Positions 1-64,000 of a stretch of DNA of 64,000 nucleotides are shown piece after piece. This DNA is from Harriotta raleighana. Its lineage: Eukaryota. Positions within the stretch are counted from its first letter, which is position 1. Every line of letters starts with the position of its first letter. Position numbers and translations under genes: made by a program. Under the pieces are notes generated by a model that was not told the DNA's origin, searched no databases, and worked only from the letters and a program-made list of their open reading frames with translations. The DNA lies in contig JBNZDD010013725.1 in assembly GCA_050575255.1 (NCBI GenBank), forward strand, positions 4,685,009-4,749,008, written 5' to 3'.

Positions 1-39
1 TAGTTAAGCAAATTTGACTCGTATACCAAATGCTGTGAT

Positions 40-335
40 TAACACCAGTCTAACCTCCCAACCATCAATGGCCGGACTTTCAGCCTCTCTGCCGCCACAC
101 TATGGAACTCCATCCCGCAGCACCTCCACCTTGCTTCCCTTTCCTCCTTCAAGGGAGGTGAAGGAGCCCCCCCTTCGGCTCCTCCCCTGACTCTTCCCCC
201 TCTCCCACTCTCCTTCCCCCTCCACCTACCCCCAACCGTCCCCCCCTGCTCGGGTCCCAACCTGACTGTTCAGTTCTTTGGGACGTCCTCCCGACGTGAA
301 AGGCTCTATACAAGTGTAATTTTGTTGTTGTTGTT
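40..335 (+). mobile_element. L2-clade LINE 3' end fragment
   Basis: ORF2 C-terminal remnant (gccacactatggaactcc..ttcaag), C-rich 3'UTR, terminal stem-loop gggacgtcctcccgacgtgaaaggc and (TTG)n tail. Confidence 0.8.
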
Positions 336-1322
336 CTGGGGATCCCTACTATGATATTGGGGGAGAAAACAATATTTAACAATATATTCCACGTGGTTAT
401 TTCTCAAATACATTTTCTCCTTGAAATAAGTCTCCCTTGTTCCATCACCCTCAAACTTCAGGTATCACAGCTAGATCTTGTGATACCTGCTGAATAGACC
501 TGCTTCCATCTCGTGGTGATAGATCTGCCATCCAGCCATGAACATCTTTCAGTGGGACAGTGTTTGAGTGGAGTAGATGGGTGGAGGCTGCTAATCTCTG
601 GATAGAAGTATTTCTTTGTAAGTTCCCTTAAGGACTATAGAAAAAATGTCTTGAAAGTTCACACATAGAATGCAGCAATCTGGCAATTTCTGGATGCTGA
701 GAAATATAAAGTTAATAAGAACGTACAAAATCTGCTAGACCAAAGAAGACCAAGGTCCCCATTCACCATCCCGGCAGACGCAGGCAGATGTTATGTCCCA
801 AACTATAAACTGTATCTCAACAAATTATTTCCTATTTTGCTTTTGATAGAATCAGACAATTTCTGCTTCTACTGTCTCCCCTTTTCCATACATTTACTAA
901 AAAAAAAACCCTAACAATTTGTCACTCAATCCATAATTGTTTATGGGACACTGCTGTGCACAATTGGTTACCGTGTTTTATCCGCAAAATGCGGTAATTT
1001 TACAACAAATTCTGCGAAAAACTTTGAGGTCTCAAAAACGTGATAAGGTGCTGTATCAAATTCAAAGATTATTATTTATTATTATTATCAAGTGTGGAAT
1101 TTCTCTCCAGAACATTTCCCAGCCCATCGTTCAGTTTGGCCACTGAGACCAGTTGACGAACAGGAATGGAATAAACACTTTTGCAGCACAGCATTCTCTC
1201 CTCTGTGTAATTTTATTTGGTTCTTTTTAACCCAATAACAACTCCGAGAGCATGAATGAAAAAGTCCAGCTAATCCGATTACCCTTATTCCACTGAGCCC
1301 AGGAAAAGCAATTTCTACTCAC

Positions 1323-1478
1323 TTTCCGATACGTTCTTCTGGCTGATCGAGTAGTTTGCTGAGAAGCCATCCCTGGCGATGGCAGTGTCGGTGTGTAATG
1401 TTAAAGACAGAATTCCTGTCAGCGACCGAATGTTCTCGGGTGCCTCCTGCCCACAGAAGCGGCCGATATGAAGACCAA
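1323..1478 (-). CDS. nrp1: Neuropilin-1 internal exon (equivalent to exon 5; end of CUB2/a2 domain)
   Basis: Translates VGLHIGRFCGQEAPENIRSLTGILSLTLHTDTAIARDGFSANYSISQKNVSE. Acceptor ttcctctgtttcag|TT, donor GAAA|gtgagt; 156 nt, phase 1-1. Confidence 0.96.
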
Positions 1479-1508
1479 CTGAAACAGAGGAATACATTCA
1501 TAGATAAA

Positions 1509-1853
1509 TCGAATCCAGCCAGGCAAAACTTTGGGCAAGTTTCCTTACTTAACACACCTAATAATAATCCCTATTAACCATGGGCATGTTTCTTTACTCA
1601 ACACACTTAATAATAATCCCTAATATCTAGCCCATTAAACCTGTCCAGTAAGGTACCAATAATCCCTCAAAAAAACACAATAAACAAATTGCTCATTTTA
1701 ATCCACGACTGTTTGTGGGCCACTGCTGTGCGCAATTGGCTGCCATGTTTCACCCACAAATATACAGTCAGTTCACTTTACAGTGTATTCTGTGAAGCAC
1801 TTTGAGATGTCTACAAAATGTGAAATGCGCTACATCAAATGCAAAGATTATTA
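1509..1853 (+). mobile_element. Young tRNA-derived SINE, 5'-truncated at the B box, with internal duplication and foreign insertion
   Basis: tcgaatcc B-box remnant; body ttgggcaagtttccttact..ccacgactgtttgtggg; L2-type tail atcaaatgcaaagattatt. Starts about 30 nt from the exon 5 acceptor. Confidence 0.85.
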
Positions 1854-3480
1854 GTACAGTACAGTATATTACAAGGAACGGCAGAACTGTGGAAAATTTA
1901 ATAATTAAATTAGGAACACACAGAATTGGGAAATTTTCAGATCAGTTTTAATTTGAAAGATGATTGTGAAACTGTCTTCAAAATTAATGACTGAATTTCA
2001 GAATCCTCCAGAATCCTGAGCAACCTTAAATTTGAAGAAACAATGGTATCACGGCTCGGACCATGTGGAATTTGGGTCCTCAGAGACTGACTGCTGGGAA
2101 CTGAAGCATAGTTCACGGGGGTTTAGAAGACGTGGAGGAAGTGATTTTAAAATGTTAGGGAAGTGGAAAGAGGAGAGGGAGGTGGTGGTGTAAATAGAAA
2201 GGAAGAACAAAGGATTAGAAACCTTGTGAAAACAAATATCTATTAACTAGGAGTAGCTGTTGCTTGTTTTTGAAGCTTCATACTGGATTGTATCCAGTCC
2301 AATAGGTAAGTGACAGGATTAAAAGTAACAACACACTGAAATTATGTTTGGAGCTGACAGCCAAACAGTGTAAAATTAGTTTTTCACCGAGGATGTTTTT
2401 TTCAATAATACACCAACTGAAACAGAAGAATACATGAACCAACAAACTGGAGGGAAATAAGTGACTCAGCTCCCATTTTCTTTTGTCTGCCTAAACGGAA
2501 ACCTCGTCAAAGATTTGCAGACAAGATAAATTATGTTTCATATTCAAAACATTATCTAGAGATTGAGACTTTCAGGTTTGTTCCAGCCGGTAAGATTACA
2601 AATCTACATGAAAATCGACACCGTCAGTGCAAATCACAAGGGCATTATAAAGCCCAGGAGACACAGCGTCACATCTGAATCCTGCCAAACAATAGCTCCC
2701 GGCCATTCAGATGCAGAGTTTGAGAAACAAAACACACATTTTGAGAACTCAGGTCATGTATTGTTTATTAAAATCCTTTGGAATGTCTTTTAAATTCCAA
2801 ATGTTGGTTCTGCTCTGTTTTCAGTATAAATGTGAGGATTATTTCCTTGTAACCCCGAAGAGTTTTAAAGTCAAGAGATTCAAACTGAAGCTTTGGAAGT
2901 CCCTCCCTCTATCCCACTCATGTCCTCTTTTAGACTTTTAGATTGGGACTGAAGATCTTCCAATTCCACCTTGCTTACGCCAGCTTAGTGTCGAGCTCCA
3001 TCACTGTTAAGTTCTCTGGGATGCTATCCTGTGTGAGGGGCACTATATAAATGTAAGTTATTGTTGGGATAAATCCTTAGCTTCTTGAGAAGCTTTTTTG
3101 AGACGTCTTCTCAATGCAAAAAGCACCATATTAAACGCAAAGAATATTATTATTGCAATGGGTTCCAGGTGGAATCTAACAGCTGAGATCACCTTCTTTG
3201 CACTAATAGCTTGAGATGTGCTGATATACTGGTAGTAGTAGAAATTCTAGTAATGTGGTTGTTCAACAAAAATAATTAAATTCTTTAAAGCACTGGTCTC
3301 TGTACTCTCCTAAATCTGTTGCTTTATCCTTATAAAATCAAATGGAAAATGTTATAAATGCTGTGATATTTACTAACTCAGGGTAATTATATTATAATAT
3401 CTTAATGATAGATAGGGTTCAACAGAGGTTGGCTTACTGTCCTACCAAACGTGGATTAACAAACAATGGGTATTTTAATC

Positions 3481-3614
3481 AAAACACAAAATACTACAGA
3501 TGCTGGGAATCTGAAACAAAAGCAGAAGTTGCTGGGCAAGCTCAGCAGGTCAGGCAGCATCCATGGAGAAAGGAAAGTGAGTCAATGTTTCGGGTCCACG
3601 ACCCTTCGTCAGAA
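3481..3614 (-). mobile_element. Penelope-like-derived short repeat containing a hammerhead ribozyme core
   Basis: aaatactacagatgctgggaatctgaaacaaaagcagaa..ctcagcaggtcaggcagcatc resembles a common chondrichthyan repeat. Minus strand reads CTGACGA-A-GGGTC-GTG-GACCC-GAAAC. Confidence 0.65.
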
Positions 3615-4080
3615 GAACGGGTAATATAATGTTTCTCTCAAGTAAGGGAAGGGTTCTTGTGTAAGAACCTATCCACACGCCAAGTAAAAGTCAGAAAGTA
3701 TTTATTTTAACTCGGCTTTTGTTATACAAATCCTGATTGAGCAACCACCACAAAGGGGCATTCTCCTGGTTCTGCCGATATGTAATGACTCCTGATAATA
3801 GCCGGGTGTGTGTTTCCTTGATCTGCAGGGACTCTGCCTCATCCCTGCATTCATAACATCCAAGGTTTAAAACTATGAAAACTCCCTCCTGAAAGGCGCT
3901 TTATAAATGTAATTGTGTTGTTGTATATCCGAGTGTGTGGGAGCAGTGTTCCCACAAGTTAGCATGATGCAGTTCCAGTTACCATCACTCCATCAGTATT
4001 TGTGTCAGGGGGATGCTATCACACCAAATCCAGGTGGAGAATCCAGCAGTTCGCACTTTTATAGACTCAACTTCAGCATG

Positions 4081-4318
4081 TGTCAACCTGGCTCAGTCAG
4101 TAGCACAGTGACCTCTGAAGTCAGAGGCTTGTGAGTTCAAGACTTTGTCAGAGGCCCTGGCCTTTGGATGAGATGATAAACAGGGATCCAGTCTCCTTGT
4201 ACAGGTGGATGTCAAAGATCTCGTGGCTCTATTGAAGAGAAGGGAGTTTCTCCCTGTGTTCTGGTTAACAATTCCCGGATAAAATCAGTCATTCACTTCA
4301 TGACAGTTTGTGGGACAT
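4081..4318 (+). mobile_element. Old Deu-domain tRNA SINE
   Basis: A box tggctcagtcag, B-box-like gagttcaag, Deu-like core caggtggatgtcaaagatctcgtggctctattgaagagaagggag. Confidence 0.75.
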
Positions 4319-4539
4319 TATTATTATGAAGCACTCTGGGCCGCTACACTGTGTGAGGGCCGCTATATGGATGCTATTACAGTATTAGTTTACTTTGTGT
4401 CTCACTGAGTCCACTGGGAATATTACTGGGTTTAATATTCAGCATTTTCTAACACGATTCGCTTAATAAGGAAACTGGAGATACCTCACACGCTGACTCG
4501 TTTCCTTACCCCACATGCTTGATAACAATCCCTCAAAGA

Positions 4540-4826
4540 GTGGACTCCTGTAGCTCAGTGGTTAGACCACTTGCCTTGCCGGCAGGGCCAAACCTTGGGT
4601 AAGTTTCCTTTCTCCACATGCCTAATAATAATCCCTCAAAAAATCCCAATAATAAATCGGTCATTTCAATCTACTTCTGTTTGTGGGACACTGCTGTGCG
4701 CAATTGGCTGCCACACTTCGCCCACATATATAGTCAATTCACTTTACAGTATATTCTGTGACCTGCTTTGAGACATGTAGAAGATGTGAAAAGCGCTACA
4801 TCAAATGCAAGGATTACTACTATTAC
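4540..4826 (+). mobile_element. Young tRNA-derived SINE (B-box region deleted)
   Basis: tgtagctcagtggttaga head, conserved body, tail gtgaaaagcgctacatcaaatgcaaggattacta. Confidence 0.9.
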
Positions 4827-6174
4827 CCCATAAGGCACTTTGAGGTAAATCCTGGACATTAAATGTTATGACAGTACTTTTACGGCTAGAACGAATAAAA
4901 TGGAACAACCTCCAGAGGGAGAAATGCATGTTTCTGCAGCAAGTGTTGTCTTGCCTTTGTCACCGTACCACCGTATAGCACAGTGTCAAACTGAGATTTC
5001 AAACGGAAGTATTCCAGCCTGTGAAATGGAGCAGGCATTGAATTGAACACCAGCAGAAGCCCGTTTTGAGAACTGCCAGACTAAGCAGTAAGCATTTACT
5101 TCAGGCATTATCGTACACTCGAGGCTACAGAGGCAGCCTGCAGGGAAATCCTACACTATTGCTCGCAGAATCTAAGTAGTAACTATTTGGTTTTATTACA
5201 CTCTTGGGCTTCGTTTGACAAGATTTCATCTGGCAATCAGCAGCCCAGGCCGGCTGTAACTTTTATTGAAAGGCTACATGTACGCAGGGCTGAAGGACAT
5301 TGCCTTCGACTTAATATTTCTGTTTCGCTTTTAGAGTATTGAAGTCCTTTTGGTTTGCTTTGGCCTTTGATCAGAGACTTCTTAGTGCAGTACTAGTTCA
5401 TTTGAATCCCATGTTCGGTTTCTCTGACAATTATATTCCCAAATGTGGCTGCAATCTTACAAGATATGTAAAACCCACAATAAACACACAGCAGCTATAT
5501 TGAACCCATTCAACATTGCACCTTTACATACTCTGGCTTGCTCACTCCTGGGAGAATTGCAAAGGGCCAGACTGTTTTCAATCTAAACCCTTGGAATTTT
5601 TGCACGTTCTAGGTTAAAGCACATGTATTCATAATTTACGAGGACTGTGGCATCTGTTTACCACCATCACCACAACAACGTTTACTTATAAAGTGCTTTC
5701 CGTATAGAATCAGCATTTTAAAACAAATGCGATAGGGACACCGAGCAGAGGGAATGAAAGGACAATGAAGGATGCTGAATAAAAATGTGGTCCGAAAATA
5801 AGTTTTGGGAGGATTTTGAACACGGAAAGAGAGAGTGAGCTTGTAAGAGAGTTTTTGGATAGGAATACAAATTAATTCAAGGGTAGACTTTGAGAGCTTT
5901 AAATTGTTCTCCCAACGTTGAAATACAGTATATAAATGTAAATTTCAATGTAATAATACTGAATTGTAAAAAATTAGTCATTCTTTTCATGGCTATTTGT
6001 GGGTCACTGCTATGTGAATGTTTGCCACTGTCGTTTGCATACAAAGTAATCACTACACTTTACATTTTATCCTGTGAAGATATGAAGCTTTGAGGCTTTC
6101 TCCCTACGTGAAAGGTGTTATATAAATGTATTTGCAGCAATACAGTGCCTTATCAGTATCACCTTATCTGTGAA

Positions 6175-6342
6175 AAAAAAACAGAAATTGCTAGGAACAC
6201 TCAGCAGGTCATGGGAAATTTATGGAGAAAGGAAAAGTGAGATTGGGTCCACGATCCTTTGTATGACCTGAGCTGCTGAGTGTTCCCAGCGATTTTTGTT
6301 TTTGTTTCAGATTTCCAGCCTCTGCAGTATTTTGCGTTTTTG
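6175..6342. mobile_element. Penelope-like-derived palindromic repeat
   Basis: Inverted arms acagaaattgctaggaacactcagcag / ctgctgagtgttcccagcgatttttgt; same family as 3481-3614. Confidence 0.65.
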
Positions 6343-7979
6343 TCATCTTATCCATAGTTAGATTGTATTTAGAAAGTATACATTAAGTGTCAAAGTCCAC
6401 ATCATTGTCCCATGTAGAGGCAATCTTGGATTAGGTCATTATCGTGCCATCATTTCTTCTCCAATTTACTCCCCGACAAGTCTCCTAGGGCAAGACTAGT
6501 TGTTACAAGTCACCAACCACGATACTGGTGGGTTATGCATGAAAAAATAATAAATTGGTCACTTCAATCTCCGACTGCTTGTGGGATGCTGTTTTGTGCA
6601 ATTGGCTACCGCATTTCGCCCACCAAATATAAAATCAATTGACTTTACAGTATAATCTGTGAAACGCTTTGGGGCATTTTGATGATGTGATAAGGCGCTA
6701 TTAAATGCAAGGATTATTATTATAACAGTGTAATCCAGATCCTGATAGCACGAGCTGATGGGGACAGCTACTCCTCACATTGTGGTGTGATCAACCCAGG
6801 ATGTCCTGCTAATCAATTGTATGAGTGCCCTAAATGGGTGTGGGAAAGACATTTCTTTAAGTGTTAACAACCATTGTAATTGTCAACAAGGCACCTTCAA
6901 TGAAGGACTTTGAGGGAGCACACTGAACCCGACAGACTTTGAATCCAACCGTGGAGTGCAAAACTGTTAGATGCAATTGTTAAAGCATAGCACTGCGAAA
7001 GCCAATTTTCCAACAATGAATAGTTTTAAAACATATCATAAATAGTACATAATATAAAATATTATATTTGATGATATTATTTTAATAGATTATCCTAGAT
7101 AATTTAATAGATTATCCTAAAGAGGAAACTAACAACAACAACAAAATCACATTTGTATAGCGCCTTTCAACACAAGTAGAATAGCAAAATGGGACACTAG
7201 CTTCTATCTATTGAGATGAGACAGTTTCAGTTTCTGTCTCATCTCAATATCTTCCCAGTGAAATCCTATTTGCTGCGAAACACATTAAAATGAAGTAGAT
7301 TTAATCAGTTTCCTTTAGCTGGAAGCTAAAATGAATATTTAAATATAATATATCATATTTGCCTCCTGTGTATTTTGGAAAATATCCCTGTAAACTTTTT
7401 CCAACTTTCATTCTTTCATTAACCCGTGGGCTCTGTTTTCAGTTTGCCGGGTAATATTTAACTAGTGACGATTAGTTAAGTGCATATTCAGACTAAGAAG
7501 ATGTGTGCATGGTGCATATTATGGAATCATTATTAATCATTTTTATTATTTATTCTTATTATTATTAGAAGAATAATAATGAATAATAATAATAATAATC
7601 CTTTGCATTTGATAAAGCAACTTATAGCTTTGAGACACTTCAAAGTGATTCACAGAATGCACTATAAATTGTAGGGACTGTGTATTTTGTGAGTGAAACT
7701 TACATTTATATAGTGCCCTTCATGCTGGATGGCATCTCGGAGCGCCAAACTGTGGTGGAGCCCGAGGCCAAGTCAGGGAAGGGGGAAAAAATGCACAAGA
7801 ACAAATTGAAAGTTTACTTTACCATTAGAGATTAAGTCATTTTCTACCCAGCTGAAATGTTGTGCTTAAAGTTTGATTTTGTACCTATTGATACATTAGC
7901 ATCATGCCTGTTGCTACCTACCTTTTTGCAGTGTCAAGCCATTTTTCCTGTATGGAGTGAGATGGATGAGTGGGAAAAA

Positions 7980-8405
7980 ATTCCTTGTATCTGATTTAAC
8001 GTCTTTCACATCAGGAGTATGTCTCAAAGCATTTCACAGGATTTATTAAATAGTCTGGTCACTATGTATTTTGTAGGCAGCTAATTTTCATGCAAACAGC
8101 AATGTCCCACAAACAGCTATGAGTGAATACCCGATTTTATCTGGGAGACTATCAGCCAGGACACCAGGAGAAGCTCCTTGCTCCCTTGCTAGATGGCAAG
8201 CGATCTTTAACGTCCACCTGAACGGAGAGACTTTGGTTTTACATCTCACTTAAATGATGGCACCTCCAACAATGAAGCGCAACAACTGAACTGCAATGGA
8301 ATGCCATCTTAAGACTTGTAAATTCAAAGTCTCAACATGGGGTTTGAACCCATAACCTTCTGATTCAGAAGCAAAAATTCTACTATCTGAGCCAGGCTGA
8401 CACCT
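7980..8405 (-). mobile_element. Old Deu-domain SINE, near full length
   Basis: Reverse-complement core gccaggacaccaggag..gatctttaacgtccacctgaac; head ttgaaccc..ctgagccaggctgacac. Confidence 0.8.
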
Positions 8406-10377
8406 AGTTAAATGCCTCCCAATCGACTGCTCCCAACAGCCACCCTGGCAAATCACTCACATCCTATAGTCAGTTGAAAGGCGATACAGTGAACAAAGCA
8501 AAGTGCATCCATATGGATAGGAAACACAAGGGAGTCAGAAACTTCAGGTCCAGAACTGCAATGGGTCACTGCAGTATGCCTATCTATACAGGCAATCCCT
8601 CTGTTGTGAGTGTGGCTTGAGTCCTGGTCCATGTGGCAAGCCTGGTTTTAATTCCTACATGTGTTGAGCAATATGCCATGCATTACCAGGTTAACAGACT
8701 GCAAATCAGAAGTGACAGATCTACCGACTGTCAGACATGGCGTGGTGTTAATCCAAGACACCAGTTCTGTTTGCTGCTCATGTGTCCCAGAACTCCTCAG
8801 GGGGTCCCATATATCAGTCGCACAAAGACCATAAATAAGGAACTGACTATAAATGACGTGGCTTTGAACCTACTACTGAGGAGGCTGCCCTCTGCAATAA
8901 GTGTCAGTATAATAATGCTTACGCAATGATGTAAATCCCAGAATGTGTTCTGGACCAGGACCTGATTATAAAAGATACAATTTGGCTTTTACTGCAGTGC
9001 CCAGGAAGTTGTGACCTGGTAAAATAGAAGGGAAAAATCTACAAATTTGTTCCAAATGCCCTTTATAGGGACATTCAGGGATCAGAGTTAGACATTGTGA
9101 CTGCCTTTAACTACCACTGAATCCTGCCGACTATACAGGACCTGGTAGAATGGACCTGTACACAGCATATTTTGCACGAGCATTGCTACAGAGGCGATAA
9201 AACCTAGTTTCTCTGCTGTTAAAATAACGATTGGGTAAACGTGTGCCATCTAGATTGTACACACAAGTTTTATTTGCAACAATCTGTTCACATAAAAAGC
9301 AACACTAAAACCCAGGCTCTTCAGGCATACTTACAAGCCCTGTATAAACGTGCACTCTTTTGTTCATTTTCAAACTGAACTCAATGCACAAATACTGAAT
9401 GTCAACGACTACTCTAAAGTAATTTGGGATTTTATCTCTCAGCCTTAATTCTGACTCAATAGGTTCCGAATACCATACCTTCCTAAGAAATATCCTGTCA
9501 ATAATCCCCTCGATAAAAGCAGTTATTCACTTCATTTCAGTTTATGGTATATTTCTGTGAGTAAATTGATTATCATGTTTGCTTGAAAATACAGTCAATG
9601 CATTTCACAGTAAAATCGTGTGAAGCATCTTGAGAAATTTCAACAATGTGTTATGTTATATCAAAATGGAAGGATTCTTATTTTTACAATAATAATCCTT
9701 GCATTTGATATCATGCCTTATAATTTCATTGAGACATCTCAAAACGCTTATTATCACTAGCATTCTTTTATACCAAATGTTCTCCCTCCTCTCCCTCTAT
9801 GGGGAAACTGTAAATTAGCCCATAACCACATCAGAGGGAGCGATGGCTCGGACAGAATCAGCCTCCTTCTCTATGGCAAATTCCTGCTTCTATGTTTAGC
9901 TGTCTGAACGTCCACACATCTACTATCAGATTAAAATGTAATCATCAAAGTATTTTAAGAGAAATAAAGTCTAGACAAAGAGCAAGGAATACAATATAGA
10001 GCTCCAGTGGAGGAGCTGGCATTAGCAAATGCTCGATTGGCTAAACAACCACCTTCTGCGTTGCAAATTCCATGATCCTTTATGATTGTAGGTTAAATTG
10101 TTACAGGTTATAAATGAGCAAATTAGGCACTTGAACATCAAAAAATAAAATTGCACAATTCCATGTTTTCTTCCACTGCTCCAATAACTCTTATTATTGA
10201 AGACTAAAACGATGAATATACAGTAAATTAATTTACAAATAAAATAATGCAATTCAAATTCAGCTCCTTGGGTACGTCCTTCCGACGTAAAAGGTGTTCT
10301 ATAAAAGTAATTTTGTTGTTTTTGTAGCTAGGAATGAATGATTGATCAAGGTAATTCTGCCACAAATAATAATAATA

Positions 10378-10640
10378 ATTCACTACATAGATGCACAAGA
10401 GACGTGAAGTAATAATAATAATCCTTGCGTTAGATATAGCACTTTTCACGTCTTCTAGACGTCTCAAAGCACTTCACAGAATCTACTGTGAAGTGAATTT
10501 GACTATATTTGTGGGCGAAACGTAGCAGGCAATTGCGCACAGCTGTGTCCCACAAACAGCCGTGGATTGAAATGACCAATTCATTATTGTTGTTTTTTCT
10601 TGAAGGATTATTATCTGGCATGTGAAGTAAGGAAACTTGT
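10378..10640 (-). mobile_element. Young SINE (5'-truncated) with 31-nt 3' extension
   Basis: aataatccttgcgttagatatagcacttttcacgtcttctagacgtctc..gtaaggaaacttg; extension shared with the copy at 43229-43734. Confidence 0.85.
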
Positions 10641-11304
10641 TTTTAAAAAAAAGCAGAGGGAAGTTAGCACAAGACACATGGACGTGGGAGCCGATGGAGC
10701 AGATAAGAGACCCCTGTGCACATTATCTTCTCAATCAGCAATCTCATCACATAGAACAATTGTAATTAATAATGACTGGAGAGAGTAATTATAATGCAAA
10801 AATGATTACTGATGAGTCTCAGAATGTTGCCCCTGGTCCTTTGCATGTCTCCAATATTAAACGCTTTTCCAATATACATTTGGCTAAACTTCAAGTATGC
10901 TGAGAAAACAGCCCCATTTAACCTTGAAAGGCTGGAGTGGTGTTTAACTTTGTTAAAACTTGCAAACCTTTTCATTACAATGACATGAATAGACTTTTAA
11001 AACTCCTATGGTTACAAAGAATACATATGCATTCACAGATTGTTAAACTGAGGTCCTGGGTTGAGATAGAAGAGATAATCTCTCAGATAAAATTGGTCAT
11101 TCATTTTATAGTTGTTATAGAGGACTTTGGCAAATTAATCGCCTGATTTGCCTACAAAATACCCAAACATTACACTTTACAGTAAAGCTTGTGAGATGCT
11201 TTGAGATATCCTCCTGAAAGGTGCTACTGTATATCAAATGGAAGGTTTATTATTAAATGGAATATGGTTCTGTCATGCGCCCGTATCTCAACTAAGAGCT
11301 ATTA

Positions 11305-11430
11305 TAGCAGGTTTAGAGTCGCAAAAGGCAATTTCAGAACAGATACCAGGAAGATTTTCTTTGATCTGAATGTAATTAACTACTGGAACAAGTTGCCAGG
11401 AAGGGTAGTTGTGGTCAGGACACTTAACTC
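11305..11430 (+). mobile_element. CR1 LINE ORF2 C-terminal fragment
   Basis: Translates FRTDTRKIFFDLNVINYWNKLPGRVV, matching the CR1 motif R..FF..RV...WN.LP..VV. Confidence 0.75.
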
Positions 11431-12577
11431 AATTATATCTATATCTTACAATGATAGTATAAAGCACCAGCTTAGTGTTGTCACATTGTTACCCATATCT
11501 ATTATTGAATGCTTTTCTTAAATGTAATGCAATAATCAATCTGGCACTTATATAGATACAGCAGTTTAAAGCGCAGAAGGAGGCCATTTAATTAATCGTG
11601 TCTGCTGGAACTACTTTGTCTAATATCATTCCCTATTCTTTCTCCCTAACAGCCTTTAAAATATTTTGTTCTCAATTATTTATCTAAATCTCTTTTAATG
11701 CTATTGTGGGCTACAATTATTTGTAACATGGCATGCCACATTCTAGTAAACCTCTGCATGAAACAGATCTTCTGATATCCTTTATCTTTAAAAGAAATGA
11801 TAATTTAAGAATATTTTGATAATATTTTGTGTTTCCCTTATACGCAGGGATTGTAGAGCCTGTGAGTTCTGTCCACTGTGTCAGATCTTAAGTCAGACCA
11901 GCCTCATAATCTTGCAACCTTGCAATGAAGCGAAACACATTCATGCCATGGGAGCAAGTCCATGAAATAAAAAGAGCTACAACCACAAGAATTGCTGAAA
12001 TATTGTATTAGGAAGGTAGCAGTAAAAATGTGTTTTTTTTAAGCAAGGAATCTCCTCATTACATTGGAAGATTGGAGCCTTTGGTGTCTGCTAGTATAAT
12101 GAAGCTTGTGTTATAATGAGGACTTCCATTAGTGATCCCCGTGGGACTGGAAGTCTGAGTTAATGTCTCCAAATGCACAGGAAGCAAAATTGTACTTGCC
12201 CGACCAGGTCAGTCAAAAAACAGAAAGCACCTCAGCCCACTGTGTATTCTTTCTGCAGGGTTTGATACAATCATTGTAACATACAATGTGATTTGGTTTT
12301 ACTTGTTCGTTGTGAAACTGCTGGACTATTAATTGAAGGCATTGCATTGCAATAGTGTTATCACACTGTTACCTATAACTGTTATTGAACAAGCTTCTTA
12401 GATGTAATTCAATAACCAGTTTGCTCACAATAAGTACAGTCAATGAACTTTACAGTACATCTTGTTTTAGGACATTCTCCTGATATGCAAGGCACTATAC
12501 CAAATGCAAGGATTATTTTGTAGTAATGGCCTCCCGATGTGAAAGGCGCTCTAGAAATGTAATTTTGTTGTTGTTGC

Positions 12578-12925
12578 GTGTGTGCTGAGTTAACTGATCT
12601 TAGCTAAAGCAGAAGGTGCAGGAGGCTCCAGTCTCTAGGCTTCGGAAAGGAAAAATTAACCAAGGTCCCAGTCCTAATAACTGGCTGTCTATCGATCCAT
12701 TGACCTCCCTCTGTAAAGAGCATGAGTTTGTGGATGTGGGATAAGAACAGAATTGTTTTTTGGCTCTTCCCCTCCACTCGAGCTGAATAGCCTGCTGACA
12801 TTCACTCCCCAACCTTATCACATGAACCATTTGAGTGAGGTGCCGGAAGGCTGCCAGCGCCCGTGTAACGAAGCCAGGCAAGACTGAGAGCCTCCAGGGG
12901 AGGGGGAAGGTGAGAAAATTGGCAA
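12578..12925 (+). mobile_element. Ancient SINE-like repeat; a second, interrupted copy at about 39190-39250 plus 39730-39990
   Basis: gtgtgctgagttaactgatct..ggaaaaattaaccaagg..gtggatgtggg..gaatagcctgctgacattcact. Diverged similarity between the two loci, and to a shark repeat recalled from memory. Confidence 0.5.
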
Positions 12926-13618
12926 GCAAAAAGAAGCCATCTGTAAACCTGGGGTAACTCTATAATGAGCGAAACAAAACAAGGAGAAATGTCTCGCAGC
13001 TATTCTCCGGTTGGCAAGAGAAAGGCCGCTGTTTAAATGAGGCAGAAATGTAACTTCTACAAGCATATTTCTTAATTGTCACCCTAAACCGCATGTTCGA
13101 AGAACAGGATTAAGCGCTGCGTTACTAGGTCCGATCCCTGAATACGTCTGGAATATGTCCCCAATATCCTTGACGCATGTTAAGTGCTCCAATTCCTTTC
13201 ATGACATTTAAGAGAAGCACTGAGTCTAACATGCACAGACACAGAGACCGGCGAACATCAGTCTGGGCGCTTCCGTCACCTGACTTATAGTGACTAAAGT
13301 ATGCCCTGATGAACAGTTAAACTCTCGACTCAAGATAAACCGTCACATAAACATGGTATACGAGTTCAGATTTTCCTCTGCAGGAAGTAGCTGCCCCACT
13401 AAAATTTACCAATTCCAGAAATTCGCCATTGAAATTTAACAATACCCAGGCTTTTACAGCCGTCACTGTAAATTTTAATAAGCACTTTGTTCCAGTCATG
13501 AAAGCAGATTGCAGATTGGTTTCCACCGGTCCTGTCACCGTTTTCAAAAAGGACTTGTTCCAGCTCTTTTATACTGTCCCGGTAAAGATGGACAAAAAAG
13601 TTAAAAGCTTGAACACTT

Positions 13619-13681
13619 GACTATTAGAGCACACACTGACCATTAGATCACACACTCGCTAATAGAGCACCCACTGACCAT
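13619..13681 (+). repeat. 19-nt minisatellite, about 3.3 units
   Basis: gactattagagcacacact / gaccattagatcacacact / cgctaatagagcacccact / gaccat. Confidence 0.8.
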
Positions 13682-14074
13682 CCAAAGGATGATGCCTCTA
13701 ACAATGCAACACTCCAAACACACTAACTTTAACTCATTCTCACTCAGAGGCGAGAGAGTGCTATCAACTGACTGGCACATGACGTTCTCAAGATTGGAAA
13801 TACGTGGGATGGACTGATGGGGGAAGTAGTGTAGGCAGATTGGGTTGGCTGATTCAAGATGGAATCAGATGTCTGGTTGATAAATCATTCCATTAAAGGT
13901 TACAAACGTCAAGAGTAGGTGGGAGTATTTTTTCTGCTCTGGGATCGTGAGAGAGACCTCAATGGTCAAGCTCATTCATATTTTCCCATGATAGATTACT
14001 CTTTGAATAAATGTTTTTTTTCCAAATCATCTAAACTTATTTTTGCCATATTTCTATTTACAACCTATGCTCTG

Positions 14075-14640
14075 TCATAGGAACAGGTTTAGGCCATTCA
14101 GCCCTTCGAGCCTGTTCCGTCATTTAATAAGATCATGGCTGACCTGTAACTCTACATATCCTTTCAATTCCAATTTCCCGCTTTCTCCCCATATCCCTTA
14201 ATACCCTGACCTACCAAATATTTATCAACCTCATTCTTGAAGGTGTGGATAGATCCAGCATCCACTACCTTTTTCTTCACTGGATATATTAAGTGTAGTG
14301 ATTGGTATTGTGTAGGGGAATGTGCCAATCAGTTTGTGCACAACAGTGTCCCACAAGCAGCCATGAAGTGAATAACTAATTTTATTTGGGGGATTGTTGG
14401 CTAAAACACTACACATTTAGAAACACTTCACTTTATCAATAGTGGTATGGGATCCACATGAACAAAGAGGCACTTTTGGGACCTCAGTTTGATGCCTCTT
14501 CTGAATGACACCTCCACCATTGCAGGATACCCCATTACATTGGAGTGTCAACATAAACTAGAAGCCCTGTATGTGGATTAAATCTACCATCATCTGACGT
14601 AGAGGTGAGAGTGCAACTGAATGAGCCAAATTGATACCTT
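14075..14640 (-). mobile_element. CR1 3' end (about 14075-14270) followed by old Deu-SINE (about 14315-14640)
   Basis: cataggaacagg..ggccattcagcccttcgagcctgttccg (CR1 3'UTR, reverse); cagtgtcccacaagcagcc..ggtgagagtgcaactgaatgagcc. Confidence 0.7.
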
Positions 14641-16480
14641 CAATGAGGTGTCACTTTTGTTGACCAAATATTAAAATATTACTATATTGTAGAGCTTTAA
14701 AGGACTTTAAACCCTTAGCATAATCTATATACAGTACTGTAGGTACATTCCTCTGCTGACTAAAAGTTTCAGCATGCTGCTAACTCGTTTAATTATTTCA
14801 TCACATTTGACTGATAACAATCCTGACATTTGATATAGTGCCCGTTTTGTCAGGAGGATATCTCAAAGTGCTTCATCGGACCTACTGTAAAGTGTAGTGT
14901 TTGTGCATCTTGTAGGTAAACTTTCACCTGGGTATACAAGTTTACTCTTATAACATAGTACTTCAGAGGGTGTAGAGTTTCACAAAATGTTTAATTAAAT
15001 TTTAACTTTGAAATACATTTTCTATATTCTTAAATGAAACTTGCAGTAAAGCAGCTTCAAAATCAAACAGTGCATATATGGATTTGACAAGATTCTTGCG
15101 ACTATGAAATGTTACGTTAACAGAGTAAATCTATTCCCAGGTGGCATTTCTATCCAGATGTGTCTACTATTACTCCCAAGTCTCTTTCCTAATTCTCCCT
15201 GCTCCAGTTTGATTCCATTCACTGTGTACATAATTCACACATTTTTCTTCCACCCGTGTATAATTATTTGCATTTATCAGTGTTAAATTTCATTTCCCAT
15301 GTGTCTGTCCAATTACATAATAACTCTAAATCCTTTTGCAAATCTCTACCTGCTTCCTGTGGGTGAAACTCCCTCCCTCAACATCCATAGCTTTCAGCTA
15401 TACTCACCTCAAGGGCCTTTTTTGCACCTCTGGCATCCCTTTCAACCTGGTTTAGCAAATTCCTATTTTCCTGCTTGCGTTCTTTTCTTGCCTTTTCCCT
15501 GTCCTGGGATTGCTCGATGCTGACACCGGAGGCCTAAAATGGGAGCCTTTTCCAACTTTCAGCAATCCCAAGAAAATCCAATTCCAACATCCCTCATTCC
15601 GAGAAAATCCATAAAAATACATTACATTTCTGTGTGCTGATTGTCCCACCACCCAGTGACACTGGTGTAAGGCGCTGTTTCCACAGCACTTAAAAGCCAT
15701 TGAGATTTTTTTGGAGAGTTTATTATTACCTTACTGGACAGGTTTAATGGGCTAGATATTCCTGGCCCCAATTTACTCCCGGTTTTCTGGCCAACAATCC
15801 CCAAATCAAATTGGTCATTCACTCCATGGCTGTTTGTGGGACATTGTTGTGGCACAATTTGGCTGCTGTGTGTGACTATAAATACATAGTGAAAATACAT
15901 TAAAGTTGAATCCCGTGAAGCATTTTCAGACATCTTGGCGACATGATAAGAGGCTATTCCATATGCAAGAACTTTTTTGTATATTTTCTTATGATTTCAA
16001 TGTGTGCAGAATTCAGCCTCAATAATGCAACAGCTTTCACATCAGGAGGACATTCGAAAGCCATTCATATGATTTACTATTAGGTGCAGCGAATGTGTAT
16101 TATGAGGCAGGTTTTCCACAGCTCTTAAAAGGACCTTTAGGACTTATGGGGACTGGGCTAGGTGGTCAAATGTGGACTGTAATGTTCCACATAATATATT
16201 TATTCTTCAAGAACCTACCTAATTCCCTTTAACTGATGTGGTCAACTCAGCTTCTGCAGCTACTTGGAGCAATGTGTTCCACATTCTTTATGCATGAAAA
16301 AACATCTCTTCACTTACACTTTTTCTGTTTCTAGCAAAAACGAATTCAATGTTTTTGGTCCCTTTTTCGCTTCTTCACCAACCAGTGGATTTAATCGACT
16401 GCTAACTACTCTCTATTGACCTCCAGAGTAAATGTAACTCAGGAAATAATAACTATGAACAAAAATAATAAACCTTGCAT

Positions 16481-16760
16481 TGTGGAGTCCTGTGGTTCGA
16501 GCACTCGCCTTACAAGCGAGAAACTTGGGTTCGATTCCTGGCAGGTCAGGGTGAATCCTTAGGCAAGTTTCCTTACTCCACACGCCTAATAATAATCCCT
16601 CAACAAAAACAATAATAAATTGATCATTTCAATCCACGTCTGTTTGTGGGACACTACTGTGTGCAATTGGCTGCCTCGTTTCGTCCACAAATATACAGTC
16701 AATTCATTTTACAATATATTCTGTGAAGTGCCAAGGATTATTATTACTTTTATTATTATT
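16481..16760 (+). mobile_element. Young tRNA-derived SINE
   Basis: Head with anticodon-like stem-loop CTCGC-CTTACAA-GCGAG and B box ggttcgattcc; body; partly deleted tail. Confidence 0.9.
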
Positions 16761-17997
16761 TCCCCATCACTGGTACTAGCATGAACAGCAATGACGAATA
16801 AGGCTGAAGGCCTAGGAAATGTGAGCTGTGTGATAGGGATTAAAAATCCTCTGTTAAGTGTTTCTCAGCAGGCCATTCATCACAATTACTCGGGGCTCCG
16901 AACTCCTGATTCTCTTTAACAAACTGTTCCCGTGTGTTCCACGCGGCTTTAAATAATTTTCCTGTGCACTGTCAAAAGCCAAACGTAGCCAAAGAAAACA
17001 TCAAAACACTGAATTGAAAGGTTTCAAAACTACTTAATTATTCCCAGGCAATTAGAATAAAGATTAACATTCAGAGACTGGCCTTTAGAGCATGTTTAGT
17101 TTAACTAAAGCAGCACTTTAAAATATAAAGTTAAGTTTAGCAACAAAATAAAAACAAACATATCATTATGTGTCGTTCCCATCCTCATCTCCTCCGTTGT
17201 TGGAATGAACTGTCTGCCTGAATGGATTATTTTGTTTACGTTTCACTTTTTTGACAAAACTTTGCCCAATACAAGTTGAGGATTCAGCGGGGCCATAGGA
17301 ATGTGTCTGTAGACTGGCTCCTGGGAATTCCTTGTGGTATAAATATACAGTGGAGTGAGAATCTATTTGAGTTTCACTACGAATTGGTCTCCTGAAGTTC
17401 CTGGGTGGTCCTGGGTCGTTTTTTCATTATAAAAACATGGGAAATTTCAGTATTGCAGCAAATGGAAATGGAAGTGATAGCCAACAGTATCTCCAGAGCA
17501 TGGCTGTATCTCCAACTAGTGGTACCATTGCTCAATGGGAAGGAATGTGTGTCTGAGCTGTAGGCAGGAAGACAGTGGCAATGCTCCCACGCATTTCACC
17601 CATTTGTTCCTAGTACTTGCCATCCACCTAGTGAGGGTTCAAACCCGCACTTGTCGGATGTCAAATGAGCAAATGGTGACTTTCCTCCTTTTGGTTGAGG
17701 TATAGGTGAACAGCATTGACTTCTGCAATGGCTTTCCCCTCTCCTGTACCTCTCTATTTCTTTCTCCCCCATCTTTGCATCAAGACTCAGCACAGATTAA
17801 TCTATTATTTAAATACAACAACAACAAACAACAAAACTACATATGGAGAGCATCTTTCATGTCAGGAGAAATCTTAAAATTTATCTCACACAGGAGCAAA
17901 AAAATCACTGGGGTAGTTTCAATAATCTAATCCCTGACTAATCCAGATTATCTTTTTAACAAAGATGCCTGTCTTTTTTTTTTCTTTTATGCTCTCT

Positions 17998-19190
17998 AAA
18001 CCTCTCTTCCTTTTGTTAACCTCTCTTCCCTTGCCTTCTGTGAGTAAGTAAAACAAGGTAACTAACATAACTTTCAAATCCACTGCCTATAAAAACACAC
18101 ACAGTTAACCCGTTTGTGTATTNAAACCTCTCTTCCTTTTGTTAACCTCTCTTCCCTTGCCTTCTGTGAGTAACTAAAACAAGGTAACTAACATAACTTT
18201 CAAATCCACAGCGTATAAAAACACACACAGTGAACCCGTTTGTGTATATACATGTATATATGAATATATAAATATACATATATGTATATATAAAGTACAG
18301 TAGTTCACAATTGACTTGTCTGTGTGCTCAATGTTCAAAAACATTTGAAAAGTTAAAAGTTACCCAATAGGGATATTTTAAAGTATTGGGAAAGAACAAA
18401 AGTAAAATTATTGTTTTCATAACTGGTGGTTTTGTGGTTTCTTCACTTTAGGATGTCCCTCNATATAAATATACATATATGTATATATAAAGTACAGTAG
18501 TTCACAATTGACTTGTCTGTGTGCTCAATGTTCAAAAACATTTGAAAAGTTAAAAGTATTGGGAAAGAACAAAAATAAAATTATTGTTTTCATATCTGGT
18601 GGTTTTGTGGTTTCTTCACTCTAGGATGTCCCTCTTGCTCCAAAATACAACCCTATACTGATTTTGGTGCACATTTTACATAGAACTTTTATCAGTACAC
18701 AATGCTGGTATCCATCAAATTCAATCCTCAGCTCTTCCTTCCTTAAATTCGATCCCTGATCAACAATTGTTTTTCTTCACCTCTGCCAAATTTTCTGCTT
18801 CTGTCCTTATCTCACATCTAATGTTGCTGAAACTCACATTCAGACAAACGCTGCAGTCAATTTGTGCATAGCACTGACCTGCAATCAGTCACAAAGTGAA
18901 TGAACTAATCTTATTTTGGGGATTGTTGGCCAGAATACCAGGAGAAACTTTTTTTTTAATAGAGGCATGGGATCTTTAATATCAGCCTGAACAGACAAAT
19001 GAATCCTCGGTTTTTAAAACAAATCTCATCTGAAGGACAGTATCTCCAACAATGCAGTGATTCCCTCAATACTGTAATGGAGTGTCAATCTAGACTTCAA
19101 GTTCAAAGTCCTTATTAACAATAATAATAANACTGTAATGGAGTGTCAATCTAGACTTCAAGTTCAAAGTCCTTATNAACAATAATAATA
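17998..19190. other. Assembly joins: single Ns flanked by near-identical duplicated sequence (N at 18123, 18462, 19131; also 49059, 57157, 57315)
   Basis: Each of these Ns sits between two copies of the same roughly 40-200 nt that are identical or differ by a few SNPs/indels, typical of unmerged contig or haplotype overlaps. Confidence 0.85.
18850..19110 (-). mobile_element. Old Deu-domain SINE
   Basis: gggattgttggccagaataccaggag..catgggatctttaatatc..ctcatctgaaggacag. Confidence 0.7.
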
Positions 19191-20614
19191 ATAATCCTTG
19201 CATTTGATATACTGTAGCACACTTATCACATCGTTGAAACACCTCAAAACGCTTCACAGGTTATACTGTAAAGTGTAGTGACTGTATATTTTGTGGGTGA
19301 AACCAAAACCTTCTGAATCAGGGATGAGAGCTACCAATTGAGTCAGCCTAGTACCTCGAGGGGGAGGGAGGGCCGAGTAAGCACTGTGGTAGGGCTATTC
19401 ATTTAGTTATCGTTAAGCAGAATATTCACACTGGTCTAATGTGTTAATGAACACACAGATCGCAATTTTCACCCCTATGTTAACAATCATAGGAAATATT
19501 TGCGATTACATTTTCAGAGCTGTGTTCCTGGCTAATTTGCCTGCAACTGCCATCGCTATTCATGACAGCAATCCCATATGAAGTGCTTTGAGATATTTTG
19601 ATGTTCCAATGCAAATGCAAATATTATTAATGTGATTGAGAAAGAGGTGTAGAAAGTTACAGCACAGAAGGCCATTTGGCTCATTGTTCCTGTGGCTCGC
19701 TCTTTCAGAGAGCAATTTACTGTACAAATAGTTTTCAGAGATTAATGGTAAAAAAAAAGTTCTCTTATTATGAACTATATACAAAGGGGGGAAACAGAAA
19801 CATAACAGTATTAAATTTTGAAGATAAAATGTGGGCCAGCTGCTTAAACTTGGAATTAATGTTTCGCTTTGTTAACCTACTTCCTGTGCTCTCCTAACAT
19901 GGTGCAACAGCTGACTAAAGCAATCTGTTAATATCTTTTACTTTCTCCCTTGCTGATGTTATCCAATTTTCCTTCCCTATCTTTCCTTCTTACACACAGC
20001 CATAGGCTGTCATCTGCTACCCAATGATTAGAAAGTGGAACTCACAGCTAGCAAAGTTAGCATCAATTTATTTAAGAGAAAGCTTGATTCATACACGAGG
20101 GCGAAGGGAATAGATGAAGAGAGGCTTGTGTAGAGAATAATTACCATTGGGGACTGGTTGGGTCGACTGGGCTGTTTCCATCCCATATCACTCTATGTAA
20201 CTACAGTATGTTTATACTGGCTTATGTCAACTTTATTCGGTAAAGCAATCCCTTTGCTCAATATGCAATATTTCTGTTCTATTGCCCAGAATACACACAC
20301 TGGCTTTTGAGATAAGGTAAAACAGCTATTAAACATCCAGTGTCATTCACCAGTAACCCAGTTCATTGTTCTGTATTTAATGTGATTGGATTCTGTAATT
20401 TGCCAAGTCTAGTTTGTCTGAGTGTTGGAACATTCCCAGCCATCACTTTGCTACTTTGTCCATCTGCCAAATGTCGAGCAACTAAAGTGAGAGCAAGTGA
20501 GTCGTTTCCTTGATTTTTCACTCGACTTTAGGTTTTTAAAACTTTGACCAGAAGGATTGTCTTGCCTCTGGGGCTAACTTCCTACATCGGGACTAAAGCT
20601 CATTGATCAAACTG

Positions 20615-21064
20615 ACATTCTAGTGGAGAATTTGGAAGGTGATGGGGGAGGACTGCATTGTCAGAGGTGTTGACTTTCAAATTAGACATTAATTTGTCTA
20701 AATAATTTGATGGAGGGTCCGTTTTGCTGTTGAGGTGAATGTTAAAGATTCTGTTAAGATTTTTTGAAGGAAACGGAACATCTCCGCTTGACCTGACCAA
20801 CAATCCCCCTTAGTAATTCTGAATTCCTCCATCTCATGACTGTTTGTGGGACCTTCATTGCTAGTGAATATGGCTGCTGTCTTTATCTACAAATTCAGTG
20901 ACTTACAACTGGATAGGTATCTGGGGAAGACGGGCTTGCAGGGTTATGGGGAGAAAGCTGGTGATTGGGGTTAATAAAAGTGACTTGCTCCGTCAAAGAG
21001 CCGGTACAGACTCGATGGGCCGAATGGCCTCCTTCTGTGCCGTAACCTTCTATGATTCTATGAT
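20615..21064 (+). mobile_element. Old Deu-SINE fragment (about 20615-20905) followed by a well-preserved CR1 3'UTR (about 20910-21064)
   Basis: gatgggccgaatggcctccttctgtgccgtaaccTTCTATGATTCTATGA, the CR1 octamer tail. Confidence 0.8.
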
Positions 21065-22739
21065 TTGATAGTAATTACTTGCAATGACTTTTGAGATTGG
21101 TTGATGTGATAAGTGCTATCAAAATAATTTTATGAAAAATATTAAGGCAAGCTGATTCAAAAGAAGGTTGAGATCGTTTAAAGGATTTTATGGAAATTAT
21201 TAAAGGATTTCATGGCCATGGTCACAGTACATTTGTTTCTAACAGCTTGTTTTCATTGGAATTTAGAAATAATTGCTAAGTGAATCTGGAGTGCAACTGG
21301 CCAAAGTGACTTAAATGGAAAACTAAAAACATTTCGATTGCAATCTTCAAATTGTGCCAAAGTAACTTCACCTCTCAGTTGTTAGCCAAACTAAGTACAC
21401 AGTGACATTAACCACAAATGTACGGTGGGTAGAAAGAATATTAAAGCACTTGAAATACCCTGGACATGCTTAAAAACCCACCCACTGAAAAGCCGTTTCA
21501 GAAATATATTTGGCGGCAGAAAAACAGGATGTGGCTTAGCACTTTTGGCAGACAACTTGCAAATTAAATAATAAAAAAAAGACTTTGACCCTCTAAAGCG
21601 AGGTCAGCCAAACAACTTTAAAATCACACGTACTTTTATCAGACATCACAATCTTGCCTTGGAAAAAAAAACCTACCAACCTCGTTTTTGGACTTGAAAG
21701 GAGAAATGTATAAAGGAAAATGTACCACCAAGCAACTCCTTGGCTGCCACTGCAGCAAGATTTTATCTTATAAAGCTGAGCCATATACAATATAGCCCTG
21801 AACAGAGGTACTGTTCAGTGGTGCTTTGTGTGAATTCTAATAATAATAATGATTATCCTTACATTTGCTATAACTCCTTATCACATTGCTGAGCTGTCTC
21901 AAGGCATTTCACGCAATATAGTGTGAATTGACGGTATTTAGTGGGTGGAACGTGACAGCCAATTGCACACAGAGGTGTCACACAATCGGTTGAGTGAGTA
22001 AATTATTATTATATTATTTATTTATTGTTTAGTGATCATTATCCCTGGAAAGCGATCCACCAATCGACTAATAACCAGGTTCCTACTTACTGCCAGGTAA
22101 ACAAAGGCGTGTAAGGAAACTTGCCTAAGGGTTCTCAGACTTGAGATTTACTCAGAATTGTATTCAGCAATCACAAATGTACTCATGTATGAAACAAGAT
22201 TTAAAATGGTATGGGGGTGAAAGCCATCCATTAAATGTTCAATGCTTTCCCCCTTTACCCCCCTAGCCACCATTTCATAAGTAAAACTCATTAGTTCGGG
22301 CTCAGAGAAGGCAGATGAAAGTCTTTCCTTACAGCAGCCTCCGCGACAGCTCATTTCAATCCAGAAATGTTAGCATGGACAGATCACAGTAAGTTCAAAC
22401 AGCCACAATCTTGTCACGGTTTGATACAATCGTGACACAGGGCTGCTCATTTCAAGTACATTAGCCTCTCACCAACCCAGTTACAATGTTCTGGGTGCTA
22501 TGGAACTCGCTGGATTCCATGTTTTATTATCTCTGCTCCCAAATCGCTAATTTGGAGAGGGTGTTTTTTGTGGCAACAAACAAGAGTTCTTTTAAGTGAG
22601 ATAGAAAAAAAAACACTTCAAAAGAGCACAGGATATGGCAGCTGTCCATCAGACACACAATACGATTAACTAAAGAAACAGAGAGAACCTTCCTCGATCT
22701 TGAGGATTGGCATTTGAATGCAACTAAAAGGAATACAAA

Positions 22740-23020
22740 AACAATAACAAGCTGACGACTATAGTGCGGTCTTTCACTTCAGAAAGACAAATCGAAGCAA
22801 CTCATTCAGCTAACTTGGGAGCCCGAACTGGGGAGAAGCAAAGGAGGACCGAATCTGTAGGTCTTAAAGGGAGTGTGGAAATCAGGGAAACGGGGCGAGG
22901 GGGAAGGTCTGTGGTATGAAGTTCCAGAGAGCAGGGGGTAAAAGCTCACCCAGTGATGGCGGAGTGGCTCAGGCTGGGACATGAAATAGGCTGGTGTTTG
23001 CAATGCATAGCTTTCTTCGA
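22740..23020 (-). mobile_element. L2 3' fragment
   Basis: aacaataacaa tail, gtaggtcttaaag, gttccagaga..aaagctc. Confidence 0.6.
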
Positions 23021-23395
23021 GTGAGGGGTACAGAAGACTACAAAAGAGCACAGGATACGACAGCAGCCCTTCAGACAAACAATATGGAAGCAGTAAAGAA
23101 GCAAGGGAGGCGTCATTCCGCCACCGCCCAACCACTAAACTCAGCTCAACAGCTTCCTCCAGGTCTTAAAATCAAAGCTGAGTCAGTTATCCAGAAAACA
23201 TAGCAGCACAATTTTTTTTTATTTTTTAAAGTATATCTTTATCTGCTATTGTGTATCAATCAGTAAAATTAGCACATCTTTGGATTTGTAAATTGGGTTT
23301 GACAAATGACAGAGGTTTTAAGTGGGGAGGGTATACAACACCACAGTGGCTTTAGTCACTGCCGATAGTTAAGAAATGGGTCTAAATGTGCAGTA

Positions 23396-24076
23396 CAAGT
23401 AGACCCCATTTAACATTGCTTCGGTCAACGTTGTTTCGTTATCCCATTGCTGACACATGGATCCATTTAGCGTCGCGACATTCGCTATTTCATCGTTCGC
23501 CAGCGGGTGGAAATGAACCACTGTAGTTTGGGTAGCGTAGGCTCCCACAACAGCAACAACAACTTCGATTTCTATAGCGCCCTCCACGCGACTCAGAGCG
23601 CTTAAGGCTACCGTCCAGTATTCTGATGCAGAGTCCATCCACAGTCTTACAGTCGCCATTTTAAGTTTGTGCACAGATGTGAACTTGGTAAAAAAAAATT
23701 GTATGATTTATTTGTGCAATCCTCTAGAAACACGAATCAAAAAGGCCCAGAAAGTGACAGGGGTGAGTCTGGTAGTAGTAAAAAAAAAATCCAGGAAAAC
23801 TATTACTCTCAAAATGGAATGAGATGTTTTAACCCATTTTTATGCTGTGAGTGTTATGTTATTTAAATTTTTAAAAATTATATTTTACATTTATGAATGT
23901 ACTTGTATTTCAACTCATAATGTTTTTTTTAAAGAAAATTGACGAAAAATGTCCAAAAGAACCTTACTCCAATTTATACATTCATTTTTATGGGAAATAT
24001 AGATTTACTTAACGTCGTTTCGCTCAAAGTTGCACTTTCCAAGAACACAACTGCGACGTTAAGCGGGGAATAATTG
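23396..24076. mobile_element. Tigger/pogo-like non-autonomous DNA transposon with a nested L2 tail (about 23548-23610)
   Basis: TA|caagtagaccccatttaac ... gttaagcggggaataattg|TA: imperfect TIRs, TA flanks, repeated subterminal aacgt(t/c)gtttcg motifs. Confidence 0.65.
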
Positions 24077-24597
24077 TACCTCATAATGTGTTTCATAACC
24101 ATAAACATTATATTCAACACATTGTGAATCACTGCAGATTTCACCCCATCCTTGTGTTGCTGCGCTATTGTTTTCAGGAGCCAGCGATACAGTGAGGCAA
24201 ATGGGGACCCCTTAGGCACTGGGAAATAGCTGTTCACGTAGAATAATAAAACCTGGTGGAGCAAAAGGTTTCTCGGCTACAACGAGTTACATAACAAGGA
24301 ACACGAGTCTCTCTTGTGAAGTGTGCAATCTATTTGAGTGCACGGTGCCTCTGGTTTCCTGCAAACCTGATGGATCTGAAACAAACAAACCTCAGCACTT
24401 GTATCAATATTACAATGTTGCAAAATTTTGTCAGGGCATATACATCACTTCCAAGCAAAATTGCAACGCCTGCTAAATAATGCATGAGACTTGGAAAGGA
24501 AAACGCCAATATTATATTATGCTTGAGTACGCCCCACAGGTACAATAGACTGTGGTTTCACTGTTCACTACGTGTGTCTGCTGCATGCAGGATGAAT

Positions 24598-24900
24598 ATG
24601 TAGCTCGGTGGTTAGAGCACACGCCTTTACAAGGAAGAGCCCTTCGATTCCAGGCAAGTCCAGGGCGAAACCTTGGGCAAGTTTCCTTACTCCACACGCC
24701 TGAATACGAATCCCTCAAAATAACAACAATGATAAATTGGTCATTTCAGCCCACGACTGTTTGTGGGACGCTGCTGTGCGCAATTGGCTGCCGCGTTTCG
24801 CCCACAAATACACAGTCAATTCACTTTCCAGTATATTCTGTGAAGCGTTTTGAGGCATCTAGAAAATGTGAAAAACGCTATATCAAATATAAGGATTATT
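24598..24900 (+). mobile_element. Young tRNA-derived SINE, full length
   Basis: tgtagctcggtggttagagc..ttcgattcc..body..tail. Confidence 0.9.
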
Positions 24901-25130
24901 GGTATGGGAGTGGGAGGAGGGAGAGGTGGGAAGAGATTAAGGTTGTTTTCATATTGGAGGTCTTAGATAATCAGGAATTTTGCCCCTCTATACATTTTCT
25001 CAAGGCAGGTTGACTCTATTATAACTCACTGGTTTGGGTCCATAAACTGAAACACTTTGTGTTGTAAGGACAGGAGTTAGGATACAGAACGCCCCACGGG
25101 AGCAGTGATGGTGCAGGCAAGATCCATATT

Positions 25131-25548
25131 ACAACAACAAATAACAACAAAATTACATTTATGGAGCACCTTTCACGTTGGGAGGACGCCCCAGGGCGCT
25201 GAACAGTCAAATCGGGTCCCGAGCAAGGGAGAGGGGCAAGGTAGGGTGGAGGGAAGGCAGAGAGTTAGGAGGGGAGGGAGGGAGGGCAGCCGAAGACGGG
25301 ATCGAAGAGGAGGGTCTTGATACCGGCCTTGAAAGAGGCAAGGGAGGAAGCAAGGCGAAGGGACTGTGCGATAAAGTTCTAGAGTGTGGGCGCAGAGAGG
25401 CTGGGAAAGTCTGTCCACCAATGGTAGGGTGGGTCAGGCCGGGGACATGGAACAGATCGCAGCCTGCTGAATGGAGGAGGAGGATAAGTTGATAAGACGA
25501 TAGCAGGTCAAAAAGATTGGAGAGGGAAAGGTCGTGAATGGCCTTGAA
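25131..25548 (-). mobile_element. L2 3' fragment
   Basis: (CAA)n tail, cctttcacgttgggaggacgccc stem-loop, ggtcttga..ggccttgaa. Confidence 0.8.
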
Positions 25549-28107
25549 ATATTAGCTTTCTAAAGGGAACTAGATAAATATCTGAAAAGGAGTAAACAAC
25601 ATGGATATGGGGAAAAGGCAGGTAAATGGGACTGAAACGATTGCTCTTTAAAAGAGTCAGGACACACAAGATATGCTGTATATTTCTATGATATTATGGG
25701 TCCACATACGACACCTGATGTAATGTCCTGTGCGGAGCATTTCCAGTGTATTATAGGACAACATTAGACCCTGGGATGTCTTTATATATACAGAAAGCTA
25801 TTCAGTCAACTTTAGAAGCTGGAAGTGTACCCACACTATGAGTGGATAGTATCCAATGAATGGATACTGCTGGAGGCTGGAGCAAGAGTAACTATAATAC
25901 GGAAATCAACTCTCATTGTGTCTAATATACTCCCCTCCAACCCTGGTTCTGCAAGTGACAGTGAAGACTGAGTTGGAATCGCTATGTACAAAGAAATCCA
26001 TATGATGATACTAAACAACTTACAACTTTGACCGCACCTGACTTATCCCCTCCCTTTTATTTGGTGTCAGACCCCATCATTGCGATGTATTCTGAGATGT
26101 CATCCTACATGAAGGATGCTATATAAATGAAAGCTGCTATGACGTGTCAATCACTAACATTAATGCTTTTATTTTTCATTACCCATAATTGTATTCCCTT
26201 TCTCAAACAAGTAATAAATGGATCGTGTGTTATAGTGTTTGCTGTTTGCCAGACATATATTCTCACTGTCTGGGAGATAGTGTCACAGCCAGGTGAAGCA
26301 GTGCCTGAAGCTTTACTGCAGACAGTTTGGACTGCCTTCAAAAACCCTGAAAAACGCATCCGTTCGACCGTGCCTTTGTCAAATATTTTTGCTTCTCTAT
26401 TTTCCTGCTATATTAAATCAAGCACTTTGAGATGTGCTTTTATGTGGATGCCGTAATATAAATGAAAGCTGCAGCTCATGTGTCTTTGAAATAGACACTG
26501 AAGCTTGACTCACACTCCTGCATCTGCACTGTTGTCCGCTGTTATTTTAATCTTGAGGAATGCAGGCATAAGAGAGAATATTTTCTGGCAATGACTAATC
26601 TATCCTTAACAAATCTCCTGGTCTACGTGCCTCTGGATTGCAATGAATTCACGGCCTTAGATATTGTTTCGCTCTGCAGGAAAGAAAGTCATCAACCTTT
26701 CATCACAGAAAGTGGATGGAGTCTTAGCACAACACTGAAGCTACTTGATAGTGATGAGCGATGTTGAACTTTTCTGTGAGCTCCCATTCTTCCACCAGCT
26801 TTTACAGGCACCCTCACTGCTGGTTTGCCTTCAATGTACATCAAAGAGAGACAGGACACATAGAAAGAAAGGTCTGCACAAAGGGGGCCATGTAACCATT
26901 GATAACTAAATCAAAATGTTATTTTTTCCCTTTCTTTAATCAATTTCCAGATCCTTTCCCATGTCCCTCCATGTTTTTAAGTTATGTAATTGTAGCAATA
27001 ACATTCCTTGCATTTGATCTTGTGCCTTTCACAGCAGATTACACTGCAAAGTGTAGTAACTGTGTAATTTGTAGGCAAATGTGAAAAGACCAAAAGAGCT
27101 GAAAGTTTCTAATGTAGGAGATCATGGAATCTTTAAAGAACAGAGACAGGTGACATCTCCGTCATCTGGCTCAAAGGATTTTGCTGGTCTCAAAACTGAA
27201 ACAGTCACAAATTGTAAGTCACTGCATGACATCTATCGTAAGTTCTGGCTGGCGAACACCACATGTTTAGTCTGAATGATGCAGGTCAGTTTGCCATTTG
27301 CCCATCACTTTACAATACCGTTGTGATCTTCCTGTAGTGATTCAACCACTACTTATCCATGAGACTGGGGGTTGATCATTCCTACCGCGGTCACCAGCGG
27401 AGAGAACACAGCCACTTTGGTGACCGTGGAGAGCAAGAATTAGAGAGTTGAAGTTATAGACAATTGCGTGACATTTGCAATGAGAAAATTGCACATCTTT
27501 CACCTAAAATACTAACTCAAAACATTTCACTGAGACAGAATTGGAGCCTGAGCAAGGTAAGAGGATGAGGGTGTGTGTGTGTTGGTGGTGGTGGGGGTTG
27601 GGGAGGGGGGGATCGAGAGAGGGCGGGAATAGAAAGAAAATGATGGAAAATGTGACCAAAGAGGTAAGTTTAGAAAGTTTTCAAAGTAGAGGAGGAACGT
27701 TCAAGGCAGATATTTTAGGAGCCTCAACAACAACAAAATTACATTTGTAGAGCACCTTTCACATCAGGAGGACGTCCCAAGTAGCTGAATAGTCAGGGGT
27801 CAGGACTGCCTCTTCCATCGTGTGGAATGGGAGGAGGGTGTAATGGCTTAAAGCACGGCTGTCATTAGTGAGGTGGAGGGGCAAAGCACATGCAGCTATA
27901 AATGGATAGGAGGGTATGAGAAGAGGAGAATACAGAGGTATGGGGGCAATTGAAACAATAAGTATGAAGGATCATTAAATTGATCAGTTAGGGAACAGGG
28001 AGACAGTGGATCCTGGCACGGATATGGGTGATGGGATCACAGAGTCTGGTGTAGAGTAAGATATTGGCTGCAGAGTTCTGGATAATTTAAAGCTCATGGA
28101 GGGCTGC

Positions 28108-29045
28108 AGAATCATAGAATTATACCGCACAGAAGGAGGCCATTTAGCCTATTGTATCTGTCCCAGCTCTTTGAAAAACGCCGTTGAAATCAATTCCACT
28201 TCCCTGCTTTCTCTCCTCCCCTGCTGTCTTAAAAGTTGTTATCGAATTGGCTTCCACCATGCTTTCAAGCAATATATTCCAGATCTGAATAACTTGCTGT
28301 GTGAAATAAATTCTTCTCACACCCCCACTCTATTTCTTTTAAATCAGTGTCTTTGGGTTTTTAACAGCTTTATCTACCTGTCCCACCACTTCAAATATTT
28401 ACTTATTAAAAAAACACAGGTCTCTCTGTTCCTTCACTCCCTTTTAAGATTCTACCATCTTGCTTATACTGCCTCTCCTCATTATTCCTCCCCAAATTTA
28501 TCCACATTAAACGTCATCTACCATGTGTCTGCCCATTTTACCAGTCTGCTGTCTACATCTTCTTGCGACCTCCTCACCGTTTTCTACTTTTGCTAGCTTT
28601 GTACCATCAGCAAACACGGAAATTAGTCACCCTAATATCCAAATCCAGGTCATTTAGATCAAAAACAGGAGTGGTCCCAAAACTGCCTCCTGGGGAACAC
28701 TACTGCACAATTCCCTCCAGTCAGAAAACAACTATTCACCACCTTTCTGTGCTTTCTGTCTACCAGCCAGTTCTGTATCCACGCTGCCACTCTCCCTTCA
28801 ATACCATAGCTTTCTATTTTGCTTACAAGTCTCTTATGTGGCACTTTATCAAATGCCTTTTGAAAATCCATATAAATTACATCAACTGCAGTGCATGCAT
28901 CCACCCTCTGTCACTTCATCAAAAAACTGTATCAGGTTTGTTAGACATGATTTGCCATTAACAAATCCATGTTGGGTGTTGTTTATTAACTCATATTTTT
29001 CTAAAGGAAAATTTATTTTGTCCCAGATTATAGTCTCTAGAAGTT
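28108..29045 (-). mobile_element. CR1 LINE fragment with degraded reverse transcriptase and 3' tail
   Basis: DVIYMDFQKAFDKVPHKRLVSKIESYGIEGRVAAWIQNWL (RT domain); tail gaatcatagaat..gaaggaggccatttagcc; internal deletions and frameshifts. Confidence 0.9.
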
Positions 29046-32000
29046 GTTTTTACTACCGACGTTAGGTTGTACTAGGAAACGTGGCGTAGAAAGTTTTTGA
29101 GAAATATTGCCTGGAGGTAATGATGACATGATTGAAGGAATTGGCTGTGGTGGAGGAGATAATGTTGAAGATGAGGAAGAAAACAGACTTTGTCAAGGAC
29201 TGGACTGCACTTATTTATTAAATGGGTTCAGTTCCTCCCGATAGTCTTTCTAACAGGTACAAGCTGACCGTGTTATAATGTGACCCGTTGTAGTGTGAGT
29301 GTAGTTGTAGGTTGTGACTCACCCAGACCACAAGTGCTGTACATCCTGCGATCCTCATCTGCAGGAAGTAACAACCACTGTACTTCCTGCGTGTAACATG
29401 CATTTGCACAGAGTACAAGGAAATGATGTGAGCGGTAACCTGATGACCCAGAATTGTCTACTGTGGCCTTTTTTAAGCACATGTTTTAGTTTATATGGAT
29501 TCAAACCACCATATTTCAATGGGTCCGCCCTGTAGCTATACTCTAAGTAAGCTCAATGGTTTTATTAAAAGTATCTTTTTAATGAACCATTAGTTGTGAA
29601 AATATCAATGCTTTAAATGGCTGCTATGGTTGCTGTTTAGGATCCTTAAATTAAAACTGAAAGCAGCCTATGAGGTCTGTGCTTTAAAGGCACATGAAAG
29701 CTACAAAATACAATCACTATCTAATAACACAGACATGCCATTAAAATGACACAAACCCACATCATTTGGAATAATCGATCGTGGACAGATTGCCGACCTC
29801 TTAGGTGTCACGGAGAGAGGGATTGAGGGAGAGAGAGAGAGACCGCAGAAAGTTTAGCTTCTGTTTTAAAAGCATGATCCACAGGTCTCGTCTTTTGTTC
29901 TTGTGGCTTTGGATGTCACTCGGTGAAGACTGGAGCCCCTGGAGTGAGTTATTTCAGTCAAAAGGTTAGACCATTCCTTAGAATATGGAGCAAAGTACCT
30001 CATGGGGTCGAAAATCAGTTATTCATGAATAAAGCGAGATTGTCAATTTGGATCACTCCAGGTTTGCAATTCAGTTCTCCAGTGGAGTGTTGATCTCCAG
30101 TTAAGGCTGCATTTCCTTATCCAGCGACAATCTCCATAGTAACAAGCAGAAGCTGGGTTGCCTGGTTGCGATTGGTTTGATGTTATGGAAAGCGTTGTTA
30201 AGTCGTTCTGAGAAGTTCAGACTAAAGGCATGAATATACACAGGTGGCTTTTCGATCTGCACTTAACTTGACTTAAGACTTCCCCTTCGCTCACAAAATG
30301 GCAAGTAGGTGCCCGGGATTGTATAGGACAGACACACTGAGACTCCCAATGTGTCAGTGGCATACATACATGGAACTCTCAAGTTCTATTTTGGCTGCTC
30401 TTGAGCATTGGTTTCTGCATGTGTCACAGACACGCGGCTGACCAAAAAACTGAGGTATGCTGGCAGGTCCCAAATAAATAAGTGTATAATTATACAATAC
30501 CCTCCCAATGTCAAATTTTCTGTATCAATTTCAGAAAATATTCTTATTTATTATGTTATTATTACTACATTATTATTACACAAATATTAGTACCCAAAAT
30601 ATACATACAGTCAATTCACTTTAGAGTAGATTCTGTGAAACACTTTGAGATGTCTAGAAGACGTGAAAAGCGCTATATCAAATATAGGGATTATTATTAT
30701 TATTATTTTTACTATTAGCTCTTGTTTCTCTCAATCAATTTATTCACTAAATATCCATCTCTTAAATCACCTGATGCAATTTATCCCAGCTCCCTAGACA
30801 GCTCTTTCACATCTTTTTCTATTTCTCCGTGTAGAGTAATTAATTATCAACTGTCCGTACACCAACCCATTTCTGAAGTTTAGTTTATGAAGGTATGTTA
30901 GGCTGCTGAAGAGATAATGAGCAAATTCATCAGGGTCCAGAGTGACATTATTTTTGTAGCAGTTCAGAGCATGCAGAATTTGGCATGCAGTCTTAACATT
31001 TAAATTGTTTTTTTCTCCAGTGCTCAAAAAAACTTATAGACAACCAGCTTCAAAATAAAGTCTGTGTTTGAAAGTTTTTGTTTGCTCCGAGACGAATAGG
31101 GTGAATCGAGATCCAGGTCAAATTTTACCCCCCAAGTTTGTGGTATTTCTTAATGAGGAAATTCCTTGATAAAGAATCACAAGAATTCCCATTGATCTGC
31201 ATACAGGAACTCAGCTCCAATGTGGATCTCCTCAGAGCAGAGTTCCCACGAGTCTGTTTGAGTAATTTTAGTCATCGTAAAGGGAACCCATCAGTATGAT
31301 TGCATATTAAAGAATTCTGTTAAGAAATACCATAAGTTAGACCACAGAAAGTTAGTGTCCTAAGAGAATGCACATTGGAAACCAATACTGTACAGTCAGG
31401 ATGCTCTTACTACAAACTATGTTAATTATGCAATGTTATTCCACTTAAATGTCCGTCGCCTGTCCCATCACTGGTAATTAAGCTTTCACCCTTTCCATCC
31501 CTACCTACACAACACATATAGTTATTGCACTCCACAGTACATCCTGTACAGCTCTTTGCACACCAAAGGTAGGGATTATTATTATTACTTTCTGGACCAC
31601 TGTTAAAGGCACCATATAAATATAAATTTATATTACATTATAAATGCTAAAACCCAGTTATAATTTGTTGAAATACACTCACAATCTACAATACATACCC
31701 TTCACCGATTCGGGGTAAATATTTGGATATCTCAATTGCAACACTGAGGAATGAAGATGCCTATCAGCAATGTAGACACCTCATTGTAAGTTAAATTTGC
31801 ACAATGTTATGACAAAGCGTGTATATACATGTTATCGCTGTTATTACATTCTTATCTTGACGTTCAATTCTTGTGGCAATATATTTTTTTAAAAGCCCTC
31901 GTAAGACATCGAATTAAATGTTGAAAGCAACTAGCAGTGTGGAATATAATTAGAGCTAAGAAGCTCCTTTTTACTCCGCATTTTAAATGTACCTGACTGA

Positions 32001-33789
32001 AATAACTCACCACAGGGGCTGAGAGACCCACCAGGGCACATCTGAAGTCAATGTTACAAAAGATTGCGGCCGCGCTTTTAAAAAGGAGTCTAAATTTACT
32101 TGCACTTTCTTGCTAAATTTCCTCTCAGAAAGCTCTTCATTCTCTGAGCTGCTGCAGGTCAGTCTGACTAGAATTGATTATTGTTCGTGATGTAGGTCAA
32201 CTCCTTTCAATGGCTTCTCTTACCCAGATCCATTCTTTTTCTAGTAGCTTTCAAACAACTTGAACCACAGTGATCCCATATCCTACATTCCCTGAGCCAT
32301 AATGCTGTATGGACCCTGGACAGGAACCTTTGGTTGCTGTTTATCATAATAATGTTTCACCCTGAATACCTACAGTCAATTCACTTTACAACATATTCTG
32401 TGAAGCGCTTTGAGCATATGTCTCAACTATGTGCTATATCACATGCAAAAGATTATTAATTATAATTATAATAATTGTTAATGATAATAATCCCCACTCT
32501 TGATATAGCTTTTTCATGTGGAAACTTTTCAAAAAGTGATTCACAGAATTTCTATATACTGTAATGTGCTGTTTGTGGGACACTGTGCGCAATTGACTGC
32601 TGCAATTCGTTCACAAAATGTACAGTCGATTCTCTTTACAGTAGATGCTGTGAGAGATGTCAAAGCCATGATAAATGCATGGATTATTATTATTAATCTT
32701 ATGTAGGTGCAGGCAATTTGCTCACAGCAGTGTCCCACAAACTGCCATGAGGATTGCTGGCCAGTATTTAACCCAAAGTTCCCGATTATAGTGAGTAGTC
32801 CAGATCATATTAAGTGTGAATTTACTACTTTTGGGACTGTTTTGCCACAAATCTTTTACAACATCCACCCAATCCATTTGAAAGATATAAGAGAGGAACG
32901 TTTAAGACCTTAACCTCTATGAATTATTGATGCTCTGTATCAGCATAGGAATCTGAACTTTCCATTTTACAACACACTCCTAAGGTTTGTGTCCTGTCAC
33001 TGAGGCCAAACTAAACATTACTTAAAATGAGTAAACAAATGAGCAATTTCTCTCATACTTTCACAAGTGTGTGTTTATTTTCCTGTTGCATTTCAATAAT
33101 GTACAGGGAAAAGAGATTATAAGAAGAATTTAAACAGACAAGAAGACTGAATGTTAACTGGATGTGCACAGTAGTCTTAAGTTAGCCACCGTCAAGTTAC
33201 AACTAGTTGAACAATAAGTACCTCCAATAATGTAGGCCACTCATTGCACTGATTTACAGTGTCAGCCTCGTCCTAGTGCGGGGCTGGAGCTCAAGAGGTG
33301 AGAGTGCTACCAACTGAGCTAGGATGACACGGCCTCTTTGATAAACATTTTGACATCTCTTCTAAAATATACAACTGGCTCGAAAAAACTACCGGTAAGA
33401 CAGTTAGGTTTCTGAAACACTTTAGCTTGAGGAGTAATTCTCCATATCAGGCACATTTCATTCGCTACAGATTGATAAATCCAATTTCAAGCTGCCTCCT
33501 GCTGAGGGTGGTGAATTCACCGAATCCAGAGAATTAACCCGCTGGTTTATAAGACAACTGAGTGTTCATTGTTGTGGACAGTTACATTTGAAAACCAATC
33601 CCTCTGTCATGCTTTCGAATGTTTGGTTTTATAAAATGATTTTGTCTTCACAGAGAAGCACATGGGCACTGTGCAGGTGGCACTGTATTAATGTGTGTCT
33701 AAGTGGAGATTGAATTAGAAAAGCTTTTTAGTGGAAGATAACCGCTATGAAATTGTAATAGGATTTATGACATGTAAACCTAGGAAACA

Positions 33790-34080
33790 CTCCATGTCTC
33801 TCCTTCATTTTTCCGTCTATCTTTTTTCTTTCTCTCTTTCTCTCATCCCAACTTTTCCTTTGCGCGCCTCTTTTAACAAGCTCACAAGTGTCTTTTCTCT
33901 CTTACTCCCCAGTTTGCGCTGCGTTGTTTTTCTCACTCTATTTTCTCATGATATTCTGCCTCCATTCTCTTATGTACTATTTTTATTTTCATTTTCTGTC
34001 TCTCTTGATCTCTATTTCCTTTTTGTCTCTTTGTATTTCCTTCTCATTCATTATCTTACCACCCATTTCTTTCTTTCCCT
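33790..34080. repeat. Pyrimidine-rich (CT/T) low-complexity tract
   Basis: Strong T/C bias over about 290 nt. Confidence 0.7.
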
Positions 34081-34085
34081 AACCA

Positions 34086-34505
34086 TGACACGCTCAGTTG
34101 GAAGCATTCTCGCCTCCGAGTCAGAAAGTTGTGGGTTCAAGGACTTGCGTTGGGACTTGGAACTCATACAGTCTAAGATAACACTCTGATACAGTGGTAT
34201 GTGCTACATTGTTAAAGGTGCTGTCCTTTATGTGGGACACTAAACCACAACACTGATTGCCTGTTCAGGTGGATGTTAAAGATCCCATGGCATTATGTGA
34301 AAGGAGAAGGGAGATTATTTTGATGACCTGGCCAACAATTCCCCAACTAACATTGGTCATTCTCTTCATGGCTGTTTGTGGGACATGGCGGTGTGCAGAT
34401 TAACTGCTGTATTTGCCCATAAAACATAAAGTCACTGCACAGCATATACTGTGAAGTGCCTCCTAACATGAAGGGTGCCAAACCAAATGTAAGAATTATT
34501 GTTAT
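34086..34505 (+). mobile_element. Old Deu-domain SINE, full length
   Basis: gctcagttggaagcattctcgcctccgagtcagaaagttgtgggttcaag head; ctgttcaggtggatgttaaagatcccatggca core; tail. Confidence 0.85.
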
Positions 34506-34947
34506 TGATGCTGGGATCTGCATGTCAATGTGGCTCAATAGATGCAGAGAACTATTTATGGGTGTCAAAGCCATTTAAATGACGTTGGTGGTGGGGAAAT
34601 GTAAAGTACAGAATTTCTCTACAGAAGTTATCACGAGGACATCACCAGAAGCAAACAGTCACACAATGTGATATTTATCCCATCACACAAGGTATTTCTC
34701 ATCCGTCTCCATATTTAACCTCCCTTATGAATGAAAAATTATGTCCTACCTTCAACAAAGAAACAAAGCACTTAGTCAAACTGGTGTATTCTGAATTATA
34801 ATTGCCCTAATGCTTCTTTACTGTTTTTCATGCTGATTGCTTTAGCAAATTATTCTATGTGTTTTTCACTGCAATTAACAATCCATGTCACTTTGAGACC
34901 TCCTCTTGACATCAAAGGCAATATATCAAATGGAAGGATTATTAAAA

Positions 34948-35304
34948 TAATAATAATAATAAATAATCCTTGCATTTGATATAGCGCTTTTCACATCTTA
35001 TCAACGTCCCAAAGCGCTTCACAGAATATACTGTAAAGTGAATTGACTGTATATTTGTGGGCGGAACGCGGCAGCCAATTGCGCACAGCAGCGTCCCACA
35101 AACAGTCATAATAATAATAATAATAATAGATTGAAACGACCAATTTTATTATNGTATTTTTTTTGGAGGGATTATTATTAGGCATGTGGAGTAAGGAAAC
35201 TTGCCCAAGGTTTCGCCCTGATCTGCCTGGATTCGAACACAGGTCTCATGCTTGTAAGGCATGTAAAGCGAGTGCTCTAACCACTGAGCCACAGGAGCTC
35301 CACA
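34948..35304 (-). mobile_element. Young tRNA SINE, full length (youngest-looking subfamily), with internal (ATA)7
   Basis: Minus strand TGTGGAGCTCCTGTGGCTCAGTGGTTAGAGC..GTTCGAATCC; CpGs retained; near-identical to 49298-49637. Confidence 0.92.
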
Positions 35305-36134
35305 AAATGTATGACACCAACAAATCCACATTGCATCTCATATTACATGGGTCAAATTAATGGGGTTTAATACCTCATCCAATGTGATAAATGCTTTCTG
35401 CTGCCAATTTACTCCCCCCAAATCCCAAATTCCACTGGCCTTACTCTGTGAGTCCATTTGTCTTGAAATTTCAGATTGCATCAAATTATGTAAAAAATCT
35501 TAAAATTTAGTCTTTATTTGGAATCTAGTTTTCGTGTAGTTCTTAAAAATAAATGGCATCCAAATTAAGAGTGAATCAGCACAAATCTGCATGATGGTAA
35601 ATTTTAAAACAAAATTATGTTACAAGATAATACTAGATGGAATTTTGGTTGCGAGTTGTCTACAATCGTGGTTTAAAGTATATTACAAGGCTGTAACTAT
35701 AGCTCTGATAGCAAATTTAGATTGCACTATAAACTGTACGGGCAATGGGCTTAAGCACTTTCCCAAGCCATCTGGACCACGAGATTGGGTTACTGTGATC
35801 AAAACCAGCTGTTAATAAGTACAATGGATACAACTCTTTTTTTCAGTGGGAATTTAAATCAGATTTCATTGCTGTGTGCTTCAATATCCACATCAACGTT
35901 CCTTGGGGTCAGTAAAAGTAGCAGGATTGACACCAGGCAACCTTTGTGATGCAAAGACTCACACTGGGCTAGCTAGCATCATGTAACAGGAAGAGAGAAC
36001 GATATATTTTGTATTTTGACACTTTTTTGTGTGTATATTTCCCTTTGTGTTTCTTAGTAATGCCTCAAAGTGACTTAATTTAAAAAGTTTTCTCTCTCTA
36101 TCTCTTTATCTACATGTTTCTCGCCTGACAAATG

Positions 36135-36332
36135 TTGAGAGACCTATGTTCGAATCCAGGCAGGTCAGGGCGAAACCTTGGGCAAGTTTTCTTACTCCAC
36201 ACACCTAATAATAATCCCTCCAACAAAAATTGGTCATTTCAATTCAGTTTACAGTGTATTCTGTGAAGCGCTTTGAAACGTCTAGAAGACGTGGAAAGCG
36301 CTATATCAAATACAAGGATTATTATTAGTATT
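36135..36332 (+). mobile_element. Young SINE with internal deletion
   Basis: gttcgaatccaggcaggtcagggcgaaaccttgggc..tail. Confidence 0.8.
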
Positions 36333-36674
36333 ATCTCTTGCACTAGGTCATTCTACCCTACCCTCATACTATTTTTTGCCTCCATTGTTGTCTGCAGCAA
36401 ATTTTTAACCGTATGGTCAGAATTCTATTTGAATTTAAAAATGAATTGGAAACAATTTAACTTGAACTTAAAATGTTTCCAGAAAATGGTGATTAAGTCC
36501 ATCGCCAACAAAACAATGGGAGAGGTCAGGAGAACTGTTTGCTTTACATGCAGGGAGACATTAAGACATTGAAGAATTCACTACAAAAATAGAGCGCAAA
36601 GCAAAACATAACAGCATTTAAAAGGAAATTGGATAAATATTTGAAAACCCAAAGTATGAAATGATAATAATAAA

Positions 36675-37075
36675 TAAGAATAATCCTTGCATTTGATGTA
36701 GCACCTATTATATTTTTGAACCATCTCAAAGCACTTCACAGAAATTCAACTGTAAAGTACATAGACCCATTTGCCCACAGCAATATCCCGCAAACACAGC
36801 GTCTGGGAAAATACTGGTTAAGATATTGCAAGAAACTCTCCTCTGTTTTGAATAGTGGCGTGGGATCTTTAGCGTCCTTCTGAATAGGCTGATGGGACCT
36901 TGGTTTAATGATTCATTCCAAGGACAGCACCTTCAAGAACGCAGCACCCTGCCAGCGCAGCATTGGAGTGTCAGTTTAGCCTTTGAGCTCAAAATCCTGA
37001 CCTAGGTCTTGAACACACAACTCTCTGACTCAGAGGTGAGAATGGGAGTGCTCCCGACTGAGCCAAGTTGACACA
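36675..37075 (-). mobile_element. Old Deu-domain SINE
   Basis: gaatagtggcgtgggatctttagcgtcc..gactcagaggtgag..actgagccaagttgacac. Confidence 0.75.
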
Positions 37076-38194
37076 TTATCGAATATTGTAAAGGAAGAGA
37101 GTAGTGGAAATAAATTGGTTGCTATTTTAGAGAATCTGCACAGGCACGATGGGCCAGTGCTGTAAAATTCTATGATTCTATAATTTTCTGGCCAGCAATA
37201 ATTTACTCTTCGCAAGAAGCACTGGACTGAGTGTTGGACGAGAGTTAACAAACTGCTGTGGGATAGTAGCATTGAAGATTGCCTGACCAGAAGGCAAGGT
37301 TGGCTTACCATCGGCTTAATTTAACTGTGGTCAGGCAAGCTACGATTCCAATCACATGCACCTCACAAGTCGTGGTTAAGCAGCAAACCCAGAAGGCAGC
37401 CTAATTTTATCAAACACTACCTCATCACATAGTTTAAATGACATGTTCAGCTCCACTTGGAGCAGTCTTCATCCCACTGTATAAATACATATTTCAGCAA
37501 CTCGCACCATTTCCAATTCGTAGTAGAAGTAGATTATTTTACTGCCAAATTATTGCAGAGCCTGGTGCCTTCAGATAAAGGGGCAAAATCACCCCCATTT
37601 TAATAACTGTAAATAATTATCTTAAGATGAATAATTTTTCTCTCCCAGTTATTTCTGGAAATGTAATTTTACAAAAAGGTTTGACTCATTGCTTATCTTT
37701 GAACCGTGTGCCATTTATTTTTTCGAAATTGCACTAATCCTGAGAATATCCTGCAAACATGGTATGTGAAAGGTGTACCTGACTGCAATTCTTAACAGTG
37801 GCCATTTTAGCTTTCATTCTGCTGACTAGCTGTCAAGGTTTTCTTTTCCATCTTGATTAACAGTGCTGTTAATAATGGTATCACACAAACTAAATTGCAG
37901 TGCCAAAAGCTCAATAAAAAAATCTATTACTTCAACATTAATAAACTGTCTGCTTTTTATAATAGTGTGGGGTATGAATGACAACTATACAACAGGAAAT
38001 GAGTTTTATTGCATTTCGATTAAACTGGAGTTTATTCCTTGCTGAGTTTTTCCCCCCACCAACTATTTACAACCTCCACCATTTCTATTCCTTACAAGAA
38101 CCATTGAAATTACTTGGAATTATACTTGCACACATTCGTCCTGCCACTACAAGAATAATAGACTATAATTTCCTGGTAGCTGTATGAAAATATA

Positions 38195-38575
38195 ATAACA
38201 ATCTTCTATGTGTTATTGTGCCTTTCAAGTCAGTAGGACATCTAAAAACACTTCAGAGGATGTAACGTATGGAGCATTGACTGTGTATTTTGTAGGCAAA
38301 CACTGCAGCCGATTCGGGCACAGCAACAACTTGCAATCAGCCATGAAGTCTGTGTGCAATTTTATTTCGGGAATTGTTGGCCAGGACACAGGGAGAAACT
38401 TCTCTCCATAGTGCCACGGGATCATTAATATCCATCTGAAACAACAGATGGGACTTCAATTTAACACCTCATCCGAAGTACAGCACCTCCAACAATGCAG
38501 TCCACCCCAAGTAATGCATTGGAGTGTCAAGAGTATAATATGTGAGTTGGATTCAATCTTCTGACTCAAAGGCAA
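38195..38575 (-). mobile_element. Old Deu-domain SINE
   Basis: gttggccaggacacagggaga..agtgccacgggatc..cagcacctccaacaatgcag. Confidence 0.75.
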
Positions 38576-40514
38576 GAATAATAGAATCATAGAATTATAC
38601 AGCACAGATGGAAGCTGTTTAGCCCATCGTGTCTCTTTGAAAGATCTACCCAATCAGTCCAACTCCCTCGCACTCTCCCCATGGCCCTGCAAGCATGTCC
38701 TCCCCAATGCCAAAATATTTGTGGATGATAGCAGTGTTGTTTACAATAAGCATCCGACTACAGCGGGAACTTTGCTCCTGAAATAGATTGGGTCAGAATG
38801 GAATCAGTGTGATGTATTTTTGAGTTGCCTTGGAGTCTTATTTGTGAAACAATTCTATTAAACCATGCTGGGTTAACTTTTATAACACTGAGTCTTAAAG
38901 TTAAGTGTTAAGAATTCAGTGTTATACAGCTTCACTCACAAAATAGACAGTCAATTCACTTTTCAGTATGTTCTTTGTAGTGGTTTGAGACATCTCATTG
39001 ATGTGACAAAGTGCTAAATCAAATGAAAGGATTTTTTATTTTAGTTTGTTTCTACTTTTGACCAGTTATTAACTGATGAAGTGAAGTTCACTTTATCTGT
39101 AACTTAGTTATCATAAACAGATATTTCAAATGGTTCGAGCTCTGAGTCTAATTCCCTATGGAGGAAACACTGCCAAGAATGGAACTGAGTCATACAGTCC
39201 AGGAAGACCTCAGGCTTGATTCCAGGTCTGTGTGGAGTTATCTCACCTCTGATTTAATCTCTTTATATATACAGATGGTGAAGATATGTAATAGACTATT
39301 CATGCCGCCAACAGATGCAGGATTAGGTCACTAAATAGAAGAAGTTTATTCGATTGTGCAATTAAGATAGTGTTGAACTTTTTAACTGTAGGGCTGGATA
39401 GACTGTAATGAAGTACCTCAAACAAGAGTAAGCTACTGGGCACGGGGAAAGGGCAGGTAAATAAGACTGAAAGAATTGCTTTTAAAAGAGTTAGCACAGA
39501 CATTATGGGGCAAATATCTCCTTCTGTGCTGTAAATTTCTATAGTTTTACAGTCCTTTCCAGTCCTGACCTATATTTCTATGGTCAGGGTATGTTCACCC
39601 ACAAAATATACAGTCAATTAATTTCATAGTATATTCTGTGAAGCACTTTGAGACACCTCAAAGACTTGATTAGGCGCTATATAAGTTAATTATATCAAAT
39701 GCAAGGATTACTATTTCCACATTTATCATCAGTGTCCTGGACCATGGAGAGAAAAGATAGTCAGGATTTTGGTCCTTTGAACGCTGTTGGAAAGTTGAGT
39801 ATGTGGACATTGGGTGAAGCTTCTCTGTGAAGTTTGTTAGTTAGTTAGGTCACCTCTCCATTATGAGTGGTTAGACTCGTATATAAAGAACTGTCACTTG
39901 GATGACACTTGTATGGAGGCCTATGAAGCTGTATGCCCACATGAGTGATTCCCCTTGAGGGGAAGACAAGGGCAACAAGAAGTAAATTGTAATGAAAAGT
40001 TCAGATGAAAACACTCCACTCCTTGAAGAATCTAATCCATACAATATCCATTGATTTCTAAGGGGATTCTCCCTCTCCTATGTCTATGCAGAATATATCG
40101 TAAAGTGGATTGACTGTGTATTTTGCCCACAAATATATATTCACATTATATGCTGTGAAGCTCTTTGAAATGCTTGAACAACGTGATAAGGCGCTATATA
40201 AAATGCAAGGATTATTATTATATTATTATTTATATTATTATACTACACGTGTCACAGTGACTTACGGGAAGGTCAATCAGAAAATAGGTTGTGTGAAGAG
40301 TTGGTCTGATGTATTTCTGGTTTCCTAGTGAAGGGAGTACATGAAACATTGTACAGTGCAAAACCTAAAGCTGAAGCAAAACAGTACAAAACCAAAGCTA
40401 GCACTTAATCAGGGCTGATATTTTACGTAGTATAACTTTGTGGGGAAGATCGGGTCCGCAGATGCACACTCCCCTAACCAAGCCAGTCAGGAACTTGGGT
40501 GTCTTGTTTGACCA

Positions 40515-41122
40515 TGAGCTGTCTCCATCACTGCCTCACCCCTCAGGCTGCTGAAACGCTTACACACGGCTTTGTCACCTCTAGGCTCAACTACAGCAAC
40601 TCCCTCCCTGTCGGCCTCCCCAATTCTTCCCTTCTCAAGCTGCAGATCATCCAAAACTCTGCGGCTCATGTCGTCTCCCATACCAGGCTCCACGACCCCA
40701 TCACTCCCATCCTCGCCCACCTCCACTAGCTCCCCACTCCTCAGAGGATCAAATTCAAGATCCTCAAACTCACTTTCAAGACCTTCCACGACCTTGCCCC
40801 CTCCTACCCCTCAGACCCGCTGACCCTGTATCAATCTGTCCATTCCCTCCGTTCAGCAGGCTCTGGCTTGCTCCATGTCTCCCAACCGACCAATCCTACC
40901 ATCAGCCTCTCTGCCTTACACTTTGGAACTCCATCTCACAATCCCTTCACCTTGCTCCCTCCCTTGCCTCCTTCAAAGCCGGTCTCAAGACCCTCCTTTT
41001 CGACCATGCCCTGCCTCATGCCAACACTGCCCCCACCCCCCCACGTTTGGTTCCAACCCCTGACAGTCCAGCTCCTCGGGGACGTCCTCCCAACGTGAAA
41101 TGCAATTTTATTGTTGTTGTTA
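40515..41122 (+). mobile_element. L2 LINE 3' fragment (ORF2 C-terminus plus tail)
   Basis: AAETLTHGFVTSRLNYSNSL..LKLQIIQNSAAHVV..PITPILAHLH*; tail stem-loop and (TTG)n. Confidence 0.92.
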
Positions 41123-41838
41123 TTACGATACTTTCAGCATTCTGAGATATAATGCCCACAACATATGCATAAGGGAGAAGGGAATGGAGGGATTAGGATG
41201 GGTGGAGACTCATGTGGAGCATGCACATTGTCTATTGGGGCTGAATAGCTTGTTTTGGTGCTGTGCAAGTTTCTGCTATTCAGTGTAAATTTGCTGAGAT
41301 TGCAGTTTTAAATTCGATCACTAGAGGCAACTGGCATATTTTGGAACATTTTAGTGATTGACTGAAGCAGAAATCAGCTACTGGAATGTTATTGTAAATA
41401 GTTGAGCATCTTTCACGTGCCAACCCTCACATTCACATTTCCTGTAGCTTTACACGCTTTCACTCCTGACGTCCTCTAAAAAAAATGACTTGCTCTGATA
41501 TATATACTTGGATAAATACCTAAATAAGGAATAAACTACAGTAGCAAAGGCGAACAGCCAAGTAAATGGAACCAAAAGGTTTTCTCTTAAAAGAGGCAGC
41601 AGATAGGCTGAATTGAATTCTTCTGTGCTGTCATTTTCTATGTTTCTATTTAGTGACACTTCAATTGTTCTTCCTTGACCAGCGCTTCGGGACGTCCTCC
41701 TGACTTGAAAAGCGCAATACAAATGTTATCTGTTGTTGTTGTTGTTTCATGGGTGGCTGTCAACTTCTTACATTTTACATCTATAAAGCAAACGAATCTG
41801 AAATATAATTCGGATTAAACCCTATAAGCTTTTCTCAC

Positions 41839-42063
41839 CTCCGGGAAATCCGTCCCAAATTTCCAGCCTGTCAAAGCGACACATTCCTTCCCGTGCATTG
41901 TTGTCCGGTTCCAAGTCAAAGCTTCCGAACTTCAGGAGAATCTCTGACATGACGGGCGCAAAGATCATGTACGTGCATTCCAAATTGTTGGGGTACTTTT
42001 CAGGGAATCCTGGAGATCGAATCTCCGCACTTTGCGAAGTGTAGTTCCTGGAACATTCGGGCC
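41839..42063 (-). CDS. nrp1: Neuropilin-1 internal exon (equivalent to exon 4; CUB2/a2 domain)
   Basis: Translates GPECSRNYTSQSAEIRSPGFPEKYPNNLECTYMIFAPVMSEILLKFGSFDLEPDNNAREGMCRFDRLEIWDGFPG. Acceptor ttttacattgcag|GG, donor GGAG|gtgag; 225 nt, phase 1-1, in frame with flanking exons. Confidence 0.97.
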
Positions 42064-42091
42064 CTGCAATGTAAAACAATTGATTAGTGAC

Positions 42092-42270
42092 CAATAACTA
42101 ATAACACGCGTAAACTGATCGATATCACATGCTATCTGACTAACAATACACGCAGGCTCATCAATAATTCATGTAAACTCATCGATAGCACATGAAATAC
42201 ATGCAGACTCACCAATAATACTCAGATTCACCATTAACTCATGCTCATTCACACGATAACATATGCGCAG
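42092..42270. repeat. Degenerate minisatellite of about 21 nt directly upstream (sense) of the exon 4 acceptor
   Basis: Recurring (a/g)ata(a)cacatgcagactcatc-like units. Confidence 0.6.
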
Positions 42271-43228
42271 TCCCAAAGCCTTGCATTGGAGTTACTATAA
42301 TAATCCTTCCATTTAATATGGCGCCTTATAATGTTTCAAAGCACTTCAGAGTACATCGTCAAGTGAATTGACTGTATGTTTTAACTGTATAGAAATTTTC
42401 AAAGTGAAGCCATTCGGCCTATGATGTTTGTACTATTATTACCTGTATGATCACTGTTCATTATTCATCCCATTTTCTAACTCTTTCCCCATAAATAAAT
42501 CAAACATAATAATTTGGTTACTCAATCTATGACTGTTTGCTGTGAGTAATTGACTGCCATGTTTCATCCACAAAATATTCAGTCAAACCTGGGAAGTGCT
42601 ATGAGATGTGATAATGTGTTATATGTGTTGTATCAAAACACAAGGATTATTATTTTTGCCCTTCATCCAGTACCTTCCTGGTCTCTGTGAATCAGTTTCC
42701 CACTGGACAGTAATGGAACCATCAAGGGAGCATTTTGACACAACTGTTTAAAGAACTCAGGGAAAAAATTCAATATTTCTAATTGGATTCTCTAATAAAT
42801 AATGAGTCGTACAATTGGGAGTCTCATTATGGTAACCAAAAATGTGTTGCTTTGCAGAAATATGTTCTGTCATAATTTACAATGCATTATTATACAACTT
42901 AATTTATATAGAGCACCTTCTACGTTGGGAGGATATCCCAAAATGCTTGACGCTGCTGGCTGGGCAGCTAAGCAAGCTGGGGGTGGATGCCAAGATGGAG
43001 GGGGATGCCAAGATGGAGGGGGGAAAAATGACTGAAAAAGTCACGGAAGTACATCTTGAGATGAAATATCGAACTAGGCAAGAGAGGATTTACTTCCAGA
43101 GTGTAATCCAATTGAGATTCCTTATTCAGAACCCTTCCCATGTTTTATTAATATAGGTACATGTAGAAACACTGCAGGAAGACTTCATGGGTGAGACCGT
43201 ATAGCCCATCTTTTGCTTCCATGTACCA

Positions 43229-43734
43229 GTGTAGCTTAGTGGTTAGAGCATTCGCCTTAGTAAAGCGAAAGACCTGGATTCGATTCCAGGCAGGGCAAAA
43301 TTTTACAAGGGCAAGTTTCCTTACTCCACAACCCTAATAATAATCCCTCCAATTTTTTTTTAAAATTGGTCATTTTCAATCCACAACTGTTTGTGGACAT
43401 TATTTGTGCAATTGGCTGCTGCGTTTCTCTCACAAAATATACAGTCAATTCACTTTACAGAATAGTACATACCATCGGTCACCCTAAATCCCCCCACTTT
43501 TTCTTACACCCTCCCCGTCCCCAACCCCAGCTCGGTTCTGAAACAATGACTGTCCAGTGCCTTGGGATGTCCTCCTGACGTGAAAGATGCTATACAAGTG
43601 TGATTTTGTTGTTGTATTCGGTGAAGCGCTTTGAGATGTCCAGAGGACGTGAAACGCACCATATCAAATGCAAGGATTACTACTGTATTATTATTATTAT
43701 TAATTCACGTCTCTTGTGCATCTGTGTAATGAAT
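43229..43734 (+). mobile_element. Young tRNA SINE interrupted by an L2 3' fragment (about 43471-43614) and carrying a 3' extension
   Basis: tgtagcttagtggttagagc..ttcgattcc head. The SINE body breaks at tttacagaata and resumes at tattcggtgaagcgc. Confidence 0.88.
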
Positions 43735-44969
43735 GCTCTTGTGTGTCCTCTTGTACCTCACAGTGGAAATCCCAAATGGCATCTACACCAATAGCTTAAG
43801 AATAAGTAAAAAGGCAAATTGGGTGTAGAATTTCCATCCATATAAACAATACCATATGTAAATATTCACAGCTTGACTGAAAGTAGGGACTTACGTCACT
43901 TAATAAGTGAATAAAGAAAATAAACAAAGAAGATGACAAGTTTGCCAGAATTGGCCCAGTGCATGGAATAGTCTATCAGATCAGCACCTGATACTGAGAG
44001 CAGTCCACAATTCATTGAAGTACATTACAACCAAATAGTAAACCAGCGGAGCTTTCTTACTCCACAATGGTTCTGGCCTTTGACACAAAAGCATGTTTCT
44101 TAAGGTTTAACAGCTTGGCTTTATGTGACATCTAGCAATAAATATAATGGCATTCCTAATCCAGCACAGCACGAGGGTTAGGCATGTGTGGTGTTTAGGA
44201 ATTTCAGCTGCCCGCTGAAGAAACAGTAATTGCACCTTTCCGGCTGTTAATTTAAATTTTAGAGCAGGTTTTATGTGAGAAGGGCAGTATTTCACTGAAA
44301 CCAGTGGGATGCACAGGTCTGAGCGAGCTGAGCATTGCGGCACTGACTTTCCACTGGGACTGCTTGCCACTGCCTACCAGATGCAACCTATCATGCACTG
44401 ACACATGGGGGCATCAACTCTAATGTGTACAGCATGTGGCTACAGGCGGGTTTCCGAGCGGGAGAGTATTGATACAGCTGCTGTTGTGTAGTGTTGGGAG
44501 AAAAAAATGCAATGATAAATCTAGGCTGTTAGTGGAAGTTCTACATGCGCTCAGTGATACATCTCTCCTTATTCTAAGCAACACTGGGAAGAATCATTGT
44601 GCCTCTGAAGTTTTATTTTAAAGTGCCGTGTCAGCTATTTCTGTTTGACCACTCAAAACAAGTCTAGCAGAGGCAATGTGTGGTCTTTTGTGAGTGTGGC
44701 ACCTGACTAATGGACCATTGCTGTTCTGATGTTTAATTTTTCTAAGGATTAGCTCCTCTAAGTAGCTTTAGGAGCCACTACACGGTGCAGGCCATTAAGT
44801 GATAATCAAATGCACTTAGTTGCGTTTCTCATTTGCATGCCCTGTGGTGATTTAGCACGTTCCACTGTTAGGAAATGAGTATTAACTCCCTTGGAATCAA
44901 TCTCTTTACGCACAAAGTTGGCACAGTTGCTGACAACACATGTAGAAATCGAAGACTGGAAAGAATTAG

Positions 44970-45170
44970 CAGTGTGTGTACATGTGATTTGTGTTGTGTG
45001 TCTTATTATTATGTGTGTGTGTGTGTATGTGTATAATCCTATAGTGTGTTGTAAGTGTGAGTGTGTTATGTGTGTTGTGAATGCATTTTATGAATGCACT
45101 GTGTGTGATGCTATGTGTGTTGTGTGGATGTTTGTATGTTATGTGAGTATGTTGTGTTGTGAAGTTTGTA
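44970..45170. repeat. Degenerate (TG)n microsatellite
   Basis: tgtgtg-rich run of about 200 nt. Confidence 0.85.
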
Positions 45171-46124
45171 TTCATTAAGCGCTCGCTCCCAGACCTACTT
45201 TGTGGGGAGGGTGGTACATAATTGCAAGTTGCTGTTGTTATTGTATGCGTGAAGTCAATGCATGACGAATCAAGTGTAGAGCATGTGCATGACACCTGCT
45301 GGATGTGCTCAGGACAAAGTAACTGGTATAAAGAATCAGGTAATTTCCATCCTATTCATAGTGGTCCTATCCCCAGATCTGTACTTGTCCAGAGGTTCTT
45401 GTGTTTTGTGGTTACAGCTTTCAGTTTGTATGTTCATGCCAGTAAATCACCCGTTGAGTGTGGGAATTCAGTCACGAGAAGCAGAAACCTCTGAAGACAA
45501 CCAAATTGGCATTCAGATCTATGTTTCACCATTTATTTCAAATAATTAGGCAGAAATTATGACAGATTAGCAATGGAGAGAGTGAATACGACTTGATCTA
45601 ATTAATACTACTCGATGAGAAGGACTGTGCTTTTATTAAATTAATATTAAACTTTCAACCTTCCTTCAGGCTAAATGAATTCTGACATGTAATATTCGCT
45701 GGCAGCACACACTCCCTGCTTTGTTATCGCTGCAATGCTAATCATGTCTTCAGGTGTCAAGAAAATCAAATTACGATCAAAATTAACTTTTAACTTACTC
45801 AAACGCCTTTTACTTTTCATTTAGGCTTGAGGAACTGACAATTTGTCTTCCACATTGAACGGCAGTAACCTCCCATAAAGAGTTCTTGTCTAAATGCTAG
45901 CGACTTGCACAATCACTCTGACTTGCAAAACGTGTCTACTCTCCTGTACATTTAAACTGTGATTCCCTTGACATGGAGGAGAGCTTCGCTGCAGGATTCT
46001 GCTCTCTCGCCCTGCGAGCTGCACATAGCCTAATTAATACTGATCCCCTTGATTGAAAAGCCATCAAGGAAAATGAATGATCTGTGCTGTTATAGTATTT
46101 GATATGGTTATTAATAATAGTAGT

Positions 46125-46530
46125 TCTTACATTTTATATAGCACCTTTCACATTGGGACAATGCATCAACACACTTCATAGGATACCTTGTAAAGTGTAG
46201 TGACTGAGTTTTTTTGTAAGTGAATGCAGCAGTCAATTTGCACACAGCAATTTCCCACTTATTTTATCTTGGAAGATTGTTGACCACCGTGAAAAATCTC
46301 ACCTCTTTTCCAATAGTGCCCTGAGATCACTAACTTCCACCTGAACAGGTAAATAGGTCCTTGGTTAAACATCTAATCCAAACAATGGCATCTCCAACTA
46401 TGCAATACACTACCAAGCATTGCATTGTAGTGTCAACTGAGATGGTAATTTCAAAGCCCTGACTTGGGGCTTGAACCTAAAACCTTCTGACTCAAGAGGT
46501 AAGCGTGTTACCAATTATACCAGGCTGACA
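46125..46530 (-). mobile_element. Old Deu-domain SINE
   Basis: Tail, ccacctgaacagg core, ttgaacc..ccttctgactc..ccaggctgaca head. Confidence 0.75.
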
Positions 46531-49297
46531 ACCTACTTTGAAGTATGCCCTGTGTCCTGTGTGTGTGTGGAAACGCCTCAGCAAGGTGACTGAGGTTGCT
46601 CACTGGTATCTCCAATAAATTGATAGGACAAATGAGAAAAGTGTCTTTTATGTACACGGACAGGAGATACTGGGTTCTAATTTGCAACGATTTCTAATGG
46701 GATTCCCTAATAAGGAAACAAAGTGCACCAAGGGGCATCCTGCTCTGAGGCAATCTACTTTCGGAGTGGAGATGCCTTTCGTCAGCGTGAAATCCGTGAC
46801 ATACATCTGGCAACTGTGAAAAAACCCTCACTTATCTTCCTAAACAGACTGTTTAAAATCTTTATTAACAAATATCACTCATAATCGGCACGTGTTAGAC
46901 CCAACTGTCAGGAAAGGAATATCCAAAGCCCTCTTTCAAAAACAGATTAAGGAGCTTGCTTTTCTAAATCGTGCACGAGAGAAAAAACAACAGAACGTAG
47001 AATAATTCAGTTATATCAGCAAAGCAGAATCCTATTATTTAAATGATGCAATCTGAGATAACCTCCAGTGTTTCCGGGCCATGAACAGGGTCATTCTGTT
47101 TCCAGCTCCTAATCTTTATGTATTATTTCTCCAGTTCCATTTTAAAATTCCTGATTTCTCTCCCTCTCTGTATTAAACTGCTACATAATTCATCTCTGGA
47201 GAGCAGCACTCCGCCCTCCCACTCACAGGGCTCACTCTGCCTCCCACCAGCAGTCTGGAGATAATACTCAGCTTCCGTTCAGTAACTGAAGACCAAAAGG
47301 AAACGGCTGTTGCTTGCGATTTCGATGCGTTTTCCTTATGAAGCGTCTAAGACATTAACTTACAAGTTGTAATTGTTAACTTTCTAAACCTCTGTGTCCC
47401 TCCACAAGATTGAGTCAAAATCCGCAGTAAATATGTCCACCTCTCCTGGCTCGCTGAGGTTCGGTTCTGGTCACCTGGACATGGGTCATAGCTGGACACC
47501 CGGAAGTATTTATTTACACAGAATATCTGATGCTGATTACCAGGAAGAATGGCAAATACCAGAATCCATTTAAGAAACAATTTGAAGCTGTGATGGGAAG
47601 AAAAGTTCTGGTCAACGTGACACTAAGTGGGCTGATCAGACTCTAGGGTCAATGCCAACTAGAACAAAGGTTCAGTCCTTTGCTTTACAGCCATGGGCTA
47701 AAGCCAGATAAACTAGGCTCACTCTTTAATCACGAAAAGAGATATCTCAGAACAGACATCATTGAGCGAGATACATAATGGAACAGAGGAAGCAATCTCA
47801 CCGATATAAATGGATGAGATCTGAATGAGCTTAGATATGAATGAATGTATATGTAAGGTGAGGACTTTGAAGTTGATACTAATGGGATCTCTAGTGACCT
47901 ATTTGCATCTTGTTAGACCAACAACAGCAATGGGGGTGGGAGGGTAGATCTCTCTCAAGGGAGGAGGGTACATGTGATCATGCAAAAACAGGCACTGTGT
48001 GAGTGGGAGGGAGGGCCAGTCTTATGATGAGACATGTAGCACTAAAGCACAGTTCAAAATGATGCTGGGCACCAGTTTCAGCCTTGCATAGCTACATTTG
48101 ATAATTGGACCCCAATATTGAAGAAAACCTCATTATTTTCACTGGTCACTAAGTCTGTGACAAGAGGTCATCAATTTAAGACAGTTAGCAAATAAGGAGG
48201 TTAGGATTTTTTTTCATGAACAGAGTATGCAATGCGCTGATACATTGACTGTCCAGCTCCTTGGGACATCCTCCTGACGTGAAAGGCACAATACAAGTAC
48301 TGTATTGTATAATTTTGTTGTCATTGCGGTTCTGCAGTAATTGAAGCAGAATCCATATTAGCACTCTAGATAGATACAACAGTAACAAATTATATTTGTA
48401 TAGTGCCTTTCACTCTGGGTGATCCAAGGCATTAGATAATCAAAGATTTGTACCTGAGCTTTGGAAGAATTGGAATCAGGAGCGATAGAGGGCATGGGGT
48501 GTGGGGGTAGGAGGATGACCAAAGGCTGGGTCAAAGAGAAGAGTCTTGAGACAGGCCTTGAAGGAGGCAAGCAGGGGGAAGAAGCAAAGATATCTGAAAG
48601 CAAGTAAACTACAGGGGGATAGAGAAGAGGCAGGATTAAATGTGATTAAAAGGATTGCTATTCAAAGTGCCAGCACAGACATGATGGGCCAAATAGCCTT
48701 CTGAGCTGTAAATTCCTATGGTTCTATGCTTCCAAAACAATATCCTCAACACAGCCCTCGATTTGTTCAGAAGCAAATTGTGACTCAAGAGGGTATTCTT
48801 CCAAGATCTGTTTATAAACTTGGCTCCCGTCTTTTTTTTTTAACTTGGGCAGCATTAAAGCTTAACAGAATCCAGACATCTTCAATGATGCCAAAGAAGA
48901 ATACAGTCCTCAATATTATTGTGAGGCTCCACCACCCCTCAGATGGTTAAGATTTCAATTTTCAATATCATTTATAATAATAAATCACAAATTTAGTGCT
49001 TAGAAATAGCGCTTAGAAATGCCAAAGTGCTTCATGGGGAATTGATATATTTTACCCGNTTTAGTGCTTAGAAATAGCGCTTAGAAATGCCAAAGTGCTT
49101 CATGGGGAATTGATATATTTTGCCCGCATAGATACAGTCAATTCACTTTACAGTATATTCTGTGAAGCGCTTTGAGATGTCTAGAAGACATGAAAAGCGC
49201 TATATCAAATGCAAGGATTATTATTATTTGTGTATTTGTTAGACCAATTTGGCAGTTATTTTTCTGCACATAGCAAGGTCCTGCAAACTGGGCTGAA

Positions 49298-49637
49298 ATA
49301 ATAATAAGAATAATAATCCTTGCATTTGATATAGCGCTTTTCACATCTTATCAACGTCCCAAAGCGCTTCACAGAATATACTGTAAAGTGAATTGACTGT
49401 ATATTTGTGGGCGGAACGCGGCCGCCAATTGCGCACAGCAGTGTCCCACAAACAGTCGTGGATTGAAATGACCAATTTTATTATTGTGGTTTTTTTTGGA
49501 GGGATTATTATTAGGCATGTGGAGTAAGGAAACTTGCCCAAGGTTTCACCCTGATCTGCCTGGATTCGAACACAGGTCTCATGCTTGTAAGGCTTGTAAG
49601 GCGAGTGCTCTAACCACTGAGCCACAGGAGCTCCACA
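49298..49637 (-). mobile_element. Young tRNA SINE, full length; an inverted partial copy lies at about 49125-49228
   Basis: Intact A box and near-consensus B box, body and (TTA)n tail. Confidence 0.92.
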
Positions 49638-49816
49638 ATGCAGTGGAGTCTGGATCTCACACTCATAGGGATTGAACTCACTAATTTCTGCACTAAAGGT
49701 GAGATTTGGTGCCCACTGAGCCAGACTGCTATTTCTAATTCTATAAGAGGCAGCAACAAAAAAACCTACGGGGTGCAAAGGTTTTGAGTCTTTTATTAAA
49801 TTGAAATACATCATCA

Positions 49817-50650
49817 TGTCAGCCTGGCTCAGTTGGAAGCACTCTCACCTCTATGAGTCAGGAGGTTGTGGATCCAAGCTCCAAATCAGGACTTTGAACT
49901 CACTATGTATTCACCTACAAATCCATAGTCATTGCAACATTAACAACAACTTGGATTTATATAGTGCCCTCCACACCAGTTGGCGACTCAGAGTGCTTCA
50001 CAATAGCGGAACCCGATGCTGAGCCAGCGGGTTGAAAAGAAAGGTCTTCGGGCGCGACTTGACAATGGAAAAGGAAGGGATGAGGAAGAGGGATTGAGGG
50101 AGTGAGTTCCAGAGTTTTGCGGCGTAGTGACTGAAAGCATGGCCGCTGATGGTGGAGTGGAGGATTCGGGGGACAAGGAGGAGGACAGACCCAGTAGAGC
50201 GGAGGCAGTAAGGTACTGCTGTGAGGAGAGAAGACGTTAGAAAGATAGGGGGTTGCAGGAGGAGTGGAGGGATTGAAACACAAGAGTGAGGATCCTGAAG
50301 TCAATCCATTCTGTGGCAGGGAGCCAGTGAAGTCTGGTGAATACTGGGGTAATCGGGGAGCGAAGTTTGGTTCAGGTGGGAACTGCACTAAACAGTAAAT
50401 TTATAATAACACTCTCATCCAGGGCTGGGGAGTGGTACATTGTTGGGGATTCTATTCTTCAGATAAGATGTTAAACCGAGGTCCCAAATCCCTGTTCTAG
50501 TGGATGTTCAAGATCCTATGGCACTATGAAAGAAGAGAGGTTTGGCTGGTGTCTTGACCAACAATCCCTCAGCAAAAATTGGTTAGTGAATTTTTATCTA
50601 TTTGTGGAATACTGCTATATGTAAATTGGCTTCAGTGTTCACCTACAAAG
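49817..50650 (+). mobile_element. Old Deu-SINE split by an L2 3' fragment on the minus strand (about 49940-50388)
   Basis: Head tgtcagcctggctcagttgg at 49817; core gatgttaaaccgaggtccc..gatcctatggcacta resumes at about 50460. L2 gagttccagag..gactgaaagcatggccgctgatggt lies between. Confidence 0.8.
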
Positions 50651-50719
50651 TCAATGTTCACTATGCTACACAATAACTTTATTAAATTGAATTATCACCA
50701 TGACAATTTATTCGCTAGA

Positions 50720-51085
50720 GACGTTTAAGAGGGGACTTAATGGAGCTGTTAAAAATTATAAAAGGGTTCAACAAAGTTAACATAAATTCTGTAGTCTGTT
50801 CCCATTGGTTGTGAGTCCAGCACCAAGGGGGCATAATATAAATAGTGACTTGGAGATCTAAAAGAGAATTTACGATGAACTGCTTCATGCAGAGAGTAGT
50901 GAGATTCTAGAACTCGCTGCCTGAAGTGGTGGTTGAATCAAATAATATAGATGCATTCAAGAGAAAGCTCGACTCTTTTACGAGGGAGAGGTGAGTACTA
51001 GGGCTTGGGAGGGGATGAAGGAATGGGTTGAAGACTCATGTGGAATATAAACTGGTTGAGCCAGAAGGTCTGTTTCCTTGCTATA
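50720..51085 (+). mobile_element. CR1 3' fragment
   Basis: agacgtttaagaggggacttaat..gagagtagtgagattctagaactcgctgcctgaagtggtggt. Confidence 0.75.
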
Positions 51086-53584
51086 CTTTAAAAATAAATC
51101 TTGTGAAGTATTCGAGACGTCTCGATGATGTGACAAAGCGTTATTTCAAAAGCAAGGCCAATTACCATCAAGTCCAATCGCCAACTGCACTGTGCAAGTA
51201 TGAACTGATCCCCTTTTGCCCATGACCACAACAGTGCTTTTAACCAAATGACTCTATGAATCAAACCATTCAAATCTTTGCACTGCATCCAATTTGCAGA
51301 AATTTGCCTTAGAAGTGTCTCTGAACTAAAGGCATTAACTCATCTCTAACCATCGGGGTTTCTGCAGTGAGAAAAGCCTGTCCAATTAAAACACATTAGG
51401 ACTGGGTCTGTAGTACAGCAGCAGAAATCTATACAGTATTAAAAAACGTGCCTGCTGTATATTTGTTTTGGAAAAAATTCAGTTCAGAAAATTACAAGGG
51501 CAAAATGGGCAAAATGAAAGTCTTAACTGCTCCTTTTGTTTAGAGTTAATCCAATATTGTGCCAACTGCTTTACTCACTGGTCCTAAAAGCAGTAGCTTC
51601 AGGCTCTATCTAAACAAGAAAATATTTCCAATTTACTGAGTTTGAGATTGGGCCAGAGATTATTTCAGCACAGAGATTCGGAGCACTTGGAAAGCTCTGA
51701 TGTTTCAATGTAGATAACGTGGAATAACTGTGGTCATTTTTGCCTGCCTCTCATCAGGCACAACGCTGATATTACAATTGAATGCTGTGTGGCTTACATC
51801 TTCACCCCAACCCCTTGTGAAAACAACAACAGTTGGAAATAAGAAGTAGTCCCAGAGGTCAGGAAATTTCAGATCTAAATGGCTGAAATTGAAATGTATT
51901 TTCCTCTCACCCCAATACTATACTCAATGAAACCATGTCTCACAATTGGGAATCTGGCTCACAGATCTGAACATTTGGTTAGTGTGTTAGCGACTTTCGT
52001 AAAGTCATAACCGCTCTAACCAGCAATAGAAAGAAGCTATTTAGTGAATAGAAGTCAAATGTGCTGCGTGGATTTAAGGATGTCAACAATGAGAAAGGTG
52101 TTAGTGGGGGAATTGGGGGGAGTGGGGGGTGGGTGGGGAAGTGAAGGGAAGGAGTGCCTTTTCCGATATTTTAGGAATTTCCATATTTAAACAGTTTGGG
52201 TGAATCTTTAAGTCATGGGAACATAAAAGGGTAGAAATGATAAAAAGATTAACTCCAGAGAAAAAAAATTTAATTACACTTTTGTTGCTGTTTAATGCCC
52301 AGCGCAGTCATTAATGCCAATAAATGATTCCTAGTTATTTTCAGCTTTAATATTCATATATTAACAAAAGGATCCCAATAATATTAACCCAAGATTGTAG
52401 GCTTACAAAGCTAGGCTCAAAGATGCAGTAAACTATAAAACAGACCAATTAAAGTCCTTTAAAGGCCTGCATGTGGTCCACGCTCGTGAGAAATATACTC
52501 ACCTCTCTGGGGTTGCGAGTGTTTTTAAAGCTTTATTCTGAACTTTAATAGTTACCAGAAGATCCCCTAATGGCTTGCGGTGTAGAGGCTTGGGTCTGTT
52601 AGTGGGAACCAAGAAAGGAACTGGGCCAAAACATGACGGTTTAGCTATAAAATTCCTCCAGCACGGTTTTACTACATTCAGATGTTACAAGAATGAAAAA
52701 AAAGGCCATCAGGCTTGCCTTGGTTGGCCTACTGTGCAGGATTTAGTGAGGTTCTTTCATCTCCATTGTGCTACACAGTCAAGTCCATCACCATGCACTA
52801 TTTTAGTAAACAAAGGCTGGGACAAGAGACAAAACAAAAGGACAAAGACCAGGCTAATCTCAAACACCACAGTAAATTACATCTATTACTGTGGGATGAT
52901 GCTGTGTGCAAATTGACTGCCACGTTTGCCAACAAGTATACTGTCACCACACTTTATAGTGAATCACACTTCGAAAGATACTTTGAAGCATCCTCCTGGC
53001 CTGAAAGGGCTATTTCAAATGTACAGATTATTTATTTTTCATGGACTGCAAATCGCAACCAAAATAATTTTACAAAGCGTATCAGAATATTATGATAATT
53101 CACTTTCTACTTAACTTCTGTAACTAAAGTAGAACCCTGTTACAATGTGGTAGTTGGGAGTTGGGAGGTGGGTGGGTGGGGGATCAGTAAAAAGCCAACT
53201 TGTCTTGTAACAGGGTGTATAGATTTTTTTTAAAAGGATGTTTCAAATACATAACGCTATATGAAAATGCAAAGATTATTATTAGAGTATTATCATCATC
53301 ATTACCTCTGGTCAGTTCTTCTGCAACATGAAGTGACTAATCACATTGGTTATGTCATTGGGCTTCAAACCTTGATGTTGTGTTTGCAAACAAGCCCTCG
53401 CGGACTGTTGTGTTTTGGAGTTGACATCACGATATGAAGTGTAATACGTGGCAATGGAGCCGGCTTTTTGTATACACATACCTTGCTTTTTTTTGTTAAG
53501 TACTAGAAACGTCAGTGTTAGCATCTTATAATCCAATCCGATTATAACAAGGAAACTACTGGAACTCAGAATCTTTTAACCAAC

Positions 53585-53766
53585 CTGTTTTGAAAACTTC
53601 GTAGCGGATGGAGAAGCCAGCTCCATGTGTTTCATAATCAGACACGAATTTCACAAACAACAGCGGCCCGGTGGAGATCTGAGGCGATGGTGCAATCTTC
53701 CCACAGAATTTGCCCAGAAGAGCTGCTTTCTCATCCCCACCATCCCGTACCTCCACATAGTCATAC
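53585..53766 (-). CDS. nrp1: Neuropilin-1 internal exon (equivalent to exon 3; C-terminal half of CUB1/a1 domain)
   Basis: Translates YDYVEVRDGGDEKAALLGKFCGKIAPSPQISTGPLLFVKFVSDYETHGAGFSIRYEVFKT. The SDYETHGAGFSIRYE motif is NRP1-type (NRP2 has SDYARQGAGFSLRYE). Acceptor tttttccctag|G, donor ACAG|gttg; 182 nt, phase 2 to phase 1. Confidence 0.97.
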
Positions 53767-54511
53767 CTAGGGAAAAAATACAGGCATCACCATTAGACCA
53801 CATTGGTTGACTGACATATCTCTAGTTACTTTTTTCACAATTACATTCCAAATCTGAAATTGAAACAGTTGTCACAGAGTTTAAAAGGTTTTGTGGGTTC
53901 AATTTGTACAAATGCATGGATTATTATTATTATTATTATTGTTATTATTATAAGGCATGATTGTATTTTAGGTTGACACGCCAACAGAATACTGGGGGAA
54001 CGCCACATTGTCAGAGGTGCTGTCTTTTTGATGAGACTTTAAACCTTCTGCCTCATTAAAACTCCATCATTCTATTTGGAAAATGAATGGAGTCCCTTCT
54101 TGCATTTTGGATGACAATTCTCCAAATTAATTGAACATTCTCTTGTTGCATTTGCTTGCAAACAGTCACTACACTTTGACACCACCCACTTCCAGAACTG
54201 CGATCGGTGTGCCTGTGTGACGCATTACTGGAAAGATTCAAGTCTTATAACTCGGGAGTCTTCATTACGGAATCTCATTCAGAAGCATCACAAAGTAGAT
54301 CCCTCACTCAACCCACGACTATTTGTAGGACACTGTTGCGCTCAATTTCGCCCATAAAATATACTCTTTACAATATATTCTGTGAAGTGCTTTGAAACGT
54401 CTCAAAGACGGGATAAGGCACTACATCAAATGCAAAGATTATTATCAAAAAATAAACCAAGATCTGCCAGCTGTGTGGCTGTCAAACTCTATGTTGGATT
54501 AATTCTAAGAA

Positions 54512-54864
54512 CAGTAAAACCCCGTTTATCCGGCACCCTCACTAATTGACTGTGACGGATAATCGGACGGCAAGTTGCCGAAAACCCAACATAAAAAATT
54601 AACTTATTTTAAAACATACCATGTTAATAATAAGACTTAATAGTAACAGAATATTGGATGGATATTTACCAATAAAGCATTCCAGCACACTCAGTAAGAA
54701 GATTGGTAAAAAAAAACAAGTTCGGAAATTTACTAAGTGCGCATGTGCAGGCATTGCTCGCATGCGCAAAGTGAGCAAACTCACGATTGCTGGAATGTGG
54801 AATTGCTCCGGGAGAGGGTCGAGCAATCCGGTTGATCGTATCACGGATAAACAAGGTTTTACTG
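54512..54864. mobile_element. Tigger/pogo-like MITE (353 nt)
   Basis: TIRs cagtaaaaccccgtttatccg / cggataaacaaggttttactg, 19 of 21 complementary. Confidence 0.8.
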
Positions 54865-55519
54865 AACATAACATTCAACCCAAAATACTCTCCCCAGATC
54901 CCAATGTAAAATAAAATCACACATGTACAATTAATTCCAAAAATGCAACAGAAAGCAACTGGTGGCTCCCGAGATGTGATGGTAATCAAAGCTACAAATT
55001 AAGAGGATGCTTTCCAGTCACATACCAGCAGGATGCACAATTACTGCTGTGAATTGACAGAGGGAATTGGTATATATTATCCATACATATATACATAGAT
55101 CTAATATCACACAAAAAAAAACTATGCAATCCACCAGTGATTGGTGTAGGATGTTATCTTGTCTGATTTGCTTCTGCTGCTTCCCAGAACACGTGAACAC
55201 AATCGGATATTTTAAAAAGTCACTTGGTTTCTTGCAGTCCTCTTGCAAACCACTTTATAGTGTATCGCCTAAAACAAAGTCAAGGTGACCCCAGACACCA
55301 GACTAATGAAAGAACAACCTAAGAAGTTTACAGACAGCAACCTTGAACCACCAGAAATGTTAACACACTGAGAGACGTGACCCGCAATCTAACAGACCAG
55401 TGGCATAACAACAGAGTGTATCACACAGTTAAAGCTACTGAAGCTGTAAAACTCTCCATCGGGTCATCACTCACCATCCACTGCACCACTTTAGAATAAT
55501 AATAGGAATATATAATTCT

Positions 55520-55708
55520 ATATCAAATAATCCTAATTTGATATAGCACTTTTCACATCTTCTAGATGTCTCAAAGTGCTTCACAGAATATACTGTAAAG
55601 TGAATCGACTGTATATTTGTCGGCAAAATTCAGCAGCCAAATGCACAGGAGTGTCTCACAAACAGTCGTGGATTGAAATTACCAATTTATTTTTTCTAAA
55701 GGGATTAT
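55520..55708 (-). mobile_element. Young SINE 3' half
   Basis: gatatagcacttttcacatcttctagatgtctc..aacagtcgtggattgaaat. Confidence 0.8.
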
Positions 55709-55709
55709 A

Positions 55710-56290
55710 TGGGGGAGAAAGGATCATTGAGAGTCGAACAAGATACTTAGAATCCTGATGGGCTTGGTGAGGTGAGAGTGTGCATCCATGGATGCTGGTG
55801 CTACCAATGCCTGTGGCGCTGGCTTGAGTCAATCAGCAGGTCCTCAGTCTTGCTGGCTTTCAGCTGTGGAAAGCTGTTTCTCATCCAAGAGTTGATGTCT
55901 GACAGGCAGTCTGTTAGGACGCCAGTTGTCTGTAAATCAAGGGTAGAATCAGAGAGAAAGAGTTGGGTATCATCCGCATACATGTGGAAGTTGACCCCAT
56001 GTCTGCATATGATGTCACCAAGGGGGAGCATGTAGAGATTGAAGAAGAGGGGACTAAGGACAGAGCCCTGAGGAACACTACATGAGATGGTCTGTGGGCT
56101 GGAAGAGAACCCGTTAGCGGAGACATATTGCATACGATGTGAGAGATAACACCTAAAACCAATCCAGGCAGAATCTTGAAGGTTGAGGTGAGAAGAAAGA
56201 TGGTGAAGTAGGATTGAGTGATCCACAATGTCGAAGACAGAAGAGGGAGCCCAGGTCGCAGTTGGACAAGATATCGTTTGTGACCAGTTT
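55710..56290 (-). mobile_element. L2 LINE reverse-transcriptase fragment
   Basis: VPQGSVLSPLFFNLYMLPLGDIICRHGVNFHMYADDTQL (PQG and YADD motifs). Confidence 0.93.
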
Positions 56291-58823
56291 CCGTGCTCTA
56301 GTCACGGAATTGCAGTTCAATGCCCTGGAACATCCTCCCAACATGATAGGCGCTGTACAAAAGTAAGCCTGTTGTTGTCGTTCTGCACAACACCAATTGA
56401 TTCTGCCCCTATGGCAGATAGAGGAAGGATATTTTACATTTTCAGAACTCTCTTTATGTGAAGCAATATTTTCTAATCTTAGTTCTAACCATCCTAGTTC
56501 TAAGTATCCTTCACCCTTTTAAATGGTGAAGGGTGTTTGGCATAAACATGATAAAGGCTACTGCAGGGTACTGGAGAGTGACAAGCAGCATGGAACCTTC
56601 AAGAAGAGAAAATACTGAAAGGGGATTGTCCTTGGACTCTGTTTCACAAGACAGCACAATAATCAGAGTCTTGGAACAAATACAGTACTTCTTATCACAT
56701 GCTGAAAAAATTCAACTGCAACAGCTTAAATGAAGGAAAACTCAACATGTGTGAAATACAGGCTCTAATGCCAATAATAGTAGTAATGCCAAACAACAGC
56801 GGTAGTGAAGGGAGACAGAAACTTGTGCTATGAAATCGTAGCAGTGAGAGTAGATGTGGTGATACACAGGTTCAAAATAAGCTACTAAAAGGTTAGCAAA
56901 AGATAGCTAGCAGAACATCAAAAATTAACAGCTAGAAGACAAGAACTTGGAGGTGGAAATTGGAATATCCATTACACAAAAATGTAATTGCTGCCTAGTA
57001 CTTCCATTTTTTGGGGGTGAAACGTGTGTTTTTTCCAATCATTATACTTTATAATATATCTTGTGAACTCCCCATGTCCAAGGTTCTTACACCAAATGTA
57101 AGAATTATTAATATTATTGCTATATCCATCCCAGCGATAATTACTGAAGTGGATACNGGGGGTGAAACGTGTGTTTTTTCCAATCATTATACTTTATAAT
57201 ATATCTTGTGAACTCCCCATGTGCAAGGTTCTACATCAAATGTAAGAATTATTAATATTATTGCTATATCCATCCCAGTGATAATTACTGAAGTGGATAC
57301 TTCAGTAATTCTTANCCCAGCGATAATTACTGAAGTGGATACGTTCAGAAATTCTTAATTTTCCAGCCTAAAATTTCCAAACTGAAAATTCCAAAAACAC
57401 AGTTTATTTCTTCTCTATTTTAATTAGAAAATCTTTGGTAAAAGAAATATCAAATGTGAGGATATGAAGTTGTAAAAATCAGAGCTCTCCCAGCCCAGTG
57501 GAGCAGGCGGGCCACCTAAAGAGGCATGTTTCTAAATTCTTATTAACTTGAACAATAACTCCTCCATTACCACATAATTGCAGATTGACTGAAAGGGCAC
57601 TTTCCATTAGTCAGCTGAAAGTAAATATTTATTTTTAAAAATTGTGCGTGCACAATAGACAAAATAGGCGCGCACTTATTAAAGCGCGCATGCGCACATG
57701 ACGTCAGTGACGTAAATGTGATGTCAGTGACGGGCTCCTGAGGAAAATAACACTACTCGCGAGGGTAGTGTTAAGGATCTCTGGGAAGAGATGCGCAGAT
57801 TGCAAAAAACGGACTGTCGCAGATGCCGGACTATAAGGTTTTCCAGAGTATCAGGTGCCGGATGAAAGGACTTTCTGGTGATAACAACCTTACATTAATA
57901 TAAACAGACTTCAATTGTAGCCTTAGGCATCCTGATATCAATTCTTACTTACTGCTTCCAGACACATAAGCTTAATTCCTTCTTGTCCCCATTGAGAGTT
58001 TCTCGCTAAGAACTGATTTGCCACAAAAGAAGCTTTATATCCTGGACGATGGTACAAATGTAAAAGCTCTTTGTCAAGATGATATAACATGCAGTGAATA
58101 ATATATATGCCGATAAGACTCCAGAGGCCTAAAATTCTTCATGGTCTGTACCGTACAAAGTCGTGCGATAAACCAGCTTCTGAAATAAGACAAAATGTAA
58201 GAATTTTATCAAATTCTATAGAATATTAAAATTTGAAGATAACAAGACAATGAGAAATGTCAAGCCCTGTCTTGTGATGTTACATACTGAACCTTCCAGT
58301 ACTAGATAGCCATGGGCCTTCCTTATTAACTGTTCAACTATGGGATCCATCACATGCCATTCCTAAAAATGTAGCTAACTTCTTTATCATGGGATTCCCC
58401 TTCATGAAGACTGAATCAAAAGATGCCTTATTTTTAGCGATCAGCATTAAAATAGACTTTCATGTTACACTGGCTCAATTATACAACTATGTTCTTTCCT
58501 CACCGAATAAAAGAAAATGGTCTTTTCTATAAAACAGGAAAATAAAGACAAAGGTCAGTACATAAGAGAAATAACAAACAGAACAGATGGAAACCAATTA
58601 GTGATTATGGAAGTGTGAAGTGGGATGATTGGCTGAGTTGACTTGTTTCAATGTACCAAATTGATTCTTAATTGAACTTATTCTCTTTTACAATCAGTAA
58701 ATTCATAGGAAGAGAAAAAAATTAATTTAGAAATCTATTGAGTGCATTCTATATAATAAATACAATGCATGGATTGTTCATTCAACACAGGATTCTTGCA
58801 TTTGCAGTGAATATACTGTAGCT

Positions 58824-58919
58824 TATTTCATGTTGGGAGGATGTCTCACAGGATTTGTGAAGTCTAGTGACCTCACTAGACTTCACAAATCCTGTGAGAC
58901 ATCCTCCCAACATGAAATA
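58824..58919. repeat. Perfect inverted repeat, 47-bp arms, 2-nt spacer
   Basis: tatttcatgttgggaggatgtctcacaggatttgtgaagtctagtga-cc-tcactagacttcacaaatcctgtgagacatcctcccaacatgaaata. Confidence 0.97.
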
Positions 58920-60449
58920 GGTATTTTGTACACAAACAAATGGTTTGTGTAGGGCTACAGTTTAATAATAATCCTTGCATTTGATAGAGCGTCTTATCAC
59001 ATCGTTAATACTTCTCAAAGCGCTGATCAGAATATATTGTAAAGTTGATTGACTATGGGTGAAACAGTCTCTAGATTTTGATGATCTTCATAAAATTGCT
59101 TAAATTTCTGTCTTGTAGAATATGACGTTAGCCGAATGGCTGATTGAATTAATGTTTTCTAACTCACTGCCAGACGTTCATTATTCTATATGAAACAGTG
59201 GGGTAACTGTGTGCTCAATTTCTAGTTCCAATGACTTATTAAAAAAACAAGAGCCGACTGTAATGGAAAGTGCCCTTTCAGTCGATCTGCAATTATGTGG
59301 TGATGGCGGAGTTTTCGTTCAAGTTAATAGGAATTTAGAAACAATAACATCTCCCTGCAGCTCCTTTAATCATTGTTGGTGATTAAATCCCATTTAATAC
59401 AAAGTTTGCACTACAAATATACAGTCATTCTATATGTCATATCATGCTGAGGTAATATGTCTTTACATTGAACCAAAGCACTAAAACATGTCAGGATGAA
59501 GGACAGGCTTATGCTGCTTTGTGTACTAAGGGCTGAATTTGTTGAGGTGGGCTCACTATCACTGCTCTGTTCGAGACATCTCCTGACACTGAATATTCAC
59601 GTCCACTGTTCCTTAGGACTCTGTCTTTAGCCCTTTTCTCTTCTCATCTACATGCGCCCACGTGGTGACATCATTTGCAGACCTGAAGGTTATCCTATTA
59701 TTTATCTAATTGGAGCTTCCAATGGCTTATTAGATAGACCCATTACAAGGTATGAAATCCGCTGTCCATGGAAGGTCCAAGATTCTTTACCTTAGGGGTG
59801 AAATTCCACCTGGTTCTACTTACAGATTTTTCCGTAGCATTTTAGATCATGCAAAATTTGGGCAATTATTAAGTTAGCTGTAATTTTGAAGCCAACCTTC
59901 GATAATTCTTTAAAAAAAACCAGAGAAACAGCTTTAAAATTCAGAGTGAATTTGCACGCTCTAAAAAATTTGAGAAAAATATCTCGAGTCTAGACTGAAT
60001 TTTTCCCCTGGCTGTATTGTAACGACAATTGGATTTGGAGCAAGAAACAAGCGGTTTCTGTTTGCAATAGCAATTCAGTGATCCCTGCTGGATAGTTCAT
60101 GTGTACAGACATTGGCTAAAGATAGGTTCAAACTTAGTTCTGATACTCCCACAGTTCCACAGCACAGCACTCTTCAGTTTACATACACATGTGAAGCTGA
60201 CTACGTCACGACTGACAAATCTTGTCCAGTCCTGGGCATGTTCTGCGTTGTAGGGCGGTGTTGTCCTTCAGATAAGATGTTAATTTCAGATTCTACCCAT
60301 CTATTTCATGCAAGGAGGATGTCTCAAAGCACTTCACAATATTAGCTGTAAAGTTTAATGACTTCCCATTTTGCAGTGAAGTAGAGAAGAAAATAAGACG
60401 AAAATCTTTCCAATCTAAGGTAACATAATTCTCAATATCATCTATGTTT

Positions 60450-60872
60450 GCTGGCTGACTCAGTTGGTAGCACTCTTGCCTCCACATCAGAAAATTGTGA
60501 GGTGAAGTGCCAGATTGGACAAGGCCTCACGACTGACACTCTTGTCCAGTCCTGGGCATATTCTACGTTGTAGGGAGATGTTGTCCTTCAGATAAAATGT
60601 TAATCTGAGATTCTGTCTGTTCAGACGAAGATTAAAGATCCATGGCCTATTCAAAAAGAGAAGAGAGCTTCTTCTGGTGTCCTGGCCACAATCCCTTTGA
60701 TAAAATTGGGCTTTATTTTCATGCCTCTTTATTGGACATTTCTGTGCACAAATTGGCTGTTCAGTTTACCCACAAAACACACACAGTCACTCCACTTTAC
60801 AGCAAGCATTTTGAGACGTCCTCTCCACTTGAAAACTGCTGTATGAAATGTAAGAGTTATCATTATTATTTA
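60450..60872 (+). mobile_element. Old Deu-domain SINE
   Basis: tgactcagttggtagcactcttgcctc head; taaagatccatggcctattc..ggtgtcctggcca core; tail. Confidence 0.8.
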
Positions 60873-61416
60873 TGATTAATTTATCTGGAACGAGAAAGGG
60901 CCACTCCAGCTAAAGAACAAGAAAAGGTTGAGACTAAGTTCCAATTACTACAGCAATAATTGAATTACATTTTTACTATAGTTTATCCTGTTTGTACTCC
61001 ACATTAGTGACATAAGCAAAATCCCAGATGGTAACCAATGGAAACAGCACTTAGCAATTGGTGAGCAGGACTCGGGAGTGCCTCAGTCGCGCCCCTTCAT
61101 AGAATACGAACAGGCAGACTTCCCCACTTGTGGAGAAACAGGCAGCATAGCCACACAAAATTGAAAAAGATTGTATAATTGATAAAATGTTTCACCGGCC
61201 AGAAGGCAGCTTCATTAAGTGTAAATATCACCAACTGACTCCCCCAAAAATTGAAAGAACGGAGGTGGGAGGTCACATTTACGAGCCCACCTCACTATTG
61301 TTTAAATGGCAACAGAAAGCTCCACAACATAGCTTAGATGTGACTGACTAGCTTGACATTTTACTGCCCGTTTCATCTTATTCTCCTTTATTTATGCATG
61401 TTATTTGCCTCCTCTC

Positions 61417-61464
61417 GGTAGCTATCCTTTACTGTATTGTGCTATACAGTAAAGGATAGCTACC
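61417..61464. repeat. Perfect inverted repeat, 21-bp arms, 6-nt loop
   Basis: ggtagctatcctttactgtat-tgtgct-atacagtaaaggatagctacc. Confidence 0.97.
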
Positions 61465-62204
61465 CTTCCAATGAAATATCACAGAGGTGCTCATAGAACA
61501 ATAAACAATACTTTCTCTCAATATAGCAGTCTTATCAAGTCAAAACGTCTCAAAGAGTTTAACAAATCATGTTACGATAAAGTAATTTACCGCGAGGACT
61601 GGTCTGCGGGCAAGAAATACAAAAGATTGGTTTAATTGATGTACCAAAGTAATAAAAGCCAAAATAAATTAAAAATCGTTCTGATATGTCACATTCTAAC
61701 TGAAGAAATGCCACTGTTCAGTTTTTATTTGTAGTTGATCCTGCTTTGGGAGCAGAAAAAAGGTGAAAATCCCATCAAATAATTGAGCCACGCACGCCAC
61801 AGCTAAAATCCCATAATGAAATTGAATTGTAGAGCTTGCAAGGGGTTCTAAAACCCTCTTTATAGAAATAATGGGAATCTCCAATAGCAAAATGAACTCT
61901 CACCTTAGAACTAACCCCAAATTGAAAATAAACTATAACCATAGCATTAGTGGTACCATAATGCTGCAGAAGCTTATTGTCAGCACCTAATGAATCCTTT
62001 TCCATGAGCAGGTAGCAAAGAAAGCAGCTTACGGCCAGAGCGAGAGAGAGAGACAAAAAAATCACAATGTCAATACAATCCCTTTCAAGATATTGTTCAT
62101 TCTTTTTTTGCCCAGTTGGAGATTGGAGACCAGAAAACAAGGCACTTAATGTACAAAAGGGAGTGGGGGAAAAATATGAGTGTGGTGCTCGAAATGTCTT
62201 AAGT

Positions 62205-62380
62205 AAAAGCAGAGGACACCTGAAATACACAGCAAGTCAATCTCAGAGAGAGTAAGAGAGGTTACCGTTTCGAGTGTAATGGGTTCTGATGAAGCATTGC
62301 AGCCAAACATTTATTTCTTCTCTTTTTAGTCTCCCGTCGACCCGCTGTGCATTTCAGACATTTTCTGCTCTTATTTCACA
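62205..62380. mobile_element. Degraded Penelope-like-derived palindromic repeat
   Basis: gcagagga..tgaaatacacagc / gctgtgcatttca..ttttctgc arms; ctgatga at 62286. Confidence 0.5.
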
Positions 62381-63244
62381 GTTGACATGTGCATACATTA
62401 GGACGGTGAACCCTTCTACAACACGAGCACGTCAGCCTACTTTGTGCAGCAAAAATATCCCTCCCACGTCATCATCCCACATCACATCCATCAAAGAGCA
62501 GTATTAACAACGCCCTTGGACATGATGATCTTCACCACCCTTTCAGACACAAAGCTCGCAAAATCCAAGGCTAGTTCCCAGCAGAAAGCTACACTGGCTT
62601 GTCGCTGTCATTTAATCCACTATGATATTTTGAGTGATACCGGTTGAGAAGCAAAATGCACAAAATTGATACAAATTCGCAGTCCAGAAAATACATAGTC
62701 AATCCCACTTTACAGTATAGGCAGCTATATCAAATGCAAGGATTATTTAAGATTATTACAAATTCCTGGTGTCAGAAAAGATAAATGTAAATATGTATTA
62801 CAGAAGAGACATGGCTTTAATTGCCATTAGGACTCGGGAAGAACCAGCTGCCTTATTCACGATTCAACCTTGTACACAAAGGTGATGTACAACAATGGGT
62901 CACCTCCCACAGACCGTGGTTGAGAGCAGTGTAATGATATCGTGCACTTTTACACTGAAAAGTCAGCAGAGAAATCCTTGAGGCACGCAATGGGAGGAAT
63001 CCTAGTGGTTGCAACCATTCTGCTTTTTATGGGCATTTAAGCAAATTACGATGGCATTTTTTCTCCTTGTGTATTGTTCTTCACTCCTCTCCTGAAGGCA
63101 TTTGATTTTTTTCCCCTTCCACCAGGATATGGCTCCATTCACAGTTTAACATTCTCCCCAGTGCCTTTCCCAAATAGCTATTATTCATATGTGATTCTTG
63201 TCTTAGCCAAGCCCAATCTACAATCTACATATACGCAGGCACAC

Positions 63245-63477
63245 CAAATAGCAAGGACACCAGGAGAAACCTCCTTTTCTTTTCAAATAGTACCATGGGA
63301 TATAAACAGGCATACACAACCTCGGTTCTAACAGCTCATCTGAACATTGCACCTCCAACATTTTTGGATCAGCTTGTCAGCCTAGACTATGTGAGTTCAA
63401 AGTTCCATGATGGGTTTGAACAAATGACCGATAAGACTCAAAGATGAGAGTGCTACCAACTGAGCCAGGCTGACACC
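63245..63477 (-). mobile_element. Old Deu-domain SINE 5' half
   Basis: aggacaccaggaga..aatagtaccatggga..gagagtgctaccaactgagccaggctgacac. Confidence 0.75.
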
Positions 63478-64000
63478 TGACATACATGGTATATGGTGTA
63501 GAGACCAGATATCTCCCTCTTGGGGAGAGTCAATGAAAATAAGTTCAGAGTTACTGCCTGACTATTGCATTGTACCCAAATGACTGACTCCCAAGTGTGT
63601 CTTCTCAATGATACCTGTTTGATTTTAGGATTGACTTCAAGCTCAAAGTCGGAAGGGAGAGAGAATGGTTGCCTCTGAAATCAGTTGAAAATTAGCGACC
63701 AAAATGCTGATGTTTCTTAGAAGATTCAACTTTGAGTCAGTGCAATCATCCCATTTATCAACACAAGATGCATAAAAAAAGCATCTAATTTGTTTGTGAC
63801 ATTATGTATGGTGCATGCCTTGGTTAAGAGACCCGAGAGTATTGAGTCCTAGCTCTCAGTAGTAAGTCATCAGTCGCTCCTGTCAACTGCGTCAGGCCCT
63901 AACCATTTAAGATGTTATAGAGAACCTTCATTTCTGCCAGCAGTCCACAATTCTAGTTGAAGGAGAACATTTCTGTGGGCACTTAGCAGTCCTGTGAAGG

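Follow-up and report, generated by a model that had tools for sequence, protein, structure and literature searches.

A 34-nt inverted copy of a distant intronic site within a SINE of the Harriotta raleighana neuropilin-1 gene: a candidate scar of templated repair

A SINE in an intron of the neuropilin-1 gene (NRP1) carries a tract of 34 nt that is the exact reverse complement of a site in the same intron, 14,105 nt away. We analyzed the 64-kb stretch of DNA that contains both sites (here referred to as the window) and favour, with moderate confidence, the reading that the tract is a neutral repair scar, namely a germline templated insertion that was primed on ectopic homeology and took the site at 15.7 kb as its donor. 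It would then be a well-preserved example of a known mutation class in the intron of a non-model vertebrate. An orphan SINE fragment beside the donor appears to have served as a landing pad, which would explain why the scar is visible. The features discussed below are collected in Table 1.

The inserted tract and its distant match

The insert and the donor agree at all 34 positions (34/34), and the expectation of such an inverted pair by chance is 3e-11. None of the 40 order-5 Markov simulations produced an exact inverted match of more than 22 nt, and none of 100 shuffles yielded two matches of the 34-mer. There is also no third copy in the window, where the runner-up ungapped match has 13 mismatches. 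Uniqueness, simulations and shuffles together exclude a chance origin of the pair. All nine other aligned copies of the host SINE lack the 34-mer (additional 3'-only fragments were left out of this alignment), while the SINE sequence is uninterrupted on either side of the insert. Together with the two bases CC that follow it, the insert amounts to 36 nt and is AT-rich, with a GC content of 38%.

A 14-kb inversion with duplications from staggered breaks was rejected, as the SINE is continuous across the insert. A vector or prokaryotic source was likewise rejected, since neither 72,556 plasmid records nor the prokaryotic genome set contained a match to the insert.

Table 1. Positions of the insert, its donor and the surrounding features in the window; the exon numbers are those we assume from human NRP1.
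Feature	Position	Strand	Remark
NRP1 exon, 156 nt (exon 5)	1323-1478	-	second half of CUB2
NRP1 exon, 225 nt (exon 4)	41839-42063	-	
NRP1 exon, 182 nt (exon 3)	53585-53766	-	
Host SINE S1, tRNA-headed, 5'-truncated	1509-1856	+	antisense to NRP1
Older two-unit duplication in the SINE head	1524-1621	+	period 49 nt, units 11-13% apart
Left copy of the 10-nt duplication (SINE linker)	1612-1621	+	
Inserted 34-nt tract	1622-1655	+	exact reverse complement of 15727-15760
Junction bases CC	1656-1657	+	donor reads AT; complete a 6-nt palindrome, 1652-1657
Right copy of the 10-nt duplication	1658-1667	+	homeology with the donor flank begins here and reaches 1675
CR1-like LINE reverse transcriptase remnant	15156-15347	-	about 380 nt from the donor
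Orphan S1-linker look-alike	15706-15728 (loosely to 15699)	-	putative landing pad
Donor of the 34-mer	15727-15760	-	no repeat family assigned from window data
Older SINE S2, related to S1, 5'-truncated	15773-15977	+	profile begins 13 nt past the donor
Other broken LINE reverse transcriptase remnants, CR1-like	28497-28965; 50719-51009	-; +	
Broken LINE reverse transcriptase remnant, more distant	55960-56235	-	
Single-N joins	18123, 18462, 19131, 19177, 35153, 49059, 57157, 57315		near-identical duplicated flanks at 6 of 8

Gene setting

Three exons on the minus strand, each with AG and GT ends, have neuropilin-1 as their best match among solved structures. Both arms lie inside the intron 1479-41838 (40,360 nt), which precedes the third NRP1 exon of the window; the insert lies 143 nt away from that exon, and 26 kb separate the donor from the upstream 5' splice site.

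The acceptor of this exon (1474-1497) has a direct copy at 2412-2435, 938 nt upstream in the intron, which is identical at 23 of 24 positions and covers the pyrimidine tract, the AG and the first exon bases (14 pyrimidines of 18, vs 13). Judged by its sequence, the copy might act as a decoy or a cryptic 3' splice site. Between the two acceptors lies the insert.

The host SINE and its linker

Compared with the leave-one-out consensus, the body of the host SINE (family S1) shows differences at 16 of 161 positions, or 7.5% without CpG-type changes. Rfam tRNA matches are present in the heads of two sister copies (16486-16549 and 43232-43289). By the appearance of their sequences, S1 and the older S2 are presumably SINEs of the Deu type.

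The linker of S1 is the reverse complement of its own 3' tail, and the two form a 10-bp pairing in the predicted RNA fold (e.g. 49303-49630). The youngest copies of the family are 49115-49640 and 34957-35296, with 34962-35072 and 49312-49422 exact over 111 nt, and a tail-to-tail pair (49115-49226 / 49306-49629) contains exact inverted runs of 43 and 35 nt. In an older copy on the minus strand (21845-22136), the same linker is interrupted at its start by an insert of 64 nt. The window yielded no source for this second insert, and its likeness to the 34-mer, a post hoc comparison, is weak (18 of 1000 shuffles were as good). Besides, an orphan S1 linker fragment of 38 nt lies at 4500-4538 on the plus strand; the head of a full S1 copy follows 8 nt downstream. 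In total, the window holds two orphan linker fragments, and insertions of at least 30 nt occur at the linker in 2 of the 11 linker-spanning S1 loci, which is a raw count without a null.

Two unlike junctions

The insertion point is flanked by a duplication of 10 nt of the linker, and the extra CC stands between the insert and the right copy. The two junctions are not alike. At the right one, the 2-nt mismatch of CC vs AT is followed by homeology to the donor flank over about 20 nt, so that the extended alignment of 1622-1675 with 15760-15707 is identical at 49 of 54 positions. At the left one there is zero microhomology with the donor. The small palindrome that CC completes would result if synthesis switched briefly to the opposite strand, but the chance of such a palindrome is 1 in 16. 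As for DNA hairpins, only weak ones are predicted at the insert or the donor site (-5.6 to -7.3 kcal/mol).

The donor flank 15706-15728 agrees with the linker of the youngest S1 copies at 21 of 23 positions and is in register with the insertion point. Twelve sites in the window are within six mismatches of the young linker; eleven of them are S1 linkers or a SINE tail, and the remaining one is the donor flank. A linker site with at most two mismatches appeared in 0 of 90 simulated windows, which were trained on the window with the S1 heads masked. Because no simulated window came as close to the young linker, the donor flank is probably an orphan S1 fragment rather than a chance resemblance.

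Predicted hybrid energies rank the donor in opposite ways for two probes. Once the S1 linkers are masked, a 23-nt probe of the young linker ranks the donor flank first, whereas for a primer made of the 18 nt that form the right flank today the donor falls outside the 12 best sites (-9.4 vs -12.4 kcal/mol for the best). The landing-pad argument therefore needs a pre-insertion flank that was longer and consensus-like. These energies were unchanged by a setting intended to bar G-T pairs.

An earlier note on this DNA had been written from the letters alone, and most of its description of the site held. The exact 34-nt inverted copy, its absence from the sister SINE copies and the flanking duplication of aataatccct were all confirmed, and so was the position of both halves in one intron, for which it had given about 145 nt from the acceptor of exon 5. 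The internal tandem duplication of roughly 40 nt that it had described does exist, with a longer period (Table 1), and its units are diverged, at 5 of 45 positions (BLAST) or with 6 mismatches (global alignment); it was not among the repeats listed by Tandem Repeats Finder. The ataat microhomology was understated in view of the extended match, and the junction itself carries a mismatch.

Direction and age of the copy

The donor match terminates precisely at the junction of SINE and insert (15760). Such a stop is required if 15727-15760 was the source and is a coincidence otherwise, so that the alignment supports copying from the 15.7-kb site into the SINE. The reverse direction is very unlikely. 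In that case the SINE would have gained the 34-mer from elsewhere, and the 34-mer with its right flank would then have been copied to 15706-15760, a single step that would account for the orphan linker there. However, the copy would have had to stop exactly at the left junction, the flanks would have diverged at five positions while the 34-mer stayed perfect, and the second site has consensus bases where the SINE has CC.

If the pair were as old as the SINE, a divergence of 15-20% would be expected, under which 34 exact matches have p = 0.004-0.0005. Since a perfect 34 nt is improbable at such divergence, the insert appears to be fairly young and younger than its host. This argument is softer than it looks, for a mismatch defines the end of the tract and perfect matches are preferentially noticed. 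In fact, a Fisher test against the old duplication gives p 0.034 with 0/34 differences but 0.27 with 2/41, when CC is counted as later mutations. The young age of the insert disfavours a chimera formed during insertion of the SINE, and this candidate was set aside.

The donor site and its surroundings

The donor lies among repeat remnants. We rejected it as the 5' part of S2, because its register in the multiple alignment is weak and the profile built without the donor starts only at 15773. A coding remnant of CR1 was not supported either: against one named reference the donor scored 17, below the shuffle mean of 21, and 58 of 60 shuffles were as good, while the positive control reached 148 against a shuffle maximum of 38. 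The CR1 reading had been suggested by translated frames. For a CR1 fragment in the window the best named match came from a bamboo shark, the one search result that hints at a cartilaginous fish. The stretch 15385-15540 was not supported as CR1 either, with 10 of 60 shuffles as good against one reference, and CR1 was confirmed only at 15156-15347, by two named proteins out of 42 matches. A read-through search gave 838 candidates, none of them at E 0.001, and Pfam gave one sub-threshold match.

A direct repeat (15678-15696 / 16113-16131, 18 of 19 positions) brackets 416 nt that contain the donor, the linker look-alike and two SINE fragments. None of 500 local shuffles matched it, yet a window-wide null gives several such scores. 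By sequence, it could be an old target-site duplication.

These surroundings bear on another explanation, by which the 34-mer plus linker would be one unit of a low-copy or young repeat, e.g. a SINE variant, and the two sites would be siblings from a third source. The donor flank is non-randomly S1-like and is closer to the youngest S1 copies than the recipient flank (2 vs 4 ungapped mismatches). Moreover, the donor sits amid repeat remnants and inside the 19-nt direct repeat, and a family with one copy per 100-200 kb needs no third copy in 64 kb. Nevertheless, we consider it unlikely. The window has no third copy with fewer than 13 mismatches, the S2 profile leaves the donor uncovered, the CR1 reading failed, and the match ends at the recipient junction. 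Furthermore, the five differences of the pair are all confined to the final 23 of 57 positions (p 0.008; 0.02 with CC as one event, which makes four events), and such clustering argues against a single shared unit decaying evenly.

How the insert may have formed

The insert, the duplication, the homeology on the right and the non-homology on the left are observed, and from them we infer the following course for the favoured templated insertion. Well after the arrival of the SINE, a break or a stalled fork would have occurred in the AAT-rich linker with its ends offset, so that both retained the 10-nt word. The 3' end of the right-hand fragment would have annealed to the inverted linker look-alike at 15706-15728, and synthesis would then have continued for 34 nt into non-SINE DNA, because the look-alike is only 23-30 nt long. 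The nascent strand would have been released and joined to the left end without microhomology, the CC bases being altered at this joining or later. Overall, it would be template switching or an aborted ectopic strand invasion (MMBIR/SDSA-like) that was completed by end joining, and a helix in the pre-mRNA would be its by-product.

Germline templated insertions with microhomeology are documented in PMC8421209 and PMC5110952, which, like the other papers below, are cited from excerpts. Several points speak against this templated insertion. First, a linker look-alike at 15706-15728 must be assumed to have pre-existed, and its origin is unexplained. Second, a nearer true inverted linker of S1 (10594, 9 kb from the insert) is not the visible template. 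Third, simple extension does not predict CC. Fourth, the left junction has no microhomology, unlike most MMBIR-type junctions, 138 of 155 of which carry it in the excerpted PMC8421209.

The earlier note had read the tract as a repair event templated at a distance and had named polymerase-theta end joining or replication template switching. Distant templating by repair remains the best reading and its direction is supported, but the polymerase-theta label fits poorly. As excerpted, PMC7165422 places the templates of this enzyme at most 50 bp from the break, with a first tract rarely longer than 10 bp, and PMC11541566 reports templates that peak within 20 bp and microhomologies of 2-3 bp. A template 14.1 kb away, a tract of 34 nt and homeology of about 20 nt on the right and 0 on the left are outside these published ranges. 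Strict polymerase-theta end joining with a rare distant template would agree with the AT-rich insert, the altered junction bases and the short junction palindrome, inverse insertions of palindrome type being described in the excerpt of PMC11541566. Distant templates would also be undercounted, because both studies, as excerpted, searched only locally. All considered, it is quite improbable here, and template switching in replication or repair fits better. A literature search on the template distances of microinsertions found no match.

The spatial contact between the two sites that the earlier note had deduced is one possible route but not the sole one, as the orientation also permits a nascent transcript as template. 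The right-hand 3' end would then have been placed on the nascent NRP1 pre-mRNA, from which 34 nt were copied by a reverse transcriptase, perhaps LINE ORF2 or a polymerase of the host; L2 and CR1 are the LINE types seen in the window. This pre-mRNA would still be held by RNA polymerase close to the exon and would carry the donor, transcribed 14 kb earlier, and DNA-DNA contact would be unnecessary. The donor is upstream in the transcript and in the same intron, and the pre-mRNA strand complements the end with the long homeology, but about one in four DNA templates would satisfy these three constraints too, which therefore shift the odds only modestly. A short duplication with direct joining of the far end is a LINE-like geometry according to the excerpted PMC4245944. 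By the sizes in that excerpt, however, 10 nt misses the 3-5 bp peak of L2/CR1, though it comes near the 10-12 of RTE. Insertions and break repair templated by RNA have been described in the excerpts of PMC5110952 and PMC12065846, whereas the present insert has neither poly(A) nor a polyadenylation signal. We regard this templating by RNA in cis as rather unlikely. A special form of it, with capture from nascent pre-mRNA at a SINE linker that mirrors the SINE tail and is a recurrent site of breaks or priming, seems unlikely to us. In a literature search on insertions from nascent RNA in cis, the term 'templated insertions' appeared in none among the matches listed, which does not imply its absence from print.

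If capture of RNA in cis were true, each event would write a perfect long-range RNA helix into an intron, and it would be a source of new intronic pairings. If donors genome-wide were biased to upstream positions in the same intron and to the transcript strand, this would be population-level evidence for germline RNA-templated repair in cis and also a route to new long-range RNA helices.

Comparison with known systems

We compared the insert with the classes described in the available excerpts of published studies. It resembles MMBIR-linked templated insertions (MMB-TI; PMC8421209) in its short tract from an inverted template, the return to the locus, the microhomeology at one junction and the occurrence as germline variants of at least 25 bp. 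As in MMBIR-type events, the tract comes from another site and the sequence returns to the locus, the donor being unique within 64 kb. Unlike MMB-TI, which PMC8421209 as excerpted surveyed within 100 bp, the present insert has its template 14.1 kb away, with about 20 nt of priming homeology at one junction and none at the other.

Templated sequence insertion polymorphisms (TSIP; PMC5110952, as excerpted), of which class 1 is LINE-mediated and class 2 a repair patch, likewise have a distant intact donor, intronic ones included, with a duplication of at least 5 bp in class 1 and homology or odd bases at the junction in class 2. In contrast to class 1 of that excerpt, the present insert lacks poly(A), a polyadenylation signal and a TTTT/A site; the A7 run near it belongs to the SINE consensus and is not a poly(A) of the insert. 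In contrast to class 2, for which the excerpted PMC5110952 gives microhomology, a microdeletion or untemplated bases and no duplication, it has a 10-nt duplication alongside junction bases and homeology. It is thus intermediate between the two classes, with the duplication of class 1 and, as in class 2, no poly(A). Donors of TSIP are mostly far away in the excerpted PMC5110952, whereas here the donor is in the same intron. TSIP are also polymorphic among individuals; the analysis covered one sequence.

Polymerase-theta templated insertions (TINS; PMC7165422, PMC11541566, both as excerpted) are also templated, AT-rich and inverted with an altered junction, but the template distance, tract length and homology length found here are far outside the ranges of these excerpts. 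Finally, the SINEs themselves are like the DeuSINEs of fishes (PMC4824008, as excerpted) in their tRNA-derived head, a central body shared by two families and a simple-repeat tail.

RNA pairing and splicing

The earlier note had further proposed that the two arms could pair in the pre-mRNA as an RNA bridge that loops out 14 kb. An effect of such a bridge on exon splicing is not supported by our analysis, and we give it very little credence. The helix itself could form: its predicted energy is -59.5 kcal/mol over 34 bp and -73.1 over 54 bp, whereas local opening of the arms would cost 15.1 and 11.9 kcal/mol (27 in total), all of these exclusive of loop closure. Among the perfect inverted stems of the intron, only two are longer than the 34-bp one, with 43 and 36 bp. 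The stronger helices of the host SINE do not forbid it, because they do not overlap the 34-nt arm. Functional pairings across 9-10 kb are known from the excerpted PMC8052449.

On the other hand, 103 of the 139 inverted pairs that BLAST found in the intron are predicted to be more stable than the 34-bp helix, and 88 of the 139 more stable than the 54-bp helix. Seven of the 12 pairs of the host SINE are also predicted to be more stable, including one of about 200 bp that is only 8.6 kb away. According to these models, the intron is already full of comparable pairings, and the bridge is thermodynamically possible but unremarkable. The perfect identity of the arms is explained by recent copying, and the loop-out would leave about 26 kb of intron. 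We scanned 1479-1760 (282 nt) and 15550-15950 (401 nt) for TGCATG/GCATG, which we take to be the RBFOX-type motif and the only one scanned, and found none.

Bridges such as that of ENAH (PMC8052449, as excerpted) are similar in that complementary intronic arms lie kilobases apart with one of them near an exon. They are described in that excerpt as conserved, non-repeat and 10-20 nt long; a regulator is bound no more than 50 nt from one arm, and the exon lies no farther than that from the other. Here, 143 nt separate the arm from the exon, which exceeds the 50-nt criterion of the excerpted PMC8052449. The pair is young, one arm is within a SINE, and neither the exon distance nor the scan for the RBFOX-type motif gave a mark of such a bridge. 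Nothing in these predictions suggests that the insert regulates splicing.

Other copies, repeats and joins in the window

Self-similar repeat, made up of S1, S2 and LINE remnants, accounts for a quarter of the window. Two-copy matches outside these families with a score of at least 18 number 14, compared with 0 in 20 simulations; seven are duplicates beside single-N joins, one is the 34-mer pair, and the remainder include the acceptor copy at 2412-2435 and the inverted and direct pairs described below. Because of the other above-chance matches, local copying seems commonplace here. The 34-mer pair is the most distant of the 14 and the sole perfect one at long range. Some of the 14 may be rare repeats.

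The single-N joins raise the question of an assembly or library artefact. There are eight in the window, six of which have duplicated flanks, and this suggests a short-read scaffold with uncollapsed overlaps, which scaffolders are known to leave. The tandem repeats at these joins are probably such overlaps and not biology. For the insert itself an artefact is highly improbable. No N lies closer than 16.5 kb to the insert or 2.4 kb to the donor, and a misjoin in the graph needs a shared word at both junctions, whereas the left one has none and the right one a 2-nt mismatch. The plasmid and prokaryotic searches also gave no sign of vector or adaptor there.

Several further pairs were observed in the window. 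An inverted pair of 83 nt with 6 mismatches (57527-57609 / 59261-59343), 1.7 kb apart, may be the terminal repeats that belong to a DNA element, or else a further templated copy. A second inverted pair (29934-29960 / 31994-32020) is identical at 25 of 27 positions and 2 kb apart, and a direct pair (22612-22662 / 23034-23084) is identical at 43 of 51 positions (44-51 nt) and 0.4 kb apart. Perfect hairpins are present at 58824-58919 (47 bp with a 2-nt loop, within a SINE tail remnant) and at 61417-61464 (21 bp with a 6-nt loop).
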